A DNA stretch of 64,000 bases from an uncultured delta proteobacterium (GCA_963727445.1 CAVSGI010000009.1:800001-864000); one strand, 5' to 3'. Positions 1 through 64,000 are shown, counted from the first letter of the stretch. Made by a program: numbers and translations. The notes: generated from the sequence alone by a model not told the origin.

Positions 1-254
<254 letters not shown>

Positions 255-295
255 GGCGGCGGACTCTACGCCTCGCGGGCACGAGAAAAAAGTCA

Positions 296-320
296 GAAAC
301 CATTGCTCGCGAGCCCCGTC
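296..320 (+). promoter_or_regulatory. Putative ECF-sigma promoter for arsM-sigZ (GAAAC-N16-CGTC)
   Basis: GAAAC at 296-300 and CGTC at 317-320 with a 16-nt spacer; AAGGAGA SD at about 331-337 before the arsM ATG; the adjacent gene is an ECF sigma factor. Confidence 0.55.
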
Positions 321-342
321 ATCCTCATGAAAGGAGAGACGA

Positions 343-1149
343 ATGACGACGACGAAGGATGACGCGCTCCGAGGAGCAGTTCGGGACCACTACGCCGGGG
401 TGGCGCGCGGGCAGGCGGGCTGCGCCCCAGGCTGCTGCGGCGACACACCCGAGGCCTCGCTCGCGCTCGGGTATTCCGCAGAAGACCTCGCCTCGGTTCC
501 CGAGGGGGCCAACATGGGCCTCGGCTGCGGCAATCCCCAGGCCATCGCCGCCCTCCGGGAAGGTGAGACGGTGCTCGACCTCGGAAGCGGCGGCGGCTTC
601 GACTGTTTCCTCGCCGCAAAGCAGGTGGGGGAGACGGGGCGCGTCATCGGCGTCGACATGACCCCCGACATGATCTCGAAGGCGCGGGCCAACGCCGAGA
701 AGCTCGGCGTCGCCAACGTCGAGTTCCGTCTCGGCGAGATCGAGCACCTTCCCGTCGCCGACGGAACGGTGAACGCGATCATGAGCAACTGCGTGATCAA
801 CCTCTCACCCGACAAGCTGCAGGTCTTCCGCGAGGCGCACCGGGTGCTCGCGCCCGGTGGCCGGCTCGCCATCTCCGACGTGGTGGCGATCGCCGAGCTC
901 CCCGAGTCGTTCCGCAACGACGCGGCGTCGATCTCGGGCTGCGTCGGCGGGGCCATTTCGGTGAAGGAGATCGAGGCGATGCTCCGCGACGCGGGCTTTC
1001 ACGACGTGAAGGTCGAGGTCGAGGCGGGTAGCGCGGAGATCGTCGCGGGCTGGTTCCCCGGCTCGGGTGCGGAGCGCTACGTCGCCTCGGCGACGATCGA
1101 AGCCGTGAAGGAAGGCGCCGCCGACTGCTGCGGTCCCGACTGCTGTTAG
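343..1149 (+). CDS. arsM: Arsenite S-adenosylmethionine methyltransferase
   Basis: N-terminal CC, LGY, GLGCGNP, SAM motif [29 protein letters not shown]-terminal CCGPDCC. Confidence 0.93.
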
Positions 1150-1151
1150 GC

Positions 1152-1730
1152 ATGCGCACATCCACTCCCAGCTGGCGGCGCGTCGAGGCTCGGCTCCGGC
1201 CCTTCGTCCGGAGCCGCGTCTCCACCGAAGCCGACGCGGACGACGTGCTTCAGGAGGTGCTGATGCGCATGCATCGCGGCCTCGCCTCCTTGAGCGACCA
1301 GGAGAAGCTCGACGCGTGGATGTACGCCATCGCGCGAACTTCCCTCGTCGATCATCGTCGCGGCCGTGCCCGTCATCCCCTTCCGGCGCAGGGCGACGCC
1401 TTCGAAGCGCCGGTGGAGCAGCCACCCGCGGACGATGACGACGCGGCGATGCGCGATCTCGTGCGGGTGGTCGGGATCTTCGTCGCGATGCTCCCGTCGC
1501 CCTACCGCGAGACGCTCGTCCTGACGGAGCTCGAAGGCCGCTCCCACAGGGAAGCGGCAGAGATGTTGGGCGTCGGCGTGGGCGCGGTGAAGTCGCGAGT
1601 GCACCGGGGCCGCAAGATGCTTCGGGCGGCGCTCGAGGACTGCTGCCGCATCGAGCTCGACGCCCGCGGTCGGGTCATCGAATGCGCCCCGCGCGGCGGC
1701 GCCGGCATGCCCGAGGGCTGCTGCTGCTGA
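1152..1730 (+). CDS. ECF RNA polymerase sigma factor, SigZ-like, with Cys-rich C-terminus
   Basis: Region 2 (DADDVLQEV, AWMYAIAR), region 4 (YRETLVLTELEG..EAAEMLG..AVKSRVHRGR), tail EDCCRIELDARG..IEC..GCCC. Confidence 0.88.
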   Translation: MRTSTPSWRRVEARLRPFVRSRVSTEADADDVLQEVLMRMHRGLASLSDQEKLDAWMYAIARTSLVDHRRGRARHPLPAQGDAFEAPVEQPPADDDDAAMRDLVRVVGIFVAMLPSPYRETLVLTELEGRSHREAAEMLGVGVGAVKSRVHRGRKMLRAALEDCCRIELDARGRVIECAPRGGAGMPEGCCC

Positions 1731-1781
1731 ACGAGACGCTTCGCGTCTTGCGATCGGCCACCGCGCAACCGAAGCTGCCCC

Positions 1782-2978
1782 GTGCCCTCGCGCCGGCAGC
1801 TCCTCTTCGCCCTGCTCTACTTCGCCGAGGGCGCGCCCATCGGATTCATCTGGTGGACCCTGCCCACGCTGCTGCGGGGCGAGGGAGTGGAGGTGACCGA
1901 CATCACGGCCCTCACCGCGATGGTCGTCCTGCCCTGGGCGCTCAAGTTCGCCTGGGCCCCACTCGTCGACACACTGACGAACGAGCGCCTGACGCATCGC
2001 GTGTGGATCGTCGCCGCGCAGCTCGCCATGGCAGCGACCCTGGTGCCGCTGCTCTTCGTCGATTGGGGCGCGTCCCTTCCTCTGCTCACGGGGCTCCTCG
2101 TCCTTCATGCGCTCGCGGCGGCGACTCAGGACGTGGCGGTGGATGCGCTCTCGATCGCCATCATCCCACCCGAGGAGCGGGGGAGCCTCAACGGATGGAT
2201 GCAGGCCGGAATGCTCCTCGGCCGCGCGCTCTTCGGCGGCGGCGCCCTGCTCCTCGGCAGCGCCGTCAGCCCGCGCTTCATGGTCCTTTCGATGATCGCG
2301 GTGCTGCTCCTGACGCCGGTGGTGCTGATCCGCGCCGACCTTCCTCGCCTGCCGGGTCGCGGCGGTGGCGCTTTCCGTCAGTTCCTGCGCGATGGCGTGG
2401 CCGTCTTGAAGCTCCCCGCGACCTGGGTGGCGCTCCTCTATGCGGTGGTCGGCGAGGCGACCTTCAAGGGCGTGGGCGCGGTGGTCGGCCCCTACCTCGT
2501 CGACCACGGCGTCTCCGAAGGCGCGGTGGGCCTCTTCTTCGGCGTCGTCTCCGTGAGCGCGATGGTGATCGGCGCCCTCGCCGGTGGGCGCGTCGCTGAT
2601 CGGATCGGCCGCCGTCCCGCGATCGTCGCGGGACAGATCATCGTCGCCTCCGCGGTCCTGACCCTCGGCCTCACGGACGGCGAAACCATGAGCGGCCTCG
2701 CGTGGGTCGTCCTCGCGGTCTTCTATCTCGGCGTCGGCCTCTTCACCGCCTCGAGCTTCGCGCTCTTCATGGACGCGACCGAGCCGCGCCTCGGCGCCAC
2801 GCAGTTCAGCGCCTACATGGGGATGACCAACCTCTGCGAGGCGTGGTCGTCGCGCGTGGTCGGTGGTCTTTCGACAGCGCACGGCTATGGGATCGCGCTG
2901 CCCGCGGCAGCGGCGATGGGCACCCTGGCCCTGTTGCTACTGCGGTGGCTGCGCTATAGACCACGTGATCATGAGTGA
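1782..2978 (+). CDS. MFS transporter, AmpG/RhtX-like
   Basis: [40 protein letters not shown]; about 12 hydrophobic segments. Confidence 0.85.
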
Positions 2979-4536
2979 AATCGACCTGAGCGAATTCGAG
3001 ACGCGAATCAAGCTACGGACGCTGCGCCTGGAGGACTTCGACGACCTGGTGCAGCTCCAGCTTCGCTGCTTCCCCAAGATGAAGCCCTGGTTGCGCGATC
3101 AATTCGAATCCCAGCTGCGCATCTTCCCGGAAGGGCAGATCTGCCTGGAGATGGACGACAAGCTCGTCGCTTCTTCGGCCAGCTTGATCGTCGACTACTC
3201 CGACTACACGGACTGGAACGACTGGCTCAAGCTCTCGGGCAACGGCTACATCCGCAACCACGATCCGGAGGGCGACACCCTCTACGGCATCGAGATCATG
3301 GTCGACCCGGACTGTCGCGGGATGAAGCTCTCCCGGCGCCTCTACGATGCGCGCAAGGAGATCTGCCGCGAGCGAAACCTGGCTCGGATGCTCATCGGCG
3401 GGCGAATTCCGGGCTTCGTCGACTACGAGCACGACCTCACGGCGCACGAGTACGTGCAGAAGGTGATGGAGAAGGCCCTCTACGATCCGGTCCTGACGGC
3501 GCAGCTCGCCAACGGCTTTCAGCTCCGACAGCTGGTGCCGGACTACCTGCCCAACGACGAGGACTCGGCGGGCTACGCGACGTGCATGGAGTGGCCGAAC
3601 CTGGACTATCGCCCGCCCAAGATGCCGCGCCTGAGGCGCGCGGTGGATCCGGTGCGGGTTTCCCTCTGCCAGTACCAGATGCGGCGCATCAAGTCCTTCG
3701 ACGAGTTCGAGCAGCAGTGCGAATTCTTCGTGGACGTGGCGAGCGACTACAAGTCGGACTTCATCGTCTTCCCGGAGCTCTTCACGCTGCAGCTTCTGAG
3801 CATCGTCGAGACTCACGACCCCGGGCGCGCCGCCCGGAAGCTCGCCGAGTTCACCCCCCGCTATCTCGAGCTCTTCTCCGACCTCGCGGTCCGCTACAAC
3901 GTCAACATCATCGGCGGGTCGCAGTTCACCGAAGAGGACGAGCAGCTCTACAACATCTCGTACCTCTTCCGCCGCGACGGCACCCTGGGCAAGCAGTACA
4001 AGATCCACGTCACCCCCAACGAGACGAAGTGGTGGGGTGTGCAGGGCGGCGACGTCGTCCAGGTCTTCGACACCGATCGCGGAAAGATCGCCGTCTTGAT
4101 CTGCTACGACGTCGAGTTCCCGGAGCTGGCGCGCATCGCCACGGCGAAGGGCGCCAAGATCCTCTTCGTCCCCTTCAACACCAACGACCGCGACGGATAC
4201 AACCGGGTGCGCTACTGCTCACAGGCGCGCTGCATCGAAAATCAGATCTACGTCGTCACCTCGGGCTGCGTCGGCAACCTGCCCTTCGTCGAAAACGCCG
4301 ACATCCACAACGCCCGCTCGGGGATCTTCACGCCCTGCGACATTCCCTTCGCGCGCGACGGCATCGCCGCCGAGGCCGACAGCAACCTCGAGACGGTGCT
4401 GACCCACGACCTCGACACCGAGCTCCTGAGGCGCGCCCGCCGCGAAGGCACGGTGAAGAACTGGCCCGACCGCCGGACCGACCTCTATCGCGTGCGGTGG
4501 GTGGAGGAGGAGGGCGGCGAGCATCAGGACGTCTGA
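2971..4536 (+). CDS. Bifunctional GNAT acetyltransferase / carbon-nitrogen hydrolase (nitrilase family)
   Basis: N-terminal GNAT domain ([27 protein letters not shown]); C-terminal nitrilase triad FPE / QYKIH / [12 protein letters not shown] at 2971 overlaps the MFS stop. Confidence 0.9.
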
Positions 4537-4556
4537 GCTCGGAGCGAGCTCCATGG

Positions 4557-5396
4557 TCAGTGGTCGACCGCCGCCGAGTCTTCGCGGGTCGAGAGCCCAG
4601 GCTGGGGTTGCCAGCGCGTTCGCGTCCCGTCGGGCGCGATGAGCACCAGCTCGTCTCCTTCGAGCGTCAAATCCGCGAGCCGTCCGCGCATCGTGTAGAG
4701 CGATCCCTGCATCGGAAGGCAGCCCTCTTCCGAGAGCGCTTGCACGGTCACGTGGGTCTCGTCCGCGAAGGGGTCCTGCGCGACGCCGGCCACGCGACCG
4801 TCGGCGAGGGCGACCCAAATCACCACATCGTCGAAGCTCTCGGGCAGCAGGCTGCGCTGAGACAGCCCGGTGGAGGCCGGCACGCAGTGCGTCGTCTCTT
4901 CGAGGGAGGTGCGCTCGAGGAAGGTGCTGAGGGTATCGCTGATCTGTACCCAGAGGAGATGGTCGTCTTCAACGCGTTCGATCTCGGGGGGCAGGGGATC
5001 GATGCTCACCACCAGCGTGCCCGCTGGAAGCGCCACCGGTGAAGCCACGGCGCGGGTCACACGGAAACGCGACAGCGTCGAGCCGGCCCGCCGTTCGGTC
5101 TCGATGGCCACCGTGCCCCAACCAGCGGCGAGCGCCGACGCTTCCTCGGGGCTCGCGTCGCGAAGCACCAGCGCGTATCCCGGCCGCTGGCGAACGAGGC
5201 GGAAGTCGCCGATCGCATCGATGGAAGCCGCGCGCCGGAGGATGGGCCCGATCTCCTCGATGCCGGTCACGTCGCTCACGCGGTAGGCCGGCGGATTCGG
5301 TACGCGCCGCACGCGCACGCTCGTCTGCGTCGGCTCCTCACAGGCACAGAGGGCCAGCGCGGCGAACACGATCGAAAAGAGGTGAAGTCCCCGCAT
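4557..5396 (-). CDS. Hypothetical lipoprotein
   Basis: 279 aa ORF with a lipobox-like signal (FAALALCAC); fills the gap between neighbouring genes. Confidence 0.6.
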   Translation of the reverse strand: MRGLHLFSIVFAALALCACEEPTQTSVRVRRVPNPPAYRVSDVTGIEEIGPILRRAASIDAIGDFRLVRQRPGYALVLRDASPEEASALAAGWGTVAIETERRAGSTLSRFRVTRAVASPVALPAGTLVVSIDPLPPEIERVEDDHLLWVQISDTLSTFLERTSLEETTHCVPASTGLSQRSLLPESFDDVVIWVALADGRVAGVAQDPFADETHVTVQALSEEGCLPMQGSLYTMRGRLADLTLEGDELVLIAPDGTRTRWQPQPGLSTREDSAAVDH

Positions 5397-5436
5397 GATG
5401 GCGTTCGCTCGGACGAACGTGTCGATCCGCGAGCGC

Positions 5437-5913
5437 TCAGACGTCGAAGCGACGCAGCAGCACGTCCACGGTCACGGTGCACCGCTGTCGGTGGCCGTCG
5501 ACCGTGGAGAAGTATGTGCGCGATCCGCGGCCCACGTAGCGGCCTCCTTCACGGCGCACCTCGAAACGCGCCTCGCGATGCTCGTCGGGCACACTCGACT
5601 CGCCGATGACGACGCCGTTGCGGCGCACGGTGATGCTCCAATCGCGCCAGTAACGGTTGTTGATGAGCTTCATCTGCATCTCGGTGTCCCCGGGGACTCC
5701 GTCGATCGTCCCCATGTAGGTCGACACGAATCCCGTTCGGGTGGCGTCACCGCAGGTCGCGCTGCGCACGCGCGTCTGATAGGCGTAGAGGCCTGGACCG
5801 AGGTGTGTCTGCTCATAGTCCTGTGCGCGGGCAGGTGAAACCGCTGTGCCGGCGGGAACGAGGACGAGGACGAGGGCGAGAGCGAGGAGCGTGCGGCGCG
5901 CGAGATCGGACAT
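5437..5913 (-). CDS. Hypothetical secreted protein
   Basis: Signal peptide ending ARA|Q; beta-rich mature part with two Cys. Confidence 0.7.
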   Translation of the reverse strand: MSDLARRTLLALALVLVLVPAGTAVSPARAQDYEQTHLGPGLYAYQTRVRSATCGDATRTGFVSTYMGTIDGVPGDTEMQMKLINNRYWRDWSITVRRNGVVIGESSVPDEHREARFEVRREGGRYVGRGSRTYFSTVDGHRQRCTVTVDVLLRRFDV

Positions 5914-5998
5914 GGGCCGATCGTAGACGACCGAGGGCGTACTTTAGTCATGCGTGCACGGATTGGGCGGCCTCTCCCACCTTTCCCCACACGACTGA

Positions 5999-8326
5999 TC
6001 AGCCCCGCCAGATCTCGGCGGCGCGCTTCTTCACCTTCACTTCGGCTTCTCGAAAGCGCGGATCTTCGCGGAGGGGGTCCAACAGTGGGCACGCGTCGAT
6101 CCACAGGACGTCGATGAGGATGTCGTTGGCGGCGCTCGTGAGGCAATCGAGCGCGAGGTCCTTCATGCCGGCGGCGGCGGCGACCTCACAGGAGATCTGA
6201 AACATCAGCGTGCTGAAGCGCCGGTTGGAGAGCCAGGTGGGCACGTTCTCCATGGTCTCGAGGGCGCCGTCGCGCTCGCCTCGGCCGATGGCCACCGCCG
6301 CGAGGGCCAACACCCGCTTCGCAGGCTCGCTCCCGAGCGCTTCGATCTCGTCGAAGAGCTCGTTTGCCGCGTCCAACTGATTACGGTAGAGCGCCCATCG
6401 GAACTGCGACGCCAGCACCGGCAGGGTTCCACGCAGGCTGGTCTGAAGCATCGCCTCCGCGTGATACTCGTGCCCTTCGATGTCGCCCGCGAGGAGCTGG
6501 ACTCGCGCGAGCTCCATGTGACAGATGGTCAGGGTCGGATCGAGCTCGAGGGTCAGCTCGAGGCGTTTCTTGCCCTCCCTGTAACGATCGGCTTCCACCT
6601 GCATCACGCCGAGGTACTGCTGCGCCTCTGCCATGGTCGGCGCGATCGCCAGGGCGCGCCCGAGCGACTGGGCGGCAGCGCGGAAGTTGCCGTTCTGGAC
6701 GTCACCCATCGCCGAGGCCAGGTGGGTCTCGGCGAGATCGGGGACGCGCTCGAGGGCGCGGGCGATGCTCTCTTCGGCTCGCTTCTTCCGCTTGCCTTCG
6801 ACGTCCATCGTCGTCCCCCACCAGGCGCGTACGCTGCAGATGGCGTGCGCGACGATCCCCAGCGGAAAGTCCGGGGCCAGCTCGAGGCAGCGGTCGAGGA
6901 GCGTCAGCGCTTCTTCGGCGCGCAGCATCACGTCCGCGCGGAGCAGGCGCCGCGCACGGAGGTAGAGCTCGATCGCCTCCCGGGGTGCCGAGTGCGCGTA
7001 GGACGCGGCGTCCACCTCGAGGCGAAGCGCCTCGGCGATGCGCCGGCCGCACGACTCCTGAAGCTCGAAGATGTCCTCGACCGAGCCGTCGAAACGGTCG
7101 TTCCAGCGTTGGAGCGCCGAGCCCGCGTCGATCAGGCGCGCGGCGATGCGGACCTTCGCGCCGGCGAGCTGCACCGTGCCGTCCACCACCGAGTCGGCGC
7201 CGAGCTCGGCTGCGATCGCCGCCGGATCGCGCGCGTCGGCGAAGCGTCGGGTCGCACCCATCGCCAGCACCTTGAGACCCCTGGTGCGCGACAGGACGTC
7301 GACCAGCTCCTCGGCGACACCGTCACCGAGATAGTCGTGGTCGGCGCTGCCGCGGTAGGTGAAGGGCAAGACCGCGATGGTGTGCTCGGACTTGCTGGCG
7401 ATCGGGGCGAAGAGCGACTGGCTGAGGGAGGTGGAGGACAGCGTCGCTTCGCCGCCGGCCTGCGCCGCCAGGGCCGCACACACCTGCTTCATGTCGCGGG
7501 GCCGGTGCTCCGGATCGCGCGCGACGCAGGCGAGGATCAAGGTGGCGAGCGTGTCCGGCACCTTCGCGAGACGACGGGGGTCGACCGGGTCCTGGTGCAT
7601 GCGCGCCGCGGCGACGGCGATGGGGGTCGGGCCCTCGAAGGGGAGCCTGCCGGTGACGAGCTCGTAGAGGATGAGCCCGAAGGAGTAGATGTCGCTCTTC
7701 TCCGTCACCGCTCGCCCGGACACCTGTTCCGGCGACATGTAATAGGGCGTGCCCAGAAGGACGCCCGTCTCGTGGGTCTTCTTCGGGCTCTCGAGGGCGC
7801 GGGCGATGCCGAAGTCGGTGAGCACCGCGCGACCATCCTTGGCCACGAGGATGTTCGCGGGTTTGAGATCGCGATGGATGACACCCGCCGCGTGCGCCGC
7901 GACGAGCCCGGCGGCGACGTCCTGCCCGATGGACACCACGCGCTCCGGCGGGAGCGAGCCCGCTTCCTCGAGGATGTCGTCGAGCGCCTGCCCTTCGACG
8001 TACTCCATCGTGAGGTAGCGGACGTCGCCCACCTCGCCGAAGTCGTGGATGCGGGCCACGTTGGGGTGCGTCACCTTGCGTGCGAGGCGCACCTCGCTCC
8101 GGAAACGCTCCTCGGCGCGCTCCGAGTCCAGCGTCAGTAGCTTGAGGGCGACGGTCTCACCGAGGGCGCGGTCCTTCACTTCGTAGACCGCGCCCATGCC
8201 GCCGCGGCCCAGGAGCTTCACCACGTCGTAGCGGCCGGCGAAGTCGGCGCCGAGGTCGAGGGTCATCTTCGAGCGCTCGTTTTCCGCCTCCGCGGCGCTG
8301 ATCGTGTCGTCGAAGCCGGAGCTCAC
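5999..8326 (-). CDS. Ser/Thr protein kinase with TolB-like (IAVLPF) and TPR domains
   Basis: GRGGMG, VALK, HRDLKPAN, DFG, GTPYYMSPE; then IAVLPF..DGVAEEL domain and helical repeats. Confidence 0.92.
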   Translation of the reverse strand: MSSGFDDTISAAEAENERSKMTLDLGADFAGRYDVVKLLGRGGMGAVYEVKDRALGETVALKLLTLDSERAEERFRSEVRLARKVTHPNVARIHDFGEVGDVRYLTMEYVEGQALDDILEEAGSLPPERVVSIGQDVAAGLVAAHAAGVIHRDLKPANILVAKDGRAVLTDFGIARALESPKKTHETGVLLGTPYYMSPEQVSGRAVTEKSDIYSFGLILYELVTGRLPFEGPTPIAVAAARMHQDPVDPRRLAKVPDTLATLILACVARDPEHRPRDMKQVCAALAAQAGGEATLSSTSLSQSLFAPIASKSEHTIAVLPFTYRGSADHDYLGDGVAEELVDVLSRTRGLKVLAMGATRRFADARDPAAIAAELGADSVVDGTVQLAGAKVRIAARLIDAGSALQRWNDRFDGSVEDIFELQESCGRRIAEALRLEVDAASYAHSAPREAIELYLRARRLLRADVMLRAEEALTLLDRCLELAPDFPLGIVAHAICSVRAWWGTTMDVEGKRKKRAEESIARALERVPDLAETHLASAMGDVQNGNFRAAAQSLGRALAIAPTMAEAQQYLGVMQVEADRYREGKKRLELTLELDPTLTICHMELARVQLLAGDIEGHEYHAEAMLQTSLRGTLPVLASQFRWALYRNQLDAANELFDEIEALGSEPAKRVLALAAVAIGRGERDGALETMENVPTWLSNRRFSTLMFQISCEVAAAAGMKDLALDCLTSAANDILIDVLWIDACPLLDPLREDPRFREAEVKVKKRAAEIWRG

Positions 8327-8436
8327 CGGCGCATAGTATCAGCGCACGGCGGCCGCGCCGCCACGACTCGCTTCAGTTTCCAAGGGCCTGGCAGCCCTGG
8401 ATCGCGCGCGCTCCTCGGGTCATACTCGATGGAGCG

Positions 8437-9180
8437 ATGCCGTTCCGCGACGAAGCCGAAGCCCTCCGAAGCCGGCTCGAAGCTGTCGAAACGGATCTGA
8501 AGCGCGCCGAGGCGGAGCTCGAGCGCTCCCGCGAGAAGGCCGCGGAGGCGGAGGCGCTTCGGCAAGCGCTGGTGCGCATCGAAGCGCAGCTCGCGGAGGT
8601 GCGCGGCGAGCGCATCAATCCGCGCGCTCAGCGCACCGCGACCGCGGTGCTCGCGAGCGGTCTCGCGCTGGTGGTCGCGGGCGCATTGGCCGCGCGCGCG
8701 TCCGTGACCCACCTGCCGATCGGCGTCGCGCCACGCGCGGCGATCTCTCAGGCCCGTCCGGTGCTGCTTCCGCGTCCCGACCGTTCGAGCGAGCGGCGTT
8801 GGTTCGCACCGCGACTCTTCAGCGCCAGCGTCGAGGAAGCGCTCGGCGATACGCCCGTCTCCGCGGGCACGCGATGCGACGTGCTCGTCGCGGCGACGGA
8901 TATCGACATGCTCGATTGCCGCGTCACCATCACCTGCAACGACGAGATCCTCTACGGCGGGGACAACCAGGGATACCTGCCGTGCGACGTGCTCGATGGC
9001 GAGCCCACCACGGGCGAGGACCTCTCGGGCGTGGAGGACGACGGCGATCCGATGCTGGACATGGACCTGCCGAGCGGCCACCTGATCGTCACCAACGATC
9101 GCCCTTCGATCTGGCGGACGGATCTGATCATCGCGGAGCCTGCGCCCGCCAGGCCCGCGGGCGTCTTCCTGGTCGAATAG
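8437..9180 (+). CDS. Hypothetical membrane protein (N-terminal coiled coil, one TM, Cys/Asp-rich exported domain)
   Basis: Heptad-like E/R/A-rich N-terminus, hydrophobic AVLASGLALVVAGAL segment, GGAG SD. Confidence 0.65.
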   Translation: MPFRDEAEALRSRLEAVETDLKRAEAELERSREKAAEAEALRQALVRIEAQLAEVRGERINPRAQRTATAVLASGLALVVAGALAARASVTHLPIGVAPRAAISQARPVLLPRPDRSSERRWFAPRLFSASVEEALGDTPVSAGTRCDVLVAATDIDMLDCRVTITCNDEILYGGDNQGYLPCDVLDGEPTTGEDLSGVEDDGDPMLDMDLPSGHLIVTNDRPSIWRTDLIIAEPAPARPAGVFLVE

Positions 9181-9235
9181 GTCTTTCGAGCGCACCGCCT
9201 TGCCAACCGGCCATGCTCTGCCCCAAAGAGGGTGA

Positions 9236-10822
9236 GTGACCCTGGACGGGCTTCGATTCGACAACCGATTCGTGGGTGACCTCCCGGCGGATCCCTCGGA
9301 GGAGATCCGGCGCCGTCAGGTGCGCGGGGCCTGCTTTTCCCGGGTCAAACCCATGCAGATGCCCGAGCCTGCGCTGGTGGCGGCATCGGCAGAGGTCGGG
9401 GAGCTCCTCGATCTCGACGGGTCGGTCCTGGCCTCGCCGCGCTTCGTCGAGGTCTTCTCCGGCAACGAGGTGCTCAGAGGGATGGACCCCTACGCGGCCT
9501 GTTACGGGGGCCACCAGTTCGGGAACTGGGCGGGCCAACTCGGTGATGGACGCGCCATCACTCTGGGCGAGGTCGTCAACGGTCGCGGCGAGCGCTGGGA
9601 GCTACAGCTCAAGGGCGCCGGGCCCACCCCTTACTCGCGCATGGGCGATGGGCGTGCGGTGCTGCGCTCCTCGATCCGCGAGTTCCTCTGCAGCGAAGCG
9701 ATGCACCACCTGGGCGTCCCCACCACGCGCGCCCTGAGCGTGATCACCACCGGCGACCGCGTCGTGCGCGACATGTTCTACGACGGCAATCCCCGCCCCG
9801 AGCCGGGGGCGGTGGTGTGCCGCGTCGCTCCGTCGTTCATTCGCTTCGGCAACTTCGAGATCTTCGCGGCGCGTCGTGAGCACGACGTGATGCGCGCGCT
9901 CCTCGACTTCACCATCGGCCGCGACTTTCCACACCTGGGCGCACCGTCGAAGGAAGTCTACGTAGCCTTCTTCGCCGAGGTCGCCCGCCGCACTGCCGAG
10001 ATGATCGTGCACTGGATGCGCGTGGGCTTCGTGCACGGCGTGATGAACACCGACAACATGTCGGTGCTCGGCCTGACGATCGACTACGGGCCCTACGGCT
10101 GGCTCGACGATTACGATCCGAGCTGGACCCCGAACACCACCGACGCCCAGGGACGCCGCTACCGTTACGGCCATCAGCCCCCGATCGCCTTGTGGAACCT
10201 GGTTCAGCTCGCGAATGCCCTCGTGCCTCTGATCGGCGAAACCAGGCCCCTCGAGGAGGCGATCGACGTCTACCCGAAGACCTTCGAGGCCCGCCAGGCG
10301 GAGATGATCGCGAACAAGCTCGGCCTTTCGGCGCTCGGCCCCGAGGACGAGTCCCTCGTCGACGAGCTCTTCGAAGTGCTGGTCCTGGTGGAGACGGACA
10401 TGACGCTCTTCTTCCGCCTCCTCGCCGACTTCCCCAGCGCCGAGGGCGCGATGGCGGAGGAGGCGATCCTCGAGCACTTCCGCCCCGCCCGCTATTCCGC
10501 CGAGGACATCGGCGAGGAGACGGGCCGGCGGACCGCCGCGTGGCTACGCCGCTACGCCGCGCGGGTGCGGGCGGACGGGACCCCGGACGAGGTGCGACGC
10601 GCGAAGATGAACGCCGTCAATCCGAAGTACGTTCTTCGCAACTATCTCGCGCAGGTCGCCATCGACGCCTCGGAAGAGGGCGACCACTCGAAGGTGCGCG
10701 AGCTCCTCGACGTCGTCCGCCACCCCTACGACGAGCAGCCCGGCCGCGAGGCCTACGCGAGCAAGCGGCCCGAGTGGGCGCGGAGTCGCCCCGGCTGCTC
10801 GATGCTCTCGTGTAGCTCGTGA
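9236..10822 (+). CDS. selO: Protein adenylyltransferase SelO/YdiU
   Basis: YGGHQFG, GQLGDGRA, QLKGAGPTPYSR, DGRAVLRSSIRE, HGVMNTDN, IDYGP, NPKYVLRNY, C-terminal SCSS. Confidence 0.95.
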   Translation: MTLDGLRFDNRFVGDLPADPSEEIRRRQVRGACFSRVKPMQMPEPALVAASAEVGELLDLDGSVLASPRFVEVFSGNEVLRGMDPYAACYGGHQFGNWAGQLGDGRAITLGEVVNGRGERWELQLKGAGPTPYSRMGDGRAVLRSSIREFLCSEAMHHLGVPTTRALSVITTGDRVVRDMFYDGNPRPEPGAVVCRVAPSFIRFGNFEIFAARREHDVMRALLDFTIGRDFPHLGAPSKEVYVAFFAEVARRTAEMIVHWMRVGFVHGVMNTDNMSVLGLTIDYGPYGWLDDYDPSWTPNTTDAQGRRYRYGHQPPIALWNLVQLANALVPLIGETRPLEEAIDVYPKTFEARQAEMIANKLGLSALGPEDESLVDELFEVLVLVETDMTLFFRLLADFPSAEGAMAEEAILEHFRPARYSAEDIGEETGRRTAAWLRRYAARVRADGTPDEVRRAKMNAVNPKYVLRNYLAQVAIDASEEGDHSKVRELLDVVRHPYDEQPGREAYASKRPEWARSRPGCSMLSCSS

Positions 10823-10835
10823 TAGCGTCGCGCCC

Positions 10836-11948
10836 GTGAGCTACGCCGAGCCCGGTCGCCACGTGGTCATCACCGAGTACGGCGAGGACCCACTCGACGC
10901 GATCGAGAACCATCTGGTGATCGAGCCGCAGCCTGCCCCCGACCCGGCGGAGCTGGCCGCGACCGACGTCGTGATCGCCATCGAGAGCGCTGCCGTCGGT
11001 TGGGTCGACCTCTTGATGAGCAGCGGGCAGTACCAGCACATGGTCACGCCGCCCTTCACACCCGGTCTCGAGTACGCCGGCAGGGTGGTGTGGGCCGGGG
11101 CCGACGTGAAAGGGTTGTCGGTGGGGGACGCGGTCATGGCCGACGGCCTGACGACCGGTCCGCGCTCCAAGGGGGCCTACCGAAAGTACGGCGGCTTCGC
11201 CTCCTATGCGGTGGCGCCCGAGACCGCGGTGTTCCCGAAGCCCGAAGCGTTCAGCTTCGACCAGGCCTGCAACACCAGCGGCTACGAGACGGCCTATCAC
11301 GCGCTCATTCATCGGGGACGGCTGGCGAAAGGCGAGGTCGTGCTCCTGCACGGGGCCACCGGCACCACGGGGATCGCGGCGGTGCAGATCGCGAAGATCG
11401 TCGGCGCGACGGTGATCGCGACCAGCCGGAGCCGCGACAAGCTCGCGGTGGTGCAAGCCGAGGGCGCAGACCACGTCTTGTGCATCGCGGACGACGAGGG
11501 AGGCCTGCGACGATTCCGCGACGACGTGAAGGCGCTCACCGGTGGGCAGGGCGTCGACGTGGTCTACGATCCGGTGGGCGGCGAGATCTCCCTGGAGAGC
11601 CTGCGCTGCGTGCGCTTCGGCGCGCGTTTCCTGATCGTGGGTTGGGCGGCGACGCCGCTGGTCGCGAAGGGCAAGGGCGGGCGCGGGGCGCCGAACGCCA
11701 ACGTCCTGCCGACCAACCTGATCATGATGAAGAGCCTCGACGTCCTCGGCTGTCCGGCGGCGATCTCGGTGCACGCGAATCCCTCGATCCGCGAGGAACG
11801 TCTGAACCAGCTCGCCGCGTGGGTGGCCGCGGGGCGCATCGAGCCCGTGGTGTCGAAGAGCTACGCGATGGACGAGATCCGCGAAGCGCTCCGCGCGAAG
11901 TGGGAGAGCCGATATGCGGGCTGCTACGTGCTGCATCCCGGGCGCTAG
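10836..11948 (+). CDS. NADPH:quinone oxidoreductase / MDR family protein
   Basis: PFTPGLEYAG, LHGATGTTG nucleotide-binding motif, GVDVVYDPVGG. Confidence 0.88.
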   Translation: MSYAEPGRHVVITEYGEDPLDAIENHLVIEPQPAPDPAELAATDVVIAIESAAVGWVDLLMSSGQYQHMVTPPFTPGLEYAGRVVWAGADVKGLSVGDAVMADGLTTGPRSKGAYRKYGGFASYAVAPETAVFPKPEAFSFDQACNTSGYETAYHALIHRGRLAKGEVVLLHGATGTTGIAAVQIAKIVGATVIATSRSRDKLAVVQAEGADHVLCIADDEGGLRRFRDDVKALTGGQGVDVVYDPVGGEISLESLRCVRFGARFLIVGWAATPLVAKGKGGRGAPNANVLPTNLIMMKSLDVLGCPAAISVHANPSIREERLNQLAAWVAAGRIEPVVSKSYAMDEIREALRAKWESRYAGCYVLHPGR

Positions 11949-11960
11949 CACTACGAACAC

Positions 11961-11978
11961 ACCGCCGGCTGCGGCGGT
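11961..11978. terminator. GC-rich hairpin between convergent genes
   Basis: ACCGCCG-gctg-CGGCGGT between the MDR stop (11948) and the inferred kinase stop (11985); no U-tract. Confidence 0.35.
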
Positions 11979-11984
11979 TGAAGC

Positions 11985-13590
11985 TCAGGGAGCCTGAGGC
12001 CTGAGGCTCACTGCGGGCAGCGGGACGTCCATCAGCTCGGGCAGGTTCTCGCGCCACCACACTTCGGCCTCTCGGGTCGTCCACGGATGCGCGCGCTGTA
12101 GCTCTTCGAGCCGGGTGCGCAGGGCGGCGGCGCTGGCCGGTCGGTCCGCGGGGTCCTTTTCGAGGCACCTCAGAGATCAACGCTTCGAGCGCCGCGGGGA
12201 TCGCCTGGTCGGTGCGCTCGGAGGGAGGCACCGGCGTGTCCCTCACGTGCTTGAGCGCCACCTCCATCGCCGTCCGACCGTCGAAGACCAGCTCCCCGGT
12301 GAGCAGGTAGTAGCCGACACAGCCGAGGGCGTAGAGGTCGATGCCGTGCCCGACCTTCTCCGAGAGCGCCAGCTCGGGAGCCATGTACGCGGGGGTGCCG
12401 GCAATCATGTTCTCCTTCGAGAGCTCGAGCTCGTCCGCGCTCATCTCGACGTCGGACTCGGGTTTCACCAGGCCGAAGTCCAGGACCTTCACGAAATCGA
12501 CCTCGGTGCCGAGGCGGCAGAGGAAGATGTTGGCGGGCTTGATGTCCCGATGCACCAGGCGATGCGCGTGGGCGTCCTCGAGGCTCAGGCACGCTTGCGT
12601 CAGCGCGTGGATCACGCGGCCGGGCTGGAGCGCACCGTGCTCCTTCACCAACGTCTCGAGGTCCTGACCTTCGAGCAGCTCCATCACGTAGTAGAAGGTG
12701 CCGTGCTCGCTCACGCCGAAATCGTAGAGCTCGACGGTGTGCGGCGAGCGCAGCACGCTGGTCGCCTGCGCTTCGCGCTCGAAGCGCCGGATGGCGGTCT
12801 CGGCGTCCTGCCCCAGGCTGTCCGAGGACACCAGCTTGATGGCGGCTGGGCGCGTCAGCATCTGATGCTTGCCGAGCCAGACCTCGCCCATCCCGCCGGC
12901 GCCGAGCTTCTTCACCAGCTGATAGGCGCCGAGGGTGCGCGCTTCCGTGAGCTGCACGCTCAGCCCGTGGACGATGTGAGAGACGGCGAGGGCGCCGAGG
13001 GCGGCGACGAAGGTCGGCAAGAGGATGAAGGTGACGTGCTCCATCGGCCGTCCCAGCCTCGCGCTGAGCCAGAACGCGAAGGGCAACGTGGCATAGCAAG
13101 CCGCCGTGGTCGCGATGCGTACCCGGGGCCGCGCCGGGATGGTCGCCGGGAAGAGCATGAGGAAGAGCGCCAGGACCGACATCCTCAGGCCTTCGGTCTC
13201 GGCGCCGCTGTTGAGCCACGTCTCGAGGAGAGAGACGCTGAGGCAGGTCGCGAATTCGAAGGCCAGCCCGACCCGCAGGACGATGCGGTATCGGGTGGAG
13301 CGCCGCGCGTAGAAATAGAGGACGAGGCAAACGGCGGCGTAGATGCCGCTGTAGACGTTGGCGACGAAGAGCTGCTGGTGCTCGAAGCCCGAGGGATCGA
13401 AGCGGAAGGCGACGTTTCGAAAGGCGGTCGACAGGAGGATCATCCCGCACATCAGGGCGGCGATCGTTCCCAGGCGGCGCGCGGCCTCCTTCTGGATCTC
13501 CGGGCCGAGGCCGCCCATGGAGCGCCCCGCGTTCGCACCCGTCCCGTCCTTCGCCTTCACGAGGGCCTGGGTGAGGGAGGAAGGCGCCAT
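11985..13590 (-). CDS. Membrane-bound Ser/Thr protein kinase (N-terminal TM helices); +1 frameshift near 12174
   Basis: GAGGMG, HRDIKPAN, DFG, GTPAYMAPE. Removing one base at about 12174 restores LILRCLEKDPADRP..PWT..WW and a stop at 11985. Confidence 0.85.
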
Positions 13591-13674
13591 CGGCGCGACA
13601 ATCCTCCCTCGCCCGGCCCGTGGCAAGCCCCGCGACGTGGACGTGCGCGCGATTACGGGTTAAAAGCGGCGTCG

Positions 13675-14103
13675 GTGCTCCGCGTCACCTTCATGTTCTT
13701 CGTCGCGCTGGCCTCGCTCTCGATGGGTTGCGGCGACGACCGCCCGATCCGCGAATGGAGTCCGGACGACCACGGCCAGCCTCAGGCGGGGGTGGAGGAC
13801 GGGCGGACGGCCCCGGACGGAACCCCGGCGAACTTCGACGAGGCCAGCGCCGTCGCGTCGCTCTATCGGGTGCGCTGCGCGAGCTGTCACGGCGAGACCG
13901 GGCGCGGAGACGGGATGGGCATCCCGCCGGGAGCCCAGGTCCGCGACTTCACCGATCCCGAGTGGCAGGGCTCGGTCACCGACGAAGAGATCGCGGTGGT
14001 GATCGCCCAGGGCCGCGGGATGATGCCGCGCTTCGACGACTCCATCAACGAGCGCGGCATCAACGGCCTCGTGGCGCACATCCGCGGCTTTGCGGGGGAG
14101 TGA
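13675..14103 (+). CDS. Monoheme c-type cytochrome lipoprotein
   Basis: Lipobox LSMGC-GDD, CASCH heme motif, GRGMMPRF distal Met; start at 13675 (GTG) or 13693 (ATG). Confidence 0.88.
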   Translation: MLRVTFMFFVALASLSMGCGDDRPIREWSPDDHGQPQAGVEDGRTAPDGTPANFDEASAVASLYRVRCASCHGETGRGDGMGIPPGAQVRDFTDPEWQGSVTDEEIAVVIAQGRGMMPRFDDSINERGINGLVAHIRGFAGE

Positions 14104-14909
14104 TGGCGCTCACCCGCGGGGCGCCGCGCATCGCCTACGAGATCAGCGGCGACGAAGGGACGCCGGTGCTCCTGATCATGGGGCTCGCCATGCGCGGAGT
14201 CGTGTGGCGACCGCAGGCGCTGGCCTTCTCCCAGAGGCATCGGGTCGTGACCTTCGACAACCGCGGCGTCGGCGGCAGCGACCCCTTGCGCGGAGCGCTC
14301 ACCATCCGCGACATGGCCTCGGACGCCCTGCGCCTCGCGGGTGAGCTTCGTTTCGAGACCTTTCACCTCGTCGGGGTCTCGATGGGCGGGATGATCGCGC
14401 AAGAGGTCGCGCTGTCCGCCCCCGAACGCCTCAAGAGCCTGACGCTGATCGCGACCCACGCCGGGGGGCGGGGAACGCTGCTCCCGCCGCGCCAGGGGCT
14501 GCGCACCTTTCTCGAGGTCAACCTCGGGCGTGATCGCGATGCGCAGATCGCGGCTCTGGCCCGTCTGCTCTACCCACCGGAGTTTCTGGAGGCGGTCGAT
14601 CGCTCGGTGCTCGAAGAGCGCATGCGCGAGCGCACCGGGCAGCGCGTGCCCAGGCGCACCGTCGCCGGCCACGTCTCCGCGGTCATGCGACACCAGACCG
14701 CCGACCGACTCCACCGCCTCCGCATGCCCACCCTCCTGGTCAAGCCGGGCCGCGACATCCTGGTCAGCCCGACGGAAGTGGACCGCTTGAAGCAGCTGAT
14801 CCCCCACGCCGAGCTCGTCGAATACCCCGACGCCGGCCACGGCATCACCTTCCAGAAAGCCGCCGAGCTGAACGAGCGCCTCCTCGCGCATTTCGCCGAA
14901 CACGATTGA
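14103..14909 (+). CDS. Alpha/beta fold hydrolase
   Basis: DNRGVGGS, GVSMGG nucleophile elbow, catalytic D (GRD) and H (AGH). Confidence 0.9.
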   Translation: MALTRGAPRIAYEISGDEGTPVLLIMGLAMRGVVWRPQALAFSQRHRVVTFDNRGVGGSDPLRGALTIRDMASDALRLAGELRFETFHLVGVSMGGMIAQEVALSAPERLKSLTLIATHAGGRGTLLPPRQGLRTFLEVNLGRDRDAQIAALARLLYPPEFLEAVDRSVLEERMRERTGQRVPRRTVAGHVSAVMRHQTADRLHRLRMPTLLVKPGRDILVSPTEVDRLKQLIPHAELVEYPDAGHGITFQKAAELNERLLAHFAEHD

Positions 14910-14923
14910 GGCGGCCCCTGGTC

Positions 14924-17572
14924 TCATGGCTCGCGGGGCGGGGGATGCTCTGTGCTGGTGCGCAGCGGAGGAAGATCGACGACGAGCGTCCCTGCCGACG
15001 GTCTGAGGGCATCCGCCCAGGTCCCACATTCACGAATCCGCGGCAGGGCTGCGTCGATGAGTGGGTTCGATGGAAGCCCGGACGCGGCGCGCTCGAGCTG
15101 CGTGGCCATCTGCTCGCCGCACGCCGCGCCGAGTGCGTCGAGCGGATGGAGCGTCCGCGGGCGGGAGGGAATGGCGGCGAGTTGGGGCAGGTGCAACAGG
15201 AGCCACTGCCAGCTGTCTCGTCGCGTCTCCGCCATTCGGAGTCCGCGAGAGATCAGCTCCCCGAGTTCCCCGTATGGACCCTCGCTCGACAGGATCATGC
15301 TCCAGGCTCGTCCGCGCACGTCTGGATCGTCTGCTCGCGCCAGCGCCGACGAGAACACGCCGCGTTCCAGCCATCCTTCGACCTCTTCGGGGCTGGCCTC
15401 CTGAATCGCCACCGCTAGAGCGACGTCGCCCGGGGTCTCAGAGAGCGGGCGCCGCGGCCCTGGCACCTGCTCTCCATCCAGGATCGGAAGAGCGTGTCTC
15501 GATGCGTCGGCCCGCACACGCGGATTGCGCGCTTCGAGAGCGAGAAACGAGACGATCTCGGAACGCCTCGTCTCCTCGGTCCAGATCGATTCGTCGTAGC
15601 GGGAGATGAGCTCGTTCGAGACCACCGCGTCCAGGATCTCGCGCTGCTCGGCCGTGAGCACGTCGTTGCGGATCTCGGAGATCATCGCCAACGCGGCAGG
15701 GGCGATGTACTCGGAGCCGCGGTCCTGTGCCGTCGCGAAGAAGAGCATCTCGCGCACGACTTCCGCGACCGTGACTCCACCAGAGCGAGCGCGAAGACGC
15801 AGGTCTCCGAAGAGTGCGAACCGCTCGGCGATCTTCAGATGCGGCCAGCCGTGCTCGAGGAGTGCCCGAGCGGCCTCCGAGTCGATGCCGATACGAAAGA
15901 ATCCGACGCCTCCCGCGTTGGGCATGACCCAGACGGGGCACTGGTCGGTCTCGAGGGCGAGGGAGCCGCGCTCGTCGCGGAGCAGGGTGCACGACTCGTG
16001 ACTCTCTGCATCGGAGAGATAGCGAGCACACACCGGAATGAGCCAGCGCGTCGCCGCGGCCGCGTTCGTGGGGCGCTGAGTGAGCCGCAGCGTGGGCCGC
16101 GCTTCATCACAAGAGAGCGCCGCCTCGACGACGGGCATTCCCGGTTGATCCATGAACGTGCGAAACGCGTCCGCGAAGTCGGGCTGCTCGGCACTCTCCC
16201 CGATCGCCTCGAGATATTCGTCGAGGCTGGCGGCGCCCCACGCATGCTCGGTCAGCACCGCCTTCACTCCAGCCGCCATCGCGTCCACCCCTACCCATCG
16301 CTCGAAAGCGAAGAGCAGAGCGGTCGCGCGTGCTCTGTGGAGCGACGTGGGGCCGTCGAGCATCGTCCGGAAGTCGTACCGCTGCGCGGGGGCGGAGAGC
16401 ACCCGATGGCTGTGGCCGCGAATCGCGAGGACGCGCGCGGTGGTGTCCTGCACCTGCCCGCGCGGGACGTCCACCCCGCGGCGCGACCGCGCTGTCGCCC
16501 ACTCGGTGAACGCCTCCTTCACCCACTGCTCGTCCCAGCTGGAGAGACTGACCAGATCCCCCAACCACTGATGCGCGATCTCGTGGATGACGACCTCGCG
16601 CTCCCATGCCTCGTCGAAGAACCCCGGAGAGATGGCGATGGTCACCAGTGCCGCGTTCTCCATCCCGCTGACGGGCAGGTCCGGGACCAGCGCGAGCTCG
16701 AGCTTCGAGAACGGGAAAGGCACCCCGAGCAACCGCTCGACGACAGGCAATGCCCGCCTCGCCTCTTCGAGGATGCGCCTTCCGCGTGCTTCGTCGGTCG
16801 GGGGCGCGAGCACGCGAACGGGTAGAGCCGTCGCGCGGTGCGGGCTCGGAGGGATGTCTCCGGCTTGCAGAACGTGAAACGGTCCGACGACCCACCCCAC
16901 GAGGTACGTCGGGAGGGCGGCCGTTTCCTCGAAGCGGATGCGCAGTCGATCAGCGAGGTCGGTTCGCTGAGCGATCGGGGTGTTGCTCGCGGCGACGTAG
17001 CCACGGGGGATGTCGAGGGTCAGACGAAATGGCGTCCGGAATTTCGGCTCGTCGAAGCACGGAAACGCGCGCCGTGCGCCGGTGGGCTCGAACTGAGTCG
17101 CCGCGTAGTACCCGTCCATCCGTCGCGTCGCGAAGAGCCCGTCTTCGCCCGCAAGGGCGAAGTCTCCGGAGAAGCGCAGGCGCAGACGAACCCGACCGGG
17201 TCCCACCGGCGACCGAAACACGAAGTGACCGATGTCGCCCTCTTCGGTGGCTTCCCAAGACGCCCCTCGACGACGGCCCCGAGGGTCCCAGGCCGCCACG
17301 CCGGAGACGTGGAGGCCGCGCGCGTGGAGCGGGACCACGGAGATGCGGGCGTGAAGCGCGACGTCGATCAGAACCTCTCCCGAGAACGAAGCAGACTCCG
17401 GCGTCACCGACAACTCGAGCGCGTAGCCCAACGGAGTGGCGTCGGCCCGGAGCGGGGCCTCGGGCCTCGGGCTCTCCGCGCGCGCGCCAGAAGCGGGAGC
17501 CCCACACCCGGTCGCGAGGAGCAGAACAGCGGCTGTTCCGACTCCCGCGATTCCCACACGCCATCGTATCAC
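14924..17572 (-). CDS. M1 family aminopeptidase lipoprotein with ERAP1-like C-terminal domain (divergent)
   Basis: TQFEPTGARRAFPCFDEP, SGMEN, HEIAH-X18-E zinc motif; lipobox LLATGC. Confidence 0.85.
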   Translation of the reverse strand: MIRWRVGIAGVGTAAVLLLATGCGAPASGARAESPRPEAPLRADATPLGYALELSVTPESASFSGEVLIDVALHARISVVPLHARGLHVSGVAAWDPRGRRRGASWEATEEGDIGHFVFRSPVGPGRVRLRLRFSGDFALAGEDGLFATRRMDGYYAATQFEPTGARRAFPCFDEPKFRTPFRLTLDIPRGYVAASNTPIAQRTDLADRLRIRFEETAALPTYLVGWVVGPFHVLQAGDIPPSPHRATALPVRVLAPPTDEARGRRILEEARRALPVVERLLGVPFPFSKLELALVPDLPVSGMENAALVTIAISPGFFDEAWEREVVIHEIAHQWLGDLVSLSSWDEQWVKEAFTEWATARSRRGVDVPRGQVQDTTARVLAIRGHSHRVLSAPAQRYDFRTMLDGPTSLHRARATALLFAFERWVGVDAMAAGVKAVLTEHAWGAASLDEYLEAIGESAEQPDFADAFRTFMDQPGMPVVEAALSCDEARPTLRLTQRPTNAAAATRWLIPVCARYLSDAESHESCTLLRDERGSLALETDQCPVWVMPNAGGVGFFRIGIDSEAARALLEHGWPHLKIAERFALFGDLRLRARSGGVTVAEVVREMLFFATAQDRGSEYIAPAALAMISEIRNDVLTAEQREILDAVVSNELISRYDESIWTEETRRSEIVSFLALEARNPRVRADASRHALPILDGEQVPGPRRPLSETPGDVALAVAIQEASPEEVEGWLERGVFSSALARADDPDVRGRAWSMILSSEGPYGELGELISRGLRMAETRRDSWQWLLLHLPQLAAIPSRPRTLHPLDALGAACGEQMATQLERAASGLPSNPLIDAALPRIRECGTWADALRPSAGTLVVDLPPLRTSTEHPPPREP

Positions 17573-17694
17573 CGAGAAGGAAGCGGGCGTGTTTGCGTTT
17601 CGACGATGGGCTCGCTCGGCGCGTCCGGCGGCGTCGCCGGTTTCCTCGGCGCGCTCCTGCTGCTCTTCGTGACGTCCTTCGGACGCTGAGCCAC

Positions 17695-19365
17695 CTACGC
17701 ACGCCAGCGTCGCGAGCGTGCCACGTCCGCGCGATAGTCCGCGACGCTCGCCTCGCGCTCTTCGTCGGTCCAGTCGAGGAGCTCCTGCATGCGTGCGGCG
17801 ACGGTATCGAGGGCGCCGAGGCCCTGGTCGTGGTCGCGGTAGAAGAGCTGGGTGCGGCGGATCATCACGTCGCTGACCTGAGCGGCCAGCTCCTCCTCCA
17901 CCGCCCAGTCGATCTGGGCGACGATCTCGGGGCGGCCGGCGACGAGGCGCTCGGCCATGGCCGGGGCCGCCGCTGCGCGCGCGGCCAGCGCCTTGGCGCG
18001 GCCGCCGTAGGTGTTCGCGAGGTAGAGGGCGATGTCGGCCTCGAGGACGCCGCCGCTCGCCTCCGCGACCTGTGCCGCCACCGCGTCGTGGTCGTCGTCA
18101 TCCGGCCAATCGACGCCGCCTGGGAGCGGGACCTCGTCGGTGGCGGATGCCTTGATCGCCTTTCGGTCGACCGCGCCGGTGAGCGTCAGGAGCTGCACCG
18201 CCTTGTCCACCACCTCCGCCGACATGCGCCGGTAAGTCGTGAGCTTGCCGCCGGCGATGGTGATCAGCCCGTCCTTGCCGACGATGATCTGATGCTCGCG
18301 GCTCACCGCGCTCTCGGCGACCTCTTCGCCCGTCGGCTCGGGTGCGATCAGCGGGCGGAGGCCTGCCCACGTCGAGATCACGTCGTCGGGGGTCAGTTGG
18401 TGATCGGGGAAGTAGGCGTTGGCCGCGTCGAGGAGGTAGTCGATGTCCTCCCGCGTGGCGGCGAGGTCCAAGAGGTCCTCGTGGTAGTCGGTGTCGGTGG
18501 TGCCGACGTAGGTGCGATCGCCCCAGGGGACCGCGAACAGGACGCGATCGTCGTGGGGATGGAAGCAGACGACGGCGTGCGCCACCGGGAGCTTGTCGTG
18601 CTCGACGACGAAGTGCACGCCCTTGGTCGGGCGGAGCAGGGGCGCGCCTTCGCCGCGCGACATGGCGAGGGTGGCGTCGGTCCAGGGCCCGGTCGCGTTG
18701 ATGATGGCGCGCGCTCGGACCTCCTTGAGGTCGCCCGTCGTCGTGTCGCGCACCTCGGCGCCGCACACCCGACCCTGCTCGTCCTTGATGAAGCCCTCGA
18801 CCTTCGCGTAGGTCGCGATGACCGCGCCGTTTTGCGTGGCGTCGATCGCGTTCTCCAGCGTGAGGCGCGCGTCGTCGGTGGAGCAGTCGTAGTAGAGGGG
18901 CGCGCCGATGAGGCCGTCCTGCTTGAGGCGGGGTTCGATCTCGGCGATGTCCTTCGCCTTGAGGTTCTTGTGGATCTTCGGAGAGCGGAAGAGGGAGAGC
19001 CCGTCGTAGAGCCACATCCCCGCGTTGATCACCCAGAGCTTGTGCTTCGACCCCTCGAAGACCGGGAACAAGAAGCCGAGCGGGTTGACCAGGTGAGGGG
19101 CGAGGTCCATCAGGATCCGCCGCTCCGACACGGCCTCGAAGACGAGGTTGAACTCGTACTGCTCGAGGTAGCGCAGCCCGCCGTGGACCAGCTTGCTGCT
19201 CCGGCTGCTGGTCCCATAGGCCAGATCTCGCATCTCCAGGACCGCCACCGAGAGGCCCCTCTGGGCCGCGTCGCGGGCGATTCCGGCCCCGTTGATCCCT
19301 CCCCCGACGACGAGGACGTCGACCTCGTCCCCCAACTTCTCCCACATCTCCGCGCGTCTAGGCAT
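17695..19365 (-). CDS. glpD: FAD-dependent glycerol-3-phosphate dehydrogenase
   Basis: GGGINGAG, GTSSRSSKLVHGGLRYL, DDARL, INATGPW, AGLRPL, GGKLTTYR. Confidence 0.93.
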   Translation of the reverse strand: MPRRAEMWEKLGDEVDVLVVGGGINGAGIARDAAQRGLSVAVLEMRDLAYGTSSRSSKLVHGGLRYLEQYEFNLVFEAVSERRILMDLAPHLVNPLGFLFPVFEGSKHKLWVINAGMWLYDGLSLFRSPKIHKNLKAKDIAEIEPRLKQDGLIGAPLYYDCSTDDARLTLENAIDATQNGAVIATYAKVEGFIKDEQGRVCGAEVRDTTTGDLKEVRARAIINATGPWTDATLAMSRGEGAPLLRPTKGVHFVVEHDKLPVAHAVVCFHPHDDRVLFAVPWGDRTYVGTTDTDYHEDLLDLAATREDIDYLLDAANAYFPDHQLTPDDVISTWAGLRPLIAPEPTGEEVAESAVSREHQIIVGKDGLITIAGGKLTTYRRMSAEVVDKAVQLLTLTGAVDRKAIKASATDEVPLPGGVDWPDDDDHDAVAAQVAEASGGVLEADIALYLANTYGGRAKALAARAAAAPAMAERLVAGRPEIVAQIDWAVEEELAAQVSDVMIRRTQLFYRDHDQGLGALDTVAARMQELLDWTDEEREASVADYRADVARSRRWRA

Positions 19366-19456
19366 CGGGCCCTCTTTACCACCCAAGGCGCCCCGAGTCT
19401 CGTCGTGTCAGTTACAGTGGAGGCAGGTGGAGCGCAGCCACGACGATACCCGAACG

Positions 19457-21241
19457 ATGGTCTCGCCGACCGGGGTGGTGGCGATCCCGCCGACCTCTTT
19501 CGGCAAGTACACACTCGTAGCGAGGACCGGTCGCGGCGGTATGGCCGACATCTACCTCGCCATCGCCGCCGGTCCCTCGGGCTTTCGCAAGCTGGTGGTG
19601 ATCAAGCGGCTGCGCGAGGCCTACGAAGACGACCAGAGGCTGGTCGACATGTTCATGGACGAGGCGCGCCTCGGCGCTCGTCTCGAGCATCCCAACGTCG
19701 TCCACACCCTGGAGCACGGCGAGAGCGACGGCCGTCACTTCCTCGCGATGGAGTTCCTCGAGGGGCAGACCCTGGCGCGCGTGCTGCGGCGGAAGATCCG
19801 CGCGGGTGAAGAGGTGCCCGTCGATTTCGTCCTCCACGTCGCCAGCGAGGTGCTGGAGGGCTTGCACTATGCGCACGAGCTGCAGGACTTCGACGGCTCG
19901 CCCCTGAACGTCGTCCATCGCGACGTCACCCCCGCGAACATCATGATCACCTACCCGGGGGTGGTGAAGGTGCTCGACTTCGGTGTCGCCAAAGCGGCGA
20001 CTCAGATGACCGAAACCGATCCCGACGTTCGCAAGGGCAAGTTCGCCTACCTCGCACCGGAGCAGATCGAGGGGCGGGTGGACCGCCGCAGCGACCTCTT
20101 CAGCCTGGGGGTGATCCTGTGGGAGGCCCTCGCCGGGCGCCGCTTGTTCTACGCGCCGGATCCGGCGCAGACGATCAAGAAGACGCTCTCGGCTCCGATT
20201 CCACGGATCAGCATCGTCACTCGACGCAAGCTGCCCGACGGGGTCGACGACCTGGTGCAGAAGGCGCTCAAGCGAAACGCAGCGAATCGCTTCCAGACCG
20301 CACAGGAGATGCGCACGGTCATCGACCAGATCCTCACCCGCGACGGCCTCACGTTGCGGCGCAAAGACGTCGCAGCGTTCATGGCCGACACCTTCGCCGA
20401 TCTGCGGGAGCAACATGGCCGAGACCTGCAGGCGGCGGTGGGGGCGGGGCTCGAGACGGCCACCGCGATGTTCGAGGTGCTCTCGCCCCTCGAGTCTCCC
20501 AAGGTCAAGGAGACGGGACCCGGAGCGGCGACGACCGAGGACGACGCGGATGGGGCCGCGGGGTCGGCGGCGCTTCCCATCGAAGGCACCTCTCCGACCC
20601 TGCCCGGCGTGGCCGAAGAAGACAGCGTGGCCATCCCGGGCCTCGACATCTGGGTGTCGAAGCGGCGCGCGTGGATGGCCGGCGCGGGGGTGGCCGCAGG
20701 ACTGCTGCTCCTGCTGATCATCGCGCTCGCTTCTGGCGACGACGAAGAGCCAGAGCAATTCGGCGTGGCCGCTCCGCAGCAGACACGGCAAACCGAACAG
20801 GATCCGTCGTCCGAAGGGGGGGCGGCGCCCTCCGAAGCTCATCACGCGGGCGAGCCCCCACCGGCACGCCCCGAGCCCGACCTCGAGGCCTTCGAGCGCT
20901 ACCGCGTGGAGGCCCGCGAGGCGTACGCGGCCGGCGACTATCACCGCGCGGCCCGTGCCTACGAGATGGCGACGCAGATGAATCCCGTCCACGCGGGGAG
21001 CTTCGCCGGGCTGGGCGCCGCGTACCTCGCGCTCGGCAACGTCGACGAGGGCCTCGCCGCCTACCAGGAGGCGGTGCGTCTCGCGCCGACGCACTCCGGC
21101 TTTCACGCGGCGCTCGGGCGGGCCTATCGCCAGGCGGGCCACGACGATCTGGCGCTCGAAGCCTACGGCGAGGCGCTACGGCTCGACCGCACCAACCGCG
21201 CCGCGCGTCAAGCGCTGCGTGAGCTTCGCCAGGCCCAGTGA
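19457..21241 (+). CDS. Ser/Thr protein kinase with TM helix and C-terminal TPRs
   Basis: GRGGMA, VVHRDVTPAN, DFGVAK, GKFAYLAPE; TM AGVAAGLLLLLIIALA; TPR-like repeats. Start uncertain. Confidence 0.9.
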   Translation: MVSPTGVVAIPPTSFGKYTLVARTGRGGMADIYLAIAAGPSGFRKLVVIKRLREAYEDDQRLVDMFMDEARLGARLEHPNVVHTLEHGESDGRHFLAMEFLEGQTLARVLRRKIRAGEEVPVDFVLHVASEVLEGLHYAHELQDFDGSPLNVVHRDVTPANIMITYPGVVKVLDFGVAKAATQMTETDPDVRKGKFAYLAPEQIEGRVDRRSDLFSLGVILWEALAGRRLFYAPDPAQTIKKTLSAPIPRISIVTRRKLPDGVDDLVQKALKRNAANRFQTAQEMRTVIDQILTRDGLTLRRKDVAAFMADTFADLREQHGRDLQAAVGAGLETATAMFEVLSPLESPKVKETGPGAATTEDDADGAAGSAALPIEGTSPTLPGVAEEDSVAIPGLDIWVSKRRAWMAGAGVAAGLLLLLIIALASGDDEEPEQFGVAAPQQTRQTEQDPSSEGGAAPSEAHHAGEPPPARPEPDLEAFERYRVEAREAYAAGDYHRAARAYEMATQMNPVHAGSFAGLGAAYLALGNVDEGLAAYQEAVRLAPTHSGFHAALGRAYRQAGHDDLALEAYGEALRLDRTNRAARQALRELRQAQ

Positions 21242-21242
21242 T

Positions 21243-22088
21243 TCAGATCGGCGCGTAGCGATCGAGGACGGCGAGCAGCTCTTCGTTGAAGCGCGCCGGA
21301 TGCTCGCGGTGGAGGAAGTGACCACCGGGCATGGAGATCACTTCGTAGGCGTCGAGGTAGCGCCCGGCGGCGCGCTCGTAGGCTTTGACCGGAAGGATGT
21401 CGTCGGTTCCCCCGAAAGCGACCGCCGGCATCCGCACTTTCTTCCGTTGGCCTTCGGGGAGCCGGAGCCCGAGCGCGCGGTAATAGCCGAGGGCGGCTTC
21501 GAGAGAGCCCGGATGGGAGAAGGATTCCTTCACCGGGCGCGTCTCCTCGGCGGGGATGTCCTTCCACGCGGGCGACCAGCGATGCCACAGCGCGTCGATG
21601 TGCGCGAAGTCGTGTTGGCGCACCATCTCGGCGGCGCCCTTTCGCCTGAGCGACAAGAAATGGCGGGCCGCCCAGGCGAGCTTCGGTGTGGGGACCATGC
21701 CGGCCGGGTGGGGGATGGCGAGGGTGACGAGGAGCCGGATCTCGTCCGGGCCGAGCCCCGCCGCAGAGAAGGCGGCCGAGGCGCCCCAGTCGTGGCCGAT
21801 CAAGACGAATCGCTCGTCGCCGTCGCCGAGGGCCTCGCCGAGCGCGAGAAGGTCCCGACCGAGGGTGTCGCTGTCGTAGGCGCCGTCCGCCGGGACCTCG
21901 GTGGGATGGTAGCCGCGCATGAAGGGGCTCACCGCCCGGTAACCGGCGCGGGCGAGCGCTGGCCGCACCTCGTCCCAGGTCTGGGCCGTATCCGGAAAGC
22001 CATGGGCGAGGATGACCAGCGGCCCTTCGCCCTCTTCGAGGTAGGCGAAGTCGAGGCCGTTCGCTCGGACTCTCTTCGTTTCGCTCAC
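21243..22088 (-). CDS. Alpha/beta hydrolase, epoxide hydrolase-like
   Basis: HGFPD, GHDWGA, YYRA, GGHFLHRE; GTG start at 22088. Confidence 0.9.
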   Translation of the reverse strand: MSETKRVRANGLDFAYLEEGEGPLVILAHGFPDTAQTWDEVRPALARAGYRAVSPFMRGYHPTEVPADGAYDSDTLGRDLLALGEALGDGDERFVLIGHDWGASAAFSAAGLGPDEIRLLVTLAIPHPAGMVPTPKLAWAARHFLSLRRKGAAEMVRQHDFAHIDALWHRWSPAWKDIPAEETRPVKESFSHPGSLEAALGYYRALGLRLPEGQRKKVRMPAVAFGGTDDILPVKAYERAAGRYLDAYEVISMPGGHFLHREHPARFNEELLAVLDRYAPI

Positions 22089-22142
22089 GAAGCCTATGTA
22101 CCGCCACGAGACGAACTCGTCACGACCCGTTACGCTCCAGTC

Positions 22143-22781
22143 ATGCTTTGCGGTCGCTGGTACACGCTTTCTTGTCTCCTCGCCGTGCTCTCGTGCACCA
22201 CGGCCTGTGGAGACGACGCCACGAGCGGGGACGGTGGGCCCCTGGTCGACATCATGGAGAGTCGGCCCGCGGCCATGCCGCTCCCGGGTGAGACCGAGTG
22301 CGTGGTCACCACCGCCCGCGAGCCCGCGACCTCGCGCGACCACGTGACGCCCTGCACCGAGATCGACTATCCGGTCCATCCCCCCACGTCCGGGCCCCAC
22401 TACGACCGGTGGGCGGACTTCCGCGTCTACACCCAGCCCGTGCCCTCCGGCTTCCTCGTTCATTCGATGGAGCACGGGGCCGTGGTCTTCAACTACGACT
22501 GCCCGTCCGGCTGCCCCGACGTGCTGGCAGCGTTCGACGCCATCATGGCCGATCACGGCATCGACCCCTCCTGCGACGGCGTGGACGCCCGCTTCATCGT
22601 CGCCCCGGACCCGGACCTCGACACCCCGATCGCCGTCACGGCCTGGGAGCACCTGTACACCGCGACCTGCCTCGATGAGGAATCGCTCCGCGCCTTCGTC
22701 GAGGCTCACTACGGCCAGGGCCCGGAGGACCTCTGCGGGCGGGGCTTCGACGGAGAAGCGCGCAGCGATTGGTGCGGCTGA
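22143..22781 (+). CDS. DUF3105-like lipoprotein
   Basis: Lipobox TTAC-GDD; PPTSGPHY, VHSMEHGAV, IAVTAW, GPE motifs. Confidence 0.82.
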   Translation: MLCGRWYTLSCLLAVLSCTTACGDDATSGDGGPLVDIMESRPAAMPLPGETECVVTTAREPATSRDHVTPCTEIDYPVHPPTSGPHYDRWADFRVYTQPVPSGFLVHSMEHGAVVFNYDCPSGCPDVLAAFDAIMADHGIDPSCDGVDARFIVAPDPDLDTPIAVTAWEHLYTATCLDEESLRAFVEAHYGQGPEDLCGRGFDGEARSDWCG

Positions 22782-22797
22782 AGGGGCGCGGCCGCGT

Positions 22798-23187
22798 TCA
22801 GTCGAGCTCGCCGTCGTCTTCGGCGTAGCCGGCGTCGACGTACACGATGTGGGCGACGTCGGCGCGCGAGGCGATCGCCTTGAGGGTGGCGCGGTCGACA
22901 CGCCCGACCGCATCGCGGTCGATGGCGACCAGGTAGAGCTCCGTCAGGTCCGAACGAGACGGGCGCGTGGTGAACTTCACCCGCACCGGAAAGATGGTCT
23001 CGCGGTCGGCTTCGACGCGCGCTTGAAGGACGTCGTCGAGCTTCGCGAGCTCGCCGGGGCTGAGGGCGTTGGCGCTCGTGGCGACCGCCGCTGTGTCGCC
23101 GCTCGCGGCGCTCGCGCCGCCGCAGGCGGACAAGGCTGGAACGAGGACGAGGAGGAGGAGGAGAAAGGGGAGGGGAGTACGGGGCAT
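22798..23187 (-). CDS. Hypothetical lipoprotein
   Basis: Lipobox LSAC-GG; 129 aa. Confidence 0.65.
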   Translation of the reverse strand: MPRTPLPFLLLLLVLVPALSACGGASAASGDTAAVATSANALSPGELAKLDDVLQARVEADRETIFPVRVKFTTRPSRSDLTELYLVAIDRDAVGRVDRATLKAIASRADVAHIVYVDAGYAEDDGELD

Positions 23188-23357
23188 CTGGTCTTTCTTT
23201 TCGTCCTTCCCCTCTATCGGTCAACGGATGGGTCGCGCGCCATCCACCAAACATTCATCTTCGGGCCGCGCACCCTTCGGTCGATCGACTGACGAACACC
23301 CATGAAGGGCCCCTGATTCCCGACAGAATCGGGCTGGTCTGGTCTATGCTCCCGGCC

Positions 23358-24590
23358 GTGCGCGGCCGCGTCGTCCACGTCCTCCGCAAGTACGACCCGC
23401 TCGAGTGGGGCGGCACCGAGACGCACGTGGCCGAGGTCACGCGGCGCCTGGCCCATATGGGGTGGGAGGTGGAGGTCCACGCCCCCCGCGGGCCGTCGAC
23501 GCCCGACACCGCGCTCGACCCGGCGGTGCGCCTGAGGCGCTACCGCTCCTTTCTGCCGATGGTCGGCGGTGCGGAAGGGCGCCGTGGGCTCATCAAGAAC
23601 GCGGGCAACATCGTCACCCTCGACGAGCCCCTCCGGCTCCTTCTCGATCGCCAAACGACCCTGGCCCATCTCCACAGCGGGGGGCGCATGGGGGCGTCGG
23701 TGCGCACCGCGATGAGGCTCACGGGGCGGCCTTACCTGATCAGCGTTCACGGGCCGCTCCTGGCCAATCAGGAGTGGCTGAAGGCGGACACCGAGAAACG
23801 CATGTCGAGGGTGGTCGACCTCGGCCAGCCCTTCGGCCTGCTCTTCGGCTCGCGGCGTGTCCTCGGCGACGCCGCGCGGGTGATCACCTTCAACGAGGAG
23901 GAGCGTGAAGCGATCGGGCGACGGATCGGCGCGCGCTCGATCCGCATGGACCACGGCGTCGACGTAGAGCGCCTCTCCAGCGGCGATCTCGACCGCGCGA
24001 AGCAGCTCTGGCCCGAGCTCGGCGAGGAGCCCGTGATCCTCCTGGTCGGTCGTCTCGCCTCTCAGAAGAACCAGGTCTTCGCCGTGCGCGCCTTTGCTGA
24101 AGCGGCCGCCGAGACGCACCGCCTGGTGCTCGCGGGGGCCGCCACGGACGTCGGGTATCGCGAGGAGATCGAGGCGGAGATCCGTGCGCGAGGCGTGGGA
24201 GATCGGGTGCACGTTCTGGGGAACGTCGCTCGCGACGATGTTCCGCATCTCTACCGGCGTGCGGACATCCTCCTGATCACATCGACGCACGAGGCCTTTG
24301 GGCTGATCGTCCTCGAGGGTTGGGCGGCCGGGTTGCCGGTGCTCTTCCCGCGCCTGGCAGGCCTGGCCGACATCGCCGACGCCCTCGGTCACGAAGAGGC
24401 CGCGGTGAGTGGCTTCGAGGTCGACGAGTGGTCCGCGCGCTTGCGCTCGCTCGCGGCCGACGACGGGGCGCGGCGCGCGAACGCCGAAGCGGGGATGAGC
24501 CTCGTACGCCGTCGCTACGATTGGGACCGCGTCACCGAGCGGCTCTCTGAGCTCTACGAAGAAGTGCTTCGCGAACGCCGCGTTCGGTGA
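23358..24590 (+). CDS. Glycosyltransferase family 4
   Basis: GGTETH, VGRLASQKNQ, EAFGLIVLEGWAAGLP; likely GTG start at 23358. Confidence 0.92.
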   Translation: MRGRVVHVLRKYDPLEWGGTETHVAEVTRRLAHMGWEVEVHAPRGPSTPDTALDPAVRLRRYRSFLPMVGGAEGRRGLIKNAGNIVTLDEPLRLLLDRQTTLAHLHSGGRMGASVRTAMRLTGRPYLISVHGPLLANQEWLKADTEKRMSRVVDLGQPFGLLFGSRRVLGDAARVITFNEEEREAIGRRIGARSIRMDHGVDVERLSSGDLDRAKQLWPELGEEPVILLVGRLASQKNQVFAVRAFAEAAAETHRLVLAGAATDVGYREEIEAEIRARGVGDRVHVLGNVARDDVPHLYRRADILLITSTHEAFGLIVLEGWAAGLPVLFPRLAGLADIADALGHEEAAVSGFEVDEWSARLRSLAADDGARRANAEAGMSLVRRRYDWDRVTERLSELYEEVLRERRVR

Positions 24591-24718
24591 CGCGCGAGCC
24601 GTAGAGCCCATGTCACGTGAACGCGGTGCACGGCGCGTCAAGGGGCGGCCCTGATCGCGCTGGATGGACGTGCGTCGTGTCTTGCTCGGTATGCCGGGGC
24701 GCCTACGAGACGGGCGTG

Positions 24719-25276
24719 ATGGAAAACATGAATTTCGCCGCAACCATCGAGGGGATCCGTGAGCGCGTTCGGGAGGAGATCCTCCAGGGCGCCGTGACGC
24801 CGGCGTACAACGCGGACGTCGAGAAAGTATGTGAGGTGCTGAACGAAGTGCTCGCGACGGAGATCATCTGCGCGCTCAGGTATCAGAACAACCACTACGT
24901 TGCGCTCCAGAACGGTGACCACCGCGTCGCCGAGGAATTCGCGGAGCACGCAAAGCAGGAAATGGAGCATCAGGAGCGGGTCGCGGCCCGCATCTGTCTC
25001 CTGGGCGGGCTTCCCGATTTCGATCCACGTCGTGTCGTCAAGCGCGCCCACGCCGAGTACTCGAGCAGCAGCTACCTGCGCGAGTTACTCCAGGAAAATC
25101 TGGTAGCGGAGCGTGTCGCGGTCGCGACCTATTCCCAGATCGTTCGCTGGCTGGGAGACGACGATCCCACGACTCGCCGAATGATGGAGGACATCCTCGC
25201 ACAGGAGGAGGAGCACGCGGACGACCTGGTCGACCTGATCCGCGCGGTGGACTCCCGAACGGCGAGTCAGCACTGA
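24719..25276 (+). CDS. Ferritin-like (bacterioferritin/DPSL-type) diiron protein
   Basis: LATE..RY, EFAEHAKQEMEH, LVAER, EEEHADD ferroxidase-like E/ExxH pairs. Confidence 0.87.
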   Translation: MENMNFAATIEGIRERVREEILQGAVTPAYNADVEKVCEVLNEVLATEIICALRYQNNHYVALQNGDHRVAEEFAEHAKQEMEHQERVAARICLLGGLPDFDPRRVVKRAHAEYSSSSYLRELLQENLVAERVAVATYSQIVRWLGDDDPTTRRMMEDILAQEEEHADDLVDLIRAVDSRTASQH

Positions 25277-25293
25277 GGAGAGCGAGGTGAGCC

Positions 25294-26367
25294 ATGAGCG
25301 CCGAACCAGAAACGACGGGGGACCACGGTAGAAGGCGGGTCGTCGGCTTTCTGGGAGGCATTCGGCTCGGGCGCCTCTTCGGAATCGAGATCGTCGCGGA
25401 CTGGAGCCTGATCCTCATCTTCGTCCTGATCGCGATGGACCTGGGCCTCGGGGTGCTGCCCTCCTGGCACCCCGATTGGAGCCCGGGGCTCATCGCCGGA
25501 ATGGCGCTCGGCACGGCGGTCGCGTTCTTCGCGTCGATCCTGGTACACGAGCTCTCCCACGCGCTGGTCGCGCGGCAGTTCGACGTTCCCGTCCCCCGGA
25601 TCACGCTCTTCCTCTTCGGCGGGATGGCGCACATGGAAGGTGAGCCGCCCTCGCCCATGAGTGAGATGGCGATCGCGGCCATCGGACCCGTCGTGAGCAT
25701 CGTCATCGGGGTGTTGACCACGCTCGTCGGCGTGTCGATCGCCGGGCCCGACGTGATGACCGCGGAGATCACCGGCGCCCCGGTTCAGCTGCTGCGGACG
25801 ATCGGGCCGGCCGCGACGCTCCTGCTCTGGCTCGGGCCGATCAACGTCGTCCTCGGCCTGTTCAACCTGGTCCCCGGTTTTCCGCTCGACGGAGGCCGCG
25901 TGCTCCGTTCGATTCTCTGGGCGGCCACGGGTGATCTCGTGAAGGCGACGCGTTGGGCTTCCACCGCCGGTCGCTTGGTGGCGTGGGGCCTGGTCGCCTT
26001 CGGGCTGTTGAACGTCTTCGAGGGCGATCTCGGCGGCCTCTGGCTGATGCTCATCGGCTGGTTCCTGCACTCGGCCGCCCGCGCCAGCTACCAGCAGCTC
26101 CTCGTCAAGCAGGCGCTCGCGGGCGTCAGCGTCGGAGCGCTCATGGGCAACGTCCCCGAGTACATGAAGTCGCGCCTCGCGGGCGCGTCCTTCGACGACG
26201 CGCTCTCGCCAACCGACCCCGCCAGCGAGGCGATGCGTCGCCTCGTCTCCACCCGAGGTGAGGCGCTGCCCGTCGTCGAAGATGGTGAGCTGCGCGGCAT
26301 CCTCACTTTGCACGACGTCCTCCGCTATCTCGACCTGCTGGCGCCGACCAGCGTTGGAACCGGCTGA
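25294..26367 (+). CDS. Site-2 protease (M50) with CBS domain
   Basis: HELSH, FGGMA, AIGP, FNLVPGFPLDGGR; C-terminal LPVVEDGELRGILT. Confidence 0.92.
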   Translation: MSAEPETTGDHGRRRVVGFLGGIRLGRLFGIEIVADWSLILIFVLIAMDLGLGVLPSWHPDWSPGLIAGMALGTAVAFFASILVHELSHALVARQFDVPVPRITLFLFGGMAHMEGEPPSPMSEMAIAAIGPVVSIVIGVLTTLVGVSIAGPDVMTAEITGAPVQLLRTIGPAATLLLWLGPINVVLGLFNLVPGFPLDGGRVLRSILWAATGDLVKATRWASTAGRLVAWGLVAFGLLNVFEGDLGGLWLMLIGWFLHSAARASYQQLLVKQALAGVSVGALMGNVPEYMKSRLAGASFDDALSPTDPASEAMRRLVSTRGEALPVVEDGELRGILTLHDVLRYLDLLAPTSVGTG

Positions 26368-26373
26368 AGGAGC

Positions 26374-26955
26374 ATGAAGATCATGATCGACCACCAGACC
26401 AGGACCGCGATCCGAGCGGCAGTGCTAGTGACGGCGGTGGCGCTCGTGCTGCCGACAACCGCCCAGGCGCAGACCACCGGGGCGCCTCCCGACAGCGGTC
26501 ACCTCGACGCCTATCACGCGATGCAGGACGTCACCCTCGGGCTGATGGGCGCGACGCTGACGCTGGGCTCGATCCAGCTCTACAACATGCCCACCATCTT
26601 CAGCGACGGTGGCTGTTTGCGTCAGAAGGCCGCGTTCGGGGCTTTCGCTTGCGAGCACCGCCTCACCCTCGTGCACGCGGGGATGGGCGCGCTGAGCCTC
26701 GGCTCCTACATCGCCACCGAAATCTTGTCGGCGGATCTGCCCACCCGGAATCGCAGCGCGACCGAATCGACGATCTCCGACGTCTTGACCGTCGCCACCG
26801 CGATTGGCTACGGCGTCACCGCCATCATCGGGTTGATCGCCGCCAACCTGGGCGACTTCGACGTGCAGAAGGTGCTGCGGGTCATCCACGCGGGCATCGC
26901 TCTGCTGACGGTCGGTGCCTTCGCCACGCAAGTGGGCATGGAGCACATACGCTGA
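26374..26955 (+). CDS. Hypothetical membrane protein
   Basis: Signal peptide (AQA|Q) plus about four hydrophobic helices with intramembrane His residues. Confidence 0.65.
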   Translation: MKIMIDHQTRTAIRAAVLVTAVALVLPTTAQAQTTGAPPDSGHLDAYHAMQDVTLGLMGATLTLGSIQLYNMPTIFSDGGCLRQKAAFGAFACEHRLTLVHAGMGALSLGSYIATEILSADLPTRNRSATESTISDVLTVATAIGYGVTAIIGLIAANLGDFDVQKVLRVIHAGIALLTVGAFATQVGMEHIR

Positions 26956-27140
26956 GCCAGCTCGGACCCCGGTGGGCGGGCGGAGCCCCCGGCTGTCGCC
27001 ATCGTCGGATGAGCGCCTGACGCCCCTCGCGACCCCCGACGGCGTGCGGACGGCGGAACAAAGGCCGGCCCCGCGCTGTCGGTCCCAATCGGGAAGGTAT
27101 TCTCCTGCCTCACCGTTCGCTATGGTTGGGGCCTTCCGGG

Positions 27141-29006
27141 ATGGGGAAGTTGTCGAAATTGGTGGGGTCCGTCCGCCGAGCGCTCCTGCTCAGGGGGGTG
27201 ATCGCCGGATTCTGCGCGGGGGCGGTGGTCACCGGCTCACTCGCCCTCACGTCGATCCTCTTCTTTCCCGAGATCCCGCGGCTGCCGCTCCTCGCGCTTC
27301 TGGTCCTGGGCCCCCTGGTCGGCTTCTTCCGGGCGCTGCGCGGCATGCCGAGCGAGCGTGATCTGGCCCTGTGGGTGGACCGCCAGCTCGGCGCTGACGC
27401 CGCCATCGTGACGGCGCTCGAGCTCGGAGAAGAAGACACCGATGCCTTCGCCGAAACCGTGCGCGCCGAAGCCGCCAACGCTCTGGCCGGTGCGCGGGTC
27501 GAGGACGTGCGCCCGCGTATCGTCGGGAGCGAGCCCTGGGGCTTGCCGATCGCGGCCGCGTTCTTCGCCACCGCCATCTACCTGCCGCCGCCGCCCGAGG
27601 CGCCCGCCGCGCCCGGTTCCGAGGTCGTGACCATCGACGACGCCGAGGCGCTGCGCCGCATCGAGCGCCTTCCCGAGCAGGTGCGCGATCCCGAGCGGCG
27701 CGAGCTGCTGCGGGACGCGGCGCGCGAGGCGCGCGAGCTTCGCCAGGACCTGGCGCGAGGCACGGAGGAGCGCGACGCGCTCGACCGGATCGCCAGGGTG
27801 CGCGAGCAGGTGGAGGCCGCGCGGCGCCGCGAGACCGCGGAGGAGCGCCGCGCGCGCGACGCCGCGGTCGAGGCGCTCGAAGGCGAAGCGGAGATGCAGC
27901 AGGCGCTCGCAGAGCGCGACCTCACGGCCCTCGACCGGGCGGTGGCGCGCGCCGCAGCGCGACGGGAGGCGTCGGATCGGGCGCGCGCCCGCGAGGCGCT
28001 CCAGCGTGCGGCGGAGGCGGCGCGCGAGGCGGGGGACGAGGCCATGGCCGAGTCGCTGCTCCGTCGCGATCGGCTCCTGGACCGGCGGGCACAGCAAGCG
28101 GAGCTGGCCCGCCAGCTCGCCGAGGCGATGCCCGAGCTGGCGGATGCGGGCCTCGGGCGCACCCTCGAGCGTCTCGACCGCGACGGCGCGGACGAGCAGC
28201 TGACCCAGGGCATGGTCGACGCCATGCGTGAGGCCTGGTCGCGCCTGAGTGAAGAGGAGCGACAGCGCCTCGCGGAGGCGATGCGGAGCGCCGAGCAGAT
28301 CGAAAACGATCAGGCGGCCGACGACGCGCAGGCGTCCCAGGGAGAGATGAGCGCGGACGAGATGGAGCAACAGCTCCGCGACGCCCTCGCCAATCTCGAC
28401 AACCTGCGCACGCAGGTCGGCGCAGGCGGCATGAGGGTGGCCCAGAACGGGAACGGGCAGAACGGGCAGAACGGGAACGGGCAGAACGGGCAGAACGGGA
28501 ACGGGAACGGGCAGAACGGGAACGGGCAGAACGGGCAGAACGGGAACGGGAACGGGAACGGGAACGGGAACGGGAATGGGAACGGGAACGGGAACGGGAA
28601 CGGGAACGGGAACGGGAACGGGAACGGGAACGGGAACGGGAACGGGAACGGGAACGGGAACGGGAACGGGAACGGGAACGGGAACGGGAACGGGAACGGA
28701 AACGGAAACGGAAGCGGCACCGGTGGGCCGGGGCCTGGCGGGGGTGTGGGCCCCGAGGGCGGCGAGACCCAGCGCCTCGACGGCGACGACGGGACGCTCG
28801 CGCGCGTTCGCCCGATGCTCGGCCCGGGAACGCCCTCTCGCCGTACCATCCGCTGGATGAACCCCGACGGCACACCGCTCCCCGAGACCGCTCCCGACCC
28901 GTCCGCGACCGGTCAGGCCGCCGAGGGTGAGCCCGGCGCCATCGAGCGGGCACCCTTGCCCGAGGACTACCGCGATCACGTCCGAGTCTTTTTCGGAGGG
29001 GAGTGA
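27141..29006 (+). CDS. Membrane-anchored coiled-coil protein with Asn-Gly repeat, first gene of the MoxR operon
   Basis: 3 TM segments, long E/R/A coiled coil, (NG/NGQ)n tract, C-terminal [14 protein letters not shown]. Confidence 0.8.
28446..28712 (+). repeat. In-frame tandem repeat (AACGGG)n with interspersed CAG, encoding NG/NGQ
   Basis: 267 bp; about 29 consecutive AACGGG-type units at 28539-28712, preceded by AACGGG/AACGGGCAG units. Confidence 0.98.
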
Positions 29007-29008
29007 GC

Positions 29009-30025
29009 ATGGCCAGCTCTAGCGAAGAGCGGATCGAGCAGTTCCACGAGGTGGCGAAGCGGCTCCGGGCGGCGGTCGCCGAGGTCGTCGTCGGTCAACA
29101 GGACGTGGTCGAAGAGGTGCTGTTGTGCCTCTTCGCCGGGGGTCACGCGTTGCTCGAGGGCGCGCCCGGGCTCGGCAAGACGCTCCTGGTGCGAACGCTC
29201 TCCGAGGCGATGCATCTCGAGTTCTCGCGCATCCAGTTCACGCCCGACCTGATGCCGGCGGACATCGTCGGGACCAACGTCGTCGTCGAGGACGAGACGG
29301 GCCGTAAGCGCTTCGAGCTACAGAAGGGCCCGATCTTCGCGCAGCTCGTCCTCGCGGACGAGATCAACCGCGCGACGCCCAAGACCCAGAGCGCGCTGCT
29401 CGAAGCGATGGCCGAGCATCACGTCACCATCGCTGGCGAGCGTCACCGTCTGGAGCAGCCCTTCTTCGTCCTCGCGACCGAGAACCCCATCGAGATGGAG
29501 GGGACCTACCCGCTCCCCGAGGCCCAGCTCGATCGCTTCCTCTTCAAAGTGCTGGTGCCGCAGCCCGACGAGGACACGCTGGTGGGCATCCTCGACCTCA
29601 CCACCGGCACGGCGCGCCCCGAAGTGCCCCGCGTGGTCGACGGCAAGACCCTCCTCGAGCTCCGGGAGCTGGTGCGCGAGGTGCGTGTCGCCGAGCCGCT
29701 CACCCGCTACGTCGCGCGTCTGGTGCGCGCCAGCGACCCAGGGACCGAGTCCGCCGCGCCTTCGGCCAAGCGCCTGCTTCGCTACGGCGCGGGCGTCCGT
29801 GGCGGCCAGAGCCTGATGCTCGCTGCCAAGGTGCATGCCCTGACGCAGGGTCGGGCCCACGTCTCCTTCGGTGACTTCGAACGGGTTGCCCTGCCGGCGC
29901 TCCGCCATCGCGTCATCCCGAGCTTCGAAGCGGAAGCCGATGGCATCTCGCCCGACGAGATCGTCCGGCGCATTCTCGGCGAGGTCGCGCAGGTTCCCGA
30001 CTCGGTGGCGGCGATCGCGAGCTGA
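29009..30025 (+). CDS. moxR: MoxR-family AAA+ ATPase
   Basis: GAPGLGKT, RIQFTPDLMPAD, LADEINRATPKTQSALLEAM, EGTYPLPEAQLDRF. Confidence 0.95.
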   Translation: MASSSEERIEQFHEVAKRLRAAVAEVVVGQQDVVEEVLLCLFAGGHALLEGAPGLGKTLLVRTLSEAMHLEFSRIQFTPDLMPADIVGTNVVVEDETGRKRFELQKGPIFAQLVLADEINRATPKTQSALLEAMAEHHVTIAGERHRLEQPFFVLATENPIEMEGTYPLPEAQLDRFLFKVLVPQPDEDTLVGILDLTTGTARPEVPRVVDGKTLLELRELVREVRVAEPLTRYVARLVRASDPGTESAAPSAKRLLRYGAGVRGGQSLMLAAKVHALTQGRAHVSFGDFERVALPALRHRVIPSFEAEADGISPDEIVRRILGEVAQVPDSVAAIAS

Positions 30026-30027
30026 CG

Positions 30028-31996
30028 ATGAGGATCCTCCTCGCCAGCCTGCTCGCGTACCTGGTCGCGTCGCCGAGCCTCGCCTCCGCGCAGCAGAACC
30101 AGCAACCCCGGCCCGTCGCCATCGCCGCGCGCGCGCTCTTCGGCGAGCAGCTTCTCCTCTCGAACGCACACGTGCCGATCCTGGTGACGCTGCAGAACCG
30201 CACGCAGCGCACGCTCAGCGGCCGGGTGGTGATCGAGATCGAGAACTACGCGAGCGGGAAGCGATCGTACGAGATCGCCGCCGATCTGCCGCCGCGCGAA
30301 GGGCGGCAGGTGGTGTTGACACCCTACGTCGTCGATGGTGGAACACTGAACGTCAGCTATCGGGTGGGGAGCCGCCCCCTCGCCCGCGCGGTCTTGAACA
30401 CCAGTTACTCGCCGGCGCTCTCGGGCATGGTGCTCCTCGACAACCCCTCACACCTGCGGGGCTCGTTGCTCGAGATGGAGGTGGAGGAGGCGGGCGGTGG
30501 CCCCTACGGCGCACCGCGTATGGTCCGCATGCCGGTGGGCACCGTGCCGATGGACCCGCGGAGCGCGGACCCGATCCTCCCGCGCAACCCGGTCGCGTGG
30601 TCGGGGGTGTCGCTCCTCATCACCAGCGCGCCAGCGCTCGAGCGCGTTGGCGAGCCCGAGCGCGAGGCGATCGTCGACTGGATCCGGGCTGGCGGACAGC
30701 TCCTGGTGTTCCTCCGGAGCGACGCCGATGCGCGCGGGCCGGCGATGAGCAGCCTCATCGGCACGCCCGCGCTCGAGGCGACAGCCGATCCTGCGTTGGC
30801 CTCGTCCTTCGTGCCTCCCAACGCTGAGGCCAAGACGCTCGTCGCGCCGGACGTGAGAGCCGAAGTATTCGGCGGCTCGCGGCGAATCGGGTTCGGTCGT
30901 GTCTTCGTCGCGACTTATGAGGGCACCTCGCCCCGCTTCGCGTCCGCGGTGCAGACCCGCGAGCTGGTGCGGGCGGTCCTGTCGCGGCCTCGGACGCCCG
31001 GCGAGAACGCGCCGGCGATGCCCTTCGGTCGCTACGAGGACTCGCTCACGGACGACTTCTTCGGCAGCGGGCCCAGCTTCTCGTCGCTCCGCCCCTCGCT
31101 CGATCCGAACGAGGGCTATCGCCCCGCGCTCGCGCTTGTCGCGGTGGTGTTGCTCCTCTACGTGCTGGTGGTGGGGCCGCTCAACTTCACCTTCGTCGGT
31201 CGACGCGGCAAGCCGACCCTGGCGCTGTTGACGACACCGGTCGCGGCGGCGGGCTGCCTGGGCGTGCTCTTGATGGTTGGCTACATCGGCAAGGGCGTCA
31301 CCATGAGACACAGAATCGGTCCAGGTGGTGGAGCTCCTCGAGGGCGAGAGCCTCGGGCCCGCGCGCCGTTACGACGGCCTCTTCCTCACGCGGCCGGCCA
31401 CCTTCGACATGCCGTCGCCCGAGCGGGGGATCGCCCGACCGATCGGCGATGGAGGCGACCATCCGACCACGGTCTTCGACGGAGACGGCAGCACGCTCCG
31501 CGGCATGCGGGGTGGGCTGTGGGAGACGATCTTCGTCCGCGAGGACTACGTCGCGGACCTCGGGGGAGAGGTGACCTTCGAGCGGGCCGGCCGGCGTGTG
31601 GTCGCGGTGGTCAATCACACGCCCCACGATCTTCACGGCGCAGTGGTGATCGACGGGATCGGCGGCGTGTACCGCGTGGGCGACGTGCCGGCGGGCGGCC
31701 GCGCCATGGTCCCCAGCACGACCGCCATGAGCGTCGGGACGTCCAACGCTTTCTGGGGACCCGACGATTACACAGTGACCCAGTTCGCCGAGACCATGGG
31801 CTTCCCCAGCGACCAGCGCGCCATCCTCGACGGCGTCTCCAAGGTGCTGGGGGGCAACTTCACGGTGGGGAGCGTGCCCGTCCTCTTCGCCGCGCTCGAG
31901 ATCGAACGCCCGCCCGTCGCCGACACCTTCCGCCCCGAGCTCGACTACACCTTCGTCCGCGTGGTGCCCAACCTCGAAAAGGAGCTGGCCCCATGA
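30028..31996 (+). CDS. Hypothetical exported/membrane protein of the MoxR operon; +1 frameshift near 31314
   Basis: Signal peptide, GATase-like segment (WIRAGGQLLV), TM pair with YVLVVGPLN. The frame switches at GAATC (31313-31317) into ORF 31325-31996. Confidence 0.75.
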
Positions 31997-32922
31997 TCAA
32001 GGTCGAGGGAATCAGCCACTGGTTCGGGAGCTTCCAGGCGTTGCGCGACATCTGGTTCGAGGTGCCGCGCGGCGAGATCTTCGGCTTCATCGGTCCGAAC
32101 GGTGCTGGCAAGACCACGACGCTGCGGATGATGGCGACGCTGCTCGAGCCCGACGAAGGTCGGGTCCTGGTCGACGGGATCGACGTGGTGGAGCGTCCAG
32201 GCGAGGTTCGTCAGGTTCTCGGCTTCATGCCGGACGACTTCGGCGTCTACGAGCGTGTGACGGTGCAGGAGTACCTCGACTTCTTCGCCGCGGCCCACGG
32301 CCTCGAGCTCTCGGCGCGCGAGCGCACCGTCGACGCTGTCATGGAGCTCACCGACCTGGGCGATCTCCGGACGCGCCTGGTAGCGCAGATGTCGAAGGGG
32401 ATGAAGCAGCGCCTCGCGATCGCGCGGACGCTCCTGCACGACCCCGAGGTGATGATCCTCGACGAGCCCGCCAACGGGCTCGACCCGCGGGCGCGCATCG
32501 AGATGCGCGACCTGATCGAGGAGCTCCAGCGCCTCGGCAAGACCATCGTGCTCTCCAGTCACATCCTGACGGAGCTGAGCGACATGTGTACGTCGGTGGC
32601 GATCCTCGAGAAGGGTCGGCTGCTGGCGGCTGGGACGGTCGGCGAGATCGGCGAAACGCTGAACCCCGAGCGCGCGGTACGGCTCCGCTTTCTCGAACAC
32701 CCCGAGGACGCCGCCGCGGCGTTTCGGGGTCTGGGCTTCGTGGTCGACGTGGAACGCCAGCCCGACGGCGACTATCGGGTGGCGTACCGGGGGGGCGACA
32801 AGGAGGTCGCCCAGGTGGTGGCAGCGGCCGTCGGCGCGGGGCTCTCGGTGGTGCGCGTCGAGCCGGACGTCAACGACCTCGAACGCATCTTCCTCGAAGT
32901 CACGAAGGGGGAGCTCCAGTGA
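31993..32922 (+). CDS. ABC transporter ATP-binding protein (ABC-2 type)
   Basis: GPNGAGKTT, MSKGMKQR, ILDEP, SSH. Confidence 0.95.
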   Translation: MIKVEGISHWFGSFQALRDIWFEVPRGEIFGFIGPNGAGKTTTLRMMATLLEPDEGRVLVDGIDVVERPGEVRQVLGFMPDDFGVYERVTVQEYLDFFAAAHGLELSARERTVDAVMELTDLGDLRTRLVAQMSKGMKQRLAIARTLLHDPEVMILDEPANGLDPRARIEMRDLIEELQRLGKTIVLSSHILTELSDMCTSVAILEKGRLLAAGTVGEIGETLNPERAVRLRFLEHPEDAAAAFRGLGFVVDVERQPDGDYRVAYRGGDKEVAQVVAAAVGAGLSVVRVEPDVNDLERIFLEVTKGELQ

Positions 32923-34913
32923 GCGACACCGCTTCGGGGTCGGTACAGCCGCCCGCGCCATCGAGCCGCGGTCCCGTCGAGCGTCTGGTCGAGGTTCTGA
33001 CGCGGAAGATCAAGGATCCGAACCCGATCCTGGTCAAAGAGCTCCGCTCCACCTTCCGGACCAACCTCTTCATCCGCTTCCTCTATCTGTCGGTGGGCGC
33101 GATCAGCGTGTTCGTCCTCGGCGGCGGAGCGATGGTGGCGGCGGGCCCGCTCCCGCCGGCGAAGGTCGGTCAGGTGGTCTTCCAGATCTTCTTCGCGATC
33201 ACCCTTCTGGTCCTCGCCCTGGTCGCGCCGGCGTATGCGTCGACCTCCATCACCGGCGAGCGAGAACAGAAGACCTACGAGTCGTTGATCCTGAGCGGCA
33301 TGCCGGCGTGGCGGATCGTCCGCGGCAAGTTCATCGCGGCCTACGCTTCGATGTTCCTCGTGATCGTCGCCCTCGGCCCCGTGGTCGGCATCGCGTTCCT
33401 CTTCGGCGGCATCTCCCCCGGCCAGGTCGTCGTGGGATTCATGGGGATCCTCCTGGTGCTCACGCCCGCGATCGCCCTGGGCGTGGCGGTGAGCGCGCGC
33501 GTCAGCTCCACGCGGATCGCGATCCTCATCGCGACCATCGTCTTCTTCCCCACGGCGGTGATCGTCACCTCGATGATCGGCGTCCTCGGCGAGCCGGCGG
33601 GCAACGAATGGTCACTGGGGATGGAAGGCCCGTTTTGGTGGACCGAGGCGCTCACCGAGCACTTCCTCGACCCGCGCATCCTCGGCCTGTTGGTGGCGCT
33701 GCCGCTGTACTTCTTCCTGATGCCGGTGTGGCTTCTCCTCGGGATCGCGGTCGCCGGGATCCGCCCCCTCGCCGAGGATCGCTCGACGCCCTTCAAGTGG
33801 TGGTCGGTGGTGGCGATGCTGGGCATGATCATCATCATCGCGCTGGTCCCTCTGCTCACCGGCGACGCCAAGGACACGGCGATGATCGCGCAGGGCTTCG
33901 GTTTCGTGGGCGCCTCGCTGTTGCTCTTCATCGCCACCATCTTCATGAACGAGCCGCCGCTGCCGCCGCGCCTCTTCGTGCAGCGCATGAAGGAGAGCAA
34001 GCTCGGCTTCGTCGGTCGTGCCATCGGTCCGGGCGCCGCGCCGACGCTGCGCTTCGCCACGGTGGTGATCCTGGTGAGCGCCTTCGCGATGGCGGCGCTG
34101 CCGGCGGTGGCGCGCCACTTCTACTATCCGGGGTGGACGCACAATGGCGCGGCCGACGTCGGCCTCCTGGTCATGGCGGCCGGCGATGCCGCCGTGTGTT
34201 TCTTCTTCCTCTCCTTCGGCGTCTGGCTCCGCACGGTGCTCCGCAACGGGATCGCGTCGCGGATCCTGGCCGGGGCTGCGCTGGCCACCGCCGTCATCAT
34301 CCCCTTCCTCTTCGCGGTCATCATCGACCCGAACTCGATCGAGAACCTCGACGACGCGGTGCCGTTCTTCATCCAGCTCTCGCCCATCGCACCGACGATC
34401 GTGGGCTTCGACATCACCTCCGGGGACATGGACGCGACGGGCGCGCTCGCGGCGGCGATCCCCATACTCATGTACACCGCCTTCGGCGGTGTCTTCTGGG
34501 TCCTGGTGGAGGTGCGCTGTGCCAAGGTGCAGCGCCTGGACGACGAGCGCCGCAAGAAGCGCGACGAGCTGGCGCGCACCAGTGAACCGACGGTGCCGCT
34601 CTTGACCCGGGCTTCTCGCCCGTCGCTCGCCACCGCCATCGCCAACCGGAGCGAGGAGAAGGCCAAGCCTTTCCCAGAAGGTGCGGGACGGGCCGAGATG
34701 GAAGCCGCCACGTCCAACCCCGCGGCGACAGGGGACGGCCCGAAGGATGAATGGCAGGGCTCGACCGAGGCGTTCGAGCTCCGGCGGGAGAAGAACCCCG
34801 ACTTCTCCGCCGCCGACTCAGACGCGGCCACCGAGGTCGATCAGGTCGACGACGTCGGGGAGGACGAGGTCTCGAACGAGCCGGGCGGGCAGCCCGAGGA
34901 CGCGGACGAGTGA
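32919..34913 (+). CDS. ABC-2 type transporter permease (extended, many TMs)
   Basis: NPILVKELRS, SITGEREQKTYESL, IVRGK; more than 12 hydrophobic segments; GTG overlaps upstream stop. Confidence 0.88.
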   Translation: MSDTASGSVQPPAPSSRGPVERLVEVLTRKIKDPNPILVKELRSTFRTNLFIRFLYLSVGAISVFVLGGGAMVAAGPLPPAKVGQVVFQIFFAITLLVLALVAPAYASTSITGEREQKTYESLILSGMPAWRIVRGKFIAAYASMFLVIVALGPVVGIAFLFGGISPGQVVVGFMGILLVLTPAIALGVAVSARVSSTRIAILIATIVFFPTAVIVTSMIGVLGEPAGNEWSLGMEGPFWWTEALTEHFLDPRILGLLVALPLYFFLMPVWLLLGIAVAGIRPLAEDRSTPFKWWSVVAMLGMIIIIALVPLLTGDAKDTAMIAQGFGFVGASLLLFIATIFMNEPPLPPRLFVQRMKESKLGFVGRAIGPGAAPTLRFATVVILVSAFAMAALPAVARHFYYPGWTHNGAADVGLLVMAAGDAAVCFFFLSFGVWLRTVLRNGIASRILAGAALATAVIIPFLFAVIIDPNSIENLDDAVPFFIQLSPIAPTIVGFDITSGDMDATGALAAAIPILMYTAFGGVFWVLVEVRCAKVQRLDDERRKKRDELARTSEPTVPLLTRASRPSLATAIANRSEEKAKPFPEGAGRAEMEAATSNPAATGDGPKDEWQGSTEAFELRREKNPDFSAADSDAATEVDQVDDVGEDEVSNEPGGQPEDADE

Positions 34914-35782
34914 GCGGCGAGCTCCTGCGCCCCGAGTTCATCCGTCGCCTCGCCCGACTTCGGGTGCTCGCGCGGCGCCGCTTCGCGGGGGCGGCCGGAG
35001 GGATGCGGCGATCGACGCGTCGCGGGTCGAGCGCGGAGTTCGCCGACCATCGGCCCTACTATCACGGAGACGACGTACGACGGATCGACTGGAACGCCTA
35101 CGCGCGTCTCGAGGAGCTGGTGCTCAGGCTCTACGTCGCCGAGGAGGACCTCACGGTCTACCTCCTCGTCGATGCGTCGCGTTCGATGTCGGTCGGCGAG
35201 CCGCCGAAGCTGGAGATCGCCAAGCGCATCGCCGCCGCGCTCGGATACGTGGCGCTCACCGGCTCCGAGCGGGTCTCCATCGTTCCGTTCGGGCCGGGCA
35301 TCGGCCGGCCGATGCCGCCGGTGCGCGGCAAGCGGAAGGTCGGAGCGCTCCTGCGTCACCTCGACGCCCTGGGCGCCGACGGCGAGACCGACCTGAGCCG
35401 GGCCGTGGACGAGCTCCTCGCGCGCAGGCCGCGGCCCGGGGTGGTGGCGGTGATCTCCGATCTCCTCGATCCCGGGGGCTATCAGCGCCCTCTCGACCGC
35501 CTGATCTCCGAGCGCTTCGAGCCCGCCATCTTCCACGTCCTCGATCCCGAGGAGCTCGATCCCACGCCCGGCGGTGATCTGGTGTTGGTCGATGCCGAGA
35601 GCGGCTCCCGCGTGGAGGTCTCCCTCGACGCCCGTGCCATCGCCGCCTATCGCGGTCGACTCAGCGCCTTCCTCGAGGGCGCCGAGAGCTGGGCCAAGAG
35701 GCGGGGGGTCTCCTACGCGCGCCTCTCGGGTGAGACCGACTTCGAGGACGCCCTCGTCGACTACCTGCGCCGAGCGGCCTGA
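34910..35782 (+). CDS. DUF58 domain protein
   Basis: GSSAEFADHRPY..GDDVRRIDWNAYAR, LVDASRSM, VISDLLD. Confidence 0.92.
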   Translation: MSGELLRPEFIRRLARLRVLARRRFAGAAGGMRRSTRRGSSAEFADHRPYYHGDDVRRIDWNAYARLEELVLRLYVAEEDLTVYLLVDASRSMSVGEPPKLEIAKRIAAALGYVALTGSERVSIVPFGPGIGRPMPPVRGKRKVGALLRHLDALGADGETDLSRAVDELLARRPRPGVVAVISDLLDPGGYQRPLDRLISERFEPAIFHVLDPEELDPTPGGDLVLVDAESGSRVEVSLDARAIAAYRGRLSAFLEGAESWAKRRGVSYARLSGETDFEDALVDYLRRAA

Positions 35783-35788
35783 CGCCCG

Positions 35789-37672
35789 ATGGAACTTCTC
35801 GCGCCGGCGCAGCTCCTCTGGCTCGGCCTCGCCGGGCCTCTGATCCTGCTCTACGTCCTGAGGCGACGACGGCAGGAGCGGGAGGTGGGCTCCACGCTCC
35901 TCTGGGACCTCGCGCTTCGCGACATGCGCGCCGAGCGCCCGTGGAAGCGCCTGATCCCGCACGTCTCGCTGCTCCTGCAGCTTCTGGTGCTGATCGCCGG
36001 CGCCATCGCCCTCGCGCGACCGACCGGTGCGGGCGGAGCGGTCGCCGGAGCGCGGACGGCTGTGATCATCGATACGAGCGCTTCGATGGCGGCCGTCGAT
36101 GGCGACGTGCGGCGCCTCGACCGCGCGCGCGACGTCGCGCGATCGCTCGCGCGGGGGATGCCGCCGGGCGGCGACCTGATGTTGATCGAAGCCGCGAAGG
36201 AGCCGGCGGTGATCGCGGCGCCGACCCGCGACGCGACGCAGATCGAGGCCGTGCTCTCCCGCCTCGAGGTTCGAGGTGGGCGAGCGGACCTCGAAGCCGC
36301 CGTCTCGCTCGCCGCCGAGCGCATGCGTGACGCCCCCGCCGGGAGCAAGATCATCTTGCTCACCGACGCGGCGGTAGACGGAGAGATCGCGCTCGACGGA
36401 CGGACGGCGCCGGTGGAGGTGCAGCGGGTCGGCGATGCCGCGAGCAACGACGCCATCGTCGCCGTCGACGTTCGGGCCCGTCCGAGCGAAGAGCACCCCG
36501 ATCGCGCCGACGTCTTCGTGCGCGTGCGGCGCTTCGCCGACACGCCCACCGAGCTCTTCGTGACCGCGCGGGTCGGTGAGCGAACCCTGGGCTCGAGGCG
36601 CCTGTCGCTCGCGGCGAACGCCACCGAGTCGGCGGTGCTGGCCGTGGACCTGCCACCCGACGCCTCCGGCCGCGCGCCGATCGTGGTGGTCGAGCTCGGA
36701 CGCGAGGATGGCTCGCGGGACGCCTTCGCTCTCGACGACGTCGCCGTCGCGCCCTCGCCCGGCGCCCGGAAGATGCCGGTGTTCCTCATCGGTCCGCCCA
36801 TCCCTTCGGTCGAGCGCGTATTCCGAGCAGACCGGGACGCCGAGCTCTTCGCCACCACGCTCGGCGCCCTCGCCGAGCGCGAAGAGGGGTCGGCTCCTCT
36901 CGATGGTCTGCTCGTCTATCTGGGCGACACGCCGGACACCCCGCCGCCCGGCGACAGCCTCGTCGTCGCTCCCACCGGGGCGCAGGTCTTCGAAGCGAGC
37001 CTCGGGGAGGCGGCCGAGTCGCCGCGCATCGTCACCTGGGACGAGGACGACCTGCGCATGCGCTTCGTGCAGATGAGCGACGTGCACCTCGGCGCCATTC
37101 GTCCGATTCACAGCCCGGCCGCGCGCACGCTGTTGTCCACCGATCAGGGCGCCGCCATCGCGTCCATCGAGCGGCCCGACGGCGAGACCACGATCGTGTC
37201 CTTCGATCCCGCACAGAGCGACTGGACGCAGAGCCCCGCCTTCGTCGTCTTCTTCCGAAACGTCCTCGAGCGTGCGCGACGCCGTCGCGCCGAGGGTGGA
37301 GTCCCGGCGGGCGCCGTCGGAGAGTCGCTTCGCGTTCCCGCGGCGACCGGGAGCAGGGTCGAGGTGGAGACGCCTTCGGGTCGCACCCTCGAGGCGACCT
37401 CCCGCGGCGGCGTGGCCGTCGTCGCCGTGCCGCCCGAGGCCGGCGTCTTCGAGGTGAAGACCGAGGGCCGGACGCTCTTCGCCCTGCGCAACCTCCTCGA
37501 TCCCGAGGAGAGCGATCTGTCGCCGCGCGCCCGCTTCACCCGGGGTGACCGCGAAGCGGTGGGGGCGGCGGCGGCGACCGAGCAGGAGGAGTCGTGGCCC
37601 TACTTCGCGGGCGCGCTCCTTCTGCTGCTCCTCTTCGAAGGGCTGTGGGCCACGCGAAAGGCCGCCGCGTGA
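35789..37672 (+). CDS. BatA-like N-terminus + VWA domain membrane protein
   Basis: PLILLYVLRRRR..STLLW, ALARP, MIDAS DTSASM, LTDA; C-terminal TM. Confidence 0.88.
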   Translation: MELLAPAQLLWLGLAGPLILLYVLRRRRQEREVGSTLLWDLALRDMRAERPWKRLIPHVSLLLQLLVLIAGAIALARPTGAGGAVAGARTAVIIDTSASMAAVDGDVRRLDRARDVARSLARGMPPGGDLMLIEAAKEPAVIAAPTRDATQIEAVLSRLEVRGGRADLEAAVSLAAERMRDAPAGSKIILLTDAAVDGEIALDGRTAPVEVQRVGDAASNDAIVAVDVRARPSEEHPDRADVFVRVRRFADTPTELFVTARVGERTLGSRRLSLAANATESAVLAVDLPPDASGRAPIVVVELGREDGSRDAFALDDVAVAPSPGARKMPVFLIGPPIPSVERVFRADRDAELFATTLGALAEREEGSAPLDGLLVYLGDTPDTPPPGDSLVVAPTGAQVFEASLGEAAESPRIVTWDEDDLRMRFVQMSDVHLGAIRPIHSPAARTLLSTDQGAAIASIERPDGETTIVSFDPAQSDWTQSPAFVVFFRNVLERARRRRAEGGVPAGAVGESLRVPAATGSRVEVETPSGRTLEATSRGGVAVVAVPPEAGVFEVKTEGRTLFALRNLLDPEESDLSPRARFTRGDREAVGAAAATEQEESWPYFAGALLLLLLFEGLWATRKAAA

Positions 37673-40575
37673 TCCGCTTCGCTGCGCCCTGGCTGCTGCT
37701 CGTCGGCCTGCCCGCCATCGCGCTGCTGGCGCTTCGCCTCCGGCGTCTGCCTTCGGGCCATGCCGGCCGGCGTCGCGTCGCAATTCAGGCGAGCATGCTC
37801 CTGGCCCTCGTCGCCGCCACGCTCGCCCTCGGCGGGATGGAGCTGGGCGCCGAGATCGATCGTCTCGCCGTGGTCTTCGCCCTCGACCGAAGTCGCAGCG
37901 TCGAGCGCTCGGGTCAGGCCGGCGCGACGCGCGCGATGGAGGAGATCCGGGGCGCGGTCGACACGATGGAGACCGACGACAAGGCCGGCCTCGTCGTCTT
38001 CGGTGCCGAGGCCGCGACCGAGGTGGTTCCCTCGCCACATCCGCCCATCGGCACGGCGCGCGCCAGCGTTCCGCGCGACGCGACAAACATCGGCAGCGCG
38101 ATCCGGCGGGCCCTCGCCGACCTGCCCGCCGAGCACGCGGGCCGCATCGTCGTCGTCTCGGACGGCGTCGAGACCGACGGGGACGCCCTCGCCGCGGCCG
38201 CCAGCGCCGCGAGCCGCGGCGTGGTGATCGACGTCGTCCCCATCGAGCGGGAGCCGAGCCCGGAGATCGCCGTCGAGCGCGTGCGCATTCCCGAGACCGC
38301 GAACCCGGGAGAGCCCGTGGAGCTGCGCATCGTCACGCGTTCGACCGAAGCGAGCGACGTGCGGGTGCGGGTCACGCGCAACGGCGAGGTCATCGCCGAG
38401 GCCGAGACCGAGGTGGCCGCCGGCGACGACGTGCTGGTGATGCGCGACGTCGCGCCGGAGGCGGGCGTGCACCGCTACGACGTGCTGGTGGAGCCGGTGG
38501 GCTCGGGCGACGCGTCGCCGGAGAACAACGAGGGCGGCGCCTTTCTGCGCGTCAGCGGCGAGTCACGCGTCCTGGTCCTCGCGGCGGAGCCGGACCAGGC
38601 GACGGCGCTCGCCGACGCCATTCGGCGCGGCGGCAGCGAGGTGGAGGTCTTCGGCCCATCGCGTGTTCCACCCGACCTCGCCACCCTCGCCAGCTACGAC
38701 CTCCTGATCCTCTCGGACCTTCCGTCGCGCGCGCTCAGCGAGGATCAGCTGCAGATGATCCAGAGCTACGTCCGCGACCTCGGCGGAGGCCTCTTGATGC
38801 TCGGAACGCGCGACGCCTTCGGCCTCGGAGGATACGCGTACACGCCGGTGGAGGAGGCCCTGCCGGCGACCTTCGACCTCCGCCAACGTCGCGACCGCGC
38901 CTCGCTGGCGATGATCATCGCCATCGACAACTCGGGCTCGATGGGGATGGAGATCGCGCCCGGGCGATCGAAGCTCGACGTAGCGAACGAGGCCGCGGGG
39001 CGATCGGCGCGCCTGCTCTCGCCCTTCGATCGCGTCGGCGTGATGCACGTCGACACCGAGGTGCACTGGACGCTGAGGATGACTGGCGTCGACGACCCGG
39101 AGCAGGTGGCCGCGGCCATCCGCCGCGCACAGCCGGGCGGCGGCGGGATCGACGTGGACGTCGCCCTGCTGGAGAGCTACCGGACGCTCCGCGCCGAGCA
39201 GACGCAGCTCAAGCACGTCCTGCTCTTCAGCGACGGCGAGGACTCGCAAAACCTCCCGGGCATGCGCCGCGTGGTGCAAGAGGCCATCGACGATCGCATC
39301 ACCACCTCGATCGTCTCGATGGGCAACGGCGTCTACACCCCCGAGCTCGAGGCGCTCTCGCGCATCGGGCAGGGGCGCTTCTACATCGTCGAAAACCTCA
39401 CCGAGCTTCCGCGCATCTTCACCCAGGAGACGATCGAGGCGAGCCGGTCGGCGATCGTCGAGGAGCCCTTCGCCCCCAGCCTCGGAGTCCCAAGCGCCAC
39501 CACGCGCGGCATCGACTTCGGGACGGCACCGGAGCTCGGCGGCTACGTGGTGTTGAACGCACGGCCGGCGGGCTCGGTGCTCCTCGGCGCCAAGGACGAC
39601 GATCCTCTCCTCGTCACCTGGCAGTATGGCATCGGTCGGAGCGCCGTCTTCGCGGCGGACGGTGGAGCGCTCTTCACCCGTTCGTGGCTGGCGTGGCCCG
39701 GCTACGCGGCGCTCTTCGGTCAGCTCGCGCGCGATCTCGCCCGCGCGCCCGAGCGCCGGGACGCGCGGATCGGCGTTCGCCTCGAAGGCGGCGTCGGACG
39801 GGTGGTGGTCGAGGCGGTGGACGCCGACGGCCACTACCGAAACTACCTCGACCTCTCGGCCACCGTGGCCGCGCGCGGCGGCCGTCGTCTGGACGTCGAG
39901 CTCACCCAGAGTGGCGCCGGGCGCTACGAGGGGACCTTCGACGCCAGCACGCCCGGGCCCTACCTGGTCACGGTTCGCGAGGGCGACGAGGGGCTCGTGG
40001 GCAGCGCGGGTCTCGTGCGGCCGACGGGCGACGAGCTGCGCGGCGAAGGCACCGACCACGCGAAGCTCGCGCAGATCGCGGCGCTCACCGGCGGGCAGGT
40101 GCGCACCGACCTGCGCGCGGTTTTCACCGACCGCCCGCCGCGCACCTACGCGTATCGGCCACTGTGGCCGCCGCTCCTGATCCTGGCGATGTGCCTGATG
40201 CTCCTCTCGGTGGCGCTGCGCCGCTTGGTGCTCCCGATGGAGGCGATCCGGCGCGCGATCCCAGCGCCCATCCGTCGTCTCTTTCGCGTGCGTCCGCCGC
40301 GGCGGCCTGCGCCCAGCACGCCCACGGCGACCCTCGACGCCCTCGCGCGCGCGAAAGCCGAAGGCCGCGACGAGCGCGCGCAACGAGCGGAGGTCGCACC
40401 CGAGGTCGCGGCTGCGCGTGCGGCGGATCCGTCCGAGGAGAAGCCTGCGCCTTCTTCCCGCACGGCGACGAAGCCTGCGGAACCCGAAACCGGCGAGACC
40501 ACCGCAGCGCCGGAAAATGCCCAACCCGGCTCACTCGCCGAGACGCTCCTGGCCCGGAAGAAGAAGCGGCGCTGA
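37669..40575 (+). CDS. Double-VWA + GATase1-like domain membrane protein
   Basis: MIDAS motifs DRSRSV and DNSGSM, SDG, PENN, YVRDLGGGLLMLG..FGLGGY, WQYGIGRS; C-terminal TM. Confidence 0.87.
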   Translation: MIRFAAPWLLLVGLPAIALLALRLRRLPSGHAGRRRVAIQASMLLALVAATLALGGMELGAEIDRLAVVFALDRSRSVERSGQAGATRAMEEIRGAVDTMETDDKAGLVVFGAEAATEVVPSPHPPIGTARASVPRDATNIGSAIRRALADLPAEHAGRIVVVSDGVETDGDALAAAASAASRGVVIDVVPIEREPSPEIAVERVRIPETANPGEPVELRIVTRSTEASDVRVRVTRNGEVIAEAETEVAAGDDVLVMRDVAPEAGVHRYDVLVEPVGSGDASPENNEGGAFLRVSGESRVLVLAAEPDQATALADAIRRGGSEVEVFGPSRVPPDLATLASYDLLILSDLPSRALSEDQLQMIQSYVRDLGGGLLMLGTRDAFGLGGYAYTPVEEALPATFDLRQRRDRASLAMIIAIDNSGSMGMEIAPGRSKLDVANEAAGRSARLLSPFDRVGVMHVDTEVHWTLRMTGVDDPEQVAAAIRRAQPGGGGIDVDVALLESYRTLRAEQTQLKHVLLFSDGEDSQNLPGMRRVVQEAIDDRITTSIVSMGNGVYTPELEALSRIGQGRFYIVENLTELPRIFTQETIEASRSAIVEEPFAPSLGVPSATTRGIDFGTAPELGGYVVLNARPAGSVLLGAKDDDPLLVTWQYGIGRSAVFAADGGALFTRSWLAWPGYAALFGQLARDLARAPERRDARIGVRLEGGVGRVVVEAVDADGHYRNYLDLSATVAARGGRRLDVELTQSGAGRYEGTFDASTPGPYLVTVREGDEGLVGSAGLVRPTGDELRGEGTDHAKLAQIAALTGGQVRTDLRAVFTDRPPRTYAYRPLWPPLLILAMCLMLLSVALRRLVLPMEAIRRAIPAPIRRLFRVRPPRRPAPSTPTATLDALARAKAEGRDERAQRAEVAPEVAAARAADPSEEKPAPSSRTATKPAEPETGETTAAPENAQPGSLAETLLARKKKRR

Positions 40576-40609
40576 GGAGAAGACCCGAGCGGTCACACTC
40601 TCCTTCGGT

Positions 40610-41458
40610 TCAGCGAATCCAGAGAGCTCCGGCGCGATGGGGGTACCAGGTACCCGGCGAATAACGCCGGCCGCAGGTCAGGTCGCTGCCGGTGTCGTAG
40701 TTCACCACGAAGCCGGCGTAGTCGTCGCGGCTGACATAGTCCTTGAAGCCGGTCGTACCAGAGCTTCCCCCCGCGGCCGCGGCGCCGTTGGAGAACCCCC
40801 AGACATCGGATTCCGAGGCATCGGCGAGATCCGGCCCGGGGTCGAAGGCGCTGCAGTCGCCGTTGGCCTCCCAATCCACCTCGAAGCGCATCGGTGTGAC
40901 CTCCACGTTGGTCGTCGTCGCGACGCCATCCGGATCCATCACCCCCGCGCTCGTCGCGGGCTGCTCGACCTGCGCCAGCATCGAGACGGTCCAGCCCCGC
41001 GTGAAGATGCGCACGTTGTTTCGGTCGCCGGGCTCGCGCGAGAGGAGCCAGGTCAGCTGAAGGTCCGAGAGCCGGCCGTGCACCAGGGGAGTGAGTGAGC
41101 CGGGGACCACTGGCATGTCCCCATATCCATCCTCTGGCGCGTTGATCGCCAGGGTCCACCCGCCGCCGTCTGTCGTCATGTCGCAGTAGACATCGAGCGC
41201 CTCGCCGCCGAGCTCGATGGTGTAGATACCGTCTGTGGCGCTCGGATCGTCCACGTGGATCGCCTCGCAGCTCGCTCGACTCGGCTCGGGCGCCGGTGAG
41301 ACCGGAGGATCCATCGGATCCATGATCGGCGGAGCTCCTGCGTCGCCGTCGGCGCCGGTCGGCGCTGGCCGGTCCGACGTCGTATCCAAATCCCCGCCCG
41401 CTGCGCAGCCACCCGCCGTGCACAGCGCGACGACCCCAATCGTCCATCGCATCCGCAT
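40610..41458 (-). CDS. Fibrinogen-like (YCDxxxxGGGW) domain lipoprotein
   Basis: Lipobox AGGC; SCEAI..DGIYTI..VYCDMTTDGGGWTL; ends LWIR. Confidence 0.82.
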   Translation of the reverse strand: MRMRWTIGVVALCTAGGCAAGGDLDTTSDRPAPTGADGDAGAPPIMDPMDPPVSPAPEPSRASCEAIHVDDPSATDGIYTIELGGEALDVYCDMTTDGGGWTLAINAPEDGYGDMPVVPGSLTPLVHGRLSDLQLTWLLSREPGDRNNVRIFTRGWTVSMLAQVEQPATSAGVMDPDGVATTTNVEVTPMRFEVDWEANGDCSAFDPGPDLADASESDVWGFSNGAAAAGGSSGTTGFKDYVSRDDYAGFVVNYDTGSDLTCGRRYSPGTWYPHRAGALWIR

Positions 41459-41610
41459 GACTCCTTGGAAAGCAAGGTGCGGGCCGGCGCGTCGTCGCGG
41501 CAAACGTGCACGAAGGTGCGACGTAAAGGTGTCAGATGGGGACGCGTGACCTGACGATGGGGACCATGGACTGGGGTCGCTCGTGGACGAGCAACGTTTG
41601 CGCGGCGTGC

Positions 41611-43476
41611 TCAGATCAGCTCGGGAACGCAGACGCCGGCTTCGCAGAACTCGCCCCCCATGCACATGGTGTCGTCGCTGCACGGCTGGCGGTCGACGGT
41701 GGTGACCCATTGGCCGATGTGGTTGCCGCTGTCGATCTCCTGGAAGGGGAGCCAGAACATGGGCATCGCCATGTCTGCGCCGACGGGAGCGCTGGGATCG
41801 AAGGCGCCAACCCAGAGCTGCGCCTGGGTCCCGGCGGCCACGCGCAGGCCGTAGGCACGACGGCTCGACACGGTGAACCAGAAGAGCGGGTGGCTCTGGT
41901 GCATGTAGGTCGTCGGATCCCACTTGGGCCAGGAGTCGCCGTTCATCGAGGTCGAGCGATCGAGGCGCACCGGTGTTCCGCCGGCGATGGGCGCGATCCA
42001 CAGCTCGGCGTCGGGCGCATCGTAGCTGTTCTGGTTCGAGGGTGAGCGGTTGAAGAGCACGAAGCCGCCGTCGGGGGAGATGGTCGGGTAGTAGTTGTTC
42101 TGCCCGTCGAAGGCGACGACCTCCGGACCCGGCCCCCAGCTCGATCCATCGAAGATCATGGACTGGATGCTCGCGGCGTCGACGCCGGGCGCGCCGCAGA
42201 TGGTCCCGAAGCAGGGCGGCGTGGTCTGCGGCTTGGCGTAGACGAAGCGCGTCCCGTCGGGCGAGAAGTCGGGCATCGCGCCCCCAGTGACGATGGGATC
42301 GGTGATCGCCGCGCCGGTCGACGCGTCGCGGAGCACGATGTTCACTCCGTTGGAGGTGAGGATCTGGCTGTTGTCCGGCGAGAACGAGAAGAAGTTCGCC
42401 CCGCCGCCTCCGAACATCGATCCCTGCTGGTAGACGAGGGTCCGCGTGCCGGTCTCGAAGACCTTGTAGGGAGAGGGTGACGGGATGTCGAGGCCGACCG
42501 AGATGCGCGAGCCGTCGCGCGAGAGCACGTGGCAACCGACGCAGGTGCTGGCGCCGGCGCTACCAGCGTCGAGGTAGTTCTCCGCCGTCTGACCACGCCG
42601 CCCGAAGTCGTAGCGCTTGACGGCGCCGGCAGCGGCGTTCCAGTAGTAGAGGCCGCCGGTGACGTCCTCTTCGGCGAAGCCGATGGTCTGCTCCACGGAC
42701 GCGCCGACCGGCCCGCCCGAGCGGCTCGCGCCACGGATGCGGTAGCGCACCGGCGCCCGGCCGCGCTCGGACTCCGCGAGCGCCGTCCACACGTCCTCCT
42801 CGGGCAGGAACGCGCACCCGGCGCCGACCGCGGTGCAGCCGAAGTAGACCCGGAAGTCGCTCGCTTCGCCGATGAGCGAGAGCTCGAAGACCTCGTAGCC
42901 GGCGGGCATGAACTGCCATTCGAGCTCGTTCAGGTTCGGCGGCACCAGCACGCCGTCGATCGGGTAGACGATCTCGGGCGGCGTGCCGGTGTCGTCGGTG
43001 CCGGAGAAGAGAGACGCGTCGTCCATCGTCGCGCCGCTCCCGATGAAGATCCGCTCGAGGTGCACGGTCAGGTCGGTCGAGCCCATCGCGCCGCGCGCCA
43101 TCGCGAGCACGCGCGTGCGCCCGCCCTGGTCGGTGCCGGACTGGAACTGCGCCCCCGAAAAAGTGCCGAGCATCGTGTTCGTCACCCAGAACGATGCTTC
43201 CGCGGTCACGTCCTCCTCGGTGCCGTCGGGCTTCATGAGGTAGGCGTGGTAGTCGACCGTGGCCGGGACACCCATGCGGATCGACACCTCCGCGTTTTCG
43301 GGATCGAGCCGAAGCGTGCCGCCGCTGCTGCCGTCCGTGCCGCCATCGCCCCCGTCGCCGCCGATGCCGCCGTCGCCAGGATCTCTCTGGCGCGTGCATC
43401 CAGCCAGCACCACCAACGAGATCAACACGGCGCGCGCAAGCACCCCACGCGAGAAAACCGAGCTCCAATGACGCAT
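41611..43476 (-). CDS. TolB/PD40 beta-propeller lipoprotein with CxxCH motif
   Basis: Lipobox LAGC; YP.DG..PPN, GGLYYW, CVGCH, repeated FSPD/SPDG blades, WPKW, Cys-rich tail. Confidence 0.8.
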   Translation of the reverse strand: MRHWSSVFSRGVLARAVLISLVVLAGCTRQRDPGDGGIGGDGGDGGTDGSSGGTLRLDPENAEVSIRMGVPATVDYHAYLMKPDGTEEDVTAEASFWVTNTMLGTFSGAQFQSGTDQGGRTRVLAMARGAMGSTDLTVHLERIFIGSGATMDDASLFSGTDDTGTPPEIVYPIDGVLVPPNLNELEWQFMPAGYEVFELSLIGEASDFRVYFGCTAVGAGCAFLPEEDVWTALAESERGRAPVRYRIRGASRSGGPVGASVEQTIGFAEEDVTGGLYYWNAAAGAVKRYDFGRRGQTAENYLDAGSAGASTCVGCHVLSRDGSRISVGLDIPSPSPYKVFETGTRTLVYQQGSMFGGGGANFFSFSPDNSQILTSNGVNIVLRDASTGAAITDPIVTGGAMPDFSPDGTRFVYAKPQTTPPCFGTICGAPGVDAASIQSMIFDGSSWGPGPEVVAFDGQNNYYPTISPDGGFVLFNRSPSNQNSYDAPDAELWIAPIAGGTPVRLDRSTSMNGDSWPKWDPTTYMHQSHPLFWFTVSSRRAYGLRVAAGTQAQLWVGAFDPSAPVGADMAMPMFWLPFQEIDSGNHIGQWVTTVDRQPCSDDTMCMGGEFCEAGVCVPELI

Positions 43477-43551
43477 GCCACACCCCATGAACGAAAGAGC
43501 GGGGAGCATAGCGCATCGCGTGCCTCGGCTCATGTGCCCTCCAGACCACCC

Positions 43552-44256
43552 TCACGGCACAGAACGAGAGACGTCTACCCGCAGATGTGAGGCCAGCTCG
43601 TCTCCGAGGCGCACCCGGTAGGCCGCCGACTGGGCGACGTCGGGATCGAGGTCCGCCATCCATCCGGCCACGTCGAGGCTCAGCGAAACGGCGAAGACGT
43701 CCTCTGCGGCGTCCAGGACTATGGGTGGATCGAGGGCGAGGCTCACGTCTCGGGTCGCTGAGCTGCTCAGCACAAAGCGCCTGTCCTCGCCATCGTCGAG
43801 GTACGTGACCTCGACGAGAAGAGCGAGCCCGTCCATGGGGTCGAGGCGCGGGTCGACCGCCCCGTTTTCATTGGGCGCGACGGTGACGCGCAAGCCGCAG
43901 TAGCTCGTCGCCGCTGGAGAGAGCAAGGCGAGGGGCACCGGCCCCGGCGCGAGCGCGTCGATGCGCTCGCTGCCGGTCCATGCGCGAGGCGTCGCGCCGT
44001 CATGCGCGCGCGCTGTTGAAGGCCCCAGCCATGAGACCGCGCTGGCGACAGTGCTCTCGCAGGGCAGGAGCTCGAGCTCCGTGAGGTTGATCTTCGCGCT
44101 CGCGGCACGTGGCGCGGTGCTCCCGGCGGCCACGGAGGAGGGAGAGCCGTCGAAGAAGAGCTCCACCAGCACGCCGGGCGATTCGCTGACGCAGCGCACG
44201 CTCACCGAGCAGACGAGGAGCAGGGCGCTGAGCCCGACCGACCGACGGCTAAACAT
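43552..44256 (-). CDS. Hypothetical exported protein, possibly MbnP-like fold
   Basis: Signal/lipobox-like N-terminus; ELELLPC..STARAH..SYCGLRVTVAP; start overlaps the upstream stop. Confidence 0.6.
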   Translation of the reverse strand: MFSRRSVGLSALLLVCSVSVRCVSESPGVLVELFFDGSPSSVAAGSTAPRAASAKINLTELELLPCESTVASAVSWLGPSTARAHDGATPRAWTGSERIDALAPGPVPLALLSPAATSYCGLRVTVAPNENGAVDPRLDPMDGLALLVEVTYLDDGEDRRFVLSSSATRDVSLALDPPIVLDAAEDVFAVSLSLDVAGWMADLDPDVAQSAAYRVRLGDELASHLRVDVSRSVP

Positions 44257-45139
44257 CGATGGCTACCCCCGCGAGCGCCTGGACTCGCTCGCTCTGCTGG
44301 CCGCGGAGCGCGTCGATGACGGGCACCGTCACCGTCAGCCACAGAACGACGTCTTCGGCGGGGCTCGCGATCAGGCCGCCGCTCAGATACCCCACCACGC
44401 CACCGCTGTTCGGATCGTCGACGCCGGCGAGGGTGGTGCCCTCTTCGAAGCGAGCGCCCGCGCCCAGCCGGAACCCGAGGAACGTCCAGGGCTGGAGCTG
44501 CCCCACCAAGGTACTGCGCAGGTGCATCCCGACCTGGCTGTCGCCGCTCCCGCGGGTCGGCACGAAGACGAGCACCGAGCCGTGGAGGGACAGCGCGCCT
44601 TCGAAGAGGCTGCCCCCGACCGCGAAGGACGGATCCCAGGATCCCGTGCCGAGCTGGCGCTCGAGTGGAAGGGGGCCCGCGCCGCTCATCCGGATCGGCG
44701 CGGTGGGCAGCTCGAGGCCGACGTGGGCCCACACGAGCCGCGACGGAGCCCAGGTGCGATCGCGATAGAGGACGAAGCGCGCGCGGAGCGTGGTGTCGCC
44801 TGGACCGACCACGGATTCCCTCGAGAGGTTGGGTTGCGTCGTCTGTCTGAGGACGATCGGGACGCGAAGCCCGAGCGTCAGCCAGGGCACCGGCGCGTGG
44901 CTCAGAGCCACAGTGAGCCGTTCCTCGCGCGAGACGACCTCGTCCGCTCCGGGAGTGCCCGAGTGCGCTTCCAGGTGGCGGACCTGGGCCGACACGCGGG
45001 TCCGTCCGGCGTAGGGCTGCTCTACGCCCATCACGTTCAGCGTCGGATCGCCGACCGCACACGTCGCGCACGCAGCCGCACGCCGCGCCGTCAGGACGAC
45101 AGCGATGAAGACCAGGCCGGAGATGGCGAGCCTTCGCAT
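44249..45139 (-). CDS. Putative outer-membrane beta-barrel 'transporter' with N-terminal CxxC
   Basis: Signal peptide then ACATCAVGD; GPGD, LELPTA, QLGTGSWD; alternating beta-strand pattern to the C-terminus. Confidence 0.65.
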   Translation of the reverse strand: MRRLAISGLVFIAVVLTARRAAACATCAVGDPTLNVMGVEQPYAGRTRVSAQVRHLEAHSGTPGADEVVSREERLTVALSHAPVPWLTLGLRVPIVLRQTTQPNLSRESVVGPGDTTLRARFVLYRDRTWAPSRLVWAHVGLELPTAPIRMSGAGPLPLERQLGTGSWDPSFAVGGSLFEGALSLHGSVLVFVPTRGSGDSQVGMHLRSTLVGQLQPWTFLGFRLGAGARFEEGTTLAGVDDPNSGGVVGYLSGGLIASPAEDVVLWLTVTVPVIDALRGQQSERVQALAGVAIDV

Positions 45140-45146
45140 CGGCCGA

Positions 45147-45208
45147 GGCTTAGTGGGACGTGCGAGAGCTGTACATGAGGCAAATCGTCGCTGCGACGAT
45201 ATGCCGCA
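45147..45208 (-). promoter_or_regulatory. Promoter with two tandem RegA/RegR-type boxes
   Basis: Plus strand TGAGGC-AAATC-GTCGC (45176-45191) and TGCGAC-GATAT-GCCGCA (45192-45208; reverse complement GCGGC-N5-GTCGC); -10-like TAAGCC at 45152-45147. Confidence 0.7.
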
Positions 45209-45220
45209 CCTGTCGAGAGG

Positions 45221-46468
45221 CTACGGGGCGGCTTCGAAGGGATCGGAGAAGCGCGGATCGGTCACGAACTCGTCGTCCGTGAGGCTGCGCAGGAACGCGA
45301 GCATGTCGGCCTTCTCGTCGTCGGCCATCACGAAGCCGTGGACGAAGATGCTCTTGTTCGGGTTGTCGCGTCCGTCCCCGACGTAGGGGCCATCCGTCAC
45401 GTTGCGGCCGCCGGCGGCGTAGGTGTCGAGCACCTCTTCGAGCGTGGCGATGCTCCCGTCGTGCATGTAGGGCGCGGTGAGCGCGATGTTGCGCAAGGTC
45501 GGAGGCTTGAACCGACCCATGTCCGCCGGATCGCCGGTCGACTCGTAGAGGCCGGTGTTCTCGGTGGGATAGGCGCCACGCCCATCGACGTTGTAGAGGC
45601 CCGTGTTGAAGAACACCGCCTCGTCGAAGACGATGCCCTCGTGGTCGACGGAGGACGAGAAGTTGAACGATCCGTGGCAGTGGAAGCAGTCGAAGGTCTC
45701 GCCGAAGAAGAGCTCGGCGCCGCGCAGGGCCGCTTCGCTCATCGCCGAAGTCTCACCGTCGCGCGTATAGCGATCGTAGGCGGAGTTGCCGCTGATCAGC
45801 GTGCGCTCGAAGGCGCCGATGGCGCGCACCACGTTGGCCACGGTGAAGGGATCCGCGTCGTCTGGGAACGCACGCGGGAAGAGGTCCTGGTACATGGTCT
45901 CGGCGCGCAGGCGCTCGAGCAGCAGGTCTTCCTTCCCCGCCAGGCCGAGCTCGATGATCGGCGATTCTCCGAACATCGGCAGGAGCGCCTGGTCCTCGAG
46001 CGTCCGCACCGTCGGATTCGCCCAGGTGAGCGTCGCCTGGTACGCGACGTTCGTCAGCGACATCGAGCTCCGCGGGTGAGTCATCCCCGTCGAGCCCAGG
46101 GCATGCGCCAGCCCGTCGGTGAACGCTTTGTCCTGCTGGTGGCACGAGGCGCACGAGTAGGTCTGGTTGTCCGAGAGCCGGGTGTCGTAGAAGAGGTAGC
46201 GGCCGAGCTCGACCTTCACGGCGCTCATGGGGTTGTCTTCCGGCACACGGGGAACGGGAAAGTCCGGCGGGAGGTCCCAGGTCCACTCCTCCATCCCGCC
46301 GTCACCGCCGCCGTCAGCGTCGCCCGCGTCGCCCGCGTCCCCCGCGTCGGCCATCCCATCAGGCGTGGCATCGGTGGTCGCGTCGGGCCCCATGGGCCCG
46401 TCGTCCCCGCATCCCGCGAAGAGCGAGGTGACGAGGGCGATGAACGCGAGTGCCACGGGGTGAGTCAC
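45221..46468 (-). CDS. mbnH: MbnH-family di-heme enzyme (bCcP/MauG superfamily) lipoprotein
   Basis: Lipobox AGC-GDD; PEDNPMS..KVELGRYLFYD, CASCH and CFHCH, FKPPTLRNIALTAPYMHDGS, DPRFSDPF; directly downstream of mbnP. Confidence 0.9.
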   Translation of the reverse strand: MTHPVALAFIALVTSLFAGCGDDGPMGPDATTDATPDGMADAGDAGDAGDADGGGDGGMEEWTWDLPPDFPVPRVPEDNPMSAVKVELGRYLFYDTRLSDNQTYSCASCHQQDKAFTDGLAHALGSTGMTHPRSSMSLTNVAYQATLTWANPTVRTLEDQALLPMFGESPIIELGLAGKEDLLLERLRAETMYQDLFPRAFPDDADPFTVANVVRAIGAFERTLISGNSAYDRYTRDGETSAMSEAALRGAELFFGETFDCFHCHGSFNFSSSVDHEGIVFDEAVFFNTGLYNVDGRGAYPTENTGLYESTGDPADMGRFKPPTLRNIALTAPYMHDGSIATLEEVLDTYAAGGRNVTDGPYVGDGRDNPNKSIFVHGFVMADDEKADMLAFLRSLTDDEFVTDPRFSDPFEAAP

Positions 46469-46482
46469 GGACGATGAGGGGT

Positions 46483-47472
46483 CTACTCGAGGTGGAAGAA
46501 AGACTGCGCCGTCGAACCGGCGACGCCCGTCGCGTAGTCGAGGCCTAGCTTGGGAAAGACCGGAAGGCAATCGGTCTCGTCCGTGGGGAAGGACTGGCAG
46601 CCCGGAGGCGTGCCCATGGTGTTGGCGGTGAGGTCCGCGTCGGACACCAGCTCGGCGAGGTCCGCCACGATCACGCTGGTGTCGATGTCGAAGCCGTCGA
46701 GACTGACCTCCATGCGGTTCGGCCGCATGCACTCGGCGGTCGGAGGCTCGGTGGGCGCGCCGCTGGTGCACATGGTGCTGCCCAGGTGCATGTTGTAGCC
46801 GCCGCTGCCCACGACGAGATCGATGCGAAGAAATTTGTATCCGCCCTGCCAGTTCCAGAACATCGACGTGATGTTGAGCGGGGTCTCGGCGGTCGCGACG
46901 TCGACGTGGTTCAGCTCGAAGGGAACACCGACGACGAAACGAACGCCGGTGTACTCGCCCGGAGCGACGGTGCCGACGACCTCGCTGTTCAACGCGGAGT
47001 TGCCCGACATACACGCCGAGGTGCCGTCTTCGAAGTCGAGGAGCGACACGTCCGCGCTCTGGAACATACCGTCAGGCGTGAGCGCGACGGGAACCTCGTC
47101 GTCCGTGCTGGTCACGAGCCGCACGTCGGAGACGTAGAAGCGGAAGTCCCCGCCGGTGGCTTCCGCCGAGGTCGTGCCGAGCCCGCTGTAGGTCGTTCCG
47201 CAGCCGAAGTCCTCGCTTCCCACCCTCGCCGCGAACTGGAGCGTGACCGGCATGTCGGTGGAGGTGTCGGCTGCGGAGTCCGTGGCGCTGTCCATCGTGC
47301 CGCTGTCGCCCGTGCTGGTATCGCCGCTGCTGGAATCAGCGGGACCGGTGTCGGCGGCGCTGTCCATCACACCGCTATCGGTCGCGCCGCCATCCGTTGC
47401 GCCGTCGTCGCCACACGCGGTGGTGAAGACGAGAAGGAGCCCTGTCACCGAAGCCAAGCTTGTCGATCTCAT
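46483..47472 (-). CDS. mbnP: MbnP-family copper-binding lipoprotein
   Basis: Lipobox TAC-GDD; DFRFYVSDV, LLDFEDGT, GVPFELNH, MFWNWQGGYKF (WxW), HLGSTMC, PNR, GCQS; GGAGAG SD. Confidence 0.9.
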   Translation of the reverse strand: MRSTSLASVTGLLLVFTTACGDDGATDGGATDSGVMDSAADTGPADSSSGDTSTGDSGTMDSATDSAADTSTDMPVTLQFAARVGSEDFGCGTTYSGLGTTSAEATGGDFRFYVSDVRLVTSTDDEVPVALTPDGMFQSADVSLLDFEDGTSACMSGNSALNSEVVGTVAPGEYTGVRFVVGVPFELNHVDVATAETPLNITSMFWNWQGGYKFLRIDLVVGSGGYNMHLGSTMCTSGAPTEPPTAECMRPNRMEVSLDGFDIDTSVIVADLAELVSDADLTANTMGTPPGCQSFPTDETDCLPVFPKLGLDYATGVAGSTAQSFFHLE

Positions 47473-47500
47473 GTCTCTCTCCGTTTCCCCGAACGAGCGA

Positions 47501-47546
47501 ATGCTAGTGCGAAACAGGCGGCCCGCGCCTGTGGTCAATTGTCGCA
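47501..47546 (-). promoter_or_regulatory. mbnP promoter with RegA/RegR-type box
   Basis: Plus strand TGTGGT-CAATT-GTCGCA (47530-47546); -10 TAGCAT at 47506-47501; 23-nt gap, the same as at the 45.15 kb promoter. Confidence 0.65.
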
Positions 47547-47575
47547 CCGAATCGAGGTCGGGCTCCAGCTGTCCC

Positions 47576-48124
47576 TCATCGCGGGGTGGGATGCTTCGCG
47601 AGCTTTCGCTGGAGCGAGCGGCGGTGGATGCCGAGGAGACGCGCCGCATGAGTGATGTTTCCATCGCATTCAGCGAGAACGCGGTTGATGTGCTCCCATT
47701 CGACGCGCGCCAGCGTCGGGACGCTCTCGGGACTCCGGGATTCTGCCGCGCCTTCGCCGTCTGCGCCCAGCTCGAACGCCGCGAGGATCTCCTCCACCGT
47801 GGCTGGCTTCGTCAGATAGTGGACCGCGCCGCGCCTGACGGCGTCGAGAGCCGTGGCGATCGAACCGAACCCGGTGAGGACCACCGTACGGGTGGTCGCG
47901 TCGATGGCGGCGAAATCCGCGACCACGTCGAGACCTGAGCCGCCCGGCATGCGCAGATCGACCAGGGCGAGCTCGGGGCTGTCCTGCTCGGCCGACATGC
48001 GCGCCTCTTCGCGACTGGCGGCGAGCCGCACGTCGTAGCCACGATCCTCCAGCGCGCGACCGAGGCGCGACCGAAACGTGCTGTCGTCGTCGACGATCAG
48101 GATGCTCGGATTCGCGTCGTTCAT
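47576..48124 (-). CDS. regA: RegA/PrrA/ActR family response regulator
   Basis: ILIVDDD, VDLRM, LTGFGSIATA, YLTKP, VEWEHINRVL..GNITHAARLLGIHRRSLQRKL. Confidence 0.93.
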   Translation of the reverse strand: MNDANPSILIVDDDSTFRSRLGRALEDRGYDVRLAASREEARMSAEQDSPELALVDLRMPGGSGLDVVADFAAIDATTRTVVLTGFGSIATALDAVRRGAVHYLTKPATVEEILAAFELGADGEGAAESRSPESVPTLARVEWEHINRVLAECDGNITHAARLLGIHRRSLQRKLAKHPTPR

Positions 48125-49410
48125 CGCGGGATCTCCACGCTCGCCGTGGTTCCTCGGCCCGGCCCCGAGGTCAAGTCGAATCGGCCACCGAGCTCCTCGG
48201 TCACGATGCACGCCAGAAAGAGGCCGAGCCCCATTCCTTGACCTTCCGGTTTCGTCGAGAAGAAAGGCTCGAGCGCCCGTTCGCGGATCTCAGCGGTCAT
48301 TCCCGACCCCTGGTCGCGTACGGTGAAGAGCACGGCGTCCTCCGTGGCCTCGACTTCCAGGCGGACGCGTTCCTCCGCCCCTGACGCCTCGAACGCGTTG
48401 TCGACGAGGTTGCCGAGGGCCGAGATGAACGCTCGCTTGGGAACGAAAAGCTCCGGCAGCCCCGGGGAGACGCGTAGCGCGAGCCGCTGCTGCTGGTCGT
48501 CGGGGAGGCGCGCCCTGACCTCATCGACGAGCACCTGCGCGTCGACCGGCACCGGTGCCTCACCTCGCCCTTCGCCTCTCTTTCGGCCGAGTTGGTCGAG
48601 TATCGCGCGGCACCGCTCCACCTCGCCGAGGATCAGCTTCGCGTCGGAGGCGATCTCGCCACCCTCTGTGAGCTCCTCTGCGCGCCGCTGGAGCTCGCCC
48701 GCCACGATCGTGATCGTGTTCAGGGGTGTGGACATCTCGTGCGCGGCGCCGGCGGCGAGGGTCGTCAACGACGCGAGGCGCTCGCTGCGTGTCGCGCGGG
48801 CTCGGGCCTCGGCGAGCTCGCGGTCGCGGCTACCCAATGCAGCCGTCAGGCGTGTGCCCAGGTACGCCACGATGCCGGCGGTGATCGCAAAGGCGAGGAG
48901 CATTCCGTAGAGGTGCGTCGCGTAACCGTTCGAGGTGCCGTGGTGGCTCGTGTGATGCACGTGCCCGCCCATGGCGCTCGGCTCGGCGGGGGTGATCACG
49001 AAGAGCAGCCCGAAACACAGCACCGTCACCGCTGCCAGGCTCCACGCCCATCGGTTGCCGAGGACCACCGATGCCAGCGCGACGTAGACGAGGAACAGGA
49101 CGGTGAACGGGTTCTCTGGACCTCCGGAGAGCGCAAGACTGGCGGAGAGCGCCAAGGTGTCCACCAGGAGCAGGGCTCCGAGCCCCCGCGCTTCGCCTCT
49201 CAGGCGACGCCGCGCGACGACGAACACGAAGTTGGTCGCGACGACGTAGCCCGCGAACGCGAGCATGGGTACGATCTTCAGCCCTGGATCGATCAACAGC
49301 GTCACCGCAGCGATGAGGACGGCTCCGCCGATACCGAGTGCCCAACGCGCACGGACGAACCAGTCGAGGGCGATCGCTTCGGGGCTCGTCACGCGGGGAG
49401 TGTGGTCCAA
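48121..49410 (-). CDS. regB: RegB/PrrB family sensor histidine kinase with His-rich loop
   Basis: SGGPENPF, AAGAAHEMSTPL H-box, ERCR redox Cys, NAFEAS, DQGSGM, PFFSTK, GMGLGL; loop MGGHVHHTSHHG. Confidence 0.9.
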   Translation of the reverse strand: MDHTPRVTSPEAIALDWFVRARWALGIGGAVLIAAVTLLIDPGLKIVPMLAFAGYVVATNFVFVVARRRLRGEARGLGALLLVDTLALSASLALSGGPENPFTVLFLVYVALASVVLGNRWAWSLAAVTVLCFGLLFVITPAEPSAMGGHVHHTSHHGTSNGYATHLYGMLLAFAITAGIVAYLGTRLTAALGSRDRELAEARARATRSERLASLTTLAAGAAHEMSTPLNTITIVAGELQRRAEELTEGGEIASDAKLILGEVERCRAILDQLGRKRGEGRGEAPVPVDAQVLVDEVRARLPDDQQQRLALRVSPGLPELFVPKRAFISALGNLVDNAFEASGAEERVRLEVEATEDAVLFTVRDQGSGMTAEIRERALEPFFSTKPEGQGMGLGLFLACIVTEELGGRFDLTSGPGRGTTASVEIPR

Positions 49411-49449
49411 GTCGGGCGGTGTTCAAGCTCCGGTGCGGTGGAGGCGTTC

Positions 49450-50535
49450 TCACAGGCCTCGGGCGGGGTCGTGATCGAGAAATTGCAGCTCCAGGGAGCG
49501 CGGCCGCGGGGCTCGGTTCAGCCCGACCCGCGTACCATCGGCGCGGATGGCGGCGGACCACTTCACGAGGCCTCGAAAGTCCTCGAGGCAGCCCTCGAGC
49601 ACGATCTCCTCGCCGTCGTCGAAGCCCTCGGTCCCGAGCTGGAAGACGCGCTCGCCCGCGCGGACGTTCGTCACGCCGTAGGCGGAGCGGATGACGGTGG
49701 CGGGCTGGCGCCGCTCCAGATCGACGCCGCGATGACGTTGCGTCACGGGGATGGAGAGCTTCAGGTCCGCTCGCGCATCGCGGAGCAGGGCCGCGTTCAG
49801 CCACAGGGTGTCGTAGCCCGTGAGCGAGAGGAAGACGCGATCGAGTCGGTGGCTGTAGCGCGCCTCGACGTTCACGGCGCGGCTCACGACGTCGAAGGGT
49901 CGAGCGGACGCGCGGACGCTCTGTCCGTCGGGTCGGACCACCGTGATGGATGTGTCGCCCAGCGACGAGAACGGGTGCTCCTCGAGCTCGTCCTCACCGA
50001 GTCGGCGCGGCGGAGGCGGAGGGGTGATGCAGAGGGCCTGCCCCTTTCCGAGCGACAGGACCTCCGTCGTGTTTCCGAGCCGTGCCTCGAAGGCGATGAG
50101 CTCGTAGCCTCGTGCGGCGCGGAGGAAGCGGGCGGGCGCGACGTACCCGCTGTCGTCGTCCTCCCAATCCTCTTCATCGTCCTCCCCCGCCTTCCGTTCC
50201 TTCGCCAGCGCGTCGGCGTACGCCTGCCGGTCAGGCGTCATCCGCTCCTCGACGCAGAAGAGCAGGTCGCCCGAGCGAAACTTCCCGAAGCGCGACTCGT
50301 TCCGAAGACCGAGCGTGCCGAGAGATTCGTCGGCCTGGCGCCAGGCGTCGTAGTCGTGCAGCTGCACGCCCTCGGTCGGAGGGCTCGTCGGCTTGCCGTC
50401 GAGATCGAACCAGGTTTCGCCGCGCCCCGTCGGGAAGGCCGCGGCCTCGTAGGTGAACGCATGCGGCAGGCCGGCCGACGGGATTGACCCATGGTCGTTC
50501 GAATCAGTAGACACGTTTCCTTCCGATCGCTGCAT
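49450..50535 (-). CDS. Hypothetical protein
   Basis: Long ORF with an acidic patch (EDDEEDWEDDD); no recognised motif; start uncertain. Confidence 0.55.
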   Translation of the reverse strand: MQRSEGNVSTDSNDHGSIPSAGLPHAFTYEAAAFPTGRGETWFDLDGKPTSPPTEGVQLHDYDAWRQADESLGTLGLRNESRFGKFRSGDLLFCVEERMTPDRQAYADALAKERKAGEDDEEDWEDDDSGYVAPARFLRAARGYELIAFEARLGNTTEVLSLGKGQALCITPPPPPRRLGEDELEEHPFSSLGDTSITVVRPDGQSVRASARPFDVVSRAVNVEARYSHRLDRVFLSLTGYDTLWLNAALLRDARADLKLSIPVTQRHRGVDLERRQPATVIRSAYGVTNVRAGERVFQLGTEGFDDGEEIVLEGCLEDFRGLVKWSAAIRADGTRVGLNRAPRPRSLELQFLDHDPARGL

Positions 50536-50662
50536 GGTACGCGGACGAGGATGCCGCCGCGATGGCTCGAGGCGGCGCATGGGGGGGGCTCGCACGGTTC
50601 GAAAGTCACGGAACGGTTCGTTTTGCTGGTGCGCTGGTCCCTCGGCTGCTACGGCGGGGGGC

Positions 50663-51160
50663 ATGGCATCGGAAGAAACAACCGTAGCGGCGGACAAGGT
50701 CGTCACCATCCACTACACGTTGACCTCGGAGGAGGGGGAGGTGATCGACAAGTCGGGCTCCGATCCTCTCGAGTACCTGCACGGTCATCAAAACATCGTC
50801 CCCGGGCTCGAACGGCAGATCGCCGGCAAGAGCATGGGGGACAAGTTCCGCGCCGTGGTCGAGGCGGCGGAAGGCTATGGGGAACGGATGCCCGATGCGC
50901 GGCAGGAGATCCCCCGGAGCGCGTTTCCCGCGGACGCGCCGCTGCGCGAAGGGATCCAGCTGGCGGCCGAAGGACCCGACGGCCAGCTGATCGAGCTCTG
51001 GGTCGTCGAGGTCGGCGAGCAAGCCGTCGTCGTCGATCTGAACCACCCGCTCGCCGGCCAGAAGCTCACCTTCGACATCGAGGTCGTCTCGGTTCGAGAC
51101 GCCACCGATGAGGAGCGCTCCCACGGCCACGCCCACGGCGACGGCCACCACCACCACTGA
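50663..51160 (+). CDS. slyD: FKBP-type peptidyl-prolyl isomerase / metallochaperone SlyD
   Basis: VTIHYTL, YLHGHQNIVPGLE, DLNHPLAG, His tail HGHAHGDGHHHH. Confidence 0.93.
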   Translation: MASEETTVAADKVVTIHYTLTSEEGEVIDKSGSDPLEYLHGHQNIVPGLERQIAGKSMGDKFRAVVEAAEGYGERMPDARQEIPRSAFPADAPLREGIQLAAEGPDGQLIELWVVEVGEQAVVVDLNHPLAGQKLTFDIEVVSVRDATDEERSHGHAHGDGHHHH

Positions 51161-51179
51161 AGCGACGCGTCTCACGGGC

Positions 51180-52319
51180 ATGGACCGCACGCTCGCCCTC
51201 TCCCTCATCGACGAGTGCCTCGCCCTCGATCAGGCGAGGGCGCCTTTCATGCCGAGCGAGGAGGCGCAGATCCCGGTGGGGGAGTACGTCGACGAGGCGC
51301 GCTTCGCGCGCGAGCGCGACCGGATCTTCCGGGCCCTTCCCAACCTGGTCGCCGCGAGCACGGAGCTCGCGGAGCCGGGGGCGTTCCTCACTCGCGCGAT
51401 CGCCGGCGTGCCCGTCGTCCTGATCCGCGGCGAGGATGGCGATGCGCGCGCGTTCATCAACGTGTGCCGGCACCGCGGCGCCACCGTGGTGCTCGAAGAC
51501 CGGGGCGTCCGCCGTCGTTTCGCCTGTCCCTACCACGCGTGGACCTACGACACGAAGGGCGCGCTGGTCGTCGTCCCGCACAGCGACGGGTTTCCCTCGT
51601 TGATTCAGGCCGACAGTGGGCTCCGATCCCTGCCGTGCTTCGAGGCGAGCGGCTTCCTCTGGGTGGTGCCGAGCCCAAGCACGACCGTCGATTTTCGTGC
51701 GTTCCTCACGGAGGAGCTGCTCGCGGAGCTGGCGGGCTTCGTCGGCGAAGGGGCGCGTGTCTTCGCGTCGGAACGACGCGTCTACGACAGCAACTGGAAG
51801 ATCATCCTCGACGGGGGGCTCGAGAGCTACCACTTCCGCGTCGCCCACCGGGACACTATCGGCTCGAAGTTCATCGGCAACGGATCGATCTGGGCGCTGC
51901 TCGGCGATCACGTGCGATCGGTGCTCCCGCGCGTCTCCCTCCGAAAGCTGGCCGAGCGCCCGCGACAGCAGTGGGACATCCGACGCTGCAGCAACATCCT
52001 CTACAGCATCTTTCCCAACACCTCTGTGCTGGTGCAATCGGACCACGTCGCCCTGATCCTGGCCCAGCCGCTCACCGTCGATCGCACGGAGATCATCATT
52101 CGGACCCTCGTCCCGCCCGGCGCGGCCGAAACCGACGAGGAGAAGCTCTACTTCCAGAAGAACCACGAGCTCACCGTCCGAGCTCTAGACGAGGACTTCC
52201 GCCTCGCGGAGCAGATCCAGACGGGCCTCGGGAGCGGCGCCAACGACGCCTTCCGCCTCGCGCGTTTCGAGAGCGCGCTCCTCAGAGTGCACGAGATCAT
52301 CGACCGCTACTCGGCGTAG
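51180..52319 (+). CDS. Rieske ring-hydroxylating oxygenase alpha subunit
   Basis: NVCRHRG..CPYHAW Rieske motif; NWK..ESYH..AH and ED mononuclear Fe ligands. Confidence 0.92.
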   Translation: MDRTLALSLIDECLALDQARAPFMPSEEAQIPVGEYVDEARFARERDRIFRALPNLVAASTELAEPGAFLTRAIAGVPVVLIRGEDGDARAFINVCRHRGATVVLEDRGVRRRFACPYHAWTYDTKGALVVVPHSDGFPSLIQADSGLRSLPCFEASGFLWVVPSPSTTVDFRAFLTEELLAELAGFVGEGARVFASERRVYDSNWKIILDGGLESYHFRVAHRDTIGSKFIGNGSIWALLGDHVRSVLPRVSLRKLAERPRQQWDIRRCSNILYSIFPNTSVLVQSDHVALILAQPLTVDRTEIIIRTLVPPGAAETDEEKLYFQKNHELTVRALDEDFRLAEQIQTGLGSGANDAFRLARFESALLRVHEIIDRYSA

Positions 52320-52430
52320 CGGCGAGGCGGCCGCGGGGAAGACGGGAGGAGCGCGTGATCGATGGCGGCGACGGCCTGCGCGCTCCTTCGGCGGACAGAC
52401 CCTTCTCTGCCCTGGTGCGTCTATCGAGAG

Positions 52431-53112
52431 ATGCGATTCGCCGCCGCCGTCCTCGTCGTCCTCGTCCCCCTCGCCTCGAGCTCCGTCGCGGCGCAGACTC
52501 GCTCGCTCCCCGTCGTCTTCCACGTCGCCACCACCGGGGGTGAGCCGGTGATGAGCGCGGAAGAGGCCGATGCGTGGCTCGAGATCGCGAACGAGCACTT
52601 TCGCGAGGCCGACATCCATCTGGTCCGGGACGCGCTCCGGCCGCTGCCCGAAGGGCACGCCGAGCTCGCCGACATCCGTGCCCGGCGCCGTCTCTCACGC
52701 TTCCTCGAACCGCGCCGGATCAACGTCTTCGTCGTCGACTCGAATCCTCGACCCACACCCATCTCGCGCGACCGAGCGCGCCGCCGCGGCCCAGGGCTTC
52801 GAGCCCAGCGGACGGCTCGGCGGTGCGCACATCCTCGTCGCTGGCCGCGTCCCCGAGACCTACATCATCGTCCGCCGTGGATCCGGCCCGCTGACCCTCA
52901 CCCACGAGCTCGGTCACTTCTTCAGCGCGCCTCATCACCGCGACCCGGAGAACATCATGAGCTACGGCCGCGATCGGCACCGCTTCGACGAGCGACAAAT
53001 CCGCGCCTTCCGCTACCGCGCGCGCCGTTACCTTCGCGAGGGGACGCTTCGAGGCGTGAGCTCGTCGCCCGATGACGGGCGCGGACGCGAGACTCGGGCT
53101 CAGTCGACGTAG
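52431..53112 (+). CDS. Secreted zinc metallopeptidase-like protein; +1 frameshift near 52743
   Basis: Signal peptide (AAQ), INVFVVD, then in the next frame THELGHFFSAPH..NIMSY (metzincin-like motif and Met-turn). Confidence 0.72.
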
Positions 53113-54186
53113 CCGAGCGCGATGTCGGTCAACGCGGGCGCCATCTCCGAGCTCATCGTCCAGGAGGAGAGATCCGCGGAGACGAACATGCGCCCAGCCC
53201 AGCGCGTGCCGACGTAGACGCCGATTCCGTATTCGAGCGCGCCGGGTGGGCGCTCGCCGTCGACGTGCGTCCAATCGCGGCCGTTGGTCGAGCGATAGAA
53301 GCCTGCGCCGTCCGCGATGATGAACTCACCGTTTTCGAACTCGACGCCTTCGAGATCGGCGCCGAGGGTGTAGTCGTCCCAGCTCTCTCCGTCGGCGGTG
53401 ACCGAAACCGAGTCGGTGGCGCGCGCCACGAACACGCCGTTGCCGAAGGCGATGGAGCCGTAACCCGGGCCGCTCGTGCGAATGTCGCTCCAGGTGGTGC
53501 CGTCCGCGGTCCAGGCGCTGATCCCCATGTCCGGCGAGCCGCCGTAGGTGTGGCCCACCGCGATGGCGATGCCGTTGCCCGCGGCCAGCGCGCGGTAGTG
53601 GCCGGCGAAGTACGTGCTCTCTTCCGTCCAGGTCGCCGCGCCGTCGATGGAGCGCACGCGGTAGCCGTTGCCGCCGGCCGCCACCCACACTCCGTCGAGG
53701 TGTACCGCGTCGCTCAAGAACCCGCGGTCCTGGTTCTCGACCGTCGCGTTGGTCCACGCGACGCCGTCGGGAGACGTCATGATCTGATTGCCGACCGCGA
53801 CGAAGATCCCGTCGGCCCAGCCGACCCCGCGGAGCAGGGTCGGGTCGTCGCCGCCGGCGGGATCGACGATTCTGATGGTTCTCCCAGAGCATCCCGTCAT
53901 CCGAGGTCGTTCGGTGCGTGCCGTACCCGACGGCGACGAACCTCGGGGTCCCGGTGGGCATGGTCCCGGTGTCGATGGGCGGGGTCCCGGTGTCACCAGT
54001 GACCGACGTATCGGACGTGCTCGAATCCGCGGCAGGGGTGCCGGTGTCGCCGGACTCCGCGTCGCTGGCGTCGCCCCCATCTCCCGCGTCTCCGGCGTCG
54101 GCTGGCGCTCCGTCATCACCGCATGCGGCGAGCGACGACGCCACGGCGAGGAGCAAAGCGAGCGCGACCCGATCTCTTCTGAGCAT
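53100..54186 (-). CDS. BNR/beta-propeller-like lipoprotein; +1 frameshift near 53870
   Basis: Lipobox AAC-GDD, DAG/DTG linker, FVAVG and S.DG..W repeats continuing across the frameshift. Confidence 0.75.
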
Positions 54187-54280
54187 CCGTCGAGATTACC
54201 GCGGCGGTCGGCGTTTCGGGTGGTCGATGATAGGATGCGCCCGCCCCCATATGCCTGAGTCTCTTCCGAGGAGGTCCGCC

Positions 54281-55102
54281 ATGAACCGAGCATTCGCTCT
54301 CGCGCTGCTCGTCGTCTCGATGCTCGCGCCCACCGTCGCGTCTGCACACTTCAAGCTGGTCGCACCCGCCTGCTACTCGGAGCAGGACGCGCTCGGCACA
54401 CCTCTGAAGAGCGCACCCTGTGGCCAGGCCGATCCCGGCAATCCGGTGGTCGAGACCGGTGACGTGACGATGCTGGTTCAGGGCGGGATGCTCACAGTCA
54501 CCATCGAAGAGACCATCACCCATCCCGGTCACTACCGGATCTCCATCGCCCCCGACATGGCGTCGCTCCCCGACAATCCTCCGGTCACGCCGGGCTCGAC
54601 CGCTTGCGGCTCGACGGTGATCGATCCCGACCCGAGCCTTCCGGTGCTCGCGGACGGCGTCTTCATGCACACCATGTCCTTCAGCGGACCGCAAACCATC
54701 GAAATCCCGCTCCCCCCGGACTTCACCTGCGACAACTGCGTGGTGCAGGTGGCCGAGTTCATGTCCAACCACGGGCTCAACGATCCTGGCGGCTGCTTCT
54801 ATCATCACTGCGCGAACGTGACGGTCACGCCCGCTGCTGGCGACGCCGGCACCCCGGACGGCGGCGGCATGTCCGATGGCGGCGGTATGAGCGACGGAGG
54901 CGGGACGCCGGACGGCAGCACGGCGGACGGCAGCACGGTCCCCGACGGATCGGCCATGTCCGACGGCTCCACCACCATGACCAGCGACTCGGGATGCGGA
55001 TGCCGGGTCGGCGCTCCCGCGCGCCGCGCTCACGGATTCGCCTTCGGCGCGTTCCTGCTCGCGCTGGCGCTCGGCCGCGCCCTCGTCAGACGGCGGGGCT
55101 GA
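54281..55102 (+). CDS. SCE4755-like polysaccharide monooxygenase-like protein with MYXO-CTERM-type anchor
   Basis: Signal ASA|H giving an N-terminal His; PCG, ETITHPGHYRI, CDNC..Q, YHHCA; DGG linker; SGCGCRVG plus TM and RRRG. Confidence 0.8.
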   Translation: MNRAFALALLVVSMLAPTVASAHFKLVAPACYSEQDALGTPLKSAPCGQADPGNPVVETGDVTMLVQGGMLTVTIEETITHPGHYRISIAPDMASLPDNPPVTPGSTACGSTVIDPDPSLPVLADGVFMHTMSFSGPQTIEIPLPPDFTCDNCVVQVAEFMSNHGLNDPGGCFYHHCANVTVTPAAGDAGTPDGGGMSDGGGMSDGGGTPDGSTADGSTVPDGSAMSDGSTTMTSDSGCGCRVGAPARRAHGFAFGAFLLALALGRALVRRRG

Positions 55103-55124
55103 CCCCAGCGATTCGGTCCGTTCA

Positions 55125-55545
55125 ATGGACTGGCAGGTTCATCCCCACGATCCGCTCACCGAGCTCGCCGACAACCTCCTCCGGGTCGAGGGCGCGCTTC
55201 CGAAGATGGCGCTCCGGCGGCAGATGATCGTCGCGCGCAACGGCGACGGTCGCCTGCTCATCCACAACGCGATCGCCCTCGAAGAAGAGGGCATGGCCCG
55301 CATCGACGACGCCGGGGCTCTTCGGCGCGATCTACGAGCTCCTCGGGCAGTCCGGTCGCCCGAAGGTCACCCTCCTCACCAGGCTCTCGATGGTGAAGGA
55401 CAGGCGCGCCTACGCCGACCACCTGAGACGCCTCGCGGACACGCCGGATCTCGTCCGGGTGATCCCGGGACACGTCACCCCCATCGTGGACGACGCCGCC
55501 GGCGTGCTCCGGGGCGTCGCTGACGAGCTCGCGCCTGCGCGCTGA
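55125..55545 (+). pseudogene. DUF4336-like (MBL-fold) gene with internal deletion and frameshift
   Basis: N-terminal PLTELADNL..RQMIVAR..LLIHNAI in one frame and C-terminal ..VKDRRAY..LVRVIPGH..ADEL in another; joined at about 55308 with the middle missing. Confidence 0.65.
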
Positions 55546-55552
55546 GGCGTGC

Positions 55553-58500
55553 TCACGGCCCAGCCCCCGCCTCCAACTCCTCGAAAAGCGCGCGCGCACC
55601 GGCGTCTTCCGGATCGATGAAGAGCACGCGGCCGAGGGCGGCGCGCGCTGCGTCTTCGTCTCCGCGACCACGTTCGGCGACCGCCAGATCGAAGAGGAGG
55701 TCGGTGTCGTAGGGGTGGTAGGCGAGCCCGGCGCGGAGGACGCTGGCCGCCTCCTCGGGGCGGCGACGCCCCAGGTTCAGCCGTCCCAGGAGCACACTCG
55801 CTTCGCGGCTGCGCGGGTCGAGGCGGAGCGCCTCTCGGAGCTCCGATTCCGGGCTCATGTTTCTGCGGGGCTTTGCCATCAGCGCGAGGGCGAGCCCGGT
55901 GTGCGCTTCGGCCAGCGAGCCGTCGGCGTCGATGGCGCGTTCGAAGGCGAAGACGGCGCGATCCGTGAGCTCCTGCGCCACGAGGGCGCGTCCGAGATCG
56001 ATTTGGATGAGCGGATCGTTCGGGTCGCGCCGCAGCGCGGCGTGGTAGGCGTCGCTCGCGCCTTCGTAGTCGCCCTCGGCGGCGCGGACCAGACCGAGGT
56101 GCAGCCAGAGCTTGGGATCGTCGGCATGTCCCGTCGCCTCCTCGAGGAAGGTCTCCGCGTCGCCCAGGGCGCCGTGCAAGAGGAGCCCGGCCGCGACCTC
56201 GAGGAGGCGTTCGGGATCGTCGCGGTAGCGTTCGCCGAGCGCGTGGTAGTAGGGAAGGCCTTCACGCATCGCCGCCTCGAACATGGGCGGCTTCGCGCAC
56301 CCTTCGCAGATCTCGGCGGCGCGCGCGAGGTGCCCGGCCAAGAGGAGCCCCTGAGCAGCCCATCGCCGATGCATCTCGTCGCGCAGCGGCGCCATGGCGG
56401 CTGCATCGAGGGGGGCCTCCTCCGGCGCGAAGGCTTCGAGGAGACGGTCTGGCGTCATGGGCGCGGCGTCGGTGTAGTGTGTGACGAACTGCACCAGCGG
56501 GTGGTCGTCGGTGTTGCGCGGCAGGCCGCGGGCCCATGCGTCGAGGGTCGCGGGGCCTGCGTGCAGGCATTCGAGCACCTCCGTCGTGGTGCCGAGGCCC
56601 CAGGGCGCGAGCGCCTCGCGCACCGCGGGCGCGGCGAGGCGCGCCGCGATCCGGGCGGGATCGATCGGTGCGCCCTCGGTGGTGGCGACCAGAAGCGAGT
56701 ACGCCGATTGGCCGTAGGGCTCGAAGCCCACGTTGTTCCAGAGGGTGGCCTCTTCGAAGGTGTCGGCGAAGGTGCCCACCAGGATCCGGGAATTCGTCCA
56801 CGGACAGCCCGTGCAGCGGTAGCCACTGCACGAGCACGCCGCCCGGCGCGAGACGTGCCCGCGCCGTCTCGTATAGCTCGCGGGTGTAGAGGATCCAGCT
56901 GTCCACCGCTCTCGGATGCGTGGAGTCGAGCACGATCACGTCGTAGCGCCGCTCCGCGGTACGCAGGTGCGCGCGCCCGTCGTCGATCACCAGCGACACC
57001 CGCGGGTCGTCCAGCACGTCGCCGTTGAGATCGGAGAAAGCGCGTGCGCCGTATCGCACCGCGGGCTCGAGATCGACGATGGTGATCCGCTCCACGTCCT
57101 GGTGCGCGGCGACCGCGCCCGCGGCCAGTCCACCGCCGAGGCAGATGACGGCCACGTCGCGCGGCGCCGGGTGAAGAAGCAAGCCGAGGTGGCCGAGGAG
57201 CATGAAGCTCTGATCGTGAACCAGCCGCGTCGTCACCTCGTTGATGCCGTTGACGAAGATCTGCCGCTCGCCATTGATCTGGTTCCTGGCGACGGCGACG
57301 GTCGCGCTGCGTCCTTCCTCGTAGACGACGAGGGTCTGATGGGCCGGGCCGATCTTCCTGGAGAGGATCCGTCGCGGCAGCTCGGCGGGGAGGAGCAGCC
57401 AGGCGACGACGAAGGCGACGAGAGCGCCCGTCGCGAGGCGCGGGCCGCGCCGATACCCGAGGGTGACGGCCGCGACCGTGGGGGCGAGCGCGAGAAGCCC
57501 GGTGGTCCACTGGATCGTCGCGAAGGGGATCAGGACGAGCGATGTCACGAGCGGTCCGAGGAGCGTGCCCGCCGTGTTCGCTGCCAGTACTTCGGCCGAC
57601 GCCCTGCCTCCGCCCTCTCCCGGATGGCGCGCGATCAGGGCCGGCAAGAGCGCGCCTGCCACGGCCGTGGGCGGGACGATGGTGGCGAGGGCGAAGATCC
57701 CTTGAAGCGCGATCCCCCGCTCATGGCTTCGGCTGAGCGGCAGAGAGCTCTCGACGCCGAAGAGGTCGAGGCCGTCTTCGAGATAGAGGCGTCCTACCAG
57801 GGCGAGGCAGAGGATCGCCGCCACGCCGAGGGCGCCGAAGAGCGTGAGCAGGACGCCCTCGCGCACTCGGATCCGATCGGGCAACGCCCGAAGCACGCCC
57901 GCGCCGGTGGCGAGCCCCACCAGCACCGACGCGAGCATCGCGCTGAACGCGTGGACGTCGTGACCGAAGACGAGGAGGAAGAGCCGCGTCCACACCGTCT
58001 CGAGGCCCAGCACCACGAAGCCGCACACGAAGGCGAGCACCAGAATGGTACGGCGGCTCTCGGGGCGCGGGCGTGTGTCCGGGTCCCGCGTCGTCGCTGG
58101 CGCGCGCTCGGGATTCACGAACGCGAGCGCGAGCGCCACGGCGCCGACGCCGAGGTCGATGAAGGCCGCGAGCTGGTTCGTGGCCCGAACGCCCCAAGCG
58201 CCCAGCAGGAAGTAGCCCGCGATGGCGGAGCCGAGCGCAGCGCCGGCGGTGTTGAGCGCGTAGATGGCGCTCGCCGCGCGTCCCACGCGGTCCCCTGCAT
58301 CGCCCAGCCGCACTTCCGCTGCCCGCACCAGGGCGGGGAGCGTCGCGCCGAGCGCGAGGGAGGGGATGAGGACAACCGTCGTCGCGATGCCGAGGCGAAC
58401 GACGAACGAGCTCCAGCCCGGACCGAGCGCCGAGAGGATGGGGAGTGACCAGGTCTCGGCCGAAGCGGCGAGGGTGGGGACGGCCAGGGCGATCCCCCCG

Positions 58501-58760
58501 AGAAGCAGCTCGAGCCCGGCGTAGAGACGCAAGGGGTCGACGCGATCGGCCCAGCGCCCGACGAGCAGCGCACCACCGCCCATCCCGCCCATCACCGCCG
58601 CGAGGACGGCGGCGGTGGCAAACGACGCATTGCCCAGGACCACCGCGAGGAGGCGGTGCCACACGACCTCGTAGGTGAGCCCGGCGAGCCCCGACGCGAA
58701 GCAGAGAGACAAGAGCAGTGCCCGCGCCACGCGCGCTCGTCGCGTCATCGGACCAGGCAC
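55553..58760 (-). CDS. Fused membrane domain / spermidine synthase-like methyltransferase with TPRs; +1 frameshift near 56789
   Basis: SGLAGLTYEVVW, YALNTAG, VICLGGG, DDGR..YDVIVLD, LYTRE, VQWLP; removing one base joins it to ORF 55553-56779 (NTDDHP, TPRs). Confidence 0.85.
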
Positions 58761-58767
58761 GACTCAC

Positions 58768-59637
58768 TCAGCGCAAGAGCGCGTTCAGGGCAGAGGTGAC
58801 CTCGCACCCCTCGCGGCGGGGAAGCAACAGCCGCGTGCGCCGGCCGAAGACATAGACGTGGTCTTCTCCGTTGGTCAGGCCGGTGCGCAGGGTCGACAGC
58901 GGCAGCCGGCAGACCTTTTCGTCACGACGTCGCACGTACACGTGGCTCACCGACACCACGACCTCGTGGGGATGCTCGCGCCAGGGGTAGTCGGGAGAGG
59001 ACGCGAGCCAGTCGAGCATCGCCTCGAAGGGTTTGGCGGCGCCCCGCCGCGCGAGGATCTCCTCTGCCGGTGCTTCCTTCGCGCTCAGCCGATAGCCGCC
59101 GCGCGTTTCGGTGTCGTCGATGCGCTCGTCGGGGAAGAGCCCCACCTCTTCCCAGGAGACATCGGGTGCGTCGAGCCAGCCGCGTTTGGCCACGTGGGGG
59201 AATCGCTCCGCGAGGTGATCGAAGACCCCCGCCACCGTCTCTGCCCACGCTTCGCGCTCCTTGTCGAAGCGCGGCTCGAAGCGGCGGCGCGACGCTCCAT
59301 AGGGGTGGCGCCACTCGATCTCGATCCCCGGCCACGGATCGACCGCGGCCACCTCGGCGATGTCCTTGAAACGGTAGACGGCCTGATGGACGCCCGCCCC
59401 CATCGAAAAGCCGGTCGGCTCGAGGCGGATGTCGTCGGGCCGGAGCTTAACGGTCGAGAGCCGTTCGGTCCCGCCGGAGGAGGGCACGAAGACCATCCCG
59501 CCCGGCCCCCGGCGATCGGTCTCGAATCGCGAGCCGTCCTCTTGGCGCTTCTTGCGCTCGCGCTGCTCCTCGGCCCACCGCTCGAGCTTCTCGGTGACCG
59601 CGAAGCGCCCCTTGTCCGCGTCGCTCGGCTTCGCCAT
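58768..59637 (-). CDS. Hypothetical protein
   Basis: 289 aa ORF coupled to the upstream stop; contains a GGYR motif. Confidence 0.6.
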   Translation of the reverse strand: MAKPSDADKGRFAVTEKLERWAEEQRERKKRQEDGSRFETDRRGPGGMVFVPSSGGTERLSTVKLRPDDIRLEPTGFSMGAGVHQAVYRFKDIAEVAAVDPWPGIEIEWRHPYGASRRRFEPRFDKEREAWAETVAGVFDHLAERFPHVAKRGWLDAPDVSWEEVGLFPDERIDDTETRGGYRLSAKEAPAEEILARRGAAKPFEAMLDWLASSPDYPWREHPHEVVVSVSHVYVRRRDEKVCRLPLSTLRTGLTNGEDHVYVFGRRTRLLLPRREGCEVTSALNALLR

Positions 59638-60269
59638 CAGTTCGTGAGCGAGAGGGTCGCGACCTCGGTGGTCGCACCCTCTTCGAGATCGACGTTGAAG
59701 GTTCCGAGCACCTCTCCGCCGAGCGCGATGGTGACGCTCCCCGTCGTGGTGTGGGCGCCTTCGTCGGGCTCCTCACCCGAGGCGGCTTCCGCCGCCGCCT
59801 CCGCCTCCTCTTCCTCCGCGCAGCTCGCGACGTGCGCCAGACTCAGACGGAGCTCGCCGCTCAAGGGCGTGGTCCAGGCCGCGCTCTCGATGCGGGGGTG
59901 GGCTTCGTCTGACCCGCAGCCACCGTGACCGGAGTGGGTGTCGGGGCTCGGCAGATCGTCGGCGCCCTGACTCGTGACCACCAGATCGAGATCCGACGCG
60001 TCGCCCCAGGTCGCCACGATGGAGACCACGCCCTGGCCGTAGCCACAGCCTTCGTCAATCTTCCCGTCACAGTCCTCGTCCAGGGCATCGCAGCGCTCAT
60101 CGGCACCTTCTTCACAGGCGAGCGCGAGGAGGGTGACCCCCTCGGCCGCCGTGACGGTGCCCCGCTGAACGCTCCGCGGCGGGGGGGCGCCTCCCGTGGT
60201 GGTCGAGCTCTGGGTGGACCCACACGCGAAGGCGAGGAGCAGGGCCGGCAACACGCGCGTCACGGACAT
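59637..60269 (-). CDS. Lipoprotein with MopE-type putative metal-binding motif
   Basis: Lipobox AFAC; ERCDALDEDCDGKIDEGC; W..DLDL.V segment. Confidence 0.7.
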   Translation of the reverse strand: MSVTRVLPALLLAFACGSTQSSTTTGGAPPPRSVQRGTVTAAEGVTLLALACEEGADERCDALDEDCDGKIDEGCGYGQGVVSIVATWGDASDLDLVVTSQGADDLPSPDTHSGHGGCGSDEAHPRIESAAWTTPLSGELRLSLAHVASCAEEEEAEAAAEAASGEEPDEGAHTTTGSVTIALGGEVLGTFNVDLEEGATTEVATLSLTN

Positions 60270-60369
60270 GGGCCGGGAGCCTAGCAGATCGGCAATAAAT
60301 CTCGGCGATTCGCCCTCCGGGTGCCTCGAAGGTTGCGTTTCGCGACGCTTTGAGACAGTACGCCGCCCC

Positions 60370-61929
60370 ATGCGCACACCCAAGATCGCACTTTGCTTCG
60401 TTCTAACCGCCCTCGTCGCCGCCTGCGGTGACGACTCGACGCCCACCGACTCCGGCATGGGCGGCGACACGGGCATGATGATGACGGATACCGGCACGCC
60501 CGACGCGATGCCGGACACCACCGTGCCTCCGACCGAAGGCGTCTGCACGATGCCGATCGAGATCACCGGTGAAATCGGGACGGTCACCGTCTCGGGCGAC
60601 ACCAGCATGACGTCGCTCCGCCCCGTCGACCTCGGCGCCGATTGCGGCAACCCCGAGGCGGCGCGCTTCTCTCCGCAGCAGGTCGTCGCCTACACGGTTC
60701 CGGGGACCGAAGAGGTCGGAGTGCTCTTCACCCTCGACACCACGGCGACCGACATGGACTTCGTCGCCATCCTTCAGGCGCGCACGGACTGCGGGACCGT
60801 TCCCACGGCCGACGCGTGCTTCCAGGACGTCACCGACGCCATGCGCCACGCCACTGGCGCCGTCACCGCGATGGGCGGCGACACCCTCTACATCATCGTG
60901 ACGGGCATCGCCGAGGTCATGTCGCCCTACACCGATCAGGGCGCTTGGGAGATGGACATCACCGCCGGCGCGAACGAGGCGCCGGTGCTCGTGGGTGGTC
61001 AGCTGAGCCGCGTCGGCGACTCCCTGGAGATCGCGCTCTCGGGGACGGACGACATGGGTGGCAAGGGCTACACCATGGAGCTCCAGAAGGCCGACGGCAG
61101 TGGTATCGACACCAACGGTGACGGCGCGGTGGACGCCACGGACCTGATCGTCGCGGACTTCAGCAACGACGTGTCGGACATGATGGCCTTCGTGGGCCGC
61201 GACAACTACGTCGGCATCGGTGCCGACCTCATCGACAGCGAGATGGCCGTTCAGGCCGAGGTGACCGTGCGCGACGTCTTCATGGTGGACAGCGCGCCCA
61301 TGACGCTGATGATCGGCGACGCCGTCGGCGTCGGCGGGACCTGCGACGACACCACCTTCTGCGCCGGCTCGCTCAGCTGCACGTCCATGATGTGCGAGGC
61401 GAGCTCGGAGGCGACGACGGCTTGCGCGTCGCCCACCGCGCTCACCATCAGCACGCCGACCACCACCGCCGAGACCACTACCGTCAGCGGGAGCATCCCC
61501 GCGGGCATGGGCGCCCTCGCGCCGACCTGCACCAACGCTGCAGGCCCCGAGGTGACCTACGGCCTCACCGTCCCCGCCGGCGGACCCTTCGACGTCGTCG
61601 CCCGCACCGACCTGAGCGGCACGGGTGACACCGACACGATGGTGTACCTGCGCAGCGACTGCACGGACCCGACGACCGAGGTCGCCTGCAACGACGACAT
61701 CGACCTCGAAGGCGGTACCTACACCTCGCACCTGGAGCTCCTCGATGCGCCGGCTGGCGACTACGTGCTCATCGTCGAGCAGTGGGCGCCGGACGTCACC
61801 GACACCGCGGGTCCCTTCCAGCTCGAGGTCGCCCTCCGGCCGGTGCTGGCGAGCGGCGCGAGCTGCGACAACGCAGGCGTGATGAACCGCTGCGCTGGCG
61901 GCGCGTGCGCCAGCGGCACCTGCCCCTAG
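60370..61929 (+). CDS. Large Met/Asp/Thr-rich lipoprotein with PPC-like domains
   Basis: Lipobox AAC-GDD; DTDTMVYLRSDC..ACNDD motif; DTNGDGAVDATD Ca-binding-like loop; Cys-rich modules. Confidence 0.78.
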   Translation: MRTPKIALCFVLTALVAACGDDSTPTDSGMGGDTGMMMTDTGTPDAMPDTTVPPTEGVCTMPIEITGEIGTVTVSGDTSMTSLRPVDLGADCGNPEAARFSPQQVVAYTVPGTEEVGVLFTLDTTATDMDFVAILQARTDCGTVPTADACFQDVTDAMRHATGAVTAMGGDTLYIIVTGIAEVMSPYTDQGAWEMDITAGANEAPVLVGGQLSRVGDSLEIALSGTDDMGGKGYTMELQKADGSGIDTNGDGAVDATDLIVADFSNDVSDMMAFVGRDNYVGIGADLIDSEMAVQAEVTVRDVFMVDSAPMTLMIGDAVGVGGTCDDTTFCAGSLSCTSMMCEASSEATTACASPTALTISTPTTTAETTTVSGSIPAGMGALAPTCTNAAGPEVTYGLTVPAGGPFDVVARTDLSGTGDTDTMVYLRSDCTDPTTEVACNDDIDLEGGTYTSHLELLDAPAGDYVLIVEQWAPDVTDTAGPFQLEVALRPVLASGASCDNAGVMNRCAGGACASGTCP

Positions 61930-61936
61930 TCGTCAG

Positions 61937-62632
61937 TCAGTTCGAACGCTTGTCGCGCGCTTCGCGCGCGGCACGCTCGAGCGCCTCGCGGACGGTCTCT
62001 TTCACGTCGTCTTCGTCGACGACGATGACCTCTTTGCCGTCCGCGCGGCGCTTGAGCTCGACGACCTTGCCCGCACCCCGACCACGGGTGACGGGCTTCT
62101 TCTTTTCGGGCGTCTTCACCCGGCGCCGCCGCTGGGGTGGTGACGCCTTCTGCTGCTTCAAGCGACCGAAGAGCTTCCACGCCTCGGCGCCGTCGAAGGG
62201 CGGGATGGGGATCAGGTTCAGCCCCATCAGGAAGAGGTTCAGCCGGAAGAAGGTGTCGTAGAGCTGCGTGCCGAAGGCCGAGTGCGGCACGACCACGAAG
62301 TTGCCGACGATCAGCGCCACCACGAGGGCGATCATCTGGAAGAGCACGCCACCCCAGGCGATGATGGAGCTCTGTACCGGCGTCGGGATCCCGGCGTACT
62401 TGCAGAGGCCGCCAAACCCGTTGACCTCCACCGAGATGGCGCGGAGCCCATAGCGGAGGACGAAGAAGAGGTGGCCGACCTCGTGCCAGAGGATCAGCAG
62501 CGCCACGCCCACCCAGACGCCGGGAAGGAAGCGGAAGCCCCCCAGCATCACGGCCATCAGCGGGATGGTCCAATGCGCCTTGACCGGGACCCCGCGGATG
62601 CGGAAGAGCGTCAGGTAGCCACTGGAGAACAC
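61937..62632 (-). CDS. Site-2 protease-like (M50) membrane protein
   Basis: LILWHEVGH, AWGG, NLIPIPPFDG; GTG start inferred at 62632. Confidence 0.82.
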   Translation of the reverse strand: MFSSGYLTLFRIRGVPVKAHWTIPLMAVMLGGFRFLPGVWVGVALLILWHEVGHLFFVLRYGLRAISVEVNGFGGLCKYAGIPTPVQSSIIAWGGVLFQMIALVVALIVGNFVVVPHSAFGTQLYDTFFRLNLFLMGLNLIPIPPFDGAEAWKLFGRLKQQKASPPQRRRRVKTPEKKKPVTRGRGAGKVVELKRRADGKEVIVVDEDDVKETVREALERAAREARDKRSN

Positions 62633-62662
62633 GAAGCCCAATGTAAGTCCCCAAAAGACGGA

Positions 62663-62822
62663 ATGCACAGGGGACGCTAGATTGACAATTGACTTGTGCC
62701 CCCCAATCCCCAGCCGGGATGCACAGGGGACGCAAGGTTGACAATTGACTTGTGCCCCCCGCTCCCCAGCCGTTCCGGCTCCCGGCCCCCGGGCACAAGT
62801 CAATTGTCAACCTTGCGTCCCC
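62663..62822. repeat. Three-copy intergenic repeat (two direct, one inverted), REP/BIME-like
   Basis: ATGCACAGGGGACGC(T/A)AG(A/G)TTGACAATTGACTTGTGCCCCCC at 62663-62704 and 62719-62760; exact reverse complement of the 32-bp core of copy 2 at 62791-62822. Confidence 0.92.
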
Positions 62823-62861
62823 GATCTTGCGTCGCCCGTCTACTGGCGTTAGAGGCGTGCC

Positions 62862-63440
62862 ATGAGTCGAGACGAAGCCGAGGAGCACGTGCGGGGGCTC
62901 CTGCGCTACATCGGAGAAGATCCGGGGCGCGAGGGGTTGATCGAGACGCCGGCCCGGGTGCTCCGTGCGATGAGCGAGCATTTCGCGGGCTACGCCGAGG
63001 ACCCGGCCGAGCACCTGGCCAAGACCTTCAGCGAGGTCGAAGGCTACGACGAGCTCGTCCTTGTCACCGACATCGAGGTCTACAGCCACTGCGAGCACCA
63101 CATGGTGCCCTTCGTGGGTAAGGCCCACGTGGCATACATCCCGGACGGCCGCGTGGTCGGCCTGTCGAAGCTGGCGCGCGTGGTCGACGTCTACGCCAAG
63201 CGGCTGCAGGTGCAGGAGAAGCTCACGGCGCAGATCGCGGACGCCATCCAGCAGACCCTCCGTCCACAGGGCGTCGCGGTGATCGTCCAGTGCCAGCATT
63301 TCTGCATGTGCTACCGCGGCGTGCGCAAGCCCGGCTCCTGGACGACGACCTGCAAGCTGCACGGCGCCTTCATGAAGGAAGAAGCCACGCGCAGCGAGCT
63401 GCTCACGCTGATCGGCATGCAGCGCTCGATCGGCGACTGA
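62862..63440 (+). CDS. folE: GTP cyclohydrolase I
   Basis: [39 protein letters not shown]. Confidence 0.96.
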
Positions 63441-63448
63441 CGGCGCTC

Positions 63449-63880
63449 TCAGTAGCGCTTGTCGATCCCCGACGCGACCGCGCTCAGAGCGTTCAGCACC
63501 GGCAGCGAGCGCGCGATCTTCAGCTTGGGTCCTTCGATCTTGTGATCGGGGCTGGCGATCGCCTGCACCACGTTCATCTCGCCCCTGTCGAGCTTGCACC
63601 ACACGGCGTAGGGCGCCGTGGTGCGGGCCATGGTCTTCTTGTCGAATGGCGCGCGCCGCAGCGCGCCCGGCGCGTCCTCGATGACGAGGTCCTGGGTGAC
63701 CCGGCCCCTGTGGATGTGGAGGGCCTGGGAGACGTCCTTGCCATCGGGGGTATCGAGGCAGACCAGCACGATGGTGTCGTCGAACTTCCGCGCCGCCTTC
63801 TGGAAATCGCCATCTTCGTTGAGCGTCTTCACGAAGAGATCGGCGAACTCTGGCGTCCAGTAGCGCAACAAATCCGACAT
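63449..63880 (-). CDS. SCP2-like (sterol/lipid carrier) domain protein
   Basis: 143 aa from ATG 63880; APYAVW..L..GE....AI.....KIEG pattern typical of SCP2-like proteins. Confidence 0.6.
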   Translation of the reverse strand: MSDLLRYWTPEFADLFVKTLNEDGDFQKAARKFDDTIVLVCLDTPDGKDVSQALHIHRGRVTQDLVIEDAPGALRRAPFDKKTMARTTAPYAVWCKLDRGEMNVVQAIASPDHKIEGPKLKIARSLPVLNALSAVASGIDKRY

Positions 63881-63947
63881 CGCTGCCTCCCACCCCACCC
63901 AAGAAAAAACCGGGCCGGGGGTCGGATGGTAAGGTCGGAGACTGGCG

Positions 63948-64000
63948 ATGGCGAGGTACGTCACAGCGATTGTCGTGATTTTCTTTGGGCTTTCGGGCCC
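63948..64000 (+). CDS. 5' end of a probable exported protein (truncated by window edge)
   Basis: GGAG SD at 63937-63940, ATG at 63948, MARYVTAIVVIFFGLSG signal-peptide-like sequence. Confidence 0.45.
   Translation, partial: MARYVTAIVVIFFGLSG

Follow-up and report, generated by a model that had tools for sequence, protein, structure and literature searches.

The regulatory pair studied here is of a type best known as a global redox switch, and its closest described counterparts are RegB-SenC-RegA and PrrB-PrrC-PrrA of Rhodobacter, together with ActSR and RegSR. The features shared with them are the GGxxNPF loop, a redox cysteine, the helix-turn-helix recognition helix, an equivalent of Cys156 and a 15-bp GCGAC-N5-GYCGC site. 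In Rhodobacter, regA and regB are reported to be co-transcribed with senC, which provides a link to a copper chaperone (PMC9147068); no senC is adjacent to the pair here. RegR is described as controlling copCAB and nos (PMC4064962), a likeness to the copper link at this locus, and RegBA-feo of Methylomonas DH-1, in which RegBA induces feo on redox stress, offers a similar precedent of redox-driven metal uptake (PMC13274454). Proteobacterial RegBA/RoxSR pairs at cyoABCD-surf1 and cydABDC also resemble the present pair, with an HxxGM-type RegB in or beside the target operon. Unlike these pairs and RegBA-feo, whose targets are oxidases or iron uptake, the predicted targets here are envelope copper proteins.

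For the copper proteins themselves, the reference is the MbnP/MbnH pair of Methylosinus trichosporium OB3b (PDB 7L6G). MbnP is reported to bind copper via kynurenine (PMC11951088), and Cu-loaded methanobactin remains on mbnPH deletion, pointing to a role in uptake or release (PMC13729199). Known neighbours of OB3b-type MbnPH are MbnT and MbnI/MbnR, with no mention of a two-component system or a histidine kinase in the portion of that account used here (PMC3621798), whereas the pair at this locus is lipid-anchored, preceded by RegA-type boxes and accompanied by a small barrel. In Bacillus subtilis, ycnKJI and CtaK (YtkA) offer the same parts list that we find spread over relatives, namely CopC, CopD, YcnI (DUF1775) and YtkA, and in copper-starved cells YtkA, CopC and CopD are reported to function in the import of copper and in building the oxidase (PMC13344008). 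That system has a cytoplasmic repressor, YcnK, whereas here activation by a membrane kinase is predicted and outer-membrane parts are present. The openly accessible literature that we searched contained no prior description of RegA-boxed MbnPH or of a RegBA copper regulon in Myxococcota. MbnP/MbnH pairs are widespread outside methanobactin producers, and Gram-negative copper import is poorly mapped.

The window, a 64,000-nucleotide stretch of DNA from an uncultured delta proteobacterium, carries the six genes regB, regA, mbnP, mbnH, a CxxC barrel gene and a lipoprotein gene in this order on the minus strand, exactly as originally predicted (Table 1). Three RegA-type boxes, also correctly placed by the prediction, lie in two internal promoters, P1 and P2; the proximal and distal boxes of P2 overlap by one base. 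The claim that the proximal box of each promoter lies 23 nt from a CAC-TA -10 element is confirmed when measured to the TA: the distance from the end of the 17-mer to the TA is 23 nt in both promoters, and the CAC itself lies at 20 nt. The mbnP ATG follows the P1 box by 57 nt and the barrel ATG follows the proximal P2 box by 36 nt, so that the P2 transcript of the barrel gene is predicted to be near-leaderless. In relatives, the start codon falls 34-38 nt past the box in 16/52 oriented sites.

Table 1. Features of the regB-lipoprotein cluster, in window coordinates.
Feature	Position	Strand	Description
regB	48121..49392	-	RegB/PrrB/ActS-type membrane histidine kinase, 423 aa
regA	47576..48124	-	RegA/PrrA/ActR-type response regulator, 182 aa
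RegA-type box of P1, TGCGACAATTGACCACA	47530..47546	-	23.0 bits, matrix trained without the window
Predicted -10 of P1, TAGCAT	47501..47506	-	23 nt after box
mbnP	46483..47472	-	MbnP family copper-binding lipoprotein, 329 aa; TIGR04052, 7L6G match
mbnH	45221..46468	-	MbnH family di-heme MauG-like lipoprotein, 415 aa; TIGR04039
Distal RegA-type box of P2, TGCGGCATATCGTCGCA	45192..45208	-	26.1 bits
Proximal RegA-type box of P2, AGCGACGATTTGCCTCA	45176..45192	-	14.5 bits
Predicted -10 of P2, TAAGCC	45147..45152	-	23 nt after box
CxxC barrel gene	44249..45139	-	Predicted outer-membrane beta-barrel, 296 aa
Last gene, lipoprotein of unnamed family	43552..44256	-	234 aa; predicted beta-sandwich

We take GCGRC-N5-GYCGC to be the binding consensus of RegA, PrrA and RegR. 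This wording was checked against the ChIP table for R. capsulatus RegA, whose sites have the same 15-bp form (e.g., GCGACCGTTCGTCGC at ccoN; PMC5359404). In this genome of 68.8% GC, however, the bare consensus occurs 1112 times on both strands; being uninformative at that number, it was dropped as evidence for a site. In a held-out scan of the genome for box and -10 together, a site at position 40517 of contig C12 ranked first, P1 second and P2 fifth, and the distal P2 box, read on the plus strand, had the highest box score genome-wide. A reversed-genome control gave 7 hits against 5 real ones for box plus TA above 14 bits, and 1 against 4 for boxes above 22 bits. Since the control matches the real count at the loose cut, a single genome does not prove the sites; it is their conservation at orthologous promoters that establishes them as real. 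Three other candidates were set aside: C13:276618 falls within a gene of the opposite strand, C12:244206 looks like coding sequence, and C9:218792, which lacks a TA, falls in the 3′ end of a gene.

Motif discovery near the regA genes of relatives, the check proposed with the original prediction, recovered the same box with fixed spacing. The highest-ranking dyad found de novo close to regA was TGCG-N9-CGCA (70/413 regions compared with 4/305, the window not being used), and the consensus from relatives, TGCGACAATTTGCCGCA, is a GCG-type inverted repeat at target promoters to which RegA is predicted to bind. Among 115 sites, the TA lies at an offset of 23 nt in 38 and of 22 nt in 12 (50/115), compared with a mean of 1.9 and a maximum of 5 sites at other offsets. 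The signature of this putative RegA-type box is common to several bacterial phyla. The relatives counted throughout are kin and not independent.

Strict genome-wide matches in the phylum sample fall within 5 kb of regA in 14/21 cases. The box occurs in 19/63 regA-positive and 1/58 regA-negative genomes, but this co-occurrence is confounded because a reversed-pattern control also favored regA-positive genomes (11/63 versus 3/58). A looser pattern gave similar real and reversed-control counts over 61 relatives, and its matches serve as leads only. Among mbnP genes far from regBA, 10/19 still have a box; the other 9 have none within 700 nt. We note that the regA searches over the 61 relatives and 121 phylum genomes miss some copies: two apparent cases of mbnP boxes in regA-less genomes (G006 and G050) were dropped when a shorter query found regA and regB in both. 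Neither regBA nor a box was found in G041, and in G153, an assembly of 780 contigs, a box is present and regBA was not found. One match lying in metK (G082) was rejected. A metagenome scan matched 123 stretches, 80 of them with DNA; the sole one inspected (L257) has its match within a long ORF of the opposite strand and is background.

These data bear on the description of the cluster as a self-contained, local module, which does not hold. The best site of the genome, C12:40517, is remote from it, upstream of a YtkA-like lipoprotein gene at a locus that also encodes three cytochromes c, and in relatives boxes also occur at unlinked mbnP genes. The proposed dedication of RegA to copper survives in part: few promoters make up the predicted regulon, and envelope copper-handling families outweigh oxidases in it, but there is no extra, dedicated copy, as this RegA is the sole one found in the genome. 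In this genome, the regulon is predicted to comprise about three promoters, mostly of envelope copper-handling families and none at oxidase operons, and this, together with the sharp consensus at a fixed -10 distance, sets it apart from Rhodobacter RegBA.

Among 106 box+TA sites in relatives, a set that includes the training sites and was labeled partly by hand, 39 stand in front of an operon that includes a member of an established copper family. The families under the box are mbnPH, YtkA, YcnI, CopCD, NosL, Sco and one bona fide TonB copper receptor, which passes TIGR01778 (TonB-copper) at 689.9 against a cut-off of 472.45; this model is also the best match for 3 more of the 7 receptors scanned. 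A further 26/106 sites head uncharacterised barrels or lipoproteins, 9/106 are at non-copper redox genes (NirS, TorD-Mo oxidoreductase, MtrAB, monoheme cytochromes), 9/106 head only regBA, and 23/106 head nothing classifiable. Among the operons that follow the site in another 18 genomes, 8 contain a YtkA-like gene, 3 a TonB receptor, 2 mbnP and 1 COX1. A sharp RegA-type site with fixed promoter geometry defines a predicted regulon grouping MbnPH with two unnamed families, an OprC-type receptor, YtkA, YcnI, CopCD, NosL and Sco, and membership in it would give little-studied envelope copper proteins a testable job.

The same gene content could be read as a response to copper excess, with sequestration in the periplasm, given that CopC and CopD are annotated as copper resistance families and that roxSR of P. 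putida is reported to be needed for cadmium tolerance (PMC12041740). We consider this extremely unlikely, as no CopA, CusA or multicopper oxidase is found among the classified box-driven genes and the OprC-type import receptor is box-driven. Alternatively, copper may be only one part of a general, redox-triggered set for maturation of envelope heme, thiol and metal cofactors, and not the cue. Box-driven NirS, MtrAB, TorD-Mo oxidoreductase, HiPIP, P460, CcmH, redoxins and small cytochromes c fit this idea, as do the cytochromes of the C12 locus and the CxxC of the barrel, which could be a disulfide. It nonetheless seems quite improbable: the non-copper targets come mostly from Thermodesulfobacteriota-like and proteobacterial loci, 11/18 operons in the sample of the window's phylum have YtkA, MbnP or COX1 and one has HiPIP, and no Zn, Ni or Co transport family was detected by Pfam among the box-driven genes (70+26+66 neighbours).

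RegA could also still be a global respiratory regulator acting at degenerate oxidase sites that our matrix misses, the copper genes merely having the strongest sites. It is a single copy in 42/61 relatives, alphaproteobacterial RegA and PrrA bind many sites with a weak consensus, RegR controls copCAB and nos among ~620 genes (PMC4064962), and a box+TA lies upstream of COX1-type genes in G038 and G153. In the regions scanned here, however, the best scores are below 10 bits around the three heme-copper oxidase loci (coxI), cydA, an ACIII-like cluster, Sco and CcmH, and regA was not found in 58/121 phylum genomes by a search that misses some copies, unlike a core regulator. Such absent boxes do not exclude control of oxidase operons, because PrrA ChIP peaks are reported to lack a strong consensus (PMC4263372) and degenerate RegA sites are known. 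Overall, we find global control very unlikely.

The two regulatory proteins keep most family hallmarks, although this RegB belongs to a separate branch of the RegB tree, with a His loop and HxxGM motif, and both proteins miss their NCBIfam cut-offs (RegB: NF033792, full-length best match, 197.4 bits versus 350; RegA: NF033791, best match, 176.5 bits versus 250, which 0/61 relatives pass). RegA has the receiver Asp56, a Fis-type helix-turn-helix with WEHI and the conserved HRRxLQR recognition helix (HRRSLQR), and Cys153, the equivalent of R. capsulatus Cys156, kept in 95/112. RegB has the quinone-binding loop GGXXNPF (GGPENPF, 90-96), phospho-His218 and Cys261 (EVERC261RAIL), which aligns with ActS QSERCRDIL at the position of the redox-active Cys265. 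In its first transmembrane segment, the equivalent of quinone-binding Arg31 is kept (R16) and Gly23 replaces the equivalent of Q38, one of four ubiquinone-binding residues in R. capsulatus RegB (PMC3000548); this Gln is present in 68/90 relatives. RegB also has five His in a periplasmic loop and H160-x3-M164 (HxxGM) at the outer end of TM5.

These last features raise the hypothesis that RegB runs the same regulon but senses periplasmic copper directly, a possible, if unlikely, account. Among 97 RegBs of the group, H160 is kept in 93 and M164 in 92, and at least one loop His is present in 90; neither ActS of S. meliloti nor RegB of Azospirillum has the HxxGM motif. The loss of the Q38 equivalent would also fit, and R. 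capsulatus RegA is reported to bind copper and dimerise via Cys156 (PMC9147068). HxxGM does not mark this regulon, however, because pairs of Proteobacteria with links to cydABDC, cyoABCD and nosZ have it as well; His and Met could equally bind heme or quinone. Moreover, the GGxxNPF Asn and Pro (96/97 each) and Cys261 (85/97) are under strong selection, and with these retained the input may still be redox.

We give about an even chance to the reading that RegBA switches on a small envelope copper-supply regulon, with copper shortage read as respiratory redox state. With the sole RegB/RegA pair directly upstream of mbnP-mbnH and the barrel-lipoprotein pair, phosphorylated RegA would likely activate both internal promoters and the remote YtkA-lipoprotein promoter, each box, centred near -44, probably being an activator site adjoining RNA polymerase. 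RegB would sense, via GGxxNPF and Cys261, the over-reduced quinone pool expected to arise when heme-copper oxidases are short of copper or oxygen. RegA~P would then induce copper entry (through the CxxC barrel or, in other phyla, the TonB copper receptor), capture (by MbnH-matured kynurenine MbnP and the lipoprotein with a putative MbnP fold) and hand-over (by YtkA and, in relatives, YcnI, CopCD, NosL and Sco), and the copper supplied would restore oxidase activity, closing the loop. On this reading, RegBA would act as a narrow switch for cofactor supply in phyla in which it has been little studied.

MbnP passes TIGR04052 (272.7 versus 140), matches 7L6G (E 2e-36) and keeps the copper ligands and WxW motif (His189, Met204, W206-N-W208, of which W206 aligns to the Trp174 region of OB3b), with six Cys in the domain and a long Asp/Ser/Thr linker past lipobox Cys20. 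MbnH, encoded next to it, passes TIGR04039 (510.7 versus 362.85) and has CxxCH at 106 and 261; by analogy with OB3b, it is predicted to mature a kynurenine at the WxW motif of MbnP, with bound copper. A methanobactin system, with mbnABC and MbnT at the locus, is not seen. As originally claimed, the window has no TonB receptor and no methanobactin genes, to judge from the absence of a match to PF05114 (MbnB-type), which has 7 matches elsewhere in the genome; YtkA and CopC also have no match in the window, and MbnC was not found in the genome by a search run without a positive control.

The barrel has AC-x-x-C-x-x-GD directly after its predicted signal peptide, and C24 and C27 are kept in at least 90% of 30 sequences. 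It has no Pfam or NCBIfam match of its own; distant homologs are PF13557 (E 1e-6 to 1e-3) and FapF (E 6.6e-7). The last gene had been called MbnP-like, which would hold at the level of predicted fold only: the top match of its predicted structure is 7L6G (Z 8.2, rmsd 4.2, 172 aligned), tied to within 1 in Z with a fimbrial protein (Z 7.4, 106 aligned). It has no WxW and no Pfam or NCBIfam match, and hhalign against MbnP gave 1.2% probability; a sequence link to MbnP was rejected, the one Atlas lead standing at 0.85 only.

A more elaborate scheme, which we regard as speculative and quite unlikely, is that this branch of RegB, which spans multiple phyla, was converted to sensing copper status (His loop and HxxGM) and runs TonB-independent copper uptake. 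Copper would pass from a CxxC-plugged barrel to a partner lipoprotein cut internally at a signal-peptidase-like A-x-A|H site, giving a disulfide-held two-chain protein with a new N-terminal His brace, and on to kynurenine-MbnP. In the lipoprotein, Cys22 and His85 are invariant, and His85 sits behind an internal A-x-A; at this A-x-A-H, 139 homologs have Ala at -3 in 130, Ala at -1 in 133 and His in all 139.

Six minus-strand genes, regB-regA-mbnP-mbnH-CxxC barrel-lipoprotein, are present in the window and arranged as originally described, and three predicted 17-bp RegA-type boxes lie at the positions proposed for them, one in the promoter before mbnP (P1) and two in the promoter before the barrel gene (P2). 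The 23-nt spacing of the original prediction holds for both promoters when the count starts after the 17-bp box and runs to a -10 element starting with TA. MbnP and MbnH score above the TIGR04052 and TIGR04039 cut-offs, respectively. The best families of RegB and RegA are NF033792 and NF033791, matched along the whole length of each protein but with scores below cut-off, and the family profile search returned no match for the barrel or the last gene.

The labels of homologs make a myxobacterial source likely. The short consensus occurs 1112 times in the window's genome (68.8% GC, 85.6% complete), and box sites with TA scoring >14 bits number five in the real genome versus seven in a reversed control; this genome alone cannot set the boxes apart from chance. 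Therefore, we compared the DNA around regA from 40 relatives of the same order and 80 named genomes of other groups, with genes called by a custom script and starts approximate. Every spaced dyad in the upstream regions was enumerated, leaving the window out. The top dyad, TGCG-N9-CGCA, was present in 70/413 regions within 2.5 kb of regA versus 4/305 regions more than 5 kb away, the relatives not being independent, and the refined motif is TGCGACAATTTGCCGCA (120 sites). Among 115 sites, TA follows the motif at offset 23 in 38 and at offset 22 in 12, and the remaining offsets average 1.9; many sites without TA at 22 or 23 are the identical palindrome read toward a divergent gene. Motif discovery in orthologous regions, originally suggested as a check, thus finds both the box and the 22–23-nt TA spacing conserved: the spacing is a rule of the family, and the original observation is real. 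The R. capsulatus RegA ChIP sites share the 15-bp form of the motif (PMC5359404), and the recognition helix HRRxLQR is kept in 110–111 of 112 RegAs.

If TA corresponds to -12/-11, the box centre would fall near -44, a position typical of an activator touching RNA polymerase. In 16/52 oriented sites, including the barrel gene of the window (45152-45139), the start codon lies 34–38 nt after the box; at these sites, P2 among them, predicted transcripts would begin at or adjoining the start codon and be near-leaderless.

The search of the genome found a single RegA (175.9 bits; 78 for the next match), and 42/61 relatives have exactly one, so the module's RegA is not an extra copy. A genome scan with a matrix trained without the window ranked five box sites with TA: a remote site before a YtkA-like lipoprotein gene (C12:40517), P1, two in DNA that is or appears to be coding, and P2. 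No site >10 bits was found around the three heme-copper oxidase loci, cydA, an ACIII-like cluster, Sco, CcmH, or a TonB receptor, and the three MauG loci scanned carry no box. The predicted regulon would comprise about three promoters, a narrowness to be read with the degenerate sites of PrrA-type regulators and the incomplete assembly in mind; PrrA is reported to have many binding sites and no strong consensus (PMC4263372). Of the local, self-contained module originally proposed, the predicted narrowness stands and the self-containment does not, as the top-ranked site is remote.

Predicted promoter features in the window and at the remote site of its genome (G000)
Feature	Position or content	Strand	Remark
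P1, predicted -10	TAGCAT at 47506	-	23 nt past 17-bp box end
P2, predicted -10	TAAGCC at 45152	-	23 nt past 17-bp box end
C12:40517 site	box 40501-40517, divergent promoter in G000:C12:39495-42907 (L190)		top-ranked in genome
C12:40517, minus side	YtkA-like lipoprotein, small monoheme cytochrome c	-	TA at conserved distance
C12:40517, plus side	YtkA lipoprotein, PSCyt1 cytochrome, multiheme cytochrome	+	

The gene set of the remote locus adjoins regBA in one relative (L101). Outside the window, the genome also has DUF692/MbnB-type enzyme matches and four further MauG-like genes (positions noted in G000: C20:14529, C10:1021763, C12:334012, C20:847069, and C20:6255-7040).

In relatives, mbnP lies within 13/115 regA-centred loci. 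Far from regBA, it has a box >14 bits within 700 nt in 10/19 loci (7 with TA) and none in 9/19, a count that leaves out one locus without upstream DNA. Two mbnP boxes seemingly in genomes without regA were rejected as such, as regBA was found in both. A strict pattern searched in 121 genomes of the phylum gave 21 matches spread over 20 genomes; 14 of these matches fall within 5 kb of regA. Matches occur in 19/63 regA-positive genomes versus 1/58 of the others, a raw co-occurrence weakened by a reversed control that leans in the same direction (11 versus 3).

The operons behind the sites in 18 newly analysed genomes feature YtkA (8), TonB receptors (3), mbnP (2), unnamed His-/Cys-rich lipoproteins (2), COX1 (1), and HiPIP (1), with one coding false positive. 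Of 106 box sites with TA in the earlier loci (training sites included, labels partly manual), 39 head an established copper family (MbnP/H, YtkA, CopC/D, YcnI, NosL, NosZ, Sco, COX1), 26 barrels, TonB receptors, or unnamed lipoproteins, 9 regBA only, and 9 non-copper redox genes; 23 are unclassified. Among seven box-driven receptors, one scores above the cut-off for TonB-copper (OprC-type) receptors, and TonB-copper is the best match of another three; none of the classified targets is a copper efflux pump. The CopC, CopD, and YtkA domains of B. subtilis are reported to function in copper import and oxidase assembly during starvation (PMC13344008). Taken together, these target families favour copper supply over detoxification.

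MbnP of the window aligned to 7L6G (E 2e-36) with His189, Met204, and W206-N-W208 all kept. In the methanotroph pair, kynurenine is known to form in an MbnH-dependent manner and copper to be bound (PMC11951088), and copper-loaded methanobactin is reported to build up in mbnPH mutants (PMC13729199).

RegB keeps GGxxNPF and Cys261; the equivalents of these two are described as receiving the redox input in R. capsulatus RegB (PMC3000548). The window's RegB has lost the Gln38 equivalent. It also carries a His-rich loop and H160-x3-M164 (H160 in 93/97 and M164 in 92/97 relatives), features absent from canonical ActS/RegB and present in pairs that Proteobacteria carry in association with cyd, cyo, and nosZ; in a quick tree, from which no order of events is drawn, the window-type kinases branch apart from ActS/RegB. 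The main rival reading is that RegB senses copper directly. The simplest reading of the signal would be a quinone-pool loop, in which copper-starved or oxygen-starved oxidases would lead to a reduced quinone pool, upon which RegBA would switch copper supply on. RegBA-driven iron uptake in Methylomonas offers a precedent (PMC13274454).

A RegBA-copper link as such is not new in kind, because regA is reported to be co-transcribed with the copper chaperone gene senC and RegA itself to bind copper (PMC9147068), copCAB to be under RegR control (PMC4064962), and local RegBA-type pairs lie at oxidase operons. As far as our searches of the literature reach, what appears new is the predicted narrow envelope-copper regulon, the fixed arrangement of its promoters at loci of Myxococcota, Acidobacteriota, Binatota, and Thermodesulfobacteriota, and the predicted RegA-type control of MbnPH.

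Thermodesulfobacteriota-like loci (L146, L149, L150, L152, L155, L156, L168) have box and TA before nosL-like genes and TorD/molybdopterin oxidoreductase operons; in betaproteobacterial loci (L137, L144, L154), nosZ directly follows HxxGM-type regBA, and a RegA-type box lies between them. HxxGM-type regBA adjoins mbnABCMF on a Methylosinus sp. C49 plasmid (L235, NZ_AP022335.1), with a box without TA upstream of regB. In Binatia-type loci (L098, L104, L111, L132, L143, L148), regBA is accompanied by a different barrel-like family, also without a name, and by several secreted proteins that lack a Pfam match.

C24 and C27 of the predicted barrel are conserved in at least 90% of the 30 homologs compared, and the protein appears distantly related to PF13557/FapF channels. 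The last gene (44256-43552) encodes a member of an extensive lipoprotein family without a name (1957 representatives), whose genes usually adjoin that of the barrel. The protein has no sequence similarity to MbnP and no WxW; the top match of its structure model (pLDDT 87) is MbnP (Z 8.2, rmsd 4.2, 172 aligned), but a fimbrial protein at Z 7.4 counts as a tie. Residues 66-91 form a variable, amphipathic loop (pLDDT 62-72) with A-x-A-H at its end; His85 is invariant and preceded by A-x-A in nearly all of 139 homologs, and Cys66/Cys120 as well as position 130, which is acidic, are nearly invariant. The A-x-A-H looks like a signal-peptide end, or signal-peptidase site, placed inside the protein, and we speculate that internal cleavage might expose a His brace.

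On the strand opposite regB and 1.3 kb upstream of it, a SlyD-like FKBP protein with a His-rich tail (50663-51160, +) is encoded, followed by a Rieske oxygenase; its conservation beside regBA was not seen. A secreted protein (54281-55102, +), with no Pfam match and no RegA box found, has a predicted mature start at His (ASA-H), a segment rich in His and Cys, and a tail resembling myxobacterial sorting signals, and is a possible His-brace metalloprotein.
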